Shown here: one piece after another, positions 1 to 64,000 of the stretch | Layout: the number at the start of each line of letters is the position of its first letter | Numbering within the stretch: position 1 is the first letter of the stretch | Source: Epithemia pelagica | Lineage: Eukaryota; Protista; Bacillariophyta | Direction: 5' to 3' | DNA: 64,000 nt | NCBI GenBank assembly: GCA_946965045.2 | Contig: OX337235.1 | Span: 3,410,001 to 3,474,000, forward strand | Notes under the pieces: generated by a model | Databases searched by the model: none | What the model was told of the DNA's origin: nothing | What the model saw: the letters and a program-made list of their open reading frames with translations, nothing else | Program-made: the position numbers and the translations under genes

Positions 1-720
1 GGACAAGCGCAAGGAGGAACCTTCTTCGCCCATGGCGGGTAACAAAATGACGTACACTTTTTGGCTCGGCTTGGTCGTGCCGTCGTCTTTGTCGTTGGAG
101 GATGACGAGTCCTCCGCAACGGCGGCCGCCGGTTCGACTCGATAAAAGTGACAGTATTCCGATTCGGGTGGCAAGACGGAGGCCATGGGACTCTTGAATT
201 TGCCCGCTTGCATAGTCACCACCAACGAAGAGCTGCTGCTCTTGTTGTTGCTGCGAACGGGCTTGGCGGGTTCCCATTCAATATCGGTGGATTCCAACGG
301 TTGTCCCACGAAACGCTCAATGTCGTTGGTGTCGTTGGTAGTGGTCGGTTTCGTGTGGTCCTTGGTTTTGATTGGAGTTGCTGCTGCTGCTGCTGCTGCT
401 GCTGCTTCTTCTTTCTGTTGTTGTTGCCGCATCCATCCCTGAAGGCCCTGGACCGTCTCGGTGTAGAGTTGGACATTGCCATAGCCATGGGAAAAGAATT
501 TGACCTTGAGATTGGCCAGTGTCGCACACCATTGGACCAGCAAAAAGCCATAATCCAGCCAGCCCAACCAATAGCTTTGACAACGCCACCAGGACCATTT
601 GGCAGGTTTCAGGAGAGCTGGATTGGGAGGACCCGCAGTTTGGGAACCACCCAACGACGAAAAAGAGGACCCGGCCGTCGATCTAGTCAATAAGGGTTGC
701 TTGAGATCCTTGGTGCTCAT
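1..720 (-). CDS. ABHD18/DUF2048-like alpha/beta hydrolase, 3'-partial (runs off the window start)
   Basis: Hand translation from ATG 720 is open to position 1; the ORF track misses it because it has no stop. KFFSHGYG, AGKFKSPMASVLPPES and VYVILLPAMGEEG parallel the ABHD18 motifs KLFIRGWG, GHFVSPMA..MPIES and VCIHLAGTGDH. Confidence 0.65.
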   Translation of the reverse strand, partial: MSTKDLKQPLLTRSTAGSSFSSLGGSQTAGPPNPALLKPAKWSWWRCQSYWLGWLDYGFLLVQWCATLANLKVKFFSHGYGNVQLYTETVQGLQGWMRQQQQKEEAAAAAAAAATPIKTKDHTKPTTTNDTNDIERFVGQPLESTDIEWEPAKPVRSNNKSSSSSLVVTMQAGKFKSPMASVLPPESEYCHFYRVEPAAAVAEDSSSSNDKDDGTTKPSQKVYVILLPAMGEEGSSLRLS

Positions 721-1646
721 ACTGTTGTTGTTATTAATGATATGGATCCAGAACAACAGATTCTTATGTAATTGTTTTGGAGAAAACGAGGACGAGCGAA
801 TGTATGCGAAAAGATTCCTCCCGTCTCCAAATAAGATTTGTGGTGGAGGAGGGCACAATTACAGGACGACCGAGCCGCCATGGTCGTCATCGTTGGATCT
901 TCCTGTATGTTCCGCCTACGAATCGGCAGGAGTGTTCCAATGCGGTCGCTGATTTACACACTCCAGCTTTCTTACTTCAAAATATAATTATATAATCCTT
1001 TTATGTGAAAGCTTCACGCTGGGAAGCAAACCCCATGTATGCGTGTTTTGTGCGACCCGTGAGACGGCCTGGGAGGACACGACGGTTTGACGTTTGGGGT
1101 TTGGGATGATCGGATTCGTCAAAGATCAGAATTGACAGACGACAACATGCGAGATGGAGTCACTAATAGGTTCAACAAAGATTGAGAGAATCGACTGTAA
1201 AGAGTCTTGCTTTTGTGAGAGGTGTATTCGACTCATCGGATCAATCCATGCAAGACGCATCGGCCATGGCTGTGAGTGGATTTCTCTCAACGTGACCAAG
1301 ACGTACTTTGATGCGAGACTGGGGACTGGTAAACCGGTGCTTCTGGCCAGACGACCAGTCACTGCGTTGAGAATCTGCTGTAAAATATTAGTTTTGCAAA
1401 GGGCATTCGGCCATCGTTGCTTCTGTTTGTTTCACCATACACAAATGGAGGAGTGGCATGGCCAACACGCAAGTTCACGCTCCATAGCCAGTGGTTTCTT
1501 TTGTTATCATTGCTTGTAGAGGCTCTCACAGAGGCAAAGTATGAGGCCATTTCTCCATTGGTCACCGCTCCCGTGGTTGGTTTGTGGTTTCGCGTATTAG
1601 GAATGGAACCCACACATGAGCACCGGACACACCTGCACTTTTGCTT

Positions 1647-2645
1647 CTACAATCGCGCTTGTGGTGGAAGGCGTGGCCCATAGATGGGCAAATGATGGGT
1701 GTCATTAGGAATCTCGTGCAAGGGCAAATAGGTATAGGATTGTCCGCCATCGACACAGAGGGTGGCCCCGGTAATGTAACTTGCGGCATCGGACAAGAGG
1801 TAGACCACGGCACTGCTCACTTCGTGCGGTGTCCCAAATCGTTTGGCGGGAACGGACGGCAAGAGTTTGGCGGCATAGTCACTGCCGGCTTCGCCATAGG
1901 CTTGAAAGCCCGAATCGGTCCACACAATGCCCGGTCGGACACAATTGAGTCGCACACTGGATTCCATCCATTCCGTACACAAGGTGGCGGTCAAATTTTC
2001 CACTCCGGCCCGGGCCGCCCCGGAATGACTCATGTACGGCATGCCATTGCGATTGCCCAGGGTAATGTTGCAAATGGCACAGGAAAAGCCCTCTTTGTGG
2101 GCCTCATGCGATTGCATGTATTGGAGATAGGCTTGTTGACACACCAAAAAGGTTCCAATCAAATTGGTTTCCACGACGGCGGCGAATCCGCCTTTGGACA
2201 AGTCTTCGGCCGGCGACACGAATTGTCCGCCCGCATTGTTCACCACATAATGCAAGGCATGCCGAGGCGTGGCTTGCAAACAAAAGGCAATCAAGGCTTG
2301 GACTTGATGGGCGTCTCGAATATTGGTGGAAGGACCGGCCACTACACGGCCCGCCGGATTCTTCGTTTGGGATGCTGCTAGTAGTTGGGCATTGAGGGTC
2401 TGGGCCGCTTGTTGGACCACCTCGTGACGTCGACCACTAATAATCACGGTACATCCCAAGCTGGCCAATTCTTGGGCAATGGTATATCCAATACCCGTAC
2501 CACCTCCCGTCACCAAGGCCACTCGACCCTGAAACAAATTGGGACGAAAGACAGATTTCCAGGAGGAGGAGGAGGACGACATTGCCGTAGTGTCGGCCGT
2601 GGTGGCGCCAGTGGTGGAGTGCGTCTTTGCTTTGGGTAAACTCAT
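1647..2645 (-). CDS. PECR: Peroxisomal trans-2-enoyl-CoA reductase-like SDR
   Basis: SDR motifs VTGGGTGIG and NNAGGQF. PECR-type HSGAARAGVENLT lacks the catalytic YxxxK. The C-terminus -ARL is a PTS1 signal. First ATG at 2645 (the track start at 2651 is GTG). Confidence 0.9.
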   Translation of the reverse strand: MSLPKAKTHSTTGATTADTTAMSSSSSSWKSVFRPNLFQGRVALVTGGGTGIGYTIAQELASLGCTVIISGRRHEVVQQAAQTLNAQLLAASQTKNPAGRVVAGPSTNIRDAHQVQALIAFCLQATPRHALHYVVNNAGGQFVSPAEDLSKGGFAAVVETNLIGTFLVCQQAYLQYMQSHEAHKEGFSCAICNITLGNRNGMPYMSHSGAARAGVENLTATLCTEWMESSVRLNCVRPGIVWTDSGFQAYGEAGSDYAAKLLPSVPAKRFGTPHEVSSAVVYLLSDAASYITGATLCVDGGQSYTYLPLHEIPNDTHHLPIYGPRLPPQARL

Positions 2646-3410
2646 GGACACACGTTGAATTTTTCAAGGATGATTCACAACTGACTGACTATGTAGAGCC
2701 AACCAAACTAGGTAGAACAGACAAGAGCAATACGCCGAACGGAAAAGCGAGCAGGAGACACCAGCAATAGAGACTCTGATGTGAAGAGGACAATCCTAAC
2801 AGCCAAACGATAAGATAGTCCACCGATGTGTGTGGTTCTCTGGTTTCTGGTTTGACGAGAATGGTGTCTTTGACAGCGGCTGTCCCTCCCATCTCCCATT
2901 GCGAGTATATACGTATGCAGTCGCACAAACCACGCACGACAGTGAGGACCCCCACAGTTATCTGCCACCATTTGTTGGCAACGATCGATAGATCTTTTGC
3001 TATCTATTGTATGCATCCTCTAGCTCTAATCTCTAATACCTTGCTACTCCTATTATTGATGACTCTATTTCCTTCTCCTTCTCCTATCGGGAATCGGGAG
3101 ACTGTTGGCAATGATGGTTACCATGCTTGCCTTCACGCCTTTTATCTTGTACTACTAGGCCGTCAATGGTTTTCCCTCCCCGATTCCTCCCATATAGTCC
3201 GGGAAAAGGCGCATCCGTCGTGTAAAATACAGTGTCATTAAATGGCACAACAACGAAGGAAGGGACGGGATACCATGACCCGACCACCCCACCCAAAACC
3301 AGAACAAGACACGACGGATCCAACGATTGATCATGATGCTGCTGCTTCGTGATGTTCTTGTTCATGTCGCACCCAACAAGAATCGAAAATTTGCTCCCTT
3401 TGACCTGAAC

Positions 3411-3992
3411 TTATTGGATCAATGCAGTTCTAATATGAATTTGATCGCATAGTCCACTGGCAACACGCGGACGAGGAAGCCAAATACTCGCCAAAGGTCG
3501 AGTGAGCGGCGCGCCATGGCCAATGACAGCCGCAAACCATGGATGGTGAATCATCAGCGCAAGACGAGCAGTCATTGAACAGGCCTGTTGTTGCGAACAG
3601 GCCAACCCTGCCGTGACTCCAAAGACCGCAGGAGGAGGGTTCTCCTGTAGGCGGACGAAATTGATAATCCCAATCTTGAGGTTGTCAAGGTCTCGGCCCA
3701 CGGCAGCCATCCCGTCATGGGCAGGAATCGCAACGCCTCCATGAATGGAATTTGGAGGCAGCAGGGCGCCCCTAGTCGCACCATACGCAGCGGCCTTGCC
3801 CCAAAATTCCTTCAAGCCAGCGTCATTCCATCCAAAGACAATCGGGGGGTCATCTTCGTTCTTGGCGAGGCGCAAAACGTGTTCAACAACCTTCTCGTCG
3901 TCAATAAGGGTTCTGAGATACACCTTATTGCCTCCTGCAGTAGACAAGGATGACATTGTCCAATCGGGTAAAGAACGTACTTCACTGGTCAT
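3411..3992 (-). CDS. Hypothetical protein, 193 aa, intronless
   Basis: ATG-started ORF with globular-looking composition and no low-complexity tracts. No family recognised. Confidence 0.45.
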   Translation of the reverse strand: MTSEVRSLPDWTMSSLSTAGGNKVYLRTLIDDEKVVEHVLRLAKNEDDPPIVFGWNDAGLKEFWGKAAAYGATRGALLPPNSIHGGVAIPAHDGMAAVGRDLDNLKIGIINFVRLQENPPPAVFGVTAGLACSQQQACSMTARLALMIHHPWFAAVIGHGAPLTRPLASIWLPRPRVASGLCDQIHIRTALIQ

Positions 3993-4732
3993 GAGTAGAC
4001 AAGAGCTGCTGGATTACATGGGTTGCAACAAGAAGCGAAACAATGTTATGGTGGCATGGATTTTTATGTGAATAGGGGTTGGGTTTTGGGTTTGTGGTTT
4101 CGTTTTAAACTTTTGAAATTTTCAAAATGTTAAAGCATTGACTTACTGGGACTGACTACCCCACCACATTGTTGGGGCGAAGGGCGGATTGCGTCGTGTG
4201 CGAAAATGGTCAGCCCCCCACCACACACGCCGCGCGCGCATCTGGAAAAAGTGAGACGGCTGAGAATTCTGGGTCATCCGAAGGAGTCATCCCAACCATA
4301 TATCTCGTACTCGTGAGTGGTCTTGCCCTTCTGGCGGGTCCGTACGATGTACGATACTCGTAGTCCCTACGTCGACCGTCAAAGACTCTCGTATGTCCAT
4401 CGTCCGTAAGAATCTACCGGTACTACATCTGCGAGGCAGGAACGATGAAGTAATACAACAGTTTAAATATCTTGTATAAAGCTTCTATGCAAACTCTGGA
4501 ATGTGTTTGTGGGTTGACGTCCTTACCACCGTCACCGTGTGGTGCTCCCAAGACTGTGGATTTGGGGTTTGTCAACATAGCAGCGTACTTGGGAGATTGC
4601 GTCGTTGCATCCAGGAGTATCCGTTATTCCTTTTCTCTACTTCTTCTTCATCACCAAGCGGTACACCATTCACTTTTCCAAATGATGCTTCTTCTTCGTC
4701 GTCTTGTTTTGCCTTGGGGTCTTGAGGATTGT

Positions 4733-6355
4733 TCAGTCCGTTCCTTCTCCCCGTGCTTCGTTGTAATAGGCCGCCAATCGGTCTCCTACGGGAACGCCTT
4801 CAATGGTACAAGCCTCGGCATCAAAGTCGTACCAATCAAAACTCAAATATTCCAACTTGTATTCAATGGCACTGGCATCGCACCCATAGCGGTCTTCCAT
4901 AAAGGATGGCAAATTATTCTTGATAATGTAATGTCCCAGATTGAGTCCGGCATAATTGTCTTGAGGATAATGCACACCGGCCACGGTCCGGGCATAGGCC
5001 ACGGCAAAATCGACCCGCAAGGCTTCGCAATATTGTTCGGCCGTCAATTTGACCAAAATGGGCAACCAAATCGAACAGGTACTTCCGGCGGCATGCATGG
5101 CGGGCCAGGACGGATGCATGGGCGATCCATCTTCGTAGGCCGTAAAGTCGGCGGAATGCTTCAGGTTCATGGACAGAATCTTTTGGACGAGTCGGTGCGG
5201 GACACCATCGGCGACCGTAAAGTCGCCCGTGGCAATCAACCAGGCCACTTCTTCGGGACGGGCCACGCCGAAACGCCACTTCAACAAGAAGGAAATGGAC
5301 GCGACTTTATCAATCGTCCAGGTATTGAGGGCGGACATGAGAAATTGAGCGCCGACAATGTCATTGACGGAGCGAAATGGCATGACATCATAATCCATTT
5401 CAATACCAGCCTTGAAAATGGATTCCAAAAAGGCTTGTTGCAACGAAGCCGGATATTCGTTTTGGACCGCCTTGGCGACGGCCGCAATATCGTACGACTT
5501 CCACAAATCGGGCCAGCGACTGTAGAGATAGGGATCCTTGTCGGCGCGTCGGGCAATTTGAACGTCCACGACATGTTCCAATTCTTCCCAAAACACACTG
5601 GAAGGATCGGAACTGGGATGGACGGGTTCGCGGAGTTTGTACATGTAATCGTGCGCCGACGTGCCCAACAAGGCAAAATCGTCGGGTGTCACGACGGCAT
5701 CGGCCATGGTTTGCGTTTTCAAAATGTGCGTCCGACGATTGTTTTGGGGTGGATAATGGTCCGGCAAGAGGGGGAAAATGCCACTGTGGACGCCCTGGAG
5801 GTAATTGCGACTGTACTGGTACCGCCAGGCCGACGTCCAATGATCCTCCATGACGGGCGGACACTTGTTGAACCGAATCTCGTCAATGGAACGATCGTGG
5901 CGGTCACCGACACCGCCCGTGACATTGACAAACAATTCCGGACGAATGGGTTTGTATTGAAAGTGATAATGATAATAAGAAGAGTCTTCTTCCTCATCAT
6001 AATCGGGGCGACGGCGTGGAGGATAACGACGACCGGGATACCGGTAGCGAGGCGGAGATGGAGGACCCCACCAGGGCCAAAAGGATCCGTACCACGGATT
6101 TTGGGGGCGACGAGACCGAGGCGTGTAATAGGATTGTCGGCGAAGACTGCGCGTGTCATCCTCGTGCTCGTTTAGATTCCACTCGTCTTGTTCTTCCGCC
6201 AGGGACCGTTCCGGATCAGTCATTGTCGTCCAGTCCTTGGTTTCTGCTGCTTGTTGTTGGCGGTGGGGAAGCCAAACGGATCCCATTAGGGCCAACAGGG
6301 CCACACTGGAGAGGACCATCCATAGTTTCGGTCTCGAAGAAGAAAGAGTCACCAT
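4733..6355 (-). CDS. Vanadium-dependent haloperoxidase-like (PAP2 superfamily) secreted/anchored protein
   Basis: N-terminal hydrophobic segment. The three vanadate/phosphate-binding motifs are present in order: KWRFGVARPE (K-x6-RP), HPSWPAMH and RTVAGVHYPQD. Confidence 0.85.
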   Translation of the reverse strand: MVTLSSSRPKLWMVLSSVALLALMGSVWLPHRQQQAAETKDWTTMTDPERSLAEEQDEWNLNEHEDDTRSLRRQSYYTPRSRRPQNPWYGSFWPWWGPPSPPRYRYPGRRYPPRRRPDYDEEEDSSYYHYHFQYKPIRPELFVNVTGGVGDRHDRSIDEIRFNKCPPVMEDHWTSAWRYQYSRNYLQGVHSGIFPLLPDHYPPQNNRRTHILKTQTMADAVVTPDDFALLGTSAHDYMYKLREPVHPSSDPSSVFWEELEHVVDVQIARRADKDPYLYSRWPDLWKSYDIAAVAKAVQNEYPASLQQAFLESIFKAGIEMDYDVMPFRSVNDIVGAQFLMSALNTWTIDKVASISFLLKWRFGVARPEEVAWLIATGDFTVADGVPHRLVQKILSMNLKHSADFTAYEDGSPMHPSWPAMHAAGSTCSIWLPILVKLTAEQYCEALRVDFAVAYARTVAGVHYPQDNYAGLNLGHYIIKNNLPSFMEDRYGCDASAIEYKLEYLSFDWYDFDAEACTIEGVPVGDRLAAYYNEARGEGTD

Positions 6356-6871
6356 GATGATAATGGATCAAGAAGCAAGAGTCGTTGGCTCTATCGAATC
6401 AAAGGTTGCTGTTGAGAGGAGGTTGCTTTGTTGTTTGGGAATGGTTGTGTTGTTGTGATAATGTTGCTCGAGAAGAGAGACACAACAACACACTCGAATG
6501 CAGGCACAAAAAATGAACGTGCGTGTCGTCGTGGTGAACAAAGTGAGGACGAACCTTCGCATCGAGACCGGAAGTCCTCTGCGTCCATTCCCAAGACCCA
6601 ATTTTTGTGCCCTCCCTATTTGTGTTTAAAGGGGATAATTTTTGGAAATGTCCGGATTTTGGCTAGGCGGGCGCGATGGTGTTTCAGTATTATTTCGCTT
6701 CTCGAAGCCCATTGGCCGGCGTGAAAGTCATTTTGGCGGACTTTTCTCCATGAGAATGTTTTGACTTAAGAGATGACTATCCACTATCAGTCCGAATGTA
6801 CAAGATAATTGGCAGCCGAGCCTGCCCTCCCACTTTCCAAGTCATACAATACGTTCTTCTCGGAAAAAAGG

Positions 6872-7459
6872 TAAGGGCTGGGTAAGCCGATCCATGTTCG
6901 GCTAGGTAGGCTCAGTACAAAAGCTACGTAGAGTACATAAAATCAGATAGTACACGTCACGCCGGAAATGGTCGGAATTTCAAAAAAAATGCAAAAACGC
7001 TCGACAATGATGGCGAGATCCGGTGACGCCGTATGCATTCACCCATGCATCGCATAAACATCCAACCACCGTAAGTTCTTTGCCTTTACCCTTGAAATTG
7101 TTGTCTAAAATTACAGAAGATTTGCCAAGTTGGCTGAAAAGGTAAAATCGAACGACCGCCCTAACTCACTCATTTTTCAATGCTGACTCGACCGAATTGA
7201 AAGCATAGTCACTCTAGTAGTAAATAATTTTCTTGTCAAAGCGGTCGAGGCAAGCTCTATTATTGAGGAAGTTATTGCCATGGGGGTGATGGCTTCCACC
7301 ATTGTCGAGCGATGGCTTCCAATTTGCATTGTTTCTCGTGGCAGCAAGTTTTCGATTTGAGACCATCCGCCCCACTTGTTACACTGATGAAAATAGTACT
7401 ACGTAGCTTAATGTACTGAGCCTACCTAGCCGAACATGGATCGGCTTACCCAGCCCTTA
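6872..7459. mobile_element. MITE / non-autonomous DNA transposon, ~590 bp
   Basis: 6871-6919 is the exact reverse complement of 7412-7460 (49 bp), with a further AAGCTACGTAG match inside. TA flanks the AGGGCTGG...CCAGCCCT termini on both sides. There is an internal inverted pair CGCTCGACAATG at ~6998 and ~7300, and no coding capacity. Confidence 0.82.
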
Positions 7460-8165
7460 CTCGTCCGGCGAGGACTGCGGACTCGACTGTCGTATAAACT
7501 GTAAGCAACGGAAATTGGCCAGGTTCCCTCTTTGGCATTCGGAATTCGGAACCACTTCCCACAAGACTCGACACGAGTGGTTGCATGTTGCATAGGAAAA
7601 GCTACTCTCTGTAACGTCTCATGTAACGTCAAACCCAAAATTGGGGGGAACTGGGGGATCTGCATCCGACGAAAAAGGTCGTATCTTGGCATGTGGGTGG
7701 ATGTTGGATGTTTGGACTTAGAGAGAGGGGTTCTCTCTCCTTGTCTTCAAGAAAAAAAATGCCACTCGAAACAATCCTTGCAGCATTGTACGACCATTCA
7801 GATGTCCCATGACAGGACGACTCGATTGCTTTGGTCTTATTGTTGTTGTGGATGAGGATGATGATTCGGGTGGCGCAAGGATGATCCAAGAAGGGAAACG
7901 CTCGGTTCCTTCAGGCGTATGTCAAACATAGCTGTAAGAGGAAGTCGAGCACTATTTGTAATCCTACTAGCTGGAGAGGGGTAGCCAGAGTAGAGAGCCT
8001 CGCCAGGCCCAGGAGTGTTGCAATAGACAACATGGACTCTCGAAAGGAAGCTACCATTGAGCAGTCATTTATAAATATCTGTTACTGTATTACATATCCT
8101 TACAAGAGATTGAGAAATAGGAAACCCCAGTTTCCTTGAATTGAAATGGCCCCGGCACGTTCTAG

Positions 8166-11100
8166 CTAGAGAATGACTAACATTCCAACAAGGAGAACCA
8201 ATACTGGCCATGTACCACTTCTCCGATTGAACCGCAGGAGCCGGGGCGCCGACGATGATAGTGCATACAAGGTACCACCACAGTTGGTTTGTCCATAGAG
8301 TTCTGGATCGGCCGAAGAGCATTGGACACAGGCCATGCCCAGACTGTTGGTCGATTGTCGACCTTCGTGGGTGGATGTACCGGGATGACAGACCAACCCA
8401 TCACATCCAAAACGACCCACATCACCATTGTTCCATTCCGTTTGTTCACACAGTTTCATGGGAAGATCCGTCAATTGATTCTTTCCCAACTCCAAATTCA
8501 ACTTGGGGAATCGCGCCAGGTCGGGTGGTACTTCCCCCGTCAAATTGTTACTGGACAAGTCGACCCGAATACCATGTCCCGTCGTAGTTCGTTCGAGAAA
8601 ATTGCTCGGTATGGTTCCGTTAAACTGATTGGAGGATAGTCGCAAATCCATCAGTGTGAGAGAGTCTGCAAACGCCGGCAACGGTCCCGACAGTTGGTTG
8701 TCGTTCAGTTGCAACGAACGGAGGTATCGAAGGCTATCAAACGAATCCGGAAGAGGGCCCGTCAATGCGTTGTGTCCCACGTTCAGCAATCGGATATTTT
8801 CCAGCTCCAACAACTCGCTCGGGAATGCACCGGCCAAGTCGTTGTGGGCAAGTGATACAGCTGTCAACAACGTTCCGTCACCCAGGCCATCGACCGATAC
8901 TAGCCCCGTAGACTCGAGACGTAAATCGAGCAAATTCTGGGCATTTTCAATACCATCAAAGGTCATTTCAATAGCATTGTGACTCATCCAAAGAAGCTTC
9001 AACTTAGGAAGACGATAGATACTCGACGGAACCTTTCCGTCCAACTTGTTCTTGTCCAGATTAATGGAAATGACATGACCATTGTCACATGCCACTCCGT
9101 ACCAGTCGCAAAAACTTGCCTTGGAAAGCCAGTAATCATTTCGGTACCAGTTCGAACCCCTCAATGCTTGAAACAGCTCCACTAGGATATCTCGTTCATT
9201 TGGTACGACATCACAACTGGTACTTCCATAAAACTGCGCTGCACCTGCCGCAACTGCTGATGCGTCACATGTTGCACATGGGTTGCGAATATCTACCTCC
9301 TGTCCATAGTCATTGGCAGTTCCAGGCGGACAAAGAAATGCATCACAGGTGGCATTGTCAAGATTTTCGGTCACCCACGCCCAGGCATTCGAATCGCAAA
9401 ACTCCTGAGACATTTCAGAGATTTCATTGTCCACCACAGCAAGGCGCAACTCTGATAACGAGGCTAACCCATCCGGGATGCTCCCCACAAGGTTGTTGTG
9501 ATTCAACACAACTTCCTGGACACCCAGGGAAGCTGCCAGGAAGTTGTCAGGGATTGAACCTGTCAAGTCATTACCTCCGAGGCCAATCGATTCTAACATG
9601 GAAACTTTGTCAAAGGATGGAAGTTTTCCAGTGATATCCCGCCCTGCCTTGGCAAGCCGTACAATAGATACATGTCGGAGTTGTGGGAGAGCAGATAACT
9701 CTGTGGGCAGGGCACCGGAAATCAAACAATCGTCCAAGACGAGTTCCTGAAGTTTCGCCAAGTTGCCGATGCTGGAGGGGATCTCACCGTGGAAATCATT
9801 CCCTGAAAGGTGAAGGAATGTAAGGGCACTGATGGCGTCAATATCTTCCGGTAGAGTCCCCACGAGAAAATTCCAATTCATGTGAACTGTATTGATGTTC
9901 GACAACGACAACACCTCTTCGGGGAATGGTCCTGAAAGCAGCAGTTAAAGAACAACAGAGTAAGTTTCAGGCTGAACACAGAACCCAACGTCAACTACTC
10001 CTCAGTGCAATGCCTTTTTTGCCTATGGGCGGGTCACACGTACCATACAAACCCGCTTGGTCCGCATACAGCTCTTTTAACAGTTTGGCTCGTTGAAGCC
10101 CTCGCAGGCTGGTGACATGTGTGTAGGAGACATCCAACACTTCCAAAGCGGATGCATCATTCATGGGAGTTGACATGGCTTCGAATGAGACGGTAAGATG
10201 GCTGTTTCCCCGTAGCACCAGTTCTCGCAAAAAGGGCAAAGCCCAAACGACTTCATGGGGAAGCGTTCCACGAAGATTGTTGCTCGCCAAATTCAAGACT
10301 TCGACACCATGATCATCTTGCAAATCCCCGGAACATACCACACCTTGCCAACTGCAAATTGGAGTTTCAGATCCCCAGAATTGCTGCTTGTTCCACGATT
10401 TACCATCCGTCGCAGCATAGAAAGTGTTCAAAATGGATCGTTCCGAACTCGAGTCATTGACGCCAAGACACTTGGTTTGACCCCAATACTGGTAATTGTA
10501 GCTCTGTTGATCGTCGTCTTGTTCGGGACATTTGGTACATGGTCGTTGGGGTGTATCTTGTCGTCCAGCGGCACTTGCATACCCAATGGGGCACAACAAT
10601 GTGTCACAAGCATGACTGACACCATCCGACCCCGTCGGGGTGTCATCAATTTCACCGACAGCTCCATTCATCCAATCACCATTGTCGCACAAGCTCAAAG
10701 GGACACTGAATATGCGATTGTCTGCCAAATCAATGTACAAGGTAGGGAATCGCTCAAAGGACGGTGGAAGAGTCCCTGAAAAGTCATTGTTGCGCATCAA
10801 GACGGTTATGGGTTTTTCCAGCTGCGCCGAACCTTCCAACAGAGATGCAGGTATCTCTGGACCAAAGTCATTGTTGGAGATATCCAAGTACCACAAGTTG
10901 CTCGCCTGAGCAAAATCTGGCAAGGCGCCATGGACAAGTTCTCTGCCTTTTTGATTTTGGATCGACAACTGTTCCAAATTCGGAAGTTGATTGAGCTCCG
11001 TGGGTAAGGTACCTGAAAAGTAGTTCTCTCCCAGGACCAATTCGCGTAATTGCAACAGACTTCCAATGGAGGTCGGTAACTGTCCTTGGAACTGATTGTC

Positions 11101-14100
11101 ATACAGGTACCTGATATGAAAAGCAAAACAAGATAACAACACAATACCAAATGGGTTCCATGAGAAAAGGACCATACAGTACATTCGAATATCACACAAT
11201 GCCATAACATACAATTGCTCGAGCTGGTCCAACTTGTCAATATCAGCTGGGACAGTGCCATTGAATTTATTAAAGGACAGATAGAGTTCTCGCAACAGAG
11301 TCAATTGCAATAATTCTGCAGGAAAGGGTCCTGCCTTTAGCTGAGCACTGTCCATGGCGTGCAAACTGGTCAATTGCGGTGCCACAACCTCGATTCCCGA
11401 CAAGGACGAAATGGCGGTTCGAGAAATCCTCAAGGTTTCCAAGGAAGACCAGATGAAGGAGGTCACACTCCAGACTGGATCATCATCTCCACCACCACCA
11501 TCAATTGAGTTTCGATTCCAGTAGATTTGCAATTTTTCATTGCCCTTGAAATCAATCAATCGTAAATCCGGTAGTTGCGACAAGGCTGCGACAATGGGAT
11601 CGACCCCATCATCGTCATTGTCCGATATGTCGAGTGCCGACCTATCCAATCCATTGGACTCCAATCGCAATTCCACCACGCTCAAATTCCCATTCACAGG
11701 TTCACACACGACACCGTACCACGAACAAATGTCCCACACTGTGGAAGGGGTTGTTGTACCACTCATAGAGGCGGGTGGAGTCGTATTCGTATTTGCCGCA
11801 GTTGCGGCCAATGGATCTGTCGCGTCCAAGACGTCCCACCCGGTACGATGCGTCCATGAAACGGGTCCTTGTGTAACATGATAAAAGAGCATGAGGGCAT
11901 CGCGTTGTGTCTGCAATCCAGTAACCATGGGCAAGACATCTGATAATGGATTGTTACTGCATGAGGTGGATCCATAGTATTGGGCGCCCGTCGCATTGTC
12001 GGAACAAGGGGCACATGGGTCTGTGGCCGTGGCTCGTCCCGTCGGGGAGATCGTCAGGGGTGGACAGAGGACGGAATCACAGTCATTGGTGGGAGTGGTG
12101 GTTGTACTCGTATTGGGCAGATCCCACGCTTGTTGCCACTCATCCAATTCACAAAGCGCCAGCGGAATGGGTTCTGTCAATTGATTGTGAGACAAATCGA
12201 CTCGGAAGGGAACGACCGAGGACCATTCTTCAGGAATACCACCCTCCAATTGATTGTAGGTCAAATTGGCGCGAACGACGCCTTGGTCGGTATAATCCTT
12301 GATTCCATCTTGGCCGGAAACTGTCATACTGTTTCGCACCAGAGCCATAAAGTTGGCGGACAAACTCCCTTGCAACTGATTGTGACTCAAATCCAAATCC
12401 ACCAAATGAACAAATGTGTCAAAGTCCAACAAAGGACCGGTCAATCCAGCACCCCGTTTCTGTCGTGCCACATACAGCCGGTACAGGGATTGCGTCCAAT
12501 TCGATTGAGCCCATGTGAGGGGTAAGGGACCCGACAAGAAATTGTCACTCAATTTCAGTTCCTGTAACCGAGGCAAGGCCAATGCCATGTCGTCATTGTT
12601 GTTATCGAATGACGACGACGACGACAGGGGTCCATGCAATCGATTGCCTTCCAAATTCAAGGATTCCAAATGGGCCAATTTCTTCCAGCCACCACTTGTG
12701 GTCGTTGCCGTATCGGCCGAAATCAAGGTTCCCGTCAATGCATTGTAGGAGAGACGCAAATCTCGCAGCGACGACGAACTGGTCGACAAGGACGGGGAAT
12801 TCAACCAATCCACAAAGGACCCCGTGAGCCCGCTGCCGGCCAAATGAATGGATACCACCTTGGATTGTTCCAGTGTCGTGGCCGTCAACAGAGTGGCCCA
12901 ATCGGGGACAATGCCCCAGATATGCGAGGTGGCCACCACTTCCAGCGTAGGGTGACTGGTATTCCATACGGGTACCACAACCGGATTGTACGAGACTGCC
13001 AATCGTCTCAATTGCGACAATTGATAAATGGACGTGGGAATGGTCCCTCGCATTCCATAGCGTTCCAGCAAGAGTTCCGAGACATAACCTCCTTCGTCGA
13101 CCAGAGGAGGATCCTCATTCGTAATTGAATAGGGAACACACCGCAAGCCTTGTCGTTCACAGAGAGGTACGGTGGGATCCAACCAGGAATCGTGAGGTTG
13201 GGTCCAATCGCGTCCTCCCGTGGCTTGAAACAATTCATTCAAAATCTCTCGTTCACTCTTCTGGGGTTGGTCATCATTCTCCGGCGTGTCGTCCCCACCA
13301 CCCGTCACACATTGCGTTTGTCCCCAATACAACGACTGCTGCTGGGAGTCTCCTCCTGCTCCTGCGGCTGCGGGTGGGCAGGGTCGACAGGTGGGAAAGG
13401 CGGAGGACGCCCGTCCATGCAGATTCCATGATTGGGGTGGACAAACGATACCGGCACAGGCATACGCTGCGACGGCTCCGTCATTCCATTGTGAGGCATT
13501 GGTACACAGAACGTCGGGAATGTTCGTCAAGTGATTGTCTTGCAAATGCACTTGCATGGGAACCGAGAGTAACGTAGAGGCCCATTCGGACGGGAGCGTC
13601 CCCGTCAAGGCATTGTCAGCCAAATTGACCGACCGTAGTCCTTCTCCTTCTTGTGGATTGGCGACGACGGTGGCTGCGGCCGCGGCTTGCAAAAAGTCGA
13701 CCGGCAAGGGTCCGGTAAATTGATTCCACGACAAGTCCACCACCGTCAATTGGGCATGCTGCGACAAGGAGGGCAAGGGTCCACCCAATCCTCCCCGCGA
13801 TCCCGCAATGCGCAATCGTTGCAATTGCAAAGGAAGTTGCGCATTGGTCAAGGTGCCCGTCCACGCATTGTCACTGAGATCCAACTCGAGCAATTGCGGC
13901 AAGTCTTGCAGGCCCGAGATGGGTCCCCGCAACTCATTTTGTTGCAACTCCAAGGTTTGGAGACGCGACCAATTTTCAATCGGTGGCAGGGTTCCCCGCA
14001 AATGAGCGCCATTCAAATACAAGTGTTCCAAAGAGGACAAGGATCCCACACTATGCTCCGTGGGCCACGCATCAAGACTATTGTCGGACGACGACGACGA

Positions 14101-16146
14101 CGACGATAGTAATTCCATGCCATTCAAGCGCAACACGGTCAAATTGGCAAAGACGGCTCCGTCCAATCCGTCCAAGGTATGGACTGTGGTATGGGAGGCA
14201 TCCAAGCGTTGCAGTCCCACACTGCTCGTTGACGACGACGATGTCCACTGAGGAATGTGCAACTGGGGATTGCCCCCCACATTCAACGAAATCAAGTGGT
14301 CGGACAATCCGTGCCACAGCTCGGTCATGGGCAAGGTTCCGTGCAATCGATTGTCGGCCAAGTCCAAATATTCGACCCTTCCTTCTTCGTCTGGTCCATT
14401 AGTGGTTTGGCAGGTAATGCCCGTCCACGAACAATACAGGGCTTGTTGTTGTGGTGATGGTTGTTCTCCATTTTGTGCTTGGATTTGTTGTTCGTGCCAT
14501 TGACTGAGAATCCATTCAATGTGTGGATTGTTCTTGTCATTGTTCGTGGTATCATCAAAGTCCAACCACCATTGGTCCCAGACATTCCATCCCTCATTGC
14601 GTTCCCAGTGCGGTCCATTCGTGTGGGTATAAATGTGCCACAAGGCCGTCAAGACACGCGTCGTGGTCGTGGTGGTGGTAGAGTTTGTTGTAGTATTCGG
14701 TTCGGCATGCTCCGGTCCGGGACAGTGTGTGGCACCCAAAAAAAAGTCGGCGGACGTCGTCGTGCCCCGCGAGAGGGGACAGGGTTGACAGGGGTGATTG
14801 GCATCGACTTGGCGTCCTTGAGGAGCATGGGTGCCGCGGGGACAGGCCAGTGCGGGACATGCCAAGGTGGCTACCAAGCCTTGTTGCCACAAGCCCTTGG
14901 CACACAATTCGTCGGGAATGGGAATGGTCAACCGGTTGTCGGACACGTCGAGTTGCAAGCGGGGAAAGGACCGCAACGTGGCTTCCGGCAAGCCTCCCGT
15001 CAAGGCATTGTCCGACACATCGAGCGTCACCACGGCCGGGACGGTCCCCACCGACGGTGTCGTGGTCGTTGTGGTGGCATCCGAACTGCTCGTCGTACTA
15101 GTACTCGTTCCGGTCACCTTGTGTCGATTGTTCCACAACCAATCATGGGGCAAGGTACCGGACAAGCGATTGTGACGCAGCAAGACTTGCGTCACATAGG
15201 GCGCATTCGCCAAGCTGGGAATGGGCCCCGTCAAGCCACGAGGATTGGAATGCAACGACAGCAATTGCAAATTGCGCAAATTGTTGAATTCCGTCGGAAT
15301 GGGACCCGTCCAGGCATTGTGACTCAAACTCACCGTTTGCAACAATGGCAAGGCGCCCAATTCGGTTGGCAAGCGGCCCTGCCAACCATTGTCGTAGCCA
15401 TGCAATTCTTGCAACTGTGTCCAATTGGCAATCGCGGACGGTTGTCCAAAGGCCGGAATACTACTACTACTAGCATCTCCGGCTCGCGTTTGCGAATTGA
15501 TGGACAAGCGTTGCAATTGCGTCAAGGCATACAATTCCGTCGGCAACTGGGGGACGGCCAAGGGATTGGCATCGAGTTGCACGTGTTGCAGCGTGGCATG
15601 CAAGACGGTCCAACTGGCAATCGACGTCACGACATTGGCACTCGCATCCACCGACACCAAGGGCGGCGGCGCTGTTTGCAAATCAAAGTCTATGGATCCC
15701 AAGGCATTGCCCCGCACATTCAAGTGCGTCAAACGGGCCAAGCCGGACCACACCGTGGCCGGAATGGCATGGACCAAGCCATTGTGTGACAAGTCCAAGG
15801 CCACGAGGGAGGTTTCGTCCGTGGCGGTCGTGGTGGACACGCCCGTTTCCCACTCGATGCAGTCGACCCCGTACCAGGCACACACATTCCAGTGCGTGTC
15901 GGACGACGCCGCCGTCCACCCCTCGGTATTGGTCCAACTCGTGGCTCCCAAGGTGGCGTCAAACAAGAGTTGCAACGAGTACCGTTCCAAGGCCAAGGGA
16001 TGACCATCGTCCAATACTGTTGTAGCAGTAGAAGTAGGAGTGGCCTGGACCAAGACACGGCTCGACTGCATGGTTCCTCCTCCAAGACAAAGCGCAACCA
16101 CCACGGCGAGAAACAATCGTGGCAGCTGCAGCAATGGAAATGGCAT
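8166..16146 (-). CDS. Giant secreted/GPI-anchored LRR protein with six tandem LRRNT-LRR-Cys-rich modules (~2588 aa)
   Basis: Exons 16146-11213, 11110-10044 and 9931-8166; introns GTATGT..CAG (102 bp, in frame) and GTACGT..CAG (112 bp). The joined length of 7767 nt is in frame. Signal peptide MPFPLLQLPRLFLAVVVALCL, plant-type LxxLxLxxNxLxGxIP repeats and a hydrophobic C-terminus. Confidence 0.9.
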
Positions 16147-16266
16147 GGTTTCGGGGGAGTTTCTTCGTGTTCGTCTCCTCCTGTCGTGACGTGTGGTGGA
16201 ATGGTGGAACCGCATCCTCTCCTCCTCCTGGACATTCATCCTCACAGACGATTGTGGCATGCTGCC

Positions 16267-16311
<45 letters not shown>
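16267..16311. repeat. (TTG)n microsatellite
   Basis: About 15 perfect TTG units upstream of the LRR start codon. Confidence 0.9.
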
Positions 16312-16312
<1 letters not shown>

Positions 16313-16503
16313 CTCTGCGGCGGCTGCTGCTCCTTCCAGTGTCTGGAGGGCAACCCACACGGAATACGAAACGAGGAATTTCTCAACCACGAGCCACGAG
16401 ACGAGGAGAAATCAAAAGGGTGTGGGTCGACGTTGCCGTTCCAAGGTTTCTTCTTCTAGACAGTCGATGCACTATCCACAGGCGAATCCAGGATCTAGTC
16501 AAA

Positions 16504-16530
<27 letters not shown>
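16504..16530. repeat. (AG)n microsatellite
   Basis: Perfect AG dinucleotide run. Confidence 0.9.
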
Positions 16531-16534
<4 letters not shown>

Positions 16535-17401
16535 AAAGGATGACAACCAAGACAAGCACACTAACAAAGCATCCCTTCTTCCCAATTGTTGCCACCGTCT
16601 CGTTGTTGTCGTGACAGTGGGTGCGCTGTGCGCGCTGGCACAGTCTTTGGCCGCCGCGTACACAGTTACTATGATTGCTGGGAAGGAAGGACTCCCTCCA
16701 ATGCAGATCCTCGCGCGGTCCAGTCGTGTAATAATCGGTCGCACGTAGGTCTCTCTTGGATCGCTAAAAAATCACCGCTCAGTAATATTGGTCCCATGGC
16801 GCTATCAAAAGTTTCCCACGACTGTGAAAATCTTTCTGTTGAATAAAGTGTACTCCCCGGAAAGCCCCACCAAATATCATGCCACTTTTACTATAGCCCT
16901 CGCCATGTATATCTTGGAAAAATTAGCGGGGGCTTTTCCAGTTTCTGGAAGATGCGCTCACTTTTTGGGGTTGGCCATGTCGAGTTGTCCGTTCAGAATC
17001 TCGGCCTCACCAAAAGACTCGAACCAAACAGGATCTACTCTAGTTTCTAATTCCAAAAAGTGACTCTGGAAACCGAAAAAAGAGTCATTTGCTCTTGTCG
17101 TCAACGACAAAAAGTCAGTAGCGAAAGCAAGAAGCATCAACAAACTATCTGCTACTTGCAATTGACAGAGTAATTCAGCTTCTTTTGCAAGAGGTGTGAT
17201 TGTGGTTGGTTTACACACTGCCTGCCTCCGCTGATAGCGCTCGACACTCTCTCCCAAATTGTATTGCTTGCAATCCACACTCTAAAAGGAAAACGAGGAC
17301 TACCCCTGTAGAAAAAGTGTGTGTGTGTGATTTCATTGAGGGATTGTTCCATTTCGTGTTTGATTTGGCCGTGTGAGAGTGCAAAACGCTGTCTCGGAAT
17401 C

Positions 17402-20400
17402 ATGACAACCACCGGCCAATTCGAGCCATTGCAGCAGCAGCAACAACAACACGACGATCCACAAGAAACCAGCCACGAAGAACGCAATCCACACTCGAAT
17501 GTTATGGACCAGGATGACAACAACAACAACCACCACCACGAGCCAGTTCTCCAAGAGGAGGACCAGTCTTCCGGGGAGCCCTTGTCCACAACTACTACGA
17601 CTACGACTCGAAGGGTTCTGTCCAATCTCGGTTCCTGGAGTTGGACCCTGTGTTGGATGACCGTCATGGCCACGGCCCTCATGCTCTTGGCAAGTCTGTG
17701 GACGGCCAATCCTCTGGACGACACGAATTCAGAGGATGGAGGATCTTCGTCCTTGCCTTGGGTCGTCTCACCATTTTGGTCAAAAACGAGCCATGTAGAC
17801 GATCCCAGTCACAAGACTCGACACTTGGGCTCGTCCGTCTTGCGATCCTCCTCGTCATTGTCACGATCCTTGCGCACCACAAGTGCCACCTTGGATTCGA
17901 TTCAACCCACGTGGCGGGACGAAGTCCATGCCGTCTGGGTCAATGGACCCTTGCCCCGCCAACAATTGGGCACGGAACATTGGCCCCTGTTTGGCCGTAC
18001 CAATACCTCCGATGCCACACCCGGGAATTTTGTCGTGGGTGGCAGTACGTCGGGCACGTGCAGTCCCAATTTGCCCACCTTTACGGGTTATACCAACGAT
18101 GGGACGGCCTATTGTCAACCCACCAATGGCCATGCGCAAGAACATCCCCACTTGCTCTTGTACAGTGGCAATCTCGGTGTCTTGTTGGATGCCTCGTATA
18201 CGGCCAAACCCACGAGTGTCGTGGCCCGCATTGGCAGTACGCAACATTTGGCCATTGATGGTAGTTTGGTCCGGGATGCGTCGTCCTCGCCATCACCCGT
18301 TGTGAATGATACAACGACTGGCACTGGTACAACGACGGGAACCACCAACGATCCGACGACCGGCACCACCACCAATCGTAGTACTACGGACGAACCGACC
18401 GGTCCCTCCTTCTTGTCGGCACAAGACGTGTTGAATGGGTTGCCCGAAGGCACGGTGCGATTGTCCTTGCAATTGTTGTGTGAGAACCATGGGTTGCAAG
18501 AATTGGTCGCCCAGCCCCTGGCCGATCAAGGCGGAGCGCCCATTCATTTGATTCGTCAGGGACCAGCCGTCGTGCACGTGACAATTGATGCCTTGCAATG
18601 GACCGACTTTTCCGGACAGGCGCAGCCCTTTGTCTTTGCGCAAAATGACAATTGTGTCGTGAATACGACCAATTTGCAAGATCCCGAAACGACCAATGCC
18701 AATGACACGTGCTTGTCCTCGATTGTCAATTGTTGTCTCGACGATCCCTGTTTTTGTCAAGACAATTATATTTCCGGAGTGGAAACCAATTCCTGTCCCC
18801 ATGCCGAATATCCGCACTGTGTCTTTGAGTCGCCCGGCAGTTCGTGGGGAACCTGTCATGCCTTGTCCACAGCCCCGCGCGATCCGTCCAATATTACCTG
18901 TAATACCAATGCCGATTGCTTTTTTGATCCCAATTATCCCGTCTGTTTGTTCCAGCGGTGTTATGTCGATGTGGAACGGGATTGTACCTTGGCGCCACCG
19001 TGGATCGATGTCACCATGTGGGGCGACACCTTGTCCTTGGTGGCCAATTGGGATCCCAATACCCGTGGCGATACCTGTCAAGGATCGGTTCGCTTGGAAA
19101 CCCGGTTCGCCGGAGGAACACAACCCTCCACCACTTTGACGCAAACGGCACCCTACGACACGGGACGCGTGAGTATGATCTTGTCCAGTCCCATGGCAAC
19201 CACCAACAATGACGACGACGACCGCAGTACGACCAATACCGACATTTCCGATCCCGATGCCAGTACGTATTCGCAACCCCTTGTGGATGCGACGGAAACG
19301 GCGGCCTTGATTGACGATGTCACCGTGACGGCCTCCTCGGGCACCAATGTCTTGTATCGCACCATTCGAGGAGATATTGTCGTCGAGTACGTATATACTA
19401 TATATATATATACCTTAATACAACACCCAACCAAAGGACCTGTTGGGTGGAGTGGACTCACTCTGTTGTTTGTTTGTTTGTTGATGTTGCCTGACCTCTC
19501 CTGACAGAGTTCCTCCAAATACACCTCGTTGTTCGTACAATTCCAATTGTGGGGATGTATCCAGTATGGTCAATGTTACGGTAGCCAACGAACAAGACAA
19601 TGCCACTCGTACAGTCCGTTTGACCTTGTCTCGAAGCTTTGAAACGGGCAATCCTCGGTTTGGTCCACCCGAGTCGGCTCGACCCGGTGCCGAAATTACC
19701 GGTCTTTCCGTCCTGGTCTTGGATGCCATGACACTCCAACCCTTGGGCATTCCGGTCCAATTGTCCAAAAATTGGCATACCGGTCAAGCCATCAACCCCA
19801 CCTACCGGTTCCGATGGTGGACGGCCAATGTCTTGTTGCATCTGCCTCCGACCGTGTCGGTGGATTTGACCTTTGCCATTGTCTATGAAGAATACATGGG
19901 TGTCCCCGCCTTTTCGCAGGCACAATTGTCCACAGTGGGTTTGGCCAGTCGATGGATGCTGCAACAAGCCTCCTTGGGCACGGGGGGCGATAACTTTGTG
20001 GTGGATCCCATGGGAGCCTTTTCTCGCAACATGATTACCAGTGTTCGTGCCAACTTTTTTGATGGAGCCTGGAAACAAGATGTCGGTGGAGGAGACTTTT
20101 TGGTCTACTTTGATCAATCGGGACGGTATCAATATGCCACACAAGTCACGCCCCGATTGTTGGCCCATGGTCCCTGTTTGTCCAATGCCAGTTATACCAT
20201 GTTGTCCGACGATGGGGCCATTCGCAGTGAAATTCAAATGAGTGGAGCCCGAACCGATGACATTGTTCGCATGTTTATTCATGTTCGTCATGTCGCACTG
20301 GAACGTACCCGGTTTTCTCGATTGGCCTTTTTCCAAATGGGTTCGGAAACCTACAACTTGTTTCCCACCTTTGATAACTTTGTCTTTGGAACGGCGGAGG

Positions 20401-21422
20401 ATCAACCGGATGTTGTCGAACGAACCTGTTCGGCCGGTACCAGTCGATCCGCGGACAAAATGTATTCCATCAACGACCCCTACTTTAAGCGCAGTTTGGC
20501 CGGATCGGACGGTCCCTGGTGGATTGCCTTGGGACCCAACAGTGACTCCACACGTTACCAATCCAATCGTTATGTCGTGGGAGACCGTGGCTTGGTCATT
20601 CGATCCTACGACGGCCTCATTCAGGGCACTCCAGTCACACGACCGTCCGTCACGATTCTCTGCGACAAGATTGAATTGGGACCTCCTCGCAGTGCCCGCT
20701 CACTCTTACCGGGAGACTTTGTGGATTTTAAGTTGGAATTTTTGGTCTTGCCCCGCTCTCAAGACTTTGACATTCCTCTCCAACGTCAGCCCAATTCCAG
20801 TTCGTTGTTGGCCTTGGTCGAACTGGAAACGACGGCCGAACGGGTCCAAGAACACGCCATTCGAGACATTGAAATCAGCAGCACGGGCGACGGTGTCGAT
20901 CGTGTCGAGTGTCATTATCCAATTCGTATCTGTGTCACGGATGGATGGAATGCGGATTCCGATCCTTTGAGTTTTACCGTTCGAGGGCAAGCCTTGGGAT
21001 ACGTTCCTGTGGTACTCTGCAATCTTGATACACCCATTCTACCGGATGGTATGAGTCTTTGGTCTCGATGGGGCGAAGAGGAAGACTTTACCGAATTGAC
21101 GGACAACACCGAAGCACGACAAGCCAACTATTTGGATCGGGTCAATCAAAAGTACGAACTGGTGTTTAATGTGGAAATTCAGCTCCCCGACATTGAAGAA
21201 TTGGGACTCAATGAGACCAATTCCACCATGCTGACAGAATTCTTTTTTGGAAAAGAAGAAACATTGCTGCGATTTCAAGGCAGGGGAACTCCAATCAGTG
21301 CTGCAGTGACAGCGTTCCCCCATGCACAGACCTCGTCCTGGATGTGGATTGTTTCATGGTTGCCTTCCATGACATTGTGGTTGGTGCTCGGGATGAGTTC
21401 ATTTTTACTTGTAGCTGCATAA
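17402..21422 (+). CDS. Uncharacterised ~1299-aa membrane-anchored protein with Cys-rich insert and bacterial-like core
   Basis: Exons 17402-19386 and 19508-21422, with intron GTACGT..CAG of 121 bp, join two track ORFs in frame (IVVE|VPPNTPRC). N-terminal TM helix and hydrophobic C-terminus. Confidence 0.8.
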
Positions 21423-21581
21423 GGAGAATTAGTTTAATACATGTCGTTCGATATAAGTGGGCAATGATAGGTATGTTCATATGAATTTGCTATAACGTTA
21501 CAGGTGAAAAACTTATCCTAACAAGTGTGTGCTGTTTTGGTCCATGTCAAAAGTGACCTAATGTTGTGCCTGGGCATGTTC

Positions 21582-23533
21582 TTACTCATCCGAAAGAGGA
21601 TCGGATCCAGAATCTTCTTCCTCAATCATGTTGGACTCCACATCAGCAAATCGCAAGGAATTCATGGCACGGCGTTTCTTGGTCACCCATTCGCCAATGT
21701 CTTCGTCGTCACCATCCAACAAAAGCAATTCCCAACCTTCCAAGAATCGAGGCAAGAGGTACAAACGACCCGGAATACAAAGCAAGGTCATAAAGGGAAA
21801 GACAATGGAAATGGCCGACATGTTTTGCACAAAAAAGACGAGTCCGAAAAAAAGGATTTGCAGAATCGTGTACAAGTGAACCTTGGGCTTCTCCATGTAC
21901 CGGTTAAAGACAGTATCGGGGTACTTGCTGGGTTGTTGCAGCCACAACAAAATACGGTTCCAGAATTGCATGGCAGGCAAGGCGGAAAGACCCATGAACA
22001 AAAACACACCATACAAGACAGGCATGGGCAAGAGCTGCAACACCTTGAGGACCAAGAGGGACAATCCCACCATGAGATGAGAAAAGAACATGGTCAAGCG
22101 AGTTTCTTGAACGGAAATGATCTTGCCATCCTTGTCCTTTTCGGCTAAACTGTTGAGGTGGATAATGCAAGGCACCGTGGTGGCGACCAACCAAGGAAGT
22201 CCCAAACAGCCATTGATAAAGTTGAAGAGACCACTGAGGCACAAATCGTAGTTGTAGGCTTCTCCGTGTTGCAAGTTGTGACTCTTGTGGTTGATCAAAT
22301 GCCAGGTGATACCATTGTCAAGGAAGCAAAGCAAAAAGGCTCCGAGGGCCGGAGCAGCAGTGACAATCGGCACCCATCCCTTGCCGTTCAAATCCGAAAA
22401 GTCGACAAACCAAGAACGAGCACCAGCAGCTTCGGCTTGATCTGGACAGTCGTCGGGGAAGAAGGTGAGACAAGTGCTGTCGCAGCATTGGTAGGTCGGT
22501 TCAAATCGGTCAGGCACATTGAGTTGTTCCGTTTCAATACTGGGGAACAAGAACTCTTTGATCACGGTGGCAATCAAGACAGAAAGGGTCACAGCAAAAT
22601 CATGGATGGAAGTACGGATGCCTTGGTTGCAGAAGAAGGATGATGTCTTGAAGCTTCGGAAGAAGAAGATGAGAGCAGTGGTACCAAAACCAAGAAGGGT
22701 ACTCAACAAGGCCACTTCCAGGTAGCTGTAGTCTTCATCGTCCACGTAGTCTTCATGTGACTTGTGGTTCGGGTCAAAGTATCGTAAGATACCGACTTGA
22801 GAAAAGGGATCACCCACGGCATCCAACACAAAGATACTGACAATCAAGAGGGCAAAGATTTCGTCCGTGAATCGAGTGGCCAAACGGACAACGCGTGTCA
22901 AGTCAAAGAAACCGGCCATGACACAGTAGAACAAGAGCCAACATGAAGTCCAGGCATTGAAGGTCAAGAAGGGAAGGCCAATGTTTTCAGAGATACGAAT
23001 GACGGCCTTGGTAAAGGCAAGCACAGGTCCAGTGGAACCAATGATACACTAAATCAATGAAAAGCATTGCGAGGATTGTATGAGAAAAGGCTGTCGATGG
23101 TACCAACAGAGGGTTGAACTGCCGAGCTTACCATGGGCATACCTCCAATCATACTGTATGCGACACCAACCCAAGTCGTGGCCAAAATGGTCTCAACGGC
23201 ACCAATGCGGTTGCCTGATTCCTTTCCATAGACGGCTTCAAAAGTGAGCGTGGGTGCAATGACGGAAATGAACATGAGCAAGGTAACAGCAATGGTTTTC
23301 TGGTTGAAATTGGTAACCTCCTTGACCCAGTGAGTTCCGACGGTTCGCTTAAAGTCCTTGATGATACCAGTACCCCATCCTTGGGCTTCGTCCATATGCA
23401 CTTGACCAGCTCCTTCGACCAAGTCGGCGTTGGAAACAGGGCCTCGATTCTTCTCAATAGACGTGACGACGGTTTGGTCTTCCATGGTCTTGGAGTCCTT
23501 GATGTTGTCTTCGAAGTTGGTATTGTCCGCCAT
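21582..23533 (-). CDS. SLC4: SLC4-family anion (bicarbonate/borate) transporter, ~622 aa
   Basis: Exons 23533-23132 and 23048-21582, with intron GTAAGC..TAG of 83 bp. Motifs IIGSTGPV, TRFTDEIF, YNYDL, GLPWLVATTV and VQETRLT, plus multiple TM helices. Confidence 0.92.
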
Positions 23534-24880
23534 GTTGAAATAAGGAGATGATATATCGACACAATAGAAATGGGTGGGATCAGATCGAATGCAGGCTTTC
23601 AGATTGTCGACCAGATCAAATTATGAGACGTCGAAGTAGGCAATGTGTCATGAGCATGATGTTGGATGATACCTAAAGAGTGAAGAGCAATTGCGAAAAT
23701 TTGGCTGACATCTTCGTGATCCGACACCTGACAAGTTGGTTTAGAAAAAAGGGAGAAATGAACTTGGGGGAGATTCCGAGTTGAAGCATGTTTCGTTCCT
23801 CTCATACTTCCTACTTACCCCGGACACGAGACACCGGCGAACAACACTTCTTATTTCGAATTGCGAATTGCTATTAGCGGCATGCGACTGAATGCATGTT
23901 CTTTCTTTTTTCAGATATTGGATGTGCAAGGACGAGAGAAGTCTATCAACTATCAACATCAGTGTTCAGGTATTAGTCTGTTCGGTTTCGTTCTCTTAGA
24001 AACTGCGGAAGTCTTCTTCTTGTTATCTTGCCTCTTTTCGAGCGGAGACCGAGATGCAGCTTGCAGTTTGCAGTTGCAGCTCGTATCCTGTTGTATCATC
24101 ATCTCTGTCTGTCGTCAAGTAATCCATCGGAAGAATGCAAAAATTGATCTCGTGGCGAGGTTTGTTCGCTTTCTGATTCCCTCCGGTTTCTTCATTCACC
24201 AAACCCTAGCGTTTAAAGTGTTTCAGAGAAAACAATGGTTAATTGATTGAATCTCGCTAAGTGAGGAGGAGTGGAATTTTAGCTGACGTGACAGTCGCAC
24301 AGTTCACAGGAAAATCTGTGTCGGAGAGATGTGTAATGTGTACACCCCCAGAAACCCGAAACATTGCCCCTTTCTTTTTTCTTTCGACCCTGGGGGCCTC
24401 GATTCTTTCTCTCTCGAAATGAAGAGGACAAAGCCAAAGCCAGCAGACGAGACATCCTTGTCAACAAGCAAATATTGTCATCAGTGACTGATTTTCTTAG
24501 TGAATCAACATGGTATCCATTTTCCTTTCGATACTAGGGACCGCAGTCCCGCGGTATTGATTCAGAGTCGTGATACGATTCCAGTTCCGTCTGTGTGGAA
24601 ACTGGAAACCCACGTCGCACGGTTGCGCCGCCCCACTACCCCCAAGCGCAGGGGGAGTTATGAGTCCCGCCTGAGTCGGAGAAAATGTGCACTCGTATAC
24701 GAAAGCCCTTTTTAAGTGCGACTCAATACTCGCCCGGAGCTTGGGAGTAACCGCCCCACATGGCTGCAGCAACCGGGTTTTGTTGCATATCAATCAATCC
24801 TATTCGATTGCACTGCACATCATTTGCTGTACGAAGCACAACGACAACGCTGCGTGTATTTGATTTGAATCCACAAGACT

Positions 24881-26020
24881 ATGGGTGCGAGTGGTAATGG
24901 TGGAGACAGCGGCGACGGCAGCGCGGGCACCGCAAGAGATTTGATTCCCTTTTTAAATCGAATGCAAGGTCAAATGAACAGCATGCAAGGTCAAATGAAC
25001 AGCATGCAAGGTCAATTGAACAGCATGCAAGATCAAATGCAAGGTCAATTGAACGGCATACAAGGTCAATTGAACGGCATTTCGCAGACCTTGAATCCAT
25101 TCGCCAATCCGGCTTTGCAAAACACACGTTTGGTCACTCCCGACGACCTCAATGGACAGCTATTGACGAACGATAAAAACGGAGTGTACACATGGATGAA
25201 CTTCCCTTCCAATCCGTCTCCAGTCGCCATTGGGTCTGCACATACTTCTCTACGCTACCACACGCTCTCGGTCTTGCCGCCCCCGCAACCGGGGCGTTTT
25301 GAAATCTTTGTGGCACTTCCACAGGCAGTCCTGGAGTCGGGAGTAAAGTCGGTCCGCTTTGTGGACACCGAGCAATTCCAAAATCCCCTGCCGACATGTC
25401 TTGATGTCTGCGTTGTGGACCTCGGAGAAACGCCGAAGAACAAAGACGGTGTGGCGTCCTTCACAACGGTTCCTGGAGGAACAAAATCTTTCACAAATTC
25501 GAATGTCGTTGGAAAATCAATTGGGAGTTTTGTGGCTAGTTTTGGCGGCGCAGTTGTCGTTCAAAAGCACACCACAACTGGATTAGGCAAAGTTGAATTT
25601 CTCTTGCAAGCCGGTGAACCTGGAGACAGTGGAACACTTCTCCACGTCAAGGACCACAACGGCTGTTTCCATCCGATTGCAATCTTTTCGGGAGTATCTC
25701 GACCGTCGGCGTCCCATCAGCAGCGAGGGCAAGGTTGCCTTATTCCTGAAGAGGACAAGTTTCAAAGCTGCCTTTGCGTGATGGATCCCACCGCCGTCCA
25801 ATACGTCTTTCTGGCCAGTCAGGGCGGAGCAGCAAAATTCCGCGTCGAAGGCAAACCAAAGAATGCCGTGGTGCTGAAACAGGAAAATGGATTGGCCGAG
25901 TTGCACGGAGTTTTTGTGACTTCGCCAACCCCTATTACTTACATGGGTGATCTCGATATTGCTCGCATGAGTAATCTTGGAATGTCGGGCCGGATGGACG
26001 GAAACCCTTTTATGACATGA
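24881..26020 (+). CDS. Trypsin-like serine peptidase with N-terminal heptad coiled coil
   Basis: Putative triad motifs in order: IGSAH, LDVCVVDL and PGDSGTLL. Intronless, with no signal peptide. Confidence 0.7.
   Translation: MGASGNGGDSGDGSAGTARDLIPFLNRMQGQMNSMQGQMNSMQGQLNSMQDQMQGQLNGIQGQLNGISQTLNPFANPALQNTRLVTPDDLNGQLLTNDKNGVYTWMNFPSNPSPVAIGSAHTSLRYHTLSVLPPPQPGRFEIFVALPQAVLESGVKSVRFVDTEQFQNPLPTCLDVCVVDLGETPKNKDGVASFTTVPGGTKSFTNSNVVGKSIGSFVASFGGAVVVQKHTTTGLGKVEFLLQAGEPGDSGTLLHVKDHNGCFHPIAIFSGVSRPSASHQQRGQGCLIPEEDKFQSCLCVMDPTAVQYVFLASQGGAAKFRVEGKPKNAVVLKQENGLAELHGVFVTSPTPITYMGDLDIARMSNLGMSGRMDGNPFMT
24962..25080 (+). repeat. 21-bp coding tandem repeat (ATGCAAGGTCAAATGAACAGC; MQGQMNS)
   Basis: About 5.5 units, near-perfect at the 5' end and degenerating 3'. 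Confidence 0.9.
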
Positions 26021-27262
26021 GACATTCCTAAAAAAGCGGGGGCCCTCCAGAACAAGAAAAATCATAAGGTAGTCAACAACAATAGAGTAGAGTATGAAGC
26101 TACAATATAAGGCGCATGTGTAGAACCGTGAGAAACAATCAGACGATGTATAGATTTAAGGTTCGGCTGTCTCCAATGTCAGTCACTTGTTCAAAATCAT
26201 TGACGCGCTCCGTATAGATGTCTCTTATTTCTTCTGGAACAGATAAAACATGGGCTCAAAACCAGCCGAAAGGAACGCTTGCCACGAGACCCAATCTGTT
26301 CACTCTCTTGGGACGCCAGCCTGTGTATAGATAAGGTCGTCAATGCTCTTCGAAAGGATCGAGCAGCGCAGAACGAACTTGGTCGGCTCGAGAAAGGAAA
26401 CAACGTCTCGGGTTACGGCTCCCCAAGAGGTGAACTTATTATCGTTCGTTTCAATGCGTCGTTCAGAAAGGGCGGAATGGGTCGGGCTGCCGTTCCCCTA
26501 CCGTTCGGACTTGGTCAGACGAATGAGAGCCAAGGCCGTGGTACCATGGTTGGACAGGTTCAGGCTACGGTTGACTCCAAATCGGGTAAGTCATTGATTG
26601 CAGTGTGTTCAGAGATCTCGGATACGGCCGTGCATTCAACCTCAAAGTATAGACTGCTTTCCGTTGTTCAAGCTCAATCAGTTTTTCGATTCATCTCGTT
26701 GCTTTCTAGATACGGACTATTAAACGGAGTATGGGCCTCTCTACCTACTTGACATGCTTGTCCACTCTGAGGACGACCTGCTTCTTGTATGTTCCCGTAT
26801 CTTGACACGCTTGCCATCTGACAACTTTGGTATGTGTTGGAGCCTTGTTTTCTTTCCACTCCCTATCGAGGGCAGCCTTCGTCTGTTCAATTTTCGACTT
26901 GCGGCCATCAAACTTTTCGAGGGCTCTTGAAACTCTCGCTCCGTCCGTTCGTGTTAACGGCTCGTTCTTCGCCCACTCGGTTGAGAACTTTTTCCCGATG
27001 CTGCCTTTCCTTATCTCGTCTATCTTCCTGGACAAAAATATGGCTCAGCCTCTCTTCAGCTACACGAGGAGGAACCACGGGGCTATCTTCCAATGGCTCG
27101 CTCGTCAAGCTCGGTCGCTCAGGTGTCGAATACGAGTAGACCTTGGTGGAACTCGAGGTTCGTGGGGGACCGTCGTCTTGGAGCATGCAAATCATTCCAG
27201 GGACGACCAGCCCTCTTTGTGTGTGGAGAACTAGCCCCAAACCCTGTTTGGTGTTGGTTGTG

Positions 27263-29212
27263 TTAGGATGATACTGTCGTTGTTGTCGATGGATTGGTAG
27301 CAGAAGTAGTAGTAATAGTAGCACTCGTGTTGGTCACCAAGTATTGTTTCCAGGGATCGATCCAAGGACCGAGACCCAATCGTTCGTGTACGTATTCGTA
27401 CAGCATCAAATCATACTCATTTTCTTGGTAGAGCAATTGTAACAATTCTGGACTTGGATGATACGAAATGGGTTGTCGTCGCTGCTGTCGTTGTCGTTCT
27501 TGGAGTCGGGTTTGGAGTGCCCCTGGCAATGGATTGGTTCTCGTCGTCGGATGGAGTCGTGTTGCCATTGTCCGTGGTGGAGCATGAGTCATAGTAGTCG
27601 TAGTCGTAGTAGTACCATGAATTTGGGAGGACCGCGCTTTTTCGTGCAACGCTTGTTTTCGCACAAGCGCTTGATGGTATTCGGGAAGTTGGTCTTGCAA
27701 CAGTTGAAGGACGAGGGGATGCTGTTGTTGTTCCGTGGGCACAAAGACTTGGAATTGATTCACAATGTCTCGAGCCCGGTTCCAATCCTGTTGTGTAATG
27801 GGACGAGGATCCAAGAATCGTTCCAATCCCAACAATTGACGAATCACCATATTGTTGATGCAGGGGTACAGTCGCGAGACCCAAATGTCGTGATTCGAAT
27901 GGCTATTCTGCGGATGGGCCTTGAACGGGGCCTTGCTCGAACCATGTTGAAACAGGGCTCGAGACCATGCTTGTGGCTGTCGTTCGTGGGGATTATGATG
28001 AGAGTCTCCTCCGGAACTGTGTTCTTCCAGTGGTTCTCCCAACGACGAATGGTTCTGGTGCTGTTGCGGATTGGAGGTGGCGACAGGAGGGCCTCCTTGT
28101 CGATGTCCATGTGCTTCTCGTCGTGATGCACTGAGAGCCGCAAACATGTCGAGGACAAGTTCGGGACTCCACTCTTGCACTCGCATGTGCGATTGGACTC
28201 GGGCAATGGGATGTCGCATCAAGGCAAAGTTCCGCGCCTGTGGACAGGGCAAGGCGGTCGGTTGATTGAGGGGAACTTCGATGGCGACAAAATTGTTGCG
28301 TTGATGGGGTTCACCGGTGGAAGGATTGGTGGAGTAGGGTCCCACGACCATGTCACAGGTCAAGACGGCAGGGGCCGTGACGGACGACCAGGCACGAACA
28401 TCGGTGGCTGGACCGGCCCATTGCGCATTGCAATTGTGGGAGGCATCCACAATGGGCCGTCCCAAGGGATCGGTCAATTGCAGGGTGGTGGAATAGTCGA
28501 GCATGGTATGACAAGCGGCCGTTCCGCCCGATTTGTGAAAATGGACAAACAAAATGGGTTGCTTGGTCTGGTTCGTGGTTCGTTCGTGTTGTTGTTCTTG
28601 TTGGGGATAGGATCTGGAGGAGGGATCCGTCCAAGTAGAAGTGTTTTGGAACAAAGGCGACGACGACGACGACCTCTCTACGGTTTGACGACGACCACCA
28701 CCACCAAAAGGGAGATGAGCACGGTCCAAAAAGTGGGTCCGGAGAGCTGGTTGTCCTCGTCGTCGTTGTTGTTGTTGTACCACGTCCATCATCATCATGT
28801 CTTGGTGGTCGTTGGCAGTCATCTTCGTCACCTGGTACCCCAACCAGGTGGTCATGACACTCCAAGCCAAAAGGCCCACCCAAACGAACCAACGACGACT
28901 GTGTGAGGGGCAAACAAAATACATGGATATACAGCATACAAAGAAAAAAAGGCATGGTGTAGAATACGAATGGTGAGAGAGTGATCACAGCACGACGATG
29001 GGAATCCATCCTACGTCAAGAGCGCAACACCACAACAAGATTGAACCATCACGGCTACCACCAGAATCCAGTAATAAACGCGAGAGATGGCGTACATACC
29101 AGGAACCAACTACTGTGCTGTTGTTGTTGTTGTTGGGGGCACGTCGCTTCTTCGTTTCGTGGTGAACCATTGAGACAGAGGACGACGAAACAGGCTTCCT
29201 TTCCACCACCAT
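27263..29212 (-). CDS. Type II membrane (Golgi-like) sulfotransferase-family protein, ~582 aa
   Basis: Exons 29212-29100 and 28898-27263, with intron GTATGT..CAG of 201 bp. TM RRWFVWVGLLAWSVM, PAPS 5'-PSB motif FVHFHKSGGT and 3'-PB motif LMRHPIARVQS. Confidence 0.75.
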
Positions 29213-29468
29213 CCTTTTGCCTGTCAAAAACGTAGGAGCAATCTCGAATAGTATCGTCGTCGACCAGAAGAACAACCGGTCGACGGGTGATATATTATGA
29301 AACGAGGAGAGACTGAAACCCAAAGCACAAAATTGAAAAATGTGAGACGTTGGATGCCAATTTTTCTGGGACAAACCATTCCCCCAAGACTGATCTATGC
29401 AATGTCTATCGCTATAGCTCCCTAGCTTCTTCACTAGCTTCTTCACTATAATCCTCTAGTTACTCCTA

Positions 29469-29490
29469 CTCCTCTAGCTAGCTAGAGGAG
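29469..29490. other. Perfect 22-bp palindrome CTCCTCTAGCTAGCTAGAGGAG
   Basis: Self-reverse-complementary, in a CTA/TAG-rich intergenic stretch. Confidence 0.85.
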
Positions 29491-30328
29491 AAGTAGTACG
29501 TTCTTTCGCCTGTCATGACATCCTTCTTTCATGATACAACGTGTTCTGTGTCAGGCTTGAGCCTGTTTCACTGGAACACAAATTCACTCGCACGAAACAA
29601 AGCATGAATCATTCAAAGAAGGAAATGAGTTCCACTCGAATGTTTGTTCCAAACCATCCAGTGCTACGGTACTCTCTCGACCACACAGACTTCCTCGATG
29701 GTTCGTTCTTCTTGCACCGGTTTTGGAAGCGCACCTTGGTTCCATTCAAACGGTGCTGCATCTGTTGGCGCGATATAGAATGCGACTCTTGATTGGAAAC
29801 CTCTCATGTCATCTTGATGCTCTCTCTCCCTTTCGTTTTCGACCAGAATTTCTATCCATTCCAATCCGATGGTGCGTTTCGACAGAACTGATTCTTATTC
29901 TTATTCATTGGTTGCTTCTTCACTGGCATCTTTCATTGGCCAACCAGAGAGAGAAGAGACGCAAAGATTTGACAAGGAGCACAACCGCGTCGCAGTCGCA
30001 ACGAGATTGTCAAACAAGAGACAGGTTGTCATTGTCGCACGAAACATTGTGGGGATTGGAGCTTCCGTTTCCTGTCACGCGCACGCCGGATGATCTACAT
30101 GTACCGCCGGCCGTAAACGCCGGCAGACTATCGGAATATTTATCATAAAGAAAGTTGCACGTGGTAATATGAACACTATAACAAAGAGTGTACTGTAAAA
30201 TGAACAGAGCAAGACCTTTTGGTCTTGCCTTTCCGCTTCGCGCGTGGGGGGTTGCCGTTGCCGGTGGATGGACTCTCACAAGAAAAAACAGAGCCGAATG
30301 CTCTTGTACTCATTGTCGGCCTTTTCTT

Positions 30329-33300
30329 TTACGGAGTCAAGGTTTGTTCGTACATGACCTCGCCCGTAATGTCAATCAATTGAATGCTCAAGTTGCCCGT
30401 GACTCGGTCGATGGAGGCATGACCAAAGGATTGCAGATCCGTTCTCACAGGGGGAATGTTGCCGGGGAGACTGACTGTTCCGGGTCCCATTGCTGTAGTT
30501 CCAAACAAAAGACAGGAGAAACGTGAGTGACCAAAATACCCCACATAGATCGAACCATTTCTTGCTCCACATACCATACACATATTCCGGTCCAAAACTC
30601 GAGTCAATGGCATTCGGGCCAAAGGCTCCGGCATTGATGGGTCCAATCACAAATTCATCCAATGGCTTGTAGGCGGTAAAGCCTTCCGCTGCCCGCGACG
30701 GATCCATATTCACATGGGCAGTAAAGTGGACATCGGATGAAAGTGACACGACATTCGAAATGTCGTTCGTATGAATGAAGCCCAAAAGTTCTCTAATTTC
30801 CAATTCTCGTCCCAAAATGGCCGGGTCTTCTTGACCAAACGTATCACGATCCCCCGGACCACCGGTTACAATTCCAATAGGATCGTGAGAACTAATAATC
30901 TTCCATGTCGCATCAGAGTTCAACAGTCCATTCTTGAGCCAATCCAATTGTTCACGGCCCATCATGGCAATGCCAGCTCGCTCACTGTTGCCAGGATTGG
31001 GGTCACGGTAGGAACGGTAGTCGGGGAAAAAGATTTCCAAATGCTTTCCAAATCGTTGGCTTCGGTAAATGAGACTGTCTTCGACGATTGGATTGATTTC
31101 ATAAAAGGCTTGCAAGGAGTTGTCAAACAAACTGTTGGCCGCAGTACCAGGTTCGTACAACGGTCCTCCCAAAACTTCGGTTGGCCACCAGTTGTTGGTC
31201 ACTTCATGGTCATCCCACTGAACAAAAACGGGCGTCTTGGCCAAGAAACTTTGCATCTTGTCATCACCAAAGTTGTACTTCCAATTGTCACGGAATTCGT
31301 CCAATGTTACAGCAATAAAGTCCTTGGAGGGATTGTTGATCCAGGTGCCACCCCCAACTTGCTTCGGAATATCCTTGGTGGGCGGAATGGCGTTGTCGGC
31401 ATAGATCATGTCACCCTGAAATAGAGCAAACTGGGGTTCCAGGGCTTCCATGGTGGCAAATACAACGTATCCTCCCTCAATGACTTCTCCGTCCGGTGTC
31501 GTAACAGAAAGGTACGGGTTGCGCCCCCATCCCTGTCCCGCAAGGTCCGCGGCCCAGACAAAGTTCACGGCAGATTCTTCGTGAGCTCCTGCCAAGGTCT
31601 TAAATGATGCATCCATACTGGAGACAGCCGCCAAGTTTGGATTCAGCGGTGTGCACATGACCGTATAGTTGTACATGGTATAACTCATAAGATCTTGAAC
31701 TTCAAAGGTAACCGTGTAATCATCGGCTGAGAAGACTTGTTTCTCCATGATTTTGACGTTATCCAGATAAAGCTCCGCCAATGAATCCACTTCCATGTTG
31801 CAACGGGCCATGATATTAATGGAGGTTTCCGAAACTTCACCAGACTGAACGAAAACGTCGCTTGTGGTAATAGGAAGAGGATCCGGTACAGGTACGGGCA
31901 AAGTCTTGGTGTACATGACTGATCCGGTAATATCAATCAGCTTGATATCCAGCTCTCCTGTTTCGCTAACAGCTGCATAACCAAAAGATTGAAGATCACT
32001 CTTTGTCGGTGGGATGTTTCCTTCCAACCCCACAGAACCAGGACCCATGGCTTGAAAAAAAAAGAAAAATAACAAGTTGAGAACCTTCATTCAACAAGAA
32101 AGATAAAGCAGCATCACAAAACCGACTTACCATACACATATTCAGGTCCAAAACTTGTGTCAATCGCGTTCGGTCCAAAGGCACCAGAATTGATGGGTCC
32201 AATCACAAACTCATCAAGCGGAACAAAGTCCACAAAACCACCTGCTGCCCTCGATGGATCAATATTGACATGCGCTGTAAAATGAACATCAGAACTCAAG
32301 GATACGACCCCAAGAATGCCATTGTCATAAATAAAGGACAAAAGTTCTTTCACTTCCAATTCACGTCCCAGAATGGCCGGATCTTCTTGACCAAACGAAT
32401 CGCGATCACCAGCACCTCCCGTTACAATACCAATGGGATCATGCGAACTAATAATCTTCCATGTAGCATCAGAGGTTTTCAAGCCATCCTTGAGCCAATC
32501 CAATTGTTCACGGCCCATCATGGCAATACCTTCGGCCTTGCTATTGCCTGGATTGGGGTCACGGTAGGAACGATAATCGGGAAAAAAAATTTCCAAATGC
32601 TTTCCAAATCGTTGGCTTCGGTAAATGAGGCTATTTTCCATAATAGGATTGAATTCATAGAAGGCTTGGAGGGAATTGGCGAACAGGCTGTTGGCCGCAG
32701 TACCGGGTTCGTACAACGGCTCTCCCAAAACTTCGGTGGGCCACCAGTTGTTGGTCACTTCGTGATCATCCCACTGAACAACGACGAGCGTCTTGGCCAA
32801 GAAACTTTGCATCTTGTCATCACTAAAGTTGTACTTCCAATTGTCACGGAATTCATCCAACGTCTCGGCAATAAAGTCCTTGGGAGGATTGTTCGTCCAC
32901 GTACCGCCTCCAATGGAGGTAGGAATTGCCTTGGTGGGCGGAATGGCGTTGTCGGCATAAATCATGTCACCCTGAAAGAGGGTAAAGTCGGGCGCCAAAC
33001 CTTCCATGACTTCAAACACGACATATCCTCCTTCCACCTCCTCACCGCTTGGCGTCATGACGGAAAAGTCGGGATTGCGGCCCCATCCTTGACCGGCCAG
33101 GTCGGCCACCCATACAAAGCTCACAGCGGCTTCGTCGTGAGTTCCCACCAGTGTCGTAAAGGAAGCGTCCATACTCGCTACGGAGGTGGGTATCATGGGG
33201 TTGAGCGACATGCACGTCACCTTGTAGGTGTACATGGTGTCACTCATGAGGTCTTCGACGTGAAAGGTCACGGTATAGTCGTCGGCCGAGTACACTTGTT

Positions 33301-35141
33301 GTTCCATGATCAATGTACCGTCCACGAATAGGCATGCCAAGGAATCCACTTCCGAGTTGCAACGGGCCATGATATTAATGGAGGAATCGGAGACTTCCCC
33401 GGACTGTACAAAGACATCAATGGTGGGAATGGGAAGATACTCTGGAAGAGTAGGCTCCAAAGTCTTGGTGTACATGACATTACCGGCAATGTCAATCAGC
33501 TTGATATCGAGAACACCGTCCTCGGAAACAGCGGCATGACCAAAGGATTGCAGATCTGTTCTCACAGGCGGAATGTTGCCGGGGAGACTGACTGTTCCGG
33601 GTCCCATTGCTGAAGTTCCAAACAAAAGACGGGAGAAACGTGAGTGACCAACATCCACCATATAGATCGGACCATTTCTTGCTCCACATACCATACACAT
33701 ATTCCGGTCCAAAACTCGAGTCAAGAGCATTCGGGCCAAAGGCTCTGGCATTGATGGGTCCAATCACAAACTCATCCAATGGCTTGTAGTCGGTAAAGTT
33801 TCCCTCGGCTCGCGACGGATCCATGTTGACATGGGCAGTTAAATGGACATCAGAGCTCAAGGAGACCACATTCAAAATGTCCTCGTCGTGGATAAAGGCC
33901 AAGAGTTCTTGAATTTCGAGTTCTCTTCCCAAAATGGCCGGATCTTCTTGACCGAAAGAGTCGCGATCGCCTGGGCCACCCTTGACAATACCAATCGGAT
34001 CATGAGAACTGATAATCTTCCATGTAGCATCCGAATTCTTCAAGCCATCTTTGAGCCATTCAAGCTGTTCACGGCCCATCATAGCAATGCCTTCCGGATC
34101 ACTGTTGCCTGGATTGGGATCACGGTAGGAACGGTAGTCGGGAAAGAAAATTTCCAAGTGCTTTCCAAATCGTTGGCTTCGGTAAATGAGACTGTTTTCG
34201 AGAAGTGGGTTAAAGTCATAAAAGGCTTGGAGGGAGTTGGTAAACAGACTATTCGCGGCAGTTCCTGGGACATACAACGGTCCTTCGAGGACCTCACCGG
34301 GCCACCAATTGTTGGTTACTTCGTGATCATCCCATTGGACAAAGACGGGCGTCTTGGTAAGGAAGCTCTGCATCTTGTCATCACCAAAGTTGTACTTCCA
34401 ATTGTCACGGAATTCGTCCAATGTAACGGCAATAAAGTCCTTGGAGGGATTGTTGACTCAGGTTCCTCCTCCCACGTCGGTAGGAATATCCTTGGTTGCC
34501 GGAATGGCATTGTCGGCATAGATCATGTCGCCTTGAAAGAGGGCAAAGTCGGGTTCCAAATCTTCCATGACTTTAAAAACGACGTAACCACCTTGAATGA
34601 CGTCGCCACCGGGTGTAGTGACAGACAGGTCGGGGTTGCGACCCCATCCCTGTCCAGCCAAGTCGGCAGCCCAGACAAAGCTCACGGCTTTGGCGTCTTG
34701 AGGTGCAGGTGCCGTCTGAAAGGAAGCTTCGACACTGCTGTCCATGGGCATGGAGGTATCGAGGGGAAGGCAAAAGACGGTATACCGGTACAGTGTGTGA
34801 GGTTCCAAATCATCCACAACAAAGGTAAAGGTATAATCGTCGGCGGCAAAGACTTGCTTCACCCTCAAGATTCGGCCATTCACTCAGAGAGTCGCCGTCG
34901 CATCCACTTCGGCGTTGCAACGCGCCATGATATGAACGGACGAATCGGTGACTTCCCCCGATTGGACAAAGACTCGACTGGTCGTAGTGGGAAGTTCCTC
35001 CACCACATGACAATGATCGCGAGTGGGAGAGGACACTCGCGCCTGCACTTCGTGAGGAGCCAAGAGAAAGAGAATGGACGACCCAACGGCCCAGAGCGTT
35101 GTCCAAAGGTTACCTGGTGAACGGACCGGAAGCATGGTCAT
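30329..35141 (-). pseudogene. phoD: Triple-domain PhoD alkaline phosphatase gene (~1523 codons) with two in-frame TGA in module 1
   Basis: Signal peptide followed by three PhoD modules (GDMIYAD, QWDDHEV, PDYRSYRD, SSDVH) fused in one frame. Introns 33691-33610, 32130-32051 and 30574-30493 sit at homologous sites (EYVY|AMGP). TGA at 34884-34886 and 34458-34460. Confidence 0.8.
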
Positions 35142-36241
35142 GGTGGTTCGTTCGAGCAAACCAAGAGGTGAATATCAAGAGTTGGAATGAATGTGGTTCG
35201 ACTTGCAAAAAAGCTCGCTCCACCAGTTTGTGAGAACCAAACGCAAGAGATTCTTTGGCCTCCTCTTGGATCCGTTGGCGTAGTACAAGCGCTCTATAGA
35301 TATGGACATCTCTCTCTCTCTCTCTCATGATTTTGGGGAACGATCCAAAAGATATCTTTTGTTGGATACACTGGATACCTCGGTGGTGTCGGAGAGGAGA
35401 ACACGATGGAAGTATGTAGATGCACTTCCGAGAGAGAAGATTCCCTCATCTCTTCCTGTTGGATCACGGAGCAAACAGTTCCCAAGATTCATCGAGAAGA
35501 TTCAGTACTGAATCTCGGGGAGATGCAACCCCAACCCAACGGTTGCTTCTTTGGCCATTTCCAACTGCAACGCTCGTTGGACCAATGAGAACAATACGAG
35601 AGAACAAAGTGGACAGTGCAGTTGGACGTTGGATCTTTGTAGAATCCATATGACAAAAGGGCAAACGAACGAATGGGCGATGCAACACGGCCAAAAACGT
35701 ACCTGGATCTTTCAAGAATCCACCAGATTCCAGAAAGATCCATCGTCGATTTCTCTTGCATGTCGACGCACACACTCACCAGAATCTGAGCTCCTAGACG
35801 GTTTTCGCAGGCAGTATGTGAACGATCCAGAGTAGGAGCAGGTGTCACTGCAAAGAGATTCCTGGAAGATCTTTCGTGTCAAGAAATCAGATCTCGACAG
35901 AACCTTGTTGATCGTTGACGTTGTTGTACTTTTAAAATTTCTTTTCTTGGTGCACCTCGTTCCATAATATCATACCAAGATGCTTGGACTCATGTACTGT
36001 TTGGAGTTCCGAGAGCAGGTGGAAGTTCGGCTCGCCACCAATTCTCTTCCTGTTCCATAATCCGGACATGGCCTGATCCTGCAATCCATTCTCGATTAGA
36101 ATCTCTTGTCAACGATTCACTGGAAAAGTAATCTTGATGGGAGTTCCAACCAAGTCGCACTGTCAGTGTGCTGTCGATTGCCGATTGCTGATGCACCGCC
36201 ATGGTGGTGCTTTCTCCAAACCGTCCACCATGGATCTTTCA

Positions 36242-36403
36242 GGAATCTTTGGCTGGCATGCGATGCACGCACGCCAGGCCGGAATTTATGCGAACGAAAC
36301 GCGAGAAAAGGGTACTTCGAGTCGCTGTTACTGTGGACAATACACCCACGGATCACGAATACTACACCGTCTATGGGTAACTCCTTTGGCTGGAGGGATT
36401 TGG
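36242..36403 (+). repeat. Direct repeat copy A (partner 38092-38239)
   Basis: Shared blocks in the same order and orientation in both copies: GGAATCTTTGGCTG, ATGCGATGCACGCACGCC, GTCGCTGTTACTGTGGA, CCGTCTATGGGTAA, CCTTTGGCTGGAGGGATTTGG. Confidence 0.85.
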
Positions 36404-36727
36404 CAGGACTTGAAAGGTGTAAAACTACTTTTTGAATTCAATGCACATCATCTCCCGACATGGGTTTAGGCAGACACACATGGTTCATCCAACAGCTGAA
36501 TCAGGGTGCGCACGAACGCCAGATCTCGACGGGTGACTTAGGACCTTCAAGGAAGGTCTGTACCAAATCCGGTGGACATGGCACCCCGTGGCGTGCCGTC
36601 ACATTGGAGGTCGTCCCTCCCCACTGTCAACCGCCACAACATTTCAAGGGGAGGTCCATGAAGACTTCTTGGGAACGGATTACCGATGAAGCCTTCAAAT
36701 CTTGGCTTCTACAGGCCATGACGATTG

Positions 36728-37216
36728 ATGAGTACAAATGACAACGTTTTGTGTCCTCCCAGACATCGTCGCCAACTGTTGGGGTTCGAGGAGTTGAAGA
36801 AGCGGACCGGTGGCATGGTACTGTGTGAATTCATGTTGATTATGCAGGCATCGGCCATTATCTTGACGATGTGCGGCGTCGTCAAGGAGTTGTTGAATAT
36901 CGGCATTGGCATGGCCTTTGACGAACTCATAGCTCGGAGGACGATGATCTGGTTCAGGCCAATAATTGTCCGCTTGGCACAATTCGCCAATGAATCCGAC
37001 AATGCCCCCTTTTATGCTTCAAAATCTACATGCTACCATTCCGCGGCGCCGTCGATCTGCCTTTTCAAACTCGCCCAATTGTACCAGCAATTGAACTGGT
37101 TCTTGTCCGACCCAGTCATTAACGAACTGTACGGAGAACAAATCGTGCGCGACGAGAATGGCAACGTCGCGCATCATCAACACCCGCATCAGCTTGAGCA
37201 ACCAGGCCAATGGTAA
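36728..37216 (+). CDS. Hypothetical protein, possibly the 3' part of a frameshifted gene starting ~36460
   Basis: 162-aa ORF with coding-like C/G third positions, overlapped upstream by a short ORF in another frame. No family recognised. Confidence 0.35.
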   Translation: MSTNDNVLCPPRHRRQLLGFEELKKRTGGMVLCEFMLIMQASAIILTMCGVVKELLNIGIGMAFDELIARRTMIWFRPIIVRLAQFANESDNAPFYASKSTCYHSAAPSICLFKLAQLYQQLNWFLSDPVINELYGEQIVRDENGNVAHHQHPHQLEQPGQW

Positions 37217-37350
37217 CTACAATGACATGGGGGTGAGGTTATTACATTCACTCTACTGTAGTTTTGAGGGCAAGTCAGTCCTACTATAAAATTATCCGCA
37301 TACCGGACTTACCTCATACGCATAATGCATCTGAGAGCATCTTTGCAGTA

Positions 37351-37650
37351 TCAAACGGGCCATGGCTTTCCCTGGGCCATGGCACGCTTGAATAGGTCCG
37401 ACACTTCCTGAGGATACTGCTCATAGAGTTGGTTTGTCTCGCGCAAGAGTTCCCATCCTTCCTTTGCGTGTGGGAGGAGTTTCTTGTTTACAGCGGTATC
37501 GGGAAAGGTCTCCTCATGAACGTGGAGTCCAGCGCGGCTAAAACACTCGCAGCACTCGGCCTCGGTGAGATAATGAATTTTCTGCAGATCGGCATACCAG
37601 CGCTTGCTTTTCTCCATAAAGTCAAGAACCAGTTGGTGCTTGTCCGTCAT
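37351..37650 (-). CDS. Small hypothetical protein (99 aa), downstream partner of the VapD-like ORF
   Basis: ATG 37650 (MTDKHQLVLDFMEKSKRWY...) to TGA 37351, helical-looking. The longer 183-aa track ORF begins at TTG, and its Ser-rich 5' part is the shadow frame of the VapD-like ORF. Confidence 0.55.
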   Translation of the reverse strand: MTDKHQLVLDFMEKSKRWYADLQKIHYLTEAECCECFSRAGLHVHEETFPDTAVNKKLLPHAKEGWELLRETNQLYEQYPQEVSDLFKRAMAQGKPWPV

Positions 37651-37702
37651 GATGAACTGCGTGTTGTCTTCCGTGTAAAGAGGAGTGCACGTGTCGCATT
37701 CC

Positions 37703-37984
37703 TCACCGGATGGGGACGAAATTGAAACGCTGTTCGTAGTGGAGATGCCGGAATATCCCGACTCCAAACCTTGCTTCAACTGTGGATGCAAAGAGTTGGA
37801 CGGCGAGGTGGAAGACGAAAGGTCCGGCAGCGACATTGTCTGCGCGACAGCAAGATTGCTGGTACCGTGTGAGTCCTTGCTGGTGGAGATTTCGTGCGAC
37901 AAAGTTGTACGCTGTTGACCTTGGAATTCCTTTTGCGTCGATGTAGTTCAGGTTGAGGTCGTACTGGAGGACGAAGTTGGCCAT
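37703..37984 (-). CDS. vapD: VapD/Cas2-like ribonuclease, 93 aa
   Basis: FVLQYDL..G.P..TAY..VARNL..QGL...QQS aligns by eye to H. pylori VapD HP0315 YALAFDL..GEP..KAY..LRQEL..LGF...QGS, and the length is nearly identical. ATG start and strongly C-ending codons. Confidence 0.7.
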   Translation of the reverse strand: MANFVLQYDLNLNYIDAKGIPRSTAYNFVARNLHQQGLTRYQQSCCRADNVAAGPFVFHLAVQLFASTVEARFGVGIFRHLHYEQRFNFVPIR

Positions 37985-38091
37985 TCCATTGATGACAGAA
38001 GCCCTGAAGACGGTGTTGGGAAGGGGTTGTAGTTGTATCTACTCCTAACAACAACAGTTAATCCAACACCCGAAGCGTTTGTTTTCGCTGT

Positions 38092-38239
38092 GGAATCTTT
38101 GGCTGCAATGCGATGCACGCACGCCTCGCCGGAAGACTTTGCGAACGAAGGGTACGTCTAGTCGCTGTTACTGTGGATGCAAATGGACAGACGGATACTA
38201 CGCCGTCTATGGGTAAATCCTTTGGCTGGAGGGATTTGG
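38092..38239 (+). repeat. Direct repeat copy B (partner 36242-36403)
   Basis: Shares the same ordered sequence blocks as copy A, and lies ~110 bp upstream of the VapD-like start codon. Confidence 0.85.
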
Positions 38240-38567
38240 TGATTTGCCAAAACAGCTCGTCCCATATGCTTGCTGGTTCCTAGAAACCACCGTCTCTGCT
38301 CGATTGGACAATGTACACGAGAGGAACCAATGTTCGTATGATGTAGTAAATGGTAGACCATACTATTCTGCACCAAGAGAAGGTCTACTACTACATGTTA
38401 CTGTTCTACAACGTGATGCCCCACACGCCTGGATAGAACTTTCGAATGGTTCGGGAACGACAGTCTGTCAATCATTCAGCTCTGGTTTCTGACCATCGAA
38501 CACGGTCGTGTGTTGTGGTCCCGCAAATTATGTCGTTTGTTCGGCTGCTGCTGCCGTTGCCACAAAA

Positions 38568-39722
38568 TTACGGAGAATCCAGAACAAATACATTGGGTCG
38601 AATGGTTACACCATTGGTTTCCGTAATGATGTTGGTATTGGCAGCAATCATGTTGGCAAAGGTCCACGGGTTCAAATCAATGACACCGGCCGTAATCTTG
38701 GCCAAGTCCGTTTGACTTTGCTCGGCCATGTAAAAATACTCATCGCCATCGCGCAGGCGCACAAATTGTTCCTTCAAGAGTTCGGCCAGGAGTTCTCCCA
38801 CATGCGCTCCTTCCATGTGATCTTCAGCCAAACATCCGACCCACAAATCCATTTGGTCGGGTCCTCCGCAATAGACACTTTCCAAGGCGACTTGCAAGTC
38901 GGGATTGGTTGTCACTTCCGCAAACGACATCTTGGGCGCCAAACCCAAACCTGCCCGCATTTCGTTGTACCGGCAAAGTCCATGATCGCGTCCACGGTGA
39001 ATATTGAGAGCCACCAAGTCAATTCCCTTCGGTCCTCCTTCGGTAGTATTGGCAAACAAGAATTCTCGGACGTCTGGAACGACCTTGGTGTCAATCAATT
39101 CGGCCGGATGCTCGACCAATCCCCACAAAATGTCATCAACCAAGGCCGGGTCATCGTGGAGGAGTTGGGGTCGGAAAAAAAGGTCCCTCAGTGACATGAA
39201 AGTTGGTTCGGGAGGTGTCGTGGTGGTATCGAACCGCCCATAGACGAGTAAATCACCCGACAACATGGTATGACCAAACCGAAAGGCCGCCGTGGCAAAT
39301 TCCACGGACATAAACGGATCCACGTTCTTTTCTTTATCATAGCCGTTATAGCCGCCTTCAGGTGTGACACCTGGGGCTTGTGATCCCATGAGGGTGGGCA
39401 AAAATTCTTCGTACGTGATTTTTTGTATTTGGGCCGAGACAATTTTACGAGCCATGTCATACAAGGCATCATCCCATGCCGCCGTATCCAACTCAGAGGC
39501 ATCTGTGACATGATGCTCCTTGACCATTTGCTGGGCCAGCAACTGGGCCAAACGATTGTGTTCTCGCACAAACAATGTGTGCATGGAAGTTAATCCCAAT
39601 TGTTCATTGACACGTGGATCACCGGCCTTAAACATGAACGACCCGGGAGCCACTACGGGCAACAAGTCTAGATGGCCGTCTTGTGGCGACACAGAAAGTT
39701 TTCCTCGGGAAAAACTGGGTCT
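38568..39722 (-). pseudogene. Animal-type heme peroxidase (peroxidase-cyclooxygenase family), C-terminal portion only
   Basis: SFSRGKL, FKAGDPRVNE, HTLFVREHNRLA, AAFRFGH (proximal His), DLVALNIHRGRDHG and DLWVGCLAE are present. There is an in-frame TAG at 39723-39725 and no recognisable N-terminal distal-His region upstream. Confidence 0.75.
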
Positions 39723-40274
39723 CTAGTCTCTATGGTTGTCGCTTGGGGGGTGGGGGTGGGGGGAGAGAGTGAGAATGGCGTTGATTGTTGATTCCCCGAT
39801 TTTGGGGGTGGGGGACATTACATCATGGTCTGATTGCAAACTTATAGAAATCATAGAGGAGTAGCTGATTGAAAGAGGGTTAGGTACCTAAGAGTGTGAC
39901 AATCGACAGACCACACCACGACGTTCCCTCGATTGGAATCATCGTAAAGTACTCCTATGAAACATGAAACTCTATCTACAACAACAACTGCATGGAACAT
40001 TCTAGGAGTACGTAGAAGTAGTATATAGTATGGTATGGACCTCTGGCTACTACAACTAGCCGGAGGTTGGAGAACACGGCTGTCGAGCCATCGTCGGGAC
40101 ACCCTTTGGGGGTGCCAAGGAGATGGTGGTTTTCTTGTTGTTGTTGTTGTTGTTGTTGTTGTTTTTGCCGAGTGTGGTTCCGGCTCATCTGCTCGAGACG
40201 AGAACGAAACACACACATGTACCATTGTGGAACAGGACTCTCCAGTGTAGTTAGAATACAGAGTTTGTGTGTGT

Positions 40275-41321
40275 TTATTGGGGTTGTTCCACCACTCCAG
40301 TAGTAGCCATGCTGGGTGCCATACTGGGCCTGTCGGTTACATTGTCTTCGGGTGGTGGATTCAAAATATCTTCAATCACGGGTACCAATTCTTCCACCGT
40401 GGGAGCGGCGGTGGGTGGTGTGCCCCGCAAAAAGGTAAAATTGGTTGGTGGGGACGTGGGAGCCGTCACGACGGGAGCCGGTGTGGGAGCCACGTTGGAC
40501 TTGTCATTATCATTTTTGCCACCAAACATCCAGGAACCAATCCGTCCCCCAGCCACACCTGACAGGGCAATGACAATCAAGGCCAAACACACGAGCATTC
40601 CTTGAATGCATTGTTGATCTTGAAAGACGTGCTTTTCGTATTTGGACTTGTAATCATCATATGTGGGTTGTGCTTGTTTTTTGGTTCTCCTCGTGTTTTG
40701 GGAGCCTTGTTTGGACCAGGATTTGGCCGGCAGTGGGGGTGGTTTGGTGCTATGATTGCGACTGTTGGTCCGGGACGGACTAATCCGAGTGTTGGTGGTG
40801 GGCGATGCGGCGAGTTTGGCGCGGGATGATTTGTTGGAGTTGGTCGAAGCGGCACTTTTGGCCGACACAAAGGAATCGTTGAAATCCTCCTTGGTCTTTT
40901 TCTTTTTCTTCGAAGTTTGACTCGTGGCGCTTTGGGTCGAAACAAACGAGTCGTTGGGATTCGGTTTCTTTTTCTTCTTCTTCTTTTTTGGTTTGGGTGG
41001 TCCATCGGTGGGTTCGTCTTGAAAGACGGACGACGTTTCGGAAAAGGCTGGGGAGGAGGAGGACAGGAAGGAGGACGATGCCATGGACAAGGACGAAGCC
41101 GACATGGACGCATTGGAAGATGCAAACGACTGATTCAAGTCATTGGGATTCTTGGGTTTCTTCTTTTTCTTCTTCTTCTTTTTGAGGGGCAGTTCCTCCC
41201 CTCCTTCCCCTGCTTCCAGTGATTGCTGTTTCTTTTTCTTCTTTTTGATTGGGGGAAACTCGTCGACGCCGCCATTTGGCACTAATCGTTCTCGTTCCTT
41301 TTCGGTGGCGGTGGTTGGCAT
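40275..41321 (-). CDS. Type II membrane protein with poly-Lys/Ser-rich N-terminus and Pro/Thr stalk
   Basis: Probable ATG 41321 (MPTTATEK). KKKKKKK tracts, TM CIQGMLVCLALIVIALSGVAGG and APTPAPVVTAPTSPPT. Confidence 0.7.
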   Translation of the reverse strand: MPTTATEKERERLVPNGGVDEFPPIKKKKKKQQSLEAGEGGEELPLKKKKKKKKKPKNPNDLNQSFASSNASMSASSLSMASSSFLSSSSPAFSETSSVFQDEPTDGPPKPKKKKKKKKPNPNDSFVSTQSATSQTSKKKKKTKEDFNDSFVSAKSAASTNSNKSSRAKLAASPTTNTRISPSRTNSRNHSTKPPPLPAKSWSKQGSQNTRRTKKQAQPTYDDYKSKYEKHVFQDQQCIQGMLVCLALIVIALSGVAGGRIGSWMFGGKNDNDKSNVAPTPAPVVTAPTSPPTNFTFLRGTPPTAAPTVEELVPVIEDILNPPPEDNVTDRPSMAPSMATTGVVEQPQ

Positions 41322-41866
41322 GATGATGATGATGAGGAGGACGGCGAAGAATGAGACTTGGACGACCACCACCACAACAACAACCCCAAAGTGAAAAAGT
41401 CGGGAGAGTTGTTGTTGTGTTGTTGTTGTTGTGTGTCGACCACAATGGACATTGTGGCCCCCACGGCGACAAACGGGTCTCACAAACTACCAGAAACTGG
41501 TAAGGGACGACTCGTGACCACAATGGCCCTCTGTCTTGGTGGTCATGGTCATTCTTGGATGGATGGATTGATCCCGTATCAGATGGGTCACGAGTAATAC
41601 GTGCCCGGCGTTTCCCGCCACGCCGGGTGGCCGATCTGTGCGCGCCATCCCCCCGAATCCGAGGGTTGTCATTGCCATTGCCTTCGTCCCATCGGAACCT
41701 TTGCTGGAAGAAAGGTGTGTGAGAATTGATTTGGACAAGGTGTGTGTCGAAGGAACGATGAATTTTGATGCAAGTATTCGATGAGGACCATTATTTGATT
41801 GACTGATTGATTGACTGACTTTGACGTGTTGGCCGCGTTTTGTTCCGTTCCCTTGCTAATAATAGA

Positions 41867-44800
41867 ATGACGAGCACCACAGCATCTTACTTCCAGTTGC
41901 GAGGAGGAACAAGAAGGAAGGATTTGGGTCGTCCAGCAGTGGAGGAGGAGGAAGAGGATGACGTTTCTCAGAATACGGCCACGGATCCCTTTGGTCTAAA
42001 AAAGAAGAAACAACAGCAACGGGAAGTCTTTTCCTCTACGAGCCGTAGTACTCGGTTAGGAACCTCTACCCGAACGGCCTTGTCTTCCCAACGGCGAACG
42101 GCCTCCTCCTTGTCACGCCCAGCACCGAGTCGCTCTCAGCAAGCCAACAGCACCACAAAACCGTCGTTGCTCCAGGCAACCATTCGCACGCCCGCTCTGG
42201 ATGCCATCACCAAGACTGTGCCACCGACGACGACCACCACCACAACGACAACGACTCCTTCCCAAGCGTCCTTTTTGGCTTCCTCAACGGCCCCCCGTCG
42301 CATTTTTGCCTCCACCACACCCACCACTACGACAACGAAGACGAAGCAACCTCCAGTGCCTCCTCCTCCCGCAACGTCGTCCTCGTCCAGTGTGTCGTCC
42401 TCGTCCACAGGTTCCACGCGAAACAAGGAAAATCGTGGACCACCCAGCAATCGTCGCGACAGCATGGCCGAAGCACAAGCCTTGCAACACAAGTATCATC
42501 GAGCAAGGGTTGCCGACGACGACGGTGACCAACCGGAACCTGCCGTGGAACCCACGACTGCAACAAGCCGCTTGGTCGATTCTAGAACGACCATGACACC
42601 CTTGATCTCGGCCACAACCACCAAGACCCCTCGGTCCACTGCCACGACGGCACCCCTCCTGCTCGGGTCGTCACCCCTCGGATCCTGGTTGGAATCGCCC
42701 GTGTCCACCACGTCGTCGTCCACCGGGCCTCCGGGACCCACCAATACTTCTCCTACTACGACGACAACGTCCCTCGCTCCCTTGGTGCAGCAATTGGAAG
42801 ACTGGCACGCGCAATTGAATCAACAACACCAAGCCTTGCAACAAGCGCAGGAGGAAGCGCGACGCGAACTCGAGGAACGACACGAGCAACTCGAAACGTG
42901 GCAGGAGGAATTGAACCAGGCCCAACAAGGTCTGGAAGAGACCCGTCTCCAACACGTTGACGCCGTACAGGACGTGCAAGACGAACAAGAACAACGGCGG
43001 GTGCGATTGCAGGCCTGGCAGGATCAATTGCAGCACGAACAAGACGCCTTACAAGAGGACCAAGCCAATTGGGAAACCTCGCAACAGCAAGCGGAACAAG
43101 CGCGTCAAAATCATGTTCAAGAGGAGGAAACACGGCTGCAAACCTGGCAAGACCAATTGGAAGGCGATCAACAAGAATGGGAACGCACTCAAACGGCCTG
43201 GAAGGAACAACAAGCGGCCGCGCACGAGGCCCACAAACAAGAAGAATCGCGGCTGAAAACCTGGCAAACTCAATTGGAACAGGAGCAACAGGAATGGGAA
43301 CGGAATCAAACGGCCTGGAAGGACCAACAAGCGCAAGAGACGGCCCATCAGACGCGACTCTGGAAGGAACAGACAGCCGCCCTGGAGGATCGTCAAGCCC
43401 AACTCGATCAACGACAAGCCGACTTGGACAAACGAAAAGTGGCCGTGGATCAAGACTTGGAAGAACGCTGTTCGGCCCGCGAAGCCGAATACGAATTGTT
43501 GCAACAAGGTGTCACGGACTTGCAAACGCAACACGAGCACTGGCAATCCGCCATTGCGACGGCCCAAGAAACCCTCCAGTCGGTCCAACAGGAAACGGAC
43601 CACGTCCAACGAGACGCCCAAACGGTCAAGCAAGCCTTGACGGCTCATGTCGCCGAGCAACAGCGCGCGTTGCAACAGGTGCAACAGGATTTGGACACGG
43701 CCCACGAAGAATTGCGAGATGTCAAGGGTCGCAGTGCCGTCTTTGTCCAAAACGACCGATCCAGTCGAGCCGTGGCGGCGGCACAAGCCACGAAAGCGGC
43801 CCAACAACTCGATGCCGCCTTGCAACAATTGGTCGTGGCGCAACGCGAACACCAGACGTGGGAGCAAAAACTGGAAACGGCCCAAGGGGAATGGGAAACG
43901 ATACAACACCAAGTGGCGGAACACGAGCAACAACGCCAAATGGCCCAAGAGGAACTGACACGGGTCCAAGAAACGGTGCAGCAAACCAAGTCTCAAGTGC
44001 AAGAACAAGCAGAAGTCTTGCTTCAAACCAAGACGCAGGTCCAAGAACAAGCAGATGCCTTGCGTCAAACCAAGTCCCAAGTCCAAGAAGAAGATGAACG
44101 ATTGCAAACCTTGAAGCACGAGACGGAGCAACAAGAGACATGTTTGCACCAAACGCAACGTCAAGTGGAACAGGAGGAACAGACCTTGCAAACACTACGA
44201 GACGAACAACAGGCCGTGGAGGAGCAACACCAAACCCAACAAGCCCAAGCCGTCCAACAAGCCTCGGACAAGATTCAAGAATTGCAAGGACAAATCCAAG
44301 ACAAAGAAGCGGAACTACAGCAACTCGTCCTAGAACAGGAACGACGACACGAAAAAGTGAAGCAAGATATTCATTCGAGTCGAGCCAAGATACAAAAGGA
44401 ACAAGAAGCCTTGCAAAACGATCAAGCGCAGTGGGCTCGCAAACAGGAAGAATGGAAACAAGCCAGACGGGACGAAAAGGAAAGCTTGCAACGCGATCAA
44501 GAGTCGTGCCGATCGTGGCAAGCCCAACTTGACGAACGCGAACGTAAACTCCATCAAGATCAAGCCAAGGATCAACTGGCGTTGGAAACGGAACGTGAAC
44601 AGTCGCGGCAAAAAATTGAACGCTTGCAACAACGCATCCAGGATTTGCAATCCTTGCATGCCTTGGAAGTACAACAACAACAACAAGAAAAGGAGCAGGC
44701 CCCCAAGGATCAAGTGGAGGCCCTCCAACGCCAAATTCAAACCCTGCAAACGCAACATGCCCGAGACCAAGATGATTGGGAACGTCAATATCGACGACAA

Positions 44801-45523
44801 GTCCAAAAGTGTCGCGATTGGGAAACCAAATGGGAACAAGCCCAAGCGGACTCGAACGTGGAACACGAACAAATGACACAATTGGTGGCCCGGGTCGAAT
44901 TGCAATCGTCTCAACTGGAACAACGGACGCGACACTTGCAGCAGGCCCAGCAAAGCTGGCAACAAGAACAACAAGTCCAAGCTCTGTCGCACGTGCTGGT
45001 GCGGGGTGCACCCCTGCGACGAGACCGCGAAGCGGTGAGTGCCGTCTTTTCCAAATGGGTCCGTCTCGCTCTCTTTTTCCCGTCCCAGCAAGAACAAAAG
45101 AAACAATGGCAAGCCCAATCCCAAGAGTATCAGACGCAGTTGCAAGCATTGCGAAACGAGAAGCAAGCCCAAGAAGAATGGTTCCGACAAGAATTGGCAC
45201 ACCAAACGCAAGAACATGAACAAACCACGCTTCAATTAAAGCAAGCGCATAAAGAAACCCTTCAGCAACAACACGAGGCATGGAAGCAAAAGGAACAAGA
45301 GCTGGAAACGCGCGAATCGAAATGCCAAGCCCGACAAGAACGACTCTTGCAATTGGCGGCGCAATTCAAGAACAAGGCCCATGAAATGGCGGTGGCGCGC
45401 CGTTCCATCCCCGACGAACCGCCACAACGACGGCCGCGGTCCAATCCACCACGGTCCTCCTCGACATTGTCTTCACCCGACGACGATCCCTTTCGACTCA
45501 AACACAATGGTGGTGCCAAGTAG
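41867..45523 (+). CDS. Long Gln/Glu-rich coiled-coil protein with Ser/Thr/Pro-rich N-terminus
   Basis: About 1218-aa open frame from ATG 41867, with ~900 aa of heptad-like Q/E/K sequence and internal 14-aa and ~39-aa repeats. Confidence 0.85.
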   Translation: MTSTTASYFQLRGGTRRKDLGRPAVEEEEEDDVSQNTATDPFGLKKKKQQQREVFSSTSRSTRLGTSTRTALSSQRRTASSLSRPAPSRSQQANSTTKPSLLQATIRTPALDAITKTVPPTTTTTTTTTTPSQASFLASSTAPRRIFASTTPTTTTTKTKQPPVPPPPATSSSSSVSSSSTGSTRNKENRGPPSNRRDSMAEAQALQHKYHRARVADDDGDQPEPAVEPTTATSRLVDSRTTMTPLISATTTKTPRSTATTAPLLLGSSPLGSWLESPVSTTSSSTGPPGPTNTSPTTTTTSLAPLVQQLEDWHAQLNQQHQALQQAQEEARRELEERHEQLETWQEELNQAQQGLEETRLQHVDAVQDVQDEQEQRRVRLQAWQDQLQHEQDALQEDQANWETSQQQAEQARQNHVQEEETRLQTWQDQLEGDQQEWERTQTAWKEQQAAAHEAHKQEESRLKTWQTQLEQEQQEWERNQTAWKDQQAQETAHQTRLWKEQTAALEDRQAQLDQRQADLDKRKVAVDQDLEERCSAREAEYELLQQGVTDLQTQHEHWQSAIATAQETLQSVQQETDHVQRDAQTVKQALTAHVAEQQRALQQVQQDLDTAHEELRDVKGRSAVFVQNDRSSRAVAAAQATKAAQQLDAALQQLVVAQREHQTWEQKLETAQGEWETIQHQVAEHEQQRQMAQEELTRVQETVQQTKSQVQEQAEVLLQTKTQVQEQADALRQTKSQVQEEDERLQTLKHETEQQETCLHQTQRQVEQEEQTLQTLRDEQQAVEEQHQTQQAQAVQQASDKIQELQGQIQDKEAELQQLVLEQERRHEKVKQDIHSSRAKIQKEQEALQNDQAQWARKQEEWKQARRDEKESLQRDQESCRSWQAQLDERERKLHQDQAKDQLALETEREQSRQKIERLQQRIQDLQSLHALEVQQQQQEKEQAPKDQVEALQRQIQTLQTQHARDQDDWERQYRRQVQKCRDWETKWEQAQADSNVEHEQMTQLVARVELQSSQLEQRTRHLQQAQQSWQQEQQVQALSHVLVRGAPLRRDREAVSAVFSKWVRLALFFPSQQEQKKQWQAQSQEYQTQLQALRNEKQAQEEWFRQELAHQTQEHEQTTLQLKQAHKETLQQQHEAWKQKEQELETRESKCQARQERLLQLAAQFKNKAHEMAVARRSIPDEPPQRRPRSNPPRSSSTLSSPDDDPFRLKHNGGAK

Positions 45524-45833
45524 TGGTAGAAACAAAGTCGAGGCACTCCACAACGGCTGGCTGTAAGGATTTTGTTGTTGTTGCTGTTAAGAATGGATTC
45601 TACTCGTAAAATGGACGCGACAATTTCAAAAGCATTAGACGTTTGTGGGTATGCATTGTGCATGTAGACGACCGGATCTGGATTGTATGTGAAACGATGA
45701 ACTTCCGCAGGCAGAGACGCTGGTGTACGCGGAACTGTTTTTGTTGTTGTTGTTGTTGAAGGTATATGATGCATTGTGGTCGAGGTGTTGGTTGAGTCAT
45801 GAATACGAGAGTTGCGAATTGGGCAAAGATCGT

Positions 45834-48496
45834 CTACTGCTTGGCAGTTCTCCCATTGGTAATTCGATTGCCAGTTCCATTTTGCGGTCCGGATGCCGCA
45901 ACCCCCAACTGTGTCAAGGAGTGAAGGTCCATGTTCAAGTTGGCCAAACTGCCCAAGGCAAAAGGAGAGTCGCGGTTCACGCTTGGGTCCAGATACACAA
46001 CCTTTTCCACGCCCTTGTTGGATTCAACCACCATTTGGGAATACATGGACAAGAGGGCTTCCTTTGTTCCCAACGATGTATTAGACAACAACTCGGCACG
46101 TTGGGCTTCGGCGTCCGCCTTGAGACGAATGGCTTCGGCTTGTGCTTTGGCCTTGGTCAAAATTGCTTCTGCTTCGGCTTCCGCCTTTGCTTGAGCTGCA
46201 ATCTTGAGCGCTTTGGCATGGGCCTCGGCCGCATCGACTTCCCGTTGGTTCTTGGCATCGGCTTCAGTCTTGAGTGCGGCTGCTTGGGCCTTGGCACTAA
46301 TGTCCTTGACTTCGGCCGCAGTGCGCTCTCGTGTGGTGGAGATCAAGGAGGTACCTTCCAAATTGGCCATTTCATTTTCAATCTGGGCTGTCGTCAAGGC
46401 ATGTTTGGAAATTTGTTCGGCGAGTTCTTCGTCCATGATTTTGAAGGATTCAATTCGAATGTTGGCAATGTCCACGCCATAACGCTCGTTAAAGTCTTCG
46501 TTCAACATGGCCAGGAATTCATCATGAACTTTTTCAAAGAACACCGCTGTCGGGGCGGTGGGAGGTGGAGGAGCCTCGCTTTCGTCACCACCGGTCGTCG
46601 GAGGCGACAAGACTGTGACACCAGCCGGTGGTCCCTCTCCCGCCTTGGCACTGACATTTTTGGACTGGGCAATTTCGTTCAAGGTGGTGGAACGCACAAT
46701 ATTGGTCAAGGTGGCCACAGCCGTTTCGCGAACCAAGTCTTCCAATTCGTCCGTATCGATTTTGCGAATGCACTTTTCGGGATCGTTAATGCTGTAAAAG
46801 ACATCGGCGCGGAGACCGACCTTGACCAAATCCTTGGTCTCGCAAATGGTCAGATCAGAATTGGGATCTTGATAGTATTGTTGTTGTCGTTGTTGCTGTC
46901 CAGTCTGGAACTGATTTCCCATCTTGCTATACGCGGACGCCTGAGCCACTTGGGATTTCCGGGCCGTTTTCTCCGCGGCCGGCAAGGAGGACAAGCGGAT
47001 CGATTTTTGTTGCGTCGAAAGAAATCGATGAAAGACATGAGTGGTACTGTCAATAATATGACGACCATTGGGCAAAATCTTGAGTTCTCCTTGGTCATAC
47101 GTCACGGCGACTTGACCAGTATGGCAAAGAATAATATTTTTGGAACCCAATTGAATGAGCTGCTCTTCTGCATTCTTGAATTCGACAAAGGAAAAATCAT
47201 GACTGTCAAATTCAAACAGTCCCGGCTTGTCGTAAAATGTAGGTTCATTGTCTTGCCATACCAAGGCAATTTGACCTTCATTGACACGCAAAATGGTAAT
47301 GGTTTCGTGTACAATGCAGAGATTGGAAACAACATTCTCCATGCCCTTGTACTCAAAGTCGGTCGATTCAATGATGTGGTCTCCCTCTCCCAAGAGACGA
47401 GGCTTGTTGTCGTGCAGCACCTTGGCCACATAGCCCTTCTTGACAGAGATGCGATGCACGGTTCTGGAACGGAATCCGGCATGGAGGTTGGTGTGAGCGA
47501 ACAGGGTATCGGATTAGTTCATAACATGCGGTGGTTGTTTCACTTACCCGTGTTTGATGTATTCGTCTGAAAGACTGGACATGCCATCAAACTTGAACAA
47601 ATGTGAGTCTACAAAATGTTCTCCTTCGCCCAGCAAACGTGGCTGTACGGATCGATTGCCTCGGATATTGACTTCGGCCCACACACGCGCCAGTTTGCCG
47701 CGGTCCACTCGCACGTAGTGGAACCGGCCATGGCTCAAATAATTAAAGTCTGCGATTTTGCGGGAGCCATCGTCACTGACTGTTCCACTGTTGAACACAT
47801 GGGTTCCCACATTGAGCAGAATCGGTACTCCCTGATCTAGTACACGGCCGACGCTTCCGGGCGAAACGCGGATAATGAGAACTTGACTTTGATGGGATTG
47901 AATTACTTCTTGATCGAGACGAACATTTTTACCAATCCATCGAGCTTTTGGGTTGGTCAAGAACCAGCGTCCTTGTGGTACGCAAAAGGTTTTGCCATCC
48001 TTTTTGTAAAAGGAAATGTGTCCGGGCAAAACGACATGGCCCAAAACTCCGGGCGCCTTGGCATGACAGGTGGCCTTGCAAGCCTTTTTCAATTGATTCT
48101 TGAGGACCGTGGAGGATTCATAGTCATAAACGGCCGAGGGCATGCCTTCTTGTTCGTTTCGGGGATCGCCTTGAACCTCTTGTGCTTGAGCAAAGGCACT
48201 GGCCGCCTGGGGATTGGTCAAGATATTCACCATATCGGAGACTGTATGAGGAATGTTGGGATTGACATTGGGAGATAACAGGGGCCATTGCTTGAGGTGG
48301 CCTGTTTGAAAATCAAATCAACAGGACTTTGTGAGAAGGAAGCGGTGGTTTCCACGACAGTGGTTCACACACGCTCTCATGGTCACTTACCCACGCATCC
48401 ATCCAAGGTTTGTGGTAAATCTTGAGCATTCAAGGAACTATCCGTCCGGTCGACGAGCTTGAGTTGCTCAAACATGATGCTGTTATCGACATTCAT
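45834..48496 (-). CDS. SPFH/Band-7 (stomatin/prohibitin-like) protein with N-terminal repeated beta units, ~829 aa
   Basis: Exons 48496-48391, 48301-47548 and 47463-45834 (introns GTAAGT..CAG of 89 and 84 bp) join in frame. ETKDLVKVGLRADVFY, ETAVATLTNIVRS and YGVDIANIRIESFKI are followed by an Ala-rich coiled coil. An upstream in-frame ATG at 48598 is an alternative start. Confidence 0.85.
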
Positions 48497-49660
48497 GGTA
48501 TTTGATGTTTGGTTGCGTTGCGCTTCTTTATTCCAAAGTTGTGAGAGCTTCGGGTATTCGATCCTGTCTCTACTTCCGTCGTTGATTGTTGATGGCATCC
48601 ACACGACTTGTGGTTCGCCTTTTGATAGAGGTGCGCACGGGTTCGCTTATAGGATGGAGGAATCCCTAATACTCAGAGTCGGGTTTTGTTCGTTTTCGTT
48701 TTATAGTGATTGTCATTCTTCGACCTGTGCGCGCAGAAGTAGATAAGCAGTCGCGTATTATCGCGAAATGGTTGTGGGGGAACGCGCACGGCGAGAGAGA
48801 GCTAGGGTGGACTTCCTCACTTTCTCTGAAACTCAATCTTCTCTCGTCGTTAGAATGTACGAAGTACACGTAGGAGAAACCCGTGGACGTGATGCCATCG
48901 GGCCTGTTGTCAAAGGAGCAGTGGGTTGAATACCGAAACTATATATAGAGTGGCACGAAAAAGAAAGTCACAAAACATGAATATGTTTGAATTTATTGTA
49001 TGGAAAATTTGTCGACAAGAACAGAGAGGATAGGGATAGGAATACAACAATAAAGTCCACTTGTTGGCAAACTGATGATATGTGTTAACAAAAAACATAC
49101 ATCACAACGTACAACGAAACACTTCCAGATACAACGATGCTTCATACATTGAGGTAAAGAATCGTGTTTCCCGTACATGACACAAATACAGAAACATTCG
49201 AAAGCAGCGAGATTTCCCTGCATCGGATGAAGAGGCATGTTCGATCAATCCCAAAATACTGGAAGAAGTGTCGTCTTTAGGGGCGCAAACCGTCAGTAGT
49301 GGTCCAATGTGAATTTTGGAGGGAAACCTTTCACTTTTTGCCTCCCTTTCCACGAGAGCTGGAACCCTTGTAGTAATACATATCCTCTGGACAAAGAACC
49401 GGAGCACGGGTCGGATGTGTGGCCTTCTTTCCAGCCTTTTTCATTTTTCCGTTTGGATCTGTTGAATCAAAGAGATGTGTACAAGATGAGTCATCGGTAA
49501 CCAAAGATCGCCGCCCAATCGTCGTCTTTGTTTGTCGCCGAACGAATGACTTACCTGTCCATTTTGCCCGCAACTTTCGAACGTATCCGTAATCGTAATC
49601 ACCTTCTTTCTTGCCTGTAGCGTTGATTATGATGATGAGATTAGCATGGTATTGTGATTC

Positions 49661-52380
49661 CTAAGTCGTGTCATTCCCAGGATGGTTGTGGAAACGGAAT
49701 GGATACGTACCTTTTTTGGTCCACATGGAAGATTTGTCATGCTTTTGCCTTGTTCGTTTTCCTTTCGAGTACTGGTACATGGGTTTACACCGCGAGTCAG
49801 ATTTCATAACATACTTGAATGTTGGCTTGCGTGTGGAATATGGCGTTGGTTTGGATGTCACGGGCGTGGCTGTGGGGTAGGGTGTTGGTTTAGGTGTCAA
49901 GGGAGTCGTAGTAGGAGCCAAAGTGGGTTTGGGTGTCAAGGGCGCTGTTGTGGGGGAGAGAGTGGGAAGCCTACTCGGTTTGGGACCGAACGTGGGTAAT
50001 GGGGTTGGTCGTGGTGAAGGCGCAACGGGTCGAATCGAGGGAGTCACTGGCGCTTGTGTGGGAGCATTTGTTGGTGACAGGGCTGGTTCCGTGGTAGGTG
50101 ACATGGTTGGTGACAGGGTTGGTGACACGGTAGGTGACATGGTTCGTGACAGGGTTGGTTGGGAGGTAGGTGGAGTGCCAGGCGCTGCTGGGCAAAGGGA
50201 TTGAGGAGGATCTTGAACGCCTCGCTAATTATCAGAGCAAGGGAATTGAACCGCAAACCATGGTAAGGACGCGCTCGCAAAAACACAAAACACTGGATCA
50301 ATCCCCCAAAACAAATAAACGTACCACAATGGTGCCTCCTGTTTCTTCATTCCCAACCACTACGGGAAACACATTGCATTCATTGGTAAATTCAATGGAC
50401 CAGGACAAGTCGACGCGATCTCCATTGGCATTGGGTCCCGACATGACAACCACAATTCCACCGGGAACAAGCGCCGGGTTGATCTCATTGGTATTGGCGG
50501 TCGTGGGACCATTGGGTTCTTGTTCTGACATCATCATTTTGAGTTGCTGCGATTCATACGTGATCATGTCTCCATTGTAAAAGGGACCATTGGGAACCAT
50601 GTATTGGGTGAGAGATGTCAAGTTTTGGGCCAATTCCATAACGAGAATGGAATCCACCATGATCATGGTCCGATCTGTGGATCGGCCACCAACAATGCAC
50701 GATTCTTGCGCCACGCCTTGAGGTCCAAAGGCATAGTCGGGAGGCACGGGACAGGCACAATTGAACAAACAGAGTTCCCATTCCCATGCCATGGGTTGAC
50801 AGGCACAACTCGATGGAACAAAGTCGGTCACAAGTGGAGAGGGTTGACTTGTACTGGGAGCGTTGGTGGGTGCTGTAGAAGTGGGCACGAGAGAAGGCGG
50901 TGATGTTGGTAGTCTAACTGGAGTGGAAGACGGTGCACTGGACGGTGTGTTTGTCGGAGCAAGGGACGGAGACGTGCTGGGCATGGCAGTTGCAGCATTT
51001 GTCAAGGGACAAAAGGCGTTGGGTGGACCACCGGAATAATTCTGTCATCCAGGATAGGGCACCAGCAAAAGAACATATTATGAGTATAACCACTATAGAA
51101 ATAGATGGTCCTTCCCCAGTCGTTCGTAACGTGGACACTTACAATTCTTGTCAAGAGGGTTTCCGTTTCTTGCGGTGGTGGTGGTACGACAGGACTGTCG
51201 GGAGCATAGGGGTCACAGGAGGTGGAAAATTGAACCGACCACGAGGCAGTAATGCGTTGTCCCAAGGAATTGTTGCCGGCAAAAATTAGCACGAGGCCAG
51301 CCGGCAATGTATCGACGGTAAACAAGGAGGCATTGATATTGTTCAAGAGGGATTGGTACGAAAAGGTGTCTCCATTGAAAAAGGGACCACCTGGAATCGT
51401 CGTTTGTTCAATGGTTTGTAACGTGCTGTTCAATTCCAAGACGTAAATGGCATCAATTCCCAAGGTTTCATCAAAATTTACATCATCGACCACACCCTCT
51501 TGCAAGACGGGAGGAAAACATTCGTGCAAATGTGGCAATCCAACGACAATGGAATCGAAATCGTCCAGATTGTTGCTATTGTTGGTATTGTTCGTATTGC
51601 CATTGTTACCGGGTGGACAAGGATTGGTAAAATCCAACGTAAAGTCCCATTCTGTGGGTTGACAGGCACACACAGTGCTTCCAATCGGATTCTCCGATGG
51701 AGATGAGGACGACGATAAGGGACACAGAGACTCGGGTGGATCCTCGACACTGTTCTGTAATAATGGTAGAAATATCAAAGACAGAGACAAGGTTGAGAGA
51801 TGAAATCCTCTTTCAAAGAAACAAAAGAACAACATGATCGTACCACTCTCATCAAAATGGTTTCGGTTCCTTCCACGACAGCTGGGTAGGCTGTACAATT
51901 GGCAGAAAAGACAACTGAAGTCGTTGCAAAAATGGTTTCGCCACTGGCATTTTGACCCGTAAAGGAAAAGGACAAGGCCGAGGGCAAGGTACTGGCGTTA
52001 AAGGGGCCGACGTTGGTAGTGTTGGCCATTTGTTGGGATGCCGTAATGGTATTAAACAAGACGGTATCGCCCGTTTGAAAGGGACCAGAAAGGACGGATT
52101 GGCCTTGAACGTTCAAATCACGGTCCAATTCCACAATATTAATGCTGGAGACAGATACAAAGGTGTCATTGATGCGAGCCAAACACCCTTGGGCGGTCGC
52201 ATTGGGAAATGGATCCGTTTCGGGACACGGTAAACTCAAATCAATGGTAAAATTCCACGCAGAAGGTTGACAAGCACAAACATCGACTCCAACTTCTTGG
52301 GCAGAAGTCCAACCGAGACACCCTAGGAACGTCCATGTTAGAACGGCAAGGCTACTCGGTGAGTACTTTGGTCTTATCAT
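49661..52380 (-). CDS. Secreted protein with three tandem Cys-containing domains (CACQP...), Pro/Thr stalk and Lys-rich tail, ~809 aa
   Basis: Exons 52380-51844, 51754-51143, 51041-50325 and 50224-49661. The three phase-0 introns are 89, 101 and 100 bp. Signal peptide present. Each domain reads CACQP-x-W...ELxxxL...GPFxxGD...LPxxL...GxNxxG...FxxxC. Confidence 0.85.
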
Positions 52381-53095
52381 TGATTGTTATTGCTTCGTTG
52401 GGAGGTGGGATAGCAATGTTCACGACGGTCGTTGGCGCGTTATTCTCTGTTGCGCAAGACTGTAATGTAAGAATGAGAGAGAGAGAGCTCACGAGGAGAT
52501 CTTGCCGTAACAAAAAACTGTGAGGATCTGAAATTGTGAGACAGTTTCATGGATCGATCAATCCGGGATACGCTGGTTCACGTATCAAACATCGAGCAGC
52601 CATGCTTTCAATTTTGGCGCGTCGATTAAAACTGTACTCGGAAGATGCATATCAGTGTACCATTTCGAATTCAAGTGTCCCTGCCATGGACGACCCGCTC
52701 GATCCATAAGTGACTCAAACCATGGATACGAATTTAAAATTTCATGCGACTGAATTAGTGGGGTGATTGGATGATGGAACAGAAAACAATCTATAGTACA
52801 TTCAAAATCCGCTCCACAAAGGCACATGCAATACAAAAAATGAGGGACTAGATCGTCCTATATCCTTGTTCAAAGGCGAAGCCGTAGCGGAGAAATGCAC
52901 TCAAAGATATTTATACTATAGCCCACCTTTAAAGCATGGTTCCCATGAAAATCCGAAATGGTGTGAACGTGACAGGAATAGGAGTAATGCTATCTTCTCT
53001 AGGAGTATAGACTGATATCTGCTATCTGCTAAGCTAGCAAAGTCAAAACTATGAACGCCTCGACTCTCGCAGCTTAGGACCAACGGGCACCACCT

Positions 53096-56000
53096 TTATT
53101 CTGAGGCAAAGAGTAAATCTTCAATCGCCAAGAGGATATCGTCTTCTCCACCTACTTCTTCGTCCTCTCCTGCCTTATCTGGACCCGACACGAGTGAAGC
53201 CGCGTCTTCGGCCATGAACATGAATTGTCGATCGACATAGTCCGCCACTTGAAACACCATTTGACTGGCAGCAATGGAAATCATGTCGGGTTTGATGGGA
53301 GCACCGCCTGGTTGTTGCGATTGCGCTCCGTCGTCTTGCCATCGAATATAACCCGGTTCTCGAGGTGGTTCGGGATGGGCCGCCACCCAATTCATCCTAG
53401 ACGGAGAACCGGGTCGACCCTCTGTCTTGGATGGGCTCTTGTCTCGTTTTAGAATGGATTTCTTGGATGACATTCCAGAATCCATGGAATCAATTCGTAA
53501 AATGGGAGATGAAGCATCATCCGTATCATGTGTTGCCTGTTTCTTACTTCCCCGTCCATATTTGGCGGCCAACGACTCGATCGATTCGTACTTGCTAAAA
53601 ACTCGTAAGGGCGTAACGGGCCGTCTCCTCGAGGGTGAACTGGTTTGGCTCATTCGACCACTACTCTGAGCGGAGGATGACCTCCTGGATACTGCACTCT
53701 TGTTGTCGACGCTGCTGCTGCGAGATTTTTCACGGGACGTTGCTCTGCTCGAAGGTTTGAAAATGATCAAACCGGATGGAGTGTCGTTGGTACCACTTGC
53801 ATGTTCCGAGCTAGCAGTCGGAGGAGCGTTGGAAACAGAATTTGGACTCTTGGCACGCGTCTTGTGGTGCCTGGGTTCATCGATGGATGCCTTTGAGGAG
53901 GAGGGCGACGACAACACGGAAGACTCCGTTGTTTTCGATCGTGTTTGAGTGGGAATGAGTTCCCAGGGCTCCACAACCTTGTCATGGCGACGAGAGGGTG
54001 ATTTGCTTTGTTGTGCACTCAACGGAGATGACGGGTAAGGACTCTTTCGACCAAATCCATACGACCGAGAAGTGGATTGTACCGATGCACTTCGAACACT
54101 ACTGTTACCCGGTGACTTGTTTCCCCGTCGACCAGGAGACTTGCTGGTGTCGCGACGCCCAGGGGATTTGCGACCAGGAGACTTGCTGTCGCTACGACGG
54201 CCTGGAGACTTGCTGCGAGACTTGGACCCATCTGTGTTACCAAAGAACGAACTTATGGAACGTGTCGGGGAAGAAGCCTTACGAGTACCATCCATGGGCT
54301 TGGTTGTAACGCTTGCAGACGATATGGCTTGTGGAGTTGATGGGTTGTTGTCATCTTGTTGGTGTCCGCCGTCACTGGATGATTCCCTTCTTTTGGTAGG
54401 CGGTGGCGTGACATTGGGCCCTTGGTTCTCTTGGTTGGCATTGCTGGAGGAGGATGGGGGTGTCTTTCTCCCATAGACATAAACCGTATTAATGGGAGAG
54501 GATGTTGTGCTTTTCCGACGAGGGGGTGGCGTTTGTGATACCGGTTTCGGTTTTGGTTGTAGGAGCTGCGTCGTACTTTCGGTATCATTGACACTTGAAC
54601 GGGGACAATCGCGACAATCAGCCATGGTTCCAAACAGCAAGTCATTGAGTGCAGGCGAAAGACTTCGTGCCCGTGGTGGCATGCCAGGACGAGAAGACGG
54701 AGGATCGGCCATCCGAAGTCCTGCATCTTCCGATTGTCCAAAAAACATTTCGGCCAATGGTGAGCAGCTGCGTTGGGAAGGAGAAGGCGAAACACTACCC
54801 TTGGCCGTGGATGCGGTTGTTGTTGGTGGAACGGTGGGTTTCCCAAAAAAGAACTCACTGAGAGGAGACATGGTTCTTTTAGGCTGTGGTGGGCGAGAAC
54901 TTGGAACCGGAGTACCGGGCGCAATGGTTTCCTTGGTAGAGACTGCCGGTTCGGGTGGCTTGGAAGGAGATGCAACTTCAAACGGTTTCAGTTCTTTTGG
55001 TACGGGGGTAGAGGGAGGCGTATATTCAGCACCAGCACCTTCAGTTGATCGCTTGAGGTTCTTGTTAGACTTTGTCGCTATATTGCTTGGTGAAGGACTT
55101 CGAATGGCAGTTCGGGAGGATACTGGTGGTTTCTTGGCTTTAGGTTTGCTGTTTGTCCGCTTGGTCGTAGTGCTGCTGGTGCCTTTTTTAGTCGTAGTAC
55201 CACTCGCTGAGACAGGTGTCGTTGGTCGAGGAGTTGTGTTTCTCCCTCTTCCTCGTCGCTTCTGTGGCGTTTTGGATTTGGTCATTGCCCTCGACTTGGT
55301 ACGGGTCTTTTTGGTTTTTCTGAGTGGCTTCACGGAAGGCTCGGAACATACCAATTCAATCTCATCGTCTCCAATGAGAGGTTCACTCTTGTTGGTTTCT
55401 TTGGGTGGCTCCACGGTAGGCCTGGAACAAACCAATTCAATCTCATCTTCTCCAATGAGAGGTTCACATTGAAAGCTGCTGGTACTGTTCCTCCGATTGT
55501 TCTTGCCACCACCAAAAAAGAAAGAGGATCGGGGAGGAAGAAGGGGCTCTGCGTCATTGTCATCATCGTCATTATTCGAGGACCGCGCTGGAGAAGATCC
55601 TTTGGTTCGAGTCATACCTCGTAAGAGAATGCGAGGCGATATACTTCGGACCGCATTGTGACGTCTTCGTGTACTGGTGGGAGGTGGTGTCCCCGACTGA
55701 CTTCGTTGTCTAGCAGAAGCAGCAGTCTGCTGGGATGGTTCTTGATCTGGCGTGGGACTGTATCGTGCCGACGCTGACGAGGACGAGCCCACCGAGGCAG
55801 TAGTCTGATTGGCCAATGTGAGGGGTGAAAAACTTCGACTGGCCGCAATGGTAAGAAGTAAGGGACTGTGATTCCCTCCTTCTCCGTGGTTGCGGGACGT
55901 TCGTGGATAGTGTTTCTGAGTGTGACTGGATGACGACACGGAAGTATTGCTCATGGTGGTGGTTTCGGTTCCACACGACGACGAACGATAAGAACGGTTT

Positions 56001-57649
56001 CTCTTCTTTTTGTGGGGATCCGTCTCCCCCTTGGAAGAGGGTGTCAAGAGCAGAATTTGACTATCGTCATCAGAGTTTGAATCTTCATCGTAGTTATTGC
56101 CCTCTTCATCCTCGGTCAAGGGCGTTTCATCAATTTCTTCTGGTTGGTCTTCATGGTTGCCCCATACAGAGGGGGTGGAAAAGGCGGACCAGGCACTGTT
56201 GCGGTTGTTCGTACCCAACGAGGTTGCTGCCGTGGGGTCGACCGAGGATACAGTTTCTTGAAAAGCCGAGGAGGAAGAACTACCTTTCCACATCCAATTG
56301 CTGCTGCTCGCACAACTAGAAGTAGATACTGGTACAAAGGGTTCCGCGGATTCCGGAAAGGGAGGAAAGTTGTGGGCCATGGGTTGCTCCACACGTGGTT
56401 GCAAGTCGGGCAAGGAAGGAAGTTCGAGAGACTCCTCCTCCTGCTCCTCCTCTTGGTCCATGGATCGTGATCGTCGTCGACGACGTCGAGACGACGATGA
56501 GGACCGATAGGGAGAGGAGCGGCGCGAAGCGATGCGAAGATTCACTCGCTCCAATTCTTCGTCTTCCTCTTCCATGTCCTCTGTGGGCGGCGAAAAGAGT
56601 TGCCTCACCTCCTGTTTGGCTTGTTCGGGCGTTTTGGTGATTCGTGGAGAAGTCGAAGAGGACAAATCGTGAAGAACGTTGTGGTGGTGACGGTTGCTTT
56701 CACTGTGGCTTTTACTGTTGCTTCGACGACGGCTCTTGCTTCGAGATCGATACGAGGAGGATTCTTCCGATTGCACTGAAGGCTCCCACCGGCTGTTCCT
56801 CGATCCCGTGACAGAAGATGCCACGGTTTTCAGTTCTTCTTCATCCTCTTCTTCTTGTGGCATGGGCGTAATGGAATCATCATCGTTGTCATCTTGTTTG
56901 CTGGACATTCGAGAGGCCAAATCTTGGACCCGGAATCTCCGGGTAGGCGTACTAGAGGCCGCCGAAGAACGGGTGGGAGTACTGTTAGAAGCAGCCGAAG
57001 ATGATGGATAAGGACGCGCCGGTGAGTTTTGACATCGTCGAATCGCCGCCGCCACAACTGCTTGACGCCGTCGTTCAGCCTCTTCTTCCTGGGAACTAGT
57101 AATAGGAGTGCTCGTTTGTGGCTCCTGGTCTCGGTAGCTATAGCGCATGGTGCTTCGAGGCCTACTACTAGCAGGGGTAGTTTTTTGAGACGGTGAGGAC
57201 GACGAGACGGGTGGAGCATAGAGACTGTCATGGCGAGGGGGCGACAAGGAGGATTGTCCCAAGGTAATGACATTGGGATCTTCATCGTCAGGATGCGAGG
57301 ACGAAGACGAGGACGACTCCATGCTCCGTACTTTCGACCATTGTGGTGGTTCTTGCGATTCCAAATTTAGTTCCGAGTTCCAAGCGGTCCAATGCTTGCA
57401 ATTCGGATTCGATCTGTCAGTATTGCTGTTGGCATTCGGTGGCATGTTGCTGTTGCTGTGGTTGCGATTTGTGGGAGTACCAGTGTCAGGAGCAGTGGTG
57501 GTAGTGGCGGTTTGTCTCGTGGGTGTCCACCAAGAGGGTGTCGGGCCCGAATTGGTGCGCTCCAAAACGTGAATGCGAGTTGGTGTGGGACGTTGTGGTG
57601 TGGAGATTGTGTCCGGATGATGAAAGGCTGGAGTTGGATCGGGCCACAT
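53096..57649 (-). CDS. Large Ser/Pro/Arg-rich intrinsically disordered protein (~1517 aa)
   Basis: 4.5-kb open frame with probable ATG 57649 (MWPDPTP). KSPGRR repeats and a duplicated EPLIGxDEIELVCS. Confidence 0.75.
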   Translation of the reverse strand: MWPDPTPAFHHPDTISTPQRPTPTRIHVLERTNSGPTPSWWTPTRQTATTTTAPDTGTPTNRNHSNSNMPPNANSNTDRSNPNCKHWTAWNSELNLESQEPPQWSKVRSMESSSSSSSHPDDEDPNVITLGQSSLSPPRHDSLYAPPVSSSSPSQKTTPASSRPRSTMRYSYRDQEPQTSTPITSSQEEEAERRRQAVVAAAIRRCQNSPARPYPSSSAASNSTPTRSSAASSTPTRRFRVQDLASRMSSKQDDNDDDSITPMPQEEEDEEELKTVASSVTGSRNSRWEPSVQSEESSSYRSRSKSRRRSNSKSHSESNRHHHNVLHDLSSSTSPRITKTPEQAKQEVRQLFSPPTEDMEEEDEELERVNLRIASRRSSPYRSSSSSRRRRRRSRSMDQEEEQEEESLELPSLPDLQPRVEQPMAHNFPPFPESAEPFVPVSTSSCASSSNWMWKGSSSSSAFQETVSSVDPTAATSLGTNNRNSAWSAFSTPSVWGNHEDQPEEIDETPLTEDEEGNNYDEDSNSDDDSQILLLTPSSKGETDPHKKKRNRSYRSSSCGTETTTMSNTSVSSSSHTQKHYPRTSRNHGEGGNHSPLLLTIAASRSFSPLTLANQTTASVGSSSSASARYSPTPDQEPSQQTAASARQRSQSGTPPPTSTRRRHNAVRSISPRILLRGMTRTKGSSPARSSNNDDDDNDAEPLLPPRSSFFFGGGKNNRRNSTSSFQCEPLIGEDEIELVCSRPTVEPPKETNKSEPLIGDDEIELVCSEPSVKPLRKTKKTRTKSRAMTKSKTPQKRRGRGRNTTPRPTTPVSASGTTTKKGTSSTTTKRTNSKPKAKKPPVSSRTAIRSPSPSNIATKSNKNLKRSTEGAGAEYTPPSTPVPKELKPFEVASPSKPPEPAVSTKETIAPGTPVPSSRPPQPKRTMSPLSEFFFGKPTVPPTTTASTAKGSVSPSPSQRSCSPLAEMFFGQSEDAGLRMADPPSSRPGMPPRARSLSPALNDLLFGTMADCRDCPRSSVNDTESTTQLLQPKPKPVSQTPPPRRKSTTSSPINTVYVYGRKTPPSSSSNANQENQGPNVTPPPTKRRESSSDGGHQQDDNNPSTPQAISSASVTTKPMDGTRKASSPTRSISSFFGNTDGSKSRSKSPGRRSDSKSPGRKSPGRRDTSKSPGRRGNKSPGNSSVRSASVQSTSRSYGFGRKSPYPSSPLSAQQSKSPSRRHDKVVEPWELIPTQTRSKTTESSVLSSPSSSKASIDEPRHHKTRAKSPNSVSNAPPTASSEHASGTNDTPSGLIIFKPSSRATSREKSRSSSVDNKSAVSRRSSSAQSSGRMSQTSSPSRRRPVTPLRVFSKYESIESLAAKYGRGSKKQATHDTDDASSPILRIDSMDSGMSSKKSILKRDKSPSKTEGRPGSPSRMNWVAAHPEPPREPGYIRWQDDGAQSQQPGGAPIKPDMISIAASQMVFQVADYVDRQFMFMAEDAASLVSGPDKAGEDEEVGGEDDILLAIEDLLFASE

Positions 57650-58924
57650 ATTATGAGTAGGATTTAGTGAGCTGTGTTGAATGAGTGTTGTTATGGAGAT
57701 GATAAATTTTGGGAATCGCCAAGTCAAACAGAGAGATGATGGCCTAAAATGAACCACGTATTGTGAACGGTCAAAATCGAGAAAGAAAGAGAGAAACACA
57801 CAAAACGGCAAACCGTTTTGGTTTGATGTGACGGTTGCTTTTCTCTTGTTGGATTTGTTCCACACTATGCTCTGTACGAGTAGTTGTTGTGTGGTTTGCT
57901 GGCTAGTTTTTCAAACATGGAAGCGCAAGAGCAATAATCAGAGTGGCCAAAAATTGTGGAGATCCACGAGCCGATGGCATCCGTCCCCAGATTTTTCGTA
58001 GCCTTCCAACGGTCCAAGTCATGGGCAACGGCTCTAAGTAGGCGTCCTAAATAATAGAATTCTCAAGCCTTCCCGGTCGTGCTTTGGGATCGACAGTTCC
58101 ACCGTGGCAAGCATATTTGACGTTTTGACTCAAACTGACCTATGTCGCTTCGATCTGGATGTGCATTCATAGCATCTCTTTAGAGGAATAGAGTGACATG
58201 ACATAAACATTTACTCCACCTATACAGATGGGATATCTAGAGGTTGACGCAATGAAAAGTCTATTTTGACACTATGATGGAGAATACGTCAATCTGAGTC
58301 CGTGGCAGTGACTGCACACGTTTGTCCACGTGAGTCAAACCCATCCTTCCGACCGAGCCAAGAATGCCACATACATTGACTTGTGGAAAGCACATGATCG
58401 TTGGAAGGCAGGGCAAACGGCTAGGTCGTACTTCGGCTACCTTTCATGTGGCACACAAATCGAAGAGAGTTTCAAAAACACTTTCAAACTGCACCTATAT
58501 GTCGCGCCGGTCATCCTGGACAGGCCGGCAGTGGACGAGAACAGAGAGACCCAAATTTTTGTGGGAAACCATGCGACGAGCACGACACTCCGTGGTAGGA
58601 GTGTTCGCGCAGTCGTGCGAAGGTCCTTTCCCTCCCAAGAGCGTTTCCCGCCAACCTCTGTTGGGTCTGGGTACGTCCTGCACCTAAAAGATGAAAGGGC
58701 TTTAAGCAGGTCTAGATGGAACGAGAGAAGATTGGCACAGTTACTCCATTACGAGACGAAGAACTGTGAGGGGACCAAAATAAGCCCCATGTAGGAAATC
58801 AGTGCACAGTTGGTTCACCAATGGTTTGGTAGTCGAGCCATCCAAGCAGAGTTCAACGTTGACTCAGCAGTGCGAAGCTGGTAGTTGAGCATAGTTGAAT
58901 CATCTCATACAAATTTCATATCCC

Positions 58925-60675
58925 CTATGGACAGGGACAATACCCCGAAGAACAATCACCCGGCAATTCATTGGTCGGAAGGTCGTAAATGGCAGTTTCT
59001 ACAATTTGTTGATCGTCGGGAAAGAATTCATTTGCGTAGCACCCGTCCACAAAGTCATACTTTTCACACAAGTCATAATAAAACTCGGTTCCCATCAAGG
59101 ATTGGATACAGGGGTTGACAATGTCGGCAAGCCCGGCACCCTTCTTGGCAATGGACAAGGTTGTTCCATTGCGGTACCACTCAAAGTGACCCGTGTGAAT
59201 GTAGGCAAATTCCGTCCCCAAACCATCCCACAGGTCGCAGTCCCAGGGAGTTTCTTCGGCAGTGTTGGCACAACTGAAACGTTCGGCCTGATCCGCATCT
59301 GTCAAAAAGAAAATCGTTCCATGGTGAGAGTTTCTGCAATTTAAGACAACAGCAACAGAACTAGCAATCCGCACACAAACACACGGGAAACTTACAGACA
59401 AACATGGCGTCGGCATTGCCGGCCAAGAGCGTTCGAAGGGCATCGTCGTTGGGGAGATCTGTCTCTTCATCGGGTTTGACGAAGGTGTAACCGGTAAAAG
59501 GCTCGTTGGTACAATGATTGTTCAACAAGGCCAAGTTTTCCGCGGTGGGTGCAAAGTCCTTGACATCCACCACACGAAGACCACTCAAGTTGGAGTTTCC
59601 GTCCACATTCACCGGGTTGCCATTTCCGTCCAAACGCGCCAAGACACCCGCCGCCTTGTTGTCGTTCAAAATGGCATGCGAGAATTCTGAGGAATGAAAA
59701 GGTTGTCAAAGCGTGTGAGATCTTTGTTTCGTCTCATTCGTAAAGGACAAAAACCCAGTGGAATACTCCAGGTCAAACCCAAAAGCAACGCTTGCACACT
59801 CTTACCCAAATATCGATTGCGGACTCCCGAAGCATGAGTGTAGGTGGCGCACCCATGATATTCTCCCGACGCCAAACCTGGGCCAATGCGATCGTCGCTC
59901 CAGCAACGATTCCACTGTGTTTGGACGATTTCCACATCCACGTCGCAAACCATCTATAGAATTGACAAGCAGAAGCAGAGCCGTTTCGTGAGAAGGTCCA
60001 TTAACATAAAACAATGTCGAAAATACCAGAACAGTGGAAATGTCCAGCTGGAGCCACGCGGAAACGTACCTCGAGACCCCTGGCGAAATCGGCTCCAAAC
60101 CCCGACAGGGGTTTGTCTTCTTCGGCTGGTCCCAATTGCGCATAGGGCGGATAATCAACGTCAATGGCAAAGTGCAACTTGGGACGATCCTTGCCAGGCA
60201 TGACACCTGGGAGCGGTGGTTCCAGTACCGTGTTGGCGCCACAGACTTGCTCTCCACCACCACTGCCACTCTTTTTCCCACCGCCCTTAGCATACTCTTC
60301 TTCTTCGGGGTATTCTTCCTTCTTACCACCACCCTTTCCCTTGCCCTTGCTGTAGTCCTCATAGTTCTTCTTGCCCTTCCCCTTGCCTTTGCTATAGTCA
60401 TCATCCGACTCTTCCTTCTTACCCTTGCCCTTGTCACTGTCGGAATCGTCATCCTTGACAAGCTTGTCTTTCTTGCCCTTTTTGTCATAGTAGACACCCG
60501 AGTCTTTTTTCTTCTCGGGCAAACGGCGCACTTCGGGATCAACCTGACCTTCCAGTCCTTGGTTGGAGGAAGATGTTCGCAAGGCTGCATGGGTGGTACC
60601 ATCCGCCGCGTCGCTGCCGCACAAGGCCAGCAGCAGGACCAGAGAGAAGACAGTTTGCTTGCTCGTTTCCATCAT
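58925..60675 (-). CDS. Secreted solute-binding protein family 3-like protein with Lys/Gly/Tyr/Asp-rich N-terminal domain, ~472 aa
   Basis: Exons 60675-60070, 59953-59806, 59686-59396 and 59298-58925 join in frame. Signal peptide present. FAIDVDYPPY..LSGFGADFARGL..VDVEIVQTQW..GLASGEY is the SBP_bac_3 pattern. Confidence 0.8.
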
Positions 60676-61593
60676 GGCTATAAATCTTTCTTTCTCGTGA
60701 TAGTGATCCTTGGAAGAATGGTAGGAAGCTTGGAAGATCTTGTTGGCGTGACAACACGTGGGTGGTGGGTGGTGGGTGCAAAAAATCAAGCTTTGATCAT
60801 CTATGATCTGCATCCGAGAAAGCTCTTTTCCCAGGGGAATAGGGAAATGAGGGACTTTTAGAGGAACATATAGACTGACTTTCGGATAAATAGTTTTTTT
60901 ACGCTACGAGAATTCTCTCTGGGCATCGTTTCTATTTGTCATGTACATTAACCTTACTATATTAGGACTGGATACCAGCAATGGACAGACGTATAGCCCC
61001 TCTTCTTGTCCAGTTAGAGCGCCAAAGGAAAAGTCCCAAAACTCTACCCCAGCTACGCATACGAGCACCTTCACCACGGTTTGTCAATCTAGACGAGCCC
61101 CAGTTTTATCACAATGACTATTCCAAACAATTCATCCTAAAGATATATGCACATTGCTTGCACATGTAGAGTGGGGAACTCTGGTTTACCAATCTTATGT
61201 CCCCGTACTGCGCATCCGACTTTGAGTGTTCCTACTTTTCATAATTCAAAACTTATCTGATAAATGAGGAGGCGCTAATAGCACAACAATCAACCCGCCT
61301 CGTCTACGAGCTCGTATGCATATGAACAGCTACAAGTAGAGAGCATCTACCTAGCTTTGTACATGCTTGTATGTGTAGTAGGTTGTAGGCAATAGTTTCG
61401 TCTGCGTTCGTCGTTCATCCCATCCTGTCTTTTGCCTGCATGAATAGTTGGTTGTCGCGTTAGGGTTTTTGCATCCGGTAGGCGAGGTAAGACCATTTGG
61501 GTTGCTCTACCTATCACTGTGTTCATGACAGAGGACGGTGCTCTGTTGCTGTGCCGTCGTCGCCAATTGTTTTGCCGTTTGGCCGAAACGAGC

Positions 61594-62135
61594 AGTTCAT
61601 TGTCGCCGCATGTCGTTGTCCCTGGTTCGGTGACAGCGAGTAGTTGATTGTTGCATGTGGCTTGTTTTGGTTGTTGTTGTTGGTGGTGGCGTCTGGAAGT
61701 GCTTCGTTCGGCAGCAGCGAGTAGTTGATTGTTGCGTTTGGCTTGTTGTTGTTGTTGTTGCGCCAAGTGTTTTGGTCACTTGTCGCTGGCGTTGTCATCG
61801 CTTGCCATCGTTGCCGTCGCTTATCGCAGATTTGCCCTGCTTGGTCCAATGGTGTTGAGGACGTTCTGCTCCCAATTGAATAACCCAGTTGATTGTTGTG
61901 TTCATTCGCTCTGTCGTTGTCGCGTCCGTTGTTTTGTTCGGTGGAGTCGATTGTTGCGCTCGTCTTATTTCGTTCGAGCGAGAAGTTGATTGTTGCATTC
62001 AGACCTCCAAACGGACAAGGATTTGATTATAGCCTTGAGACGAGCAGCTGATTGTGGTGGACAACAAGAGAATTGGTGCGTTTGGACAACGATTTGAGTT
62101 TGGAAGCCGTTTGAGAAGAGAGTTGATTGTTGTGT
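61594..62135. repeat. Irregular array of the motif AGTTGATTGTTG
   Basis: Copies start at ~61594, 61642, 61723, 61887, 61984, 62046 and 62121. A 21-bp exact repeat CAGCGAGTAGTTGATTGTTGC occurs at 61634 and 61715. Confidence 0.7.
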
Positions 62136-62841
62136 TGTTCGTTGTTGGACAAGAATCAGCCAATTGATTCGCAAATGCCCTTGTCGGAGCTCTTCCACGC
62201 ATCGATCATCCACCTGAATCCCTTTATCTACCGGCATCCATCACAAGTCATGATGCTATCGAACATTGTTGTCTTTCTTACGGATGTTGTTGTTGCTTCG
62301 TTCTTCGACCAAGTCGATTTGGTTGCTTCGAAATCCTCCAGTTGATTGCCGTGTGTCCTTGCCGTTGCTCTCCTACGCCTCATCCATCCATACCAAAGCA
62401 TCCATTGTCGTCCCTCCCTGCAATCTTCGTTCGTTCCATCATAATCCATCTCCAATGACGATCATCTCGTCGCGACCTTCCACCCCCAAAGTGGAAGTCT
62501 TTCCAAATGTTCTTGTAGGTCGATCAAACTCGCCAACTCAATACCGCCCTTTTCACCCATCACGGTACACTTGATTCTGAAGACTCCTTGATGGTCGGAG
62601 GAATGCTAGGACCTTTCGTTGGAGGTGCACACCGGCTTGAGTGTGCCATTGTGGTGTTATGCAGTGCAAAATGACCGTAGTGGTCTTCCTACGAAAATAG
62701 AATCACTATAGAGAAAACAGTGGAGGCCTTGAAAAGCACGGGCTACTGCTGTAACAATGTCAGTCCGGTGGAGCTCGTAAGTAGTATTGTGCCCACAATT
62801 CGTTGCTGGTTGGGTTCATTATATAGTAGTGTACGGGGATC

Positions 62842-63149
62842 AAAAGTTTTCCCGAAAGTCTCTCAAAAAGCTATCCTAAAACTCCGAACGTCTCTCAAAA
62901 AGCTATCCGAAAGTCTTTCATTTGACTTTTTCAGGCCTTTATAGCGAAATGAGAGACATTCGGGGAAACTTTCGTTTTTAGGGATAGGGTTAAACTTGGG
63001 AATGCAGTTGAAGTGGCACTGACAAGACAACTAGAGGGTCATTTTCTTTAAGAAGAGTCAATATGGAAGAGTAATGGAGACATCGACGGTCACTGGATGG
63101 TCTGTCCGAATGTCAGTCTAATTTTTGAAAGTTTCTCCGAACGTCTGTC
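62842..63149. repeat. Direct and inverted copies of a ~22-bp motif AAAGTTTyCCCGAAnGTCTCTC
   Basis: Direct copies at 62842, ~62879 and 63128, an inverted copy at 62951-62972, and a tandem TCTCTCAAAAAGCTATCC. Confidence 0.5.
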
Positions 63150-63278
63150 ATGAAAGTCCCTCATTTCACTCCTCTCTTTTCCCAGATGTTCCTAGGTATT
63201 CGTAAAGGGAAGATTGAGAAGAGGAGGATCCAGCAAAACGGCGGGTCGTGAGAAAGGCTCATTTTTTGGTCACAAGCC

Positions 63279-63893
63279 CGAAGAGACACTACGACAAACA
63301 TCCTTGGCACGTGCCGTTTCGGTCTGTCCGAGAGATCGCAGTCGGTTCTGTCACCGAAAACTTGGTCCGTTGAGATTTGTAAACAAGATTCTAAATCTAA
63401 ACGATAGACACATAGTTTTGCCGAAGGCCTCTGAAACCAAAAATGGCTCCAGGGCGGGGAAGGGGAAATTTTAAGATTAGCTAACTAGAATCGTTGCGAT
63501 CTCGAACTCGTCTCGTAGTCGTTGCAAAGATGCTGAACCCAAGAAGAGTGAGCTCTTCTCACGCTCCAACGACTCTGCATCAGGGTCATCCTAAAACTTC
63601 CGATTGTGGGAATCAAATCGGATGCTCGCCTCGCGTCGAGGAGGCGGAGCAGTCGCACCTCTGTTGTCGGTCGCGGAGTCTGGCCAGCATCCGCCACGTC
63701 ACTCCACCCAGTACAGACAACGAAGAGACACTACGACAAACATCCTTGGCACGTGCCGTTTCGGTCTGTCCGAGAGATCGCAGTCGGTTCTGTCACCGAA
63801 AACTTGGTCCGTTGAGATTTGTAAACAAGATTCTAAATCTAAACGATAGACACATAGTTTTGCCGAAGGCCTCTGAAACCAAAAATGGCTCCA
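63279..63893. repeat. Perfect 173-bp direct repeat pair (63279-63451 and 63721-63893) around a 269-bp spacer
   Basis: Base-by-base comparison showed no mismatch; period 442 bp. Confidence 0.95.
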
Positions 63894-64000
63894 CTACCAT
63901 CAAACCCGATATTACAATCCAACGATGTCCAGCTGGGCTAGAAGTCGAGATGGAGAGTGTTGGGGAAGTGATGTTGGGGATCTTGGCCATTGAAGGTGTT

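Follow-up and report, generated by a model that had tools for sequence, protein, structure and literature searches.

Toxin-antitoxin modules are a hallmark of prokaryotes. Among them, the bacterial VapD toxins form part of the type II systems VapXD, VapYD and VapWD found in H. influenzae, H. pylori and C. jejuni, in which a catalytic Asp closes beta1 and a catalytic Ser precedes beta3; the two residues are D7/S43 in the H. pylori protein and D11/S46 in the C. jejuni protein (PMC11980593). The locus considered here lies in a 64,000-nucleotide stretch of the Epithemia pelagica genome, the window, which covers 3.41–3.47 Mb of contig 8 in a 60.5-Mb assembly of 23 contigs; the locus is referred to as C8. 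It carries a small gene with remote likeness to VapD and, closely behind it, a second small gene with which it seems to share one mRNA. A full-text literature search combining VapD with diatom retrieved no paper, and by that search nuclear, expressed, multi-copy relatives of VapD in a major eukaryotic algal group have remained undescribed.

Both genes are read from the minus strand. ORF1 (37984–37703, 93 aa, frame F1) starts with the ATG at 37984 and ends with the TGA at 37705–37703, while ORF2 (37650–37351, 99 aa, frame F2) starts with the ATG at 37650, ends with the stop codon at 37353–37351 and lies in the +1 frame relative to ORF1. Between them lie 52 nucleotides (37702–37651), and a GTGAGG sequence is placed directly at the ORF1 stop (37706–37701). 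All these coordinates reproduce those of the original prediction, which had viewed the two ORFs as an operon-like pair. Frame F2, as the original prediction did not notice, contains no stop codon from 37947 downwards, so that its 198 codons span the spacer and most of ORF1; the longest ATG-initiated F2 ORF of the reference allele runs from 37836 to 37351 and encodes 161 aa. Directly upstream of the pair, also on the minus strand, an intronless ORF (38568–39692) encodes an animal-type haem peroxidase (An_peroxidase, Pfam E = 4e-89). A direct repeat of about 150 bp flanks a 1.7-kb segment containing the ORF1/ORF2 cassette and a 163-aa ORF on the plus strand (36725–37216). The repeat copy upstream of the minus-strand genes occupies 38092–38239 (+) and the second copy 36242–36403 (+); they align in three blocks of 86–94% identity, with 79% identity overall. 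These repeats were considered as the termini of a dispersed mobile element and rejected as such, because the genome holds just the two local copies; they represent a local duplication. Elsewhere, on one environmental contig (L026:520-2535), the pair adjoins a PiggyBac-type DDE transposase gene (PF13843).

Taken as a single sequence, ORF1 matches nothing in Pfam, NCBIfam, PADLOC or the PDB sequences. An exhaustive profile search recovered 68 relatives, mostly of 90–100 aa, and a profile of 41 family sequences matched C. jejuni VapD (9kan_A) over its full length with E = 2.3e-4, and H. pylori VapD (3ui3) with E = 0.03. One family member is annotated as VapD by IMG. Matches to Cas2 are weaker: five of the 41 members hit Pfam CRISPR_Cas2 (best value 0.0014), the ORF1 of the paralogue C11b matches a PADLOC Cas2 model at 0.024, and the ORF1 of this window falls below the threshold of every Cas2 model. 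The AlphaFold (AF2) model of ORF1 (pLDDT 68.5) is arranged as beta-alpha-beta-beta-alpha-beta, that is, as the ferredoxin-like beta1-alpha1-beta2-beta3-alpha2-beta4 fold of about 90 residues. In a Foldseek search with this model the top TM-score belonged to H. pylori VapD (3ui3_A, TMq 0.70, rmsd 2.8), with weak E-values of 0.09–0.2. Asp9 (in LQYDL) and Ser44 (in QQS) are invariant across the family alignment, and the profile alignment places them on the Asp of FDL and the Ser of QYS in VapD 9kan, so the conserved Asp and Ser of the VapD/Cas2 superfamily are present in the ORF1 family. The family profile, the Foldseek result, the fold and the D9/S44 pair support the VapD-like character that the original prediction had assigned to ORF1, and point to a divergent, eukaryote-associated branch of the VapD/Cas2 superfamily, remotely related to the bacterial proteins and predicted to be a nuclease. 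Nuclease activity and a homodimer whose subunits build the catalytic cleft are further traits of that superfamily.

More distant ORF1 relatives were detected in a giant virus (Sylvanvirus), in a tick protein and on large contigs. On the Sylvanvirus MAG contig (L029:2501-3230) a VapD-like gene of 107 aa is followed in the +1 frame by a gene of 142 aa, the two overlapping by 23 nt. The 142-aa gene was considered as an ORF2 homologue and rejected (hhalign probability 0.3%). A second candidate, the +1-frame gene that follows an ORF1 relative on L033, bears no likeness to ORF2 either, and the frame is interrupted before that gene. In the tick Amblyomma americanum a protein of 2213 aa (KAK8759549.1; P0088) is matched by the ORF1 profile in three stretches, best in residues 1580–1641 (E = 5e-10), and may represent a domain array or a contaminant. 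The Sylvanvirus relatives suggest a possible route of transfer.

The partner, ORF2, appears to be a new all-helical domain, judged from its sequence and its model. The AF2 model of the 99-aa domain shows four helices with a pLDDT of 91.6. The single sequence has no match in Pfam, NCBIfam, PADLOC or the PDB sequences, and no fold match was obtained in Foldseek searches of the PDB, in the ESM Atlas or in a wide structural search. A word search found 53 homologues, none with a Pfam domain on record, and the only named sources among them are the diatoms Licmophora paradoxa (MMETSP1360) and Entomoneis sp. CCMP467 (MMETSP0725). The domain was not found in prokaryotic genomes in a search whose sensitivity was limited to two peptide patterns. 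No likeness to VapX, VapY or VapW was seen, so homology of ORF2 to the known VapD antitoxins is not indicated. The ORF2 domains fall into two subgroups. Group A includes this locus, C11a, C18, L002, L025 and L026, with a linker carrying MTD(K)H; group B includes C11b, C2, C6, C7, C16, L019-L024, L030 and L031, with a linker that combines a basic, nuclear-localisation-like patch (KKKRK-like) with a conserved PTExHLKIR. In one further place (C16:1606289-1606528; L016, or C16b) the ORF2 domain forms the C-terminus of a 274-codon open frame whose N-terminal region is unrelated and which lacks ORF1; this looks like an orphan partner gene.

The pairing of the two genes exceeds a chance neighbourhood, as judged by comparison of the loci. 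Nineteen pairs were examined, seven in this genome and the others on environmental contigs (L002/L003, L019-L026, L030, L031 and the AT-rich L034); beyond its seven pairs the genome holds three ORF2-like matches, namely the degenerate pair C7, the ORF2-only C16b and a weak fragment on C17. Conservation among paralogues and other strains had been proposed as a check on the pair, and seven copies in the genome together with the independent environmental contigs bear it out. It had been anticipated that homologues might turn out to be single fused proteins or might never carry ORF2; ORF2 is present and no true fusion was found. Four apparent exceptions were discarded: P0048 and P0073, supposed in-frame fusions, are broken copies in which TGA was miscalled as Trp, while P0053 and P0010, considered as natural fusions, are broken frameshifted copies.

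At every locus examined ORF2 lies in the +1 frame of ORF1. Measured from the ORF1 stop, the conserved AKxGW motif lies at 12 distinct distances between 211 and 310 nt, all of them 1 mod 3; the chance that 12 independent spacer lengths fall into one class is about (1/3)^11, a figure that does not allow for shared ancestry. Between the ORF1 stop and the ORF2 domain F2 is free of stops in all loci except the decayed C16, and the indels that separate the spacer of this locus from those of L025, L026, C18 and L002 are multiples of 3. A non-coding spacer is rejected, since frames would drift in it, yet all 12 distances are of the same class. The spacer of 52 nt, taken by the original prediction for an intercistronic gap, is thus coding in the +1 frame and continuous with ORF2. 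Group-B linkers contain no ATG at all, and L021 has no Met in its linker or ORF2 domain until the last four residues, which excludes initiation of a second cistron 52 nt downstream as the general mechanism.

The pattern of substitutions agrees with two genuine proteins. L025 and L026 are close relatives of this locus and were compared with it; substitutions per site between C8 and L026 amount to 0.29 at position 3, 0.15 at position 1 and 0.06 at position 2 of F1 codons in the ORF1 region, and to 0.32, 0.16 and 0.06 at the same positions of F2 codons after the ORF1 stop. Because the substitutions follow F1 in the ORF1 region and F2 behind the stop, both proteins are likely to be real. In the overlap, the third positions of F1 double as second positions of F2, and they evolve at nearly the rate of genuine synonymous sites; the part of F2 that overlaps ORF1 therefore shows no constraint on its amino acids. 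F2 is open across ORF1 in 10 of 11 loci; its openness was considered as proof of dual coding and dropped, as synonymous shuffles gave probabilities of an open frame of 0.2–0.89 per locus and showed it to be mostly a by-product of C-ending codons.

The original prediction had asked whether one mRNA spans both ORFs. For related diatoms the answer is positive: in the MMETSP transcripts the two lie on a single unspliced mRNA, since the long F2 ORFs traverse the ORF1 region. In the Entomoneis transcript and in environmental contigs (e.g., P0034, P0026) the long ORF is F2 running uninterrupted across the ORF1 region, and in the Licmophora transcripts (P0016, P0031) it begins at an F2 AUG inside that region. 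The adjacency and co-expression typical of type II toxin-antitoxin genes are therefore seen as single transcripts in Entomoneis and Licmophora. At this locus the read contigs, from three DNA-like runs and one metatranscriptome contig, show no joints; the sole metatranscriptome contig is 181 nt long (37838–38018) and covers the 5' end of ORF1.

How, then, is ORF2 translated? We propose that one unspliced mRNA would yield two proteins in the overlapping frames F1 (ORF1) and F2, and that F2 would start upstream of the ORF1 stop, at an AUG adjoining that of ORF1. This F2 AUG would lie 5–23 nt upstream of the ORF1 AUG in group A and 10 to 58 nt downstream (+10 to +58) in group B. Scanning ribosomes would pick between the two neighbouring AUGs (leaky scanning), and the part of F2 overlapping ORF1 would serve as a Ser/Thr-rich leader of unconstrained sequence. 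The overlap on the mRNA would thereby take the place of the bacterial operon in coupling expression. That ORF2 is part of an overlapping +1 ORF reached by leaky scanning from an AUG near that of ORF1 is, on the arrangement of start codons and frames, a reading to which we give an even chance and which the original prediction had not considered. The statistics behind it were computed without correction for shared ancestry. The next ATG after that of ORF1 is in F2, with the frame open to the ORF1 stop, in 13 of 15 loci (shuffle probabilities 0.14–0.89), so that the arrangement expected for leaky scanning, a weak first AUG followed by a next AUG with an open frame, is seen in 13 of the 15 and in part at this locus. 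Group A has an extra F2 ATG in good context 5–23 nt upstream of the ORF1 ATG; in group B all ORF1 AUGs carry C at +4 and all F2 AUGs a purine at -3. The Asn codon at position 18 of ORF1 is AAT, which creates an F2 ATG at +52, in 8 of 13 cases, compared with 21 of 83 Asn codons elsewhere. The clearest locus is the AT-rich L034 (33% GC), in which T at -3 and C at +4 make a weak context for the ORF1 ATG, all frames are free of ATG over the following 213 nt (3.2 expected; synonymous-shuffle P = 0.003), and an ATG of A/G context 74 nt before the ORF1 stop opens the ORF2 homologue (hmmsearch 5e-9). Two loci count against leaky scanning. L031 has a TAA in F2 after its ATGs and no later ATG, with ORF1 and ORF2 both open; its ORF1 has lost the near-invariant Tyr26, and the copy may be decaying. 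The other is the reference allele at this locus: its ORF1 AUG has G at both -3 and +4, a strong context, and a TGA cuts short the frame opened by the upstream F2 AUG.

The alleles at this locus bear on its start codons. In the reference allele an upstream ORF in the F2 frame (37989–37948, minus strand), whose ATG lies 5 nt upstream of the ORF1 ATG, is a homologue of the relatives' upstream F2 start and is closed by TGA after 13 codons. The site of the family's conserved F2 start at +52 (37932–37930) reads AAAGG and holds no ATG, codon 18 of ORF1 being AAA, and the first ATG after that of ORF1 is at 37836. In the reference allele F2 would start at 37836, giving 161 aa, or at 37650. The read contigs reveal another allele or strain in which 37989 T>C removes the ATG of the upstream ORF and 37931 T>A, changing Lys18 of ORF1 to Asn, creates the +52 ATG of the family and with it an F2 ORF of 193 codons. 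The same allele or strain lacks 24 nt of the 5' flank of ORF1 through small deletions clustered at 38031–38062.

Three other explanations of the second frame were weighed against leaky scanning. The original prediction allowed for a 1-nt indel that breaks one gene, and a single gene split by such an indel or by an assembly error, or joined by a small intron, would account for the GTGAGG directly at the stop and for ORF2 being in the +1 frame. The comparative data speak against it so clearly that we regard it as having next to no chance: the position of the stop and the +1 offset are identical at every locus and in several organisms, many loci lack GT at the stop, and the transcript-derived ORFs run through unspliced, in line with the absence of joints in the read contigs. 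The intronless reading of the locus stands, and the indel is discarded. Of the other mechanisms that had been named, a +1 frameshift has kept some plausibility, while the classical picture of two cistrons has not, given group-B linkers without any ATG. A programmed +1 ribosomal frameshift at the ORF1 stop would produce either the 93-aa protein or a VapD-like/linker/ORF2 fusion of about 210 aa. It would suit the universal +1 relation, an F2 open immediately past the stop, the ATG-free linkers of group B, the closed upstream F2 of L031 with both of its domains open, and the constant end of ORF1, which always terminates at the same Arg or Arg-Pro before the stop. The RNA at the C8 junction also folds better than shuffled sequences (z = -3.0). 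Yet no conserved shift site is seen: the last sense codon varies (CGG, CGC, CGT, CGA, AGA, CCG or CCC), and the stop, either TGA or TAA, usually has a purine behind it. Nor is any downstream structure conserved, with z near zero in three of four loci (-0.27, 0.15 and 0.36). A purine after the stop codon makes a strong termination context. In more than 20 loci no lineage has resolved the shift into an in-frame fusion, and frameshifting explains neither the AAT bias at codon 18 nor, in L034, the stretch devoid of ATG and the strong AUG of F2. We consider this mechanism unlikely. The junction RNA itself (37600–37712, minus strand; -32.8 kcal/mol) forms a hairpin over the stop codon that is not conserved in the three other loci.

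The third explanation, independent initiation of the 99-aa ORF2 at the ATG at 37650, by reinitiation, internal entry or a second promoter or transcript, could apply to group A only. The Met of MTD.H is kept in most group-A copies (C8, C11a, C18, L025, L026, P0034, P0013), and the 99-aa domain is predicted to fold on its own with high confidence. Set against this, ATG is absent from the linker and the early part of the domain in group B, L002 lacks this Met, and the 52 nt upstream behave as coding, with in-frame indels only. Moreover, three ATGs precede 37650 in C8 (ORF1's own, +148 and +285), and ORF1 would act as an upstream ORF of 93 codons. An upstream ORF of this length is long for eukaryotic reinitiation. 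Independent initiation is therefore, in our judgement, quite improbable, and leaky scanning into an overlapping F2 is the reading followed below.

In function, the pair would be comparable to a toxin-antidote module or a type II toxin-antitoxin system, with ORF1 as the nuclease and ORF2 as its obligatory partner. This role is inferred by analogy, from the VapD-like fold and catalytic-type residues, the strict coupling to the partner, the many copies of varying integrity and their asymmetric decay: ORF1 is broken and ORF2 open in four copies (C11a, C7, C6, C16), the reverse in none, a pattern that resembles the decay of a toxin-antidote pair. A predicted complex of ORF1 and ORF2 scored 0.01 and was counted neither for nor against binding. 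Alternatively, the two could be subunits of a nuclease or nucleic-acid-processing complex, or ORF2 could be a targeting or regulatory subunit. Such a role finds some encouragement in the lack of likeness of ORF2 to any known antitoxin, in the KKKRK basic patch and PTExHLKIR of the group-B linkers, and in the ORF2 domain that exists without ORF1 (C16b); the sister family Cas2, too, is a scaffold and not a toxin (PMC11980593). The invariance of the catalytic-type Asp and Ser, the loss of ORF1 while ORF2 is kept, and the multi-copy, patchy occurrence of the family, which recalls selfish or defence modules, argue in the other direction, and we hold the non-toxin role possible but somewhat doubtful. 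The more far-reaching toxin-antidote reading is likewise tentative: true toxin-antidote modules, derived from prokaryotic or giant-virus VapD/Cas2 nucleases, might be present in diatoms and in at least one further organism, AT-rich and presumably eukaryotic. The reading frame of one partner would be fully overprinted on that of the other, tying the two to a single mRNA that would have to supply both, possibly with an antiviral or selfish role.

If the overlapping-frame mechanism is correct, a eukaryote keeps two proteins coupled both genetically and translationally without an operon, by overlapping frames on one mRNA, and the pair would be a compact case of dual coding or recoding in diatoms. 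With ORF2, the VapD/Cas2 superfamily would gain a new family of helical partners. Should the reading of toxin-antidote overprinting also hold, the pair would be a eukaryotic counterpart of the toxin-antitoxin operon, possibly serving antiviral defence or acting as a selfish element.

Compared with known systems, the pair shares features with several and coincides with none. With VapXD, VapYD and VapWD it has in common a ferredoxin-like fold of about 90 aa, the Asp at the end of beta1 and the Ser in the beta2-beta3 region, and a small adjoining partner gene that is co-transcribed. Unlike in those bacterial systems, the likeness of ORF1 to VapD is seen only with a family profile (E = 2e-4) and the gene sits in a eukaryotic nucleus. 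Its partner follows downstream, whereas in bacteria the partner precedes the toxin gene, and the partner is all-helical, whereas VapX and VapY are SH3-like barrels and VapW is a dead VapD. Coupling seems to be achieved by overlapping reading frames here and by an operon in bacteria. The pair also differs from Cas2 (PF09827) systems, as neither Cas1 nor a CRISPR array came to notice beside any copy in an analysis directed at the pair itself. Programmed +1 frameshifting is known from antizyme, bacterial RF2 and Euplotes genes, which show the same conserved +1 relation over a stop and an open +1 frame directly after it; in contrast to them, ORF1/ORF2 has no conserved slippery or P-site codon, stop context or stimulatory RNA structure. 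Polycistronic nuclear loci of green algae provide examples of leaky-scanning, dual-coding mRNAs. Like these and the leaky-scanning mRNAs of plant viruses, the diatom pair would give two proteins per capped mRNA from a weak first and a stronger second AUG, with no AUGs in between, most clearly in L034. It departs from the known leaky-scanning mRNAs in that no more than about 60 nt separate the two starts and that, in most copies, the second ORF overlaps the whole of the first in the +1 frame.

Follow-up and report, generated by a model that had tools for sequence, protein, structure and literature searches.

The locus and its surroundings

The window, i.e. the whole stretch of 64,000 nucleotides analyzed here, corresponds to positions 3,410,001–3,474,000 of contig C8 in an assembly of 23 contigs and 60.5 Mb. 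It harbors a compact cassette of ~0.65 kb, represented by multiple copies in this genome, that encodes two proteins from overlapping reading frames (Table 1). The first of these frames, denoted ORF-A, is the 93-amino acid ORF reported in an earlier note on this DNA; it is present as reported, and the N-terminal residues of its translation agree with the sequence quoted there. The earlier note treated ORF-A as a solitary gene, but ORF-A has a conserved companion frame, ORF-B, that overlaps it in the +1 phase.

Table 1. Features of the cassette and its immediate flanks (positions in the window)
Feature	Position	Strand	Remarks
Left direct repeat, ~150 bp	36242..36403		Three collinear blocks with 86–94% identity to the right copy
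ORF-B	37351..37947	minus	+1 frame relative to ORF-A; 198 open codons
ORF-B C-terminal domain	37351..37650	minus	99 amino acids, four helices; begins MTDKHQ; motifs TEAECCECFSRAG and PHAKEGW
ORF-A	37703..37984	minus	ATG start, TGA stop; 93-amino acid VapD-like protein
Metatranscriptome contig	37838..38018		181 nt, marine, run X1; 2 differences
Ser44 codon of ORF-A (TCT)	37853..37855	minus	Counterpart of Ser43 in HP0315 and of Ser46 in the C. jejuni VapD; kept in 26/31 family members
Upstream ORF	37948..37989	minus	13 codons, in the ORF-B frame; ATG 5 nt before the ORF-A ATG; TGA at 37948–37950
Asp9 codon of ORF-A (GAC)	37958..37960	minus	Counterpart of the catalytic Asp7 in the VapD proteins of H. 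pylori and H. influenzae; retained in 27/29 sequences of the family
Right direct repeat	38092..38239		Between the ORF-A start and the haem peroxidase gene

The neighbors of the cassette are two genes for PhoD-like phosphatases and a gene for an animal-type haem peroxidase; Rfam families and tRNAs were not found close to the locus. The PhoD-like genes form a tandem pair on the minus strand (30372–33763), and the best named relatives of the neighboring PhoD-like gene, at 65–67% identity, come from Thalassiosira oceanica, Amphora coffeaeformis and Nitzschia inconspicua. The haem peroxidase ORF (38568–39692) spans only positions 207–524 of the profile, so that the N-terminal part of this protein must be encoded in an upstream exon. 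The origin of the DNA from a diatom nuclear genome, as proposed in the earlier note, is supported by the 60.5-Mb assembly to which the contig belongs, by the diatom-like PhoD neighbor and by contigs from an independent sequencing run that span the cassette and its junction with the haem peroxidase gene. The same contigs, in conjunction with the diatom affinity of the PhoD neighbor, make contamination and misassembly very unlikely.

ORF-A is a genuine gene under purifying selection

A word-indexed search yielded two full-length homologs of ORF-A, of 93 and 91 amino acids, in which all indels are multiples of three and the terminal residue is the same. A profile search with HMMER against 1.84 billion representative proteins yielded 40 clusters, mostly of 91–94 amino acids, and nothing outside ORF-A's own family; the homologs of 91–94 amino acids share the end residue. 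The family is colinear along the entire ORF, and on this ground the description of ORF-A as intronless holds. The consensus of the 31-sequence family alignment reads MP-F-LQYDL ... VY ... L..RGW.R.Q.S.W ... A..hE.RFG.G.F ... VR. The motifs for which ORF-A had originally been singled out (Y8-D9-L10, G19-x-P21, A25-Y26, L33-x3-G37 and Q42-x-S44) are all present, and their conservation in the family goes beyond chance: Y8 is retained in 28 of 29 sequences, D9 in 27/29, Y26 in 30/31, L33 in 29/31, G37 in 28/31, Q42 in 27/30 and S44 in 26/31.

The mode of substitution points in the same direction. In all 28 pairwise codon alignments, the number of substitutions declines from the third to the first to the second position of the ORF-A codons (44, 25 and 15, respectively, in the closest pair), and in all 28 pairs, the identity in the ORF-A frame exceeds that in the overlapping ORF-B frame, e.g. 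0.67 vs 0.47. Furthermore, a solitary subfamily of ORF-A (P0068; 93 amino acids, 31% identity, GC content of ~54%), found in 95 blocks of the metagenome collection (L019:3001-3282, L020:1007-1288), lacks ORF-B and retains ORF-A with both other frames filled with stops. ORF-A, then, is a real gene of the diatom nuclear genome that evolves under purifying selection, and the family to which it belongs is multi-copy and unannotated, its members bearing at most the name ‘hypothetical protein' in any source and none in UniRef.

The opposite possibility is that ORF-A is a chance, out-of-frame ORF lying over a real ORF-B gene, or else a product of bacterial contamination or misassembly. ORF-A itself has no Pfam or NCBIfam match, and gene callers prefer the longer ORF of the other frame, both of which are compatible with such an artifact. 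However, the codon-position pattern and the higher conservation favor the ORF-A frame, the solitary subfamily keeps ORF-A open with the other frames closed, the structural model with a VapD fold is a confident one (see below), and the cassette lies on a multi-Mb contig among diatom genes, with agreeing contigs from another run and paralogs on 9 contigs. Taken with this evidence, the probability of an artifact is close to nil.

ORF-A as a distant relative of VapD and Cas2

The earlier note described ORF-A as a VapD/Cas2-type ribonuclease. At the sequence level, the signals are consistent but weak. Direct scans with the window protein produced no Pfam or NCBIfam match at E≤10. Among the 31 family members, eight showed sub-threshold matches to the NCBIfam VapD profile NF041506 (best E 0.003), five to Cas2 and one to PF09827 (E 0.08), every profile family other than VapD and Cas2 being matched by just one of the 31; one family member also matched the Cas2 models of PADLOC (E 8e-4). 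The curated cut-offs of NF041506, PF09827 and TIGR01573 are missed by the window protein and by all the other family members alike. When the family profile was compared with the PDB, the H. pylori VapD HP0315 (3UI3) was recovered at E 0.12, with D9 and S44 of ORF-A aligned to D7 and S43. In a six-frame search of the whole 60.5-Mb genome, the VapD HMM gave a single match at E≤10 (E 0.32; 17 bits, with a cut-off of 100), which is the paralog of ORF-A located on contig 2, and the analogous scan with PF09827 did not find the window locus.

The structural similarity is clearer. The AF2 model built on the family alignment (pLDDT 88.5) has the topology beta1-alpha-alpha1-beta2-beta3-alpha2-beta4. In a Foldseek comparison with the PDB, of the kind proposed in the earlier note, the model matched Cas2 and VapD entries with a probability of 1.0; the VapD structures (TMq 0.72–0.76) are the best full-length matches in that database. 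In the ESM Atlas, a cluster named ‘Endoribonuclease VapD' ranks first by shape (TM 0.80), and VapD also comes first by language-model features. VapD proteins are homodimers with RNase (or DNA-damaging) activity. This activity depends on a conserved Asp and a conserved Ser in the cleft of the dimer (PMC11980593), and the counterparts of both are kept in ORF-A (Table 1); against the likeness, Asp76 of HP0315 is replaced by Gly in ORF-A, in an alignment made by eye.

The weak but consistent sequence signals, the clearer structural similarity and the retention of the Asp and Ser residues, taken together, lead us to accept that ORF-A is VapD-like and belongs, as a distant member, to the VapD/Cas2 superfamily, although it misses the curated family thresholds. 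Of the original claim, the ferredoxin fold of the VapD/Cas2 type and the two residues are thus supported. By analogy with these relatives, ORF-A would be expected to possess nuclease activity and might be toxic.

The comparison with the studied VapD toxins (H. pylori HP0315, 3UI3; H. influenzae VapXD, 6ZN8; C. jejuni VapWD, 9KAN) reveals several shared features, namely, the size of ~90–95 amino acids, the Asp that ends beta1 in an hhhh-D-L motif, the Ser in Q-x-S after beta2, and a small adjoining partner gene. Unlike these toxins, with which it shares only 7–17% identity and whose profile cut-offs it misses, ORF-A is nuclear in a eukaryote and belongs to a family with ~12 loci in one genome. 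With Cas2 (PF09827, TIGR01573), ORF-A shares the superfamily fold and the N-terminal Asp motif, and members of its family produce the weak HMM matches mentioned above; unlike the Cas2 of CRISPR-Cas, it resides in a genome where the Cas1 profile found no match and the control profiles did. In literature searches, neither VapD or Cas2 homologs nor toxin-antitoxin pairs turned up for diatoms, and no VapD turned up for eukaryotes, in agreement with the earlier note, to which no described diatom VapD was known.

A second conserved protein in the +1 frame

ORF-B consists of two distinct parts. The stretch that overlaps ORF-A is rich in Ser and Thr and is probably disordered; the C-terminal part is a domain for which AF2 predicts four helices (pLDDT 88.6) and in which E32, G65 and W66 are invariant in a 14-sequence alignment. 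Some subfamilies carry a lysine-rich, NLS-like patch between the two. The in-frame ATG codons at 37836 and 37650 correspond to predicted products of 161 and 99 amino acids, and the homologs of ORF-B are proteins of 190–217 amino acids, one of them from the transcriptome of Entomoneis sp. CCMP467. The domain has no match in Pfam and NCBIfam (E≤10), PHROG or PADLOC; in searches of its fold against the PDB (Foldseek, and VIA with all representatives) and the ESM Atlas, nothing rose above the background for helical proteins, and its feature matches in the ESM Atlas are confined to unnamed clusters with few shared features. The known antitoxins of VapD are the SH3-like VapX and VapY and the VapD-like VapW (PMC11980593). 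Comparison of the domain with the partner chains of 6ZN8 and 9KAN produced no match either, and given that it resembles nothing known, the ORF-B domain is not a VapX, VapY or VapW antitoxin.

The pairing of the two frames extends to diverged copies. In each of the linked copies that were read, i.e. four intact paralogs and the metagenome contigs L002, L003, L012 and L018, ORF-A and ORF-B overlap or abut, and the ORF-A identity among these copies is 36–67%. In eight linked copies, the +1 frame contains 2 stops, both at the extreme 5' end, against 14–17 expected from the codon usage of the host or of ORF-B (P < 1/4000); in the solitary subfamily, which has no ORF-B, this frame contains 6 stops. 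The +2 frame is depleted of stops as well (18 vs 46–50 expected), so that the depletion specific to the +1 frame is modest or marginal, and the eight copies are also related to each other. A null expectation derived from the codon usage of ORF-A itself was discarded as circular.

The start of ORF-B differs among the copies. In the relatives, the ORF-B ATG is located at -23, -11 or -8 relative to the ATG of ORF-A, or else at +52 or +58, and the frame is uninterrupted; the ATG at +52 arises from the conserved Asn-Gly codons of ORF-A. The 13-codon upstream ORF in the window copy is a remnant of the ORF-B start that is used in the relatives, and on the mRNA of this copy, the ORF-A start is followed first by the ATG at 37836, which lies in the ORF-B frame. 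At 37989, a T>C variant on the plus strand, found in X1 and in part of X4, turns the upstream ORF-B-frame ATG into GTG; hence the upstream ORF is polymorphic.

The constant phase of the two frames might suggest that ORF-A and the ORF-B domain form one fusion protein, produced either by splicing or by a programmed +1 frameshift close to where ORF-A stops. Indeed, ORF-B is in the +1 frame in every copy, its domain begins 30–60 nt past the ORF-A stop, and the database proteins P0007, P0016 and P0020 join both parts. These three, however, read conserved parts out of frame and are thus faulty gene models; the slippery/stop context is not conserved (CGG TGA G, CGT TGA C, AGA TAA A, CCG TAA G); the candidate GT..AG introns that were checked by eye run into stops or leave the frames unjoined; and frameshifting does not need a +1 frame that is open along all of ORF-A. 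A fusion is, in our opinion, very improbable. As to two separate proteins, a complex prediction for ORF-A and the ORF-B domain scored 0.02, which we count neither way with regard to binding.

Multiple copies and asymmetric decay

Profile searches of the genome identified ~12 loci, distributed over 9 contigs. Four of these (C8, C18, C11:516k and C2) have an intact ORF-A, and the ORF-B domain is intact at all four. At three further loci, ORF-B is intact and ORF-A is dead, as a result of a stop and a 57-nt in-frame deletion (C11:836k), of a frameshift and a deletion (C6), or of a stop (C7); at C16:1.606M, ORF-B is present and ORF-A is unrecognizable. Altogether, ORF-A is dead in 7 of ~11 copies, and at no locus of this genome is an intact ORF-A accompanied by a lost ORF-B domain. 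Some of the intact copies have peculiarities of their own: the window copy carries an early stop in ORF-B, and ORF-A in the C18 copy (L006) has no in-frame ATG.

The asymmetry of decay, with ORF-B surviving without ORF-A at 3–4 loci, fits the prediction for a poison-antidote pair, in which the antidote outlives the poison; it equally fits ORF-B being the main host gene.

Two loci on C16 have further features. The ORF-B-like gene at C16:1605500-1607600 (L016) has the conserved C-terminal domain and a different, longer N-terminal region, with ORF-A undetected; it may be an ‘orphan' partner or an ancestral stand-alone form. The decayed copy at C16:2.432M adjoins an ORF that resembles the C-terminal end of a Copia-type retrotransposon polyprotein (L010:1-435).

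Flanking repeats and mobility

The two direct repeats that bracket the window cassette along with ~1 kb of other DNA are 79% identical overall and occur in only these two places in the genome. In run X4, one contig joins position 36415 to 38238 with one extra C, skipping 1822 bp that include the whole cassette; its depth of 175 is comparable to the 134 of the filled path. This junction could be a presence/absence allele, although its join is not a clean recombinant of the flanking repeats. The C18 copy (C18:1099629-1100351) is a minimal 661-bp cassette surrounded by perfect 31-bp direct repeats (L006:1448-1478, 2140-2170) that are likewise absent from the rest of the genome. Flanking repeats thus accompany the cassette at 2 of 10 loci, and the eight others are without them.

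Such repeats hint at insertion or duplication of the cassette as a unit. A transposon in the proper sense was considered and rejected: the paralogs share neither flanking DNA nor termini, and the repeats are unique to their loci and limited to 2 of the 10. The suggestion that the gene is element-borne, made in the earlier note, therefore fares unevenly: the locus-specific repeats around two copies and the possible empty allele are hints in its favor, and the paralogs share no DNA beyond the two ORFs.

Several repeats and contigs of a different kind were observed at these loci. A 150-bp stretch of the bracketed segment (36656–36805) has two 82%-identical copies on contig 3, and its depth in X4 is raised three- to four-fold, which probably marks it as a small dispersed repeat. 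A perfect 81-nt direct repeat, with the copies 1252 bp apart (L008:20-100 and L008:1272-1352), is located just upstream of the C11:516k cassette without enclosing it. Another X4 contig connects 37564 with 37937 and omits 372 bp that reach from the ORF-B domain to the N-terminus of ORF-A. The skipped segment has GT..GC ends on the plus strand and accordingly is not a canonical intron on either strand; the contig may derive from a paralog at the likeness setting of 80%.

The question of origin

The claim that the gene was acquired horizontally did not find support in the search for a donor. These searches found no close relatives in prokaryotes (pattern scan of one genome per bacterial or archaeal species), in IMG/VR (pattern scans) or in plasmids (tblastn), the PHROGs contained no match for the cassette proteins, and the HMMER search described above returned the family itself. 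Horizontal transfer is, therefore, not established, the only ground for it being that the superfamily is otherwise prokaryotic, and any transfer would have to be either old or routed through viruses.

The closest structure overall to the ORF-A model is A0A3G5AH94, an uncharacterized protein of 107 amino acids in BFVD (E 2e-6, TMq 0.85, rmsd 1.6 A, 22% identity), which is closer than any bacterial VapD. It comes from the giant-virus MAG of a Sylvanvirus sp. recovered from forest soil (described in PMC6243002), so that this best structural match is a likeness to the predicted structure of an unstudied metagenome-bin protein. One could accordingly surmise that the cassette stems from a virus that became endogenized, be it a giant virus or a small one with overlapping genes, and that the copies are viral insertions rather than a module of cellular or bacterial derivation. 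Besides the Sylvanvirus protein, such an origin would account for the overlapping frames, which are typical of viruses, and for the locus-specific direct repeats at two copies together with the possible empty allele. Against it, the scans of IMG/VR and PHROG were negative, no other virus-like genes were seen beside the copies examined, the paralogs have only the two ORFs in common, and the gene in the giant-virus MAG may itself have been acquired from a host or may belong to host DNA within the MAG. We regard direct viral derivation as improbable.

Expression

The marine metatranscriptome contig listed in Table 1 hints at transcription through the ORF-A start; contigs of this kind are strandless, and carry-over of DNA is possible. 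Two runs of uncertain type provide contigs that are 96–97% identical across the ORF-B domain, and homologs of ORF-B are predicted as complete ORFs in the poly(A) transcriptome of Entomoneis. Collectively, these observations, which at the window locus come down to one short metatranscriptome contig, are suggestive of expression of the ORF-A family in diatom nuclear genomes.

A possible toxin-antidote pair without an operon

The overlap of the two frames would allow a single mRNA to yield both proteins by means of alternative start codons and leaky scanning, and in the window copy, ORF-B could be reached by re-initiation after the 13-codon upstream ORF. ORF-A would be a nuclease and ORF-B its cognate partner or antidote, so that the pair would resemble a type II toxin-antitoxin module in which overprinting, rather than an operon, secures co-expression. 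We consider it probable, if only just, that the cassette encodes a VapD-like nuclease and its cognate partner, expressed from one mRNA by alternative initiation as a toxin-antitoxin-like pair; the nuclease activity and toxicity of ORF-A, the binding and neutralization by ORF-B and the mode of translation are the presumptive parts of this scheme. The more specific proposal, that this is a diatom nuclear toxin-antidote system derived from a prokaryotic VapD, in which overlapping frames replace the operon and the 0.65-kb cassette spreads and decays as a selfish unit, possibly shuttled by giant viruses, is less likely than not.

A different view of the same genes is that ORF-A is a domesticated, non-toxic nuclease or RNA-binding protein, involved, for example, in RNA turnover or antiviral defense, and that ORF-B is an unrelated, overprinted nuclear protein with no neutralizing role. 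Stand-alone VapD genes exist in bacteria (PMC11980593), metagenomes abound in the solitary ORF-A subfamily that lacks ORF-B, ORF-B occurs alone at several loci, and its fold is unlike that of any known VapD antitoxin. Yet, the linkage of the frames is kept at 36–45% identity of ORF-A and across organisms, this genome contains no intact ORF-A that has lost the ORF-B domain, and a multi-copy family with 7 of ~11 ORF-A copies dead would be unusual for a housekeeping gene. Domestication thus appears rather unlikely, and the paired, toxin-antitoxin-like function remains the reading that we prefer.

The pair differs in organization from the known VapD modules: the partner is all-helical and lies in the overlapping +1 frame, as opposed to the SH3-like VapX or VapY, encoded upstream, or the VapD-like VapW. 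Parallels in organization are offered by killer genes of eukaryotes, such as Spok in Podospora and wtf in fission yeast, which are likewise compact, multi-copy and fast-decaying, with a toxin and an antidote stemming from one locus; in the wtf genes, the two are made by alternative starts. The overprinted genes of viruses, in which overlapping frames couple two products, provide another parallel. None of these, however, shows kinship in sequence or fold to the cassette, and unlike them, the putative toxin ORF-A has a recognizable prokaryotic ancestry.

According to Koonin (2017, PMC5303251), eukaryotes are devoid of homologs of Cas proteins and of toxin-antitoxin modules owing to the loss of operons. 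A diatom toxin-antidote pair derived from VapD, if real, would be a direct exception to this view, the overlapping frames being a simple way to couple two products without an operon. VapD and Cas2 are regarded as prokaryotic, and the VapD-like family described here is diversified, under selection and probably expressed in the nuclear genomes of diatoms. Should the two proteins be a poison and its antidote, the cassette would represent a new class of selfish or defensive element in diatoms, which are ecologically dominant algae, and the choice between a bacterial and a giant-virus origin would become testable.

The ORF-A family is invisible in current annotation. The usual ORF cut-off in transcriptome pipelines is 100 amino acids; at 93 amino acids, ORF-A falls below it and, in addition, lies beneath a longer ORF. 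These circumstances suggest that annotation systematically misses small overprinted genes of protists.
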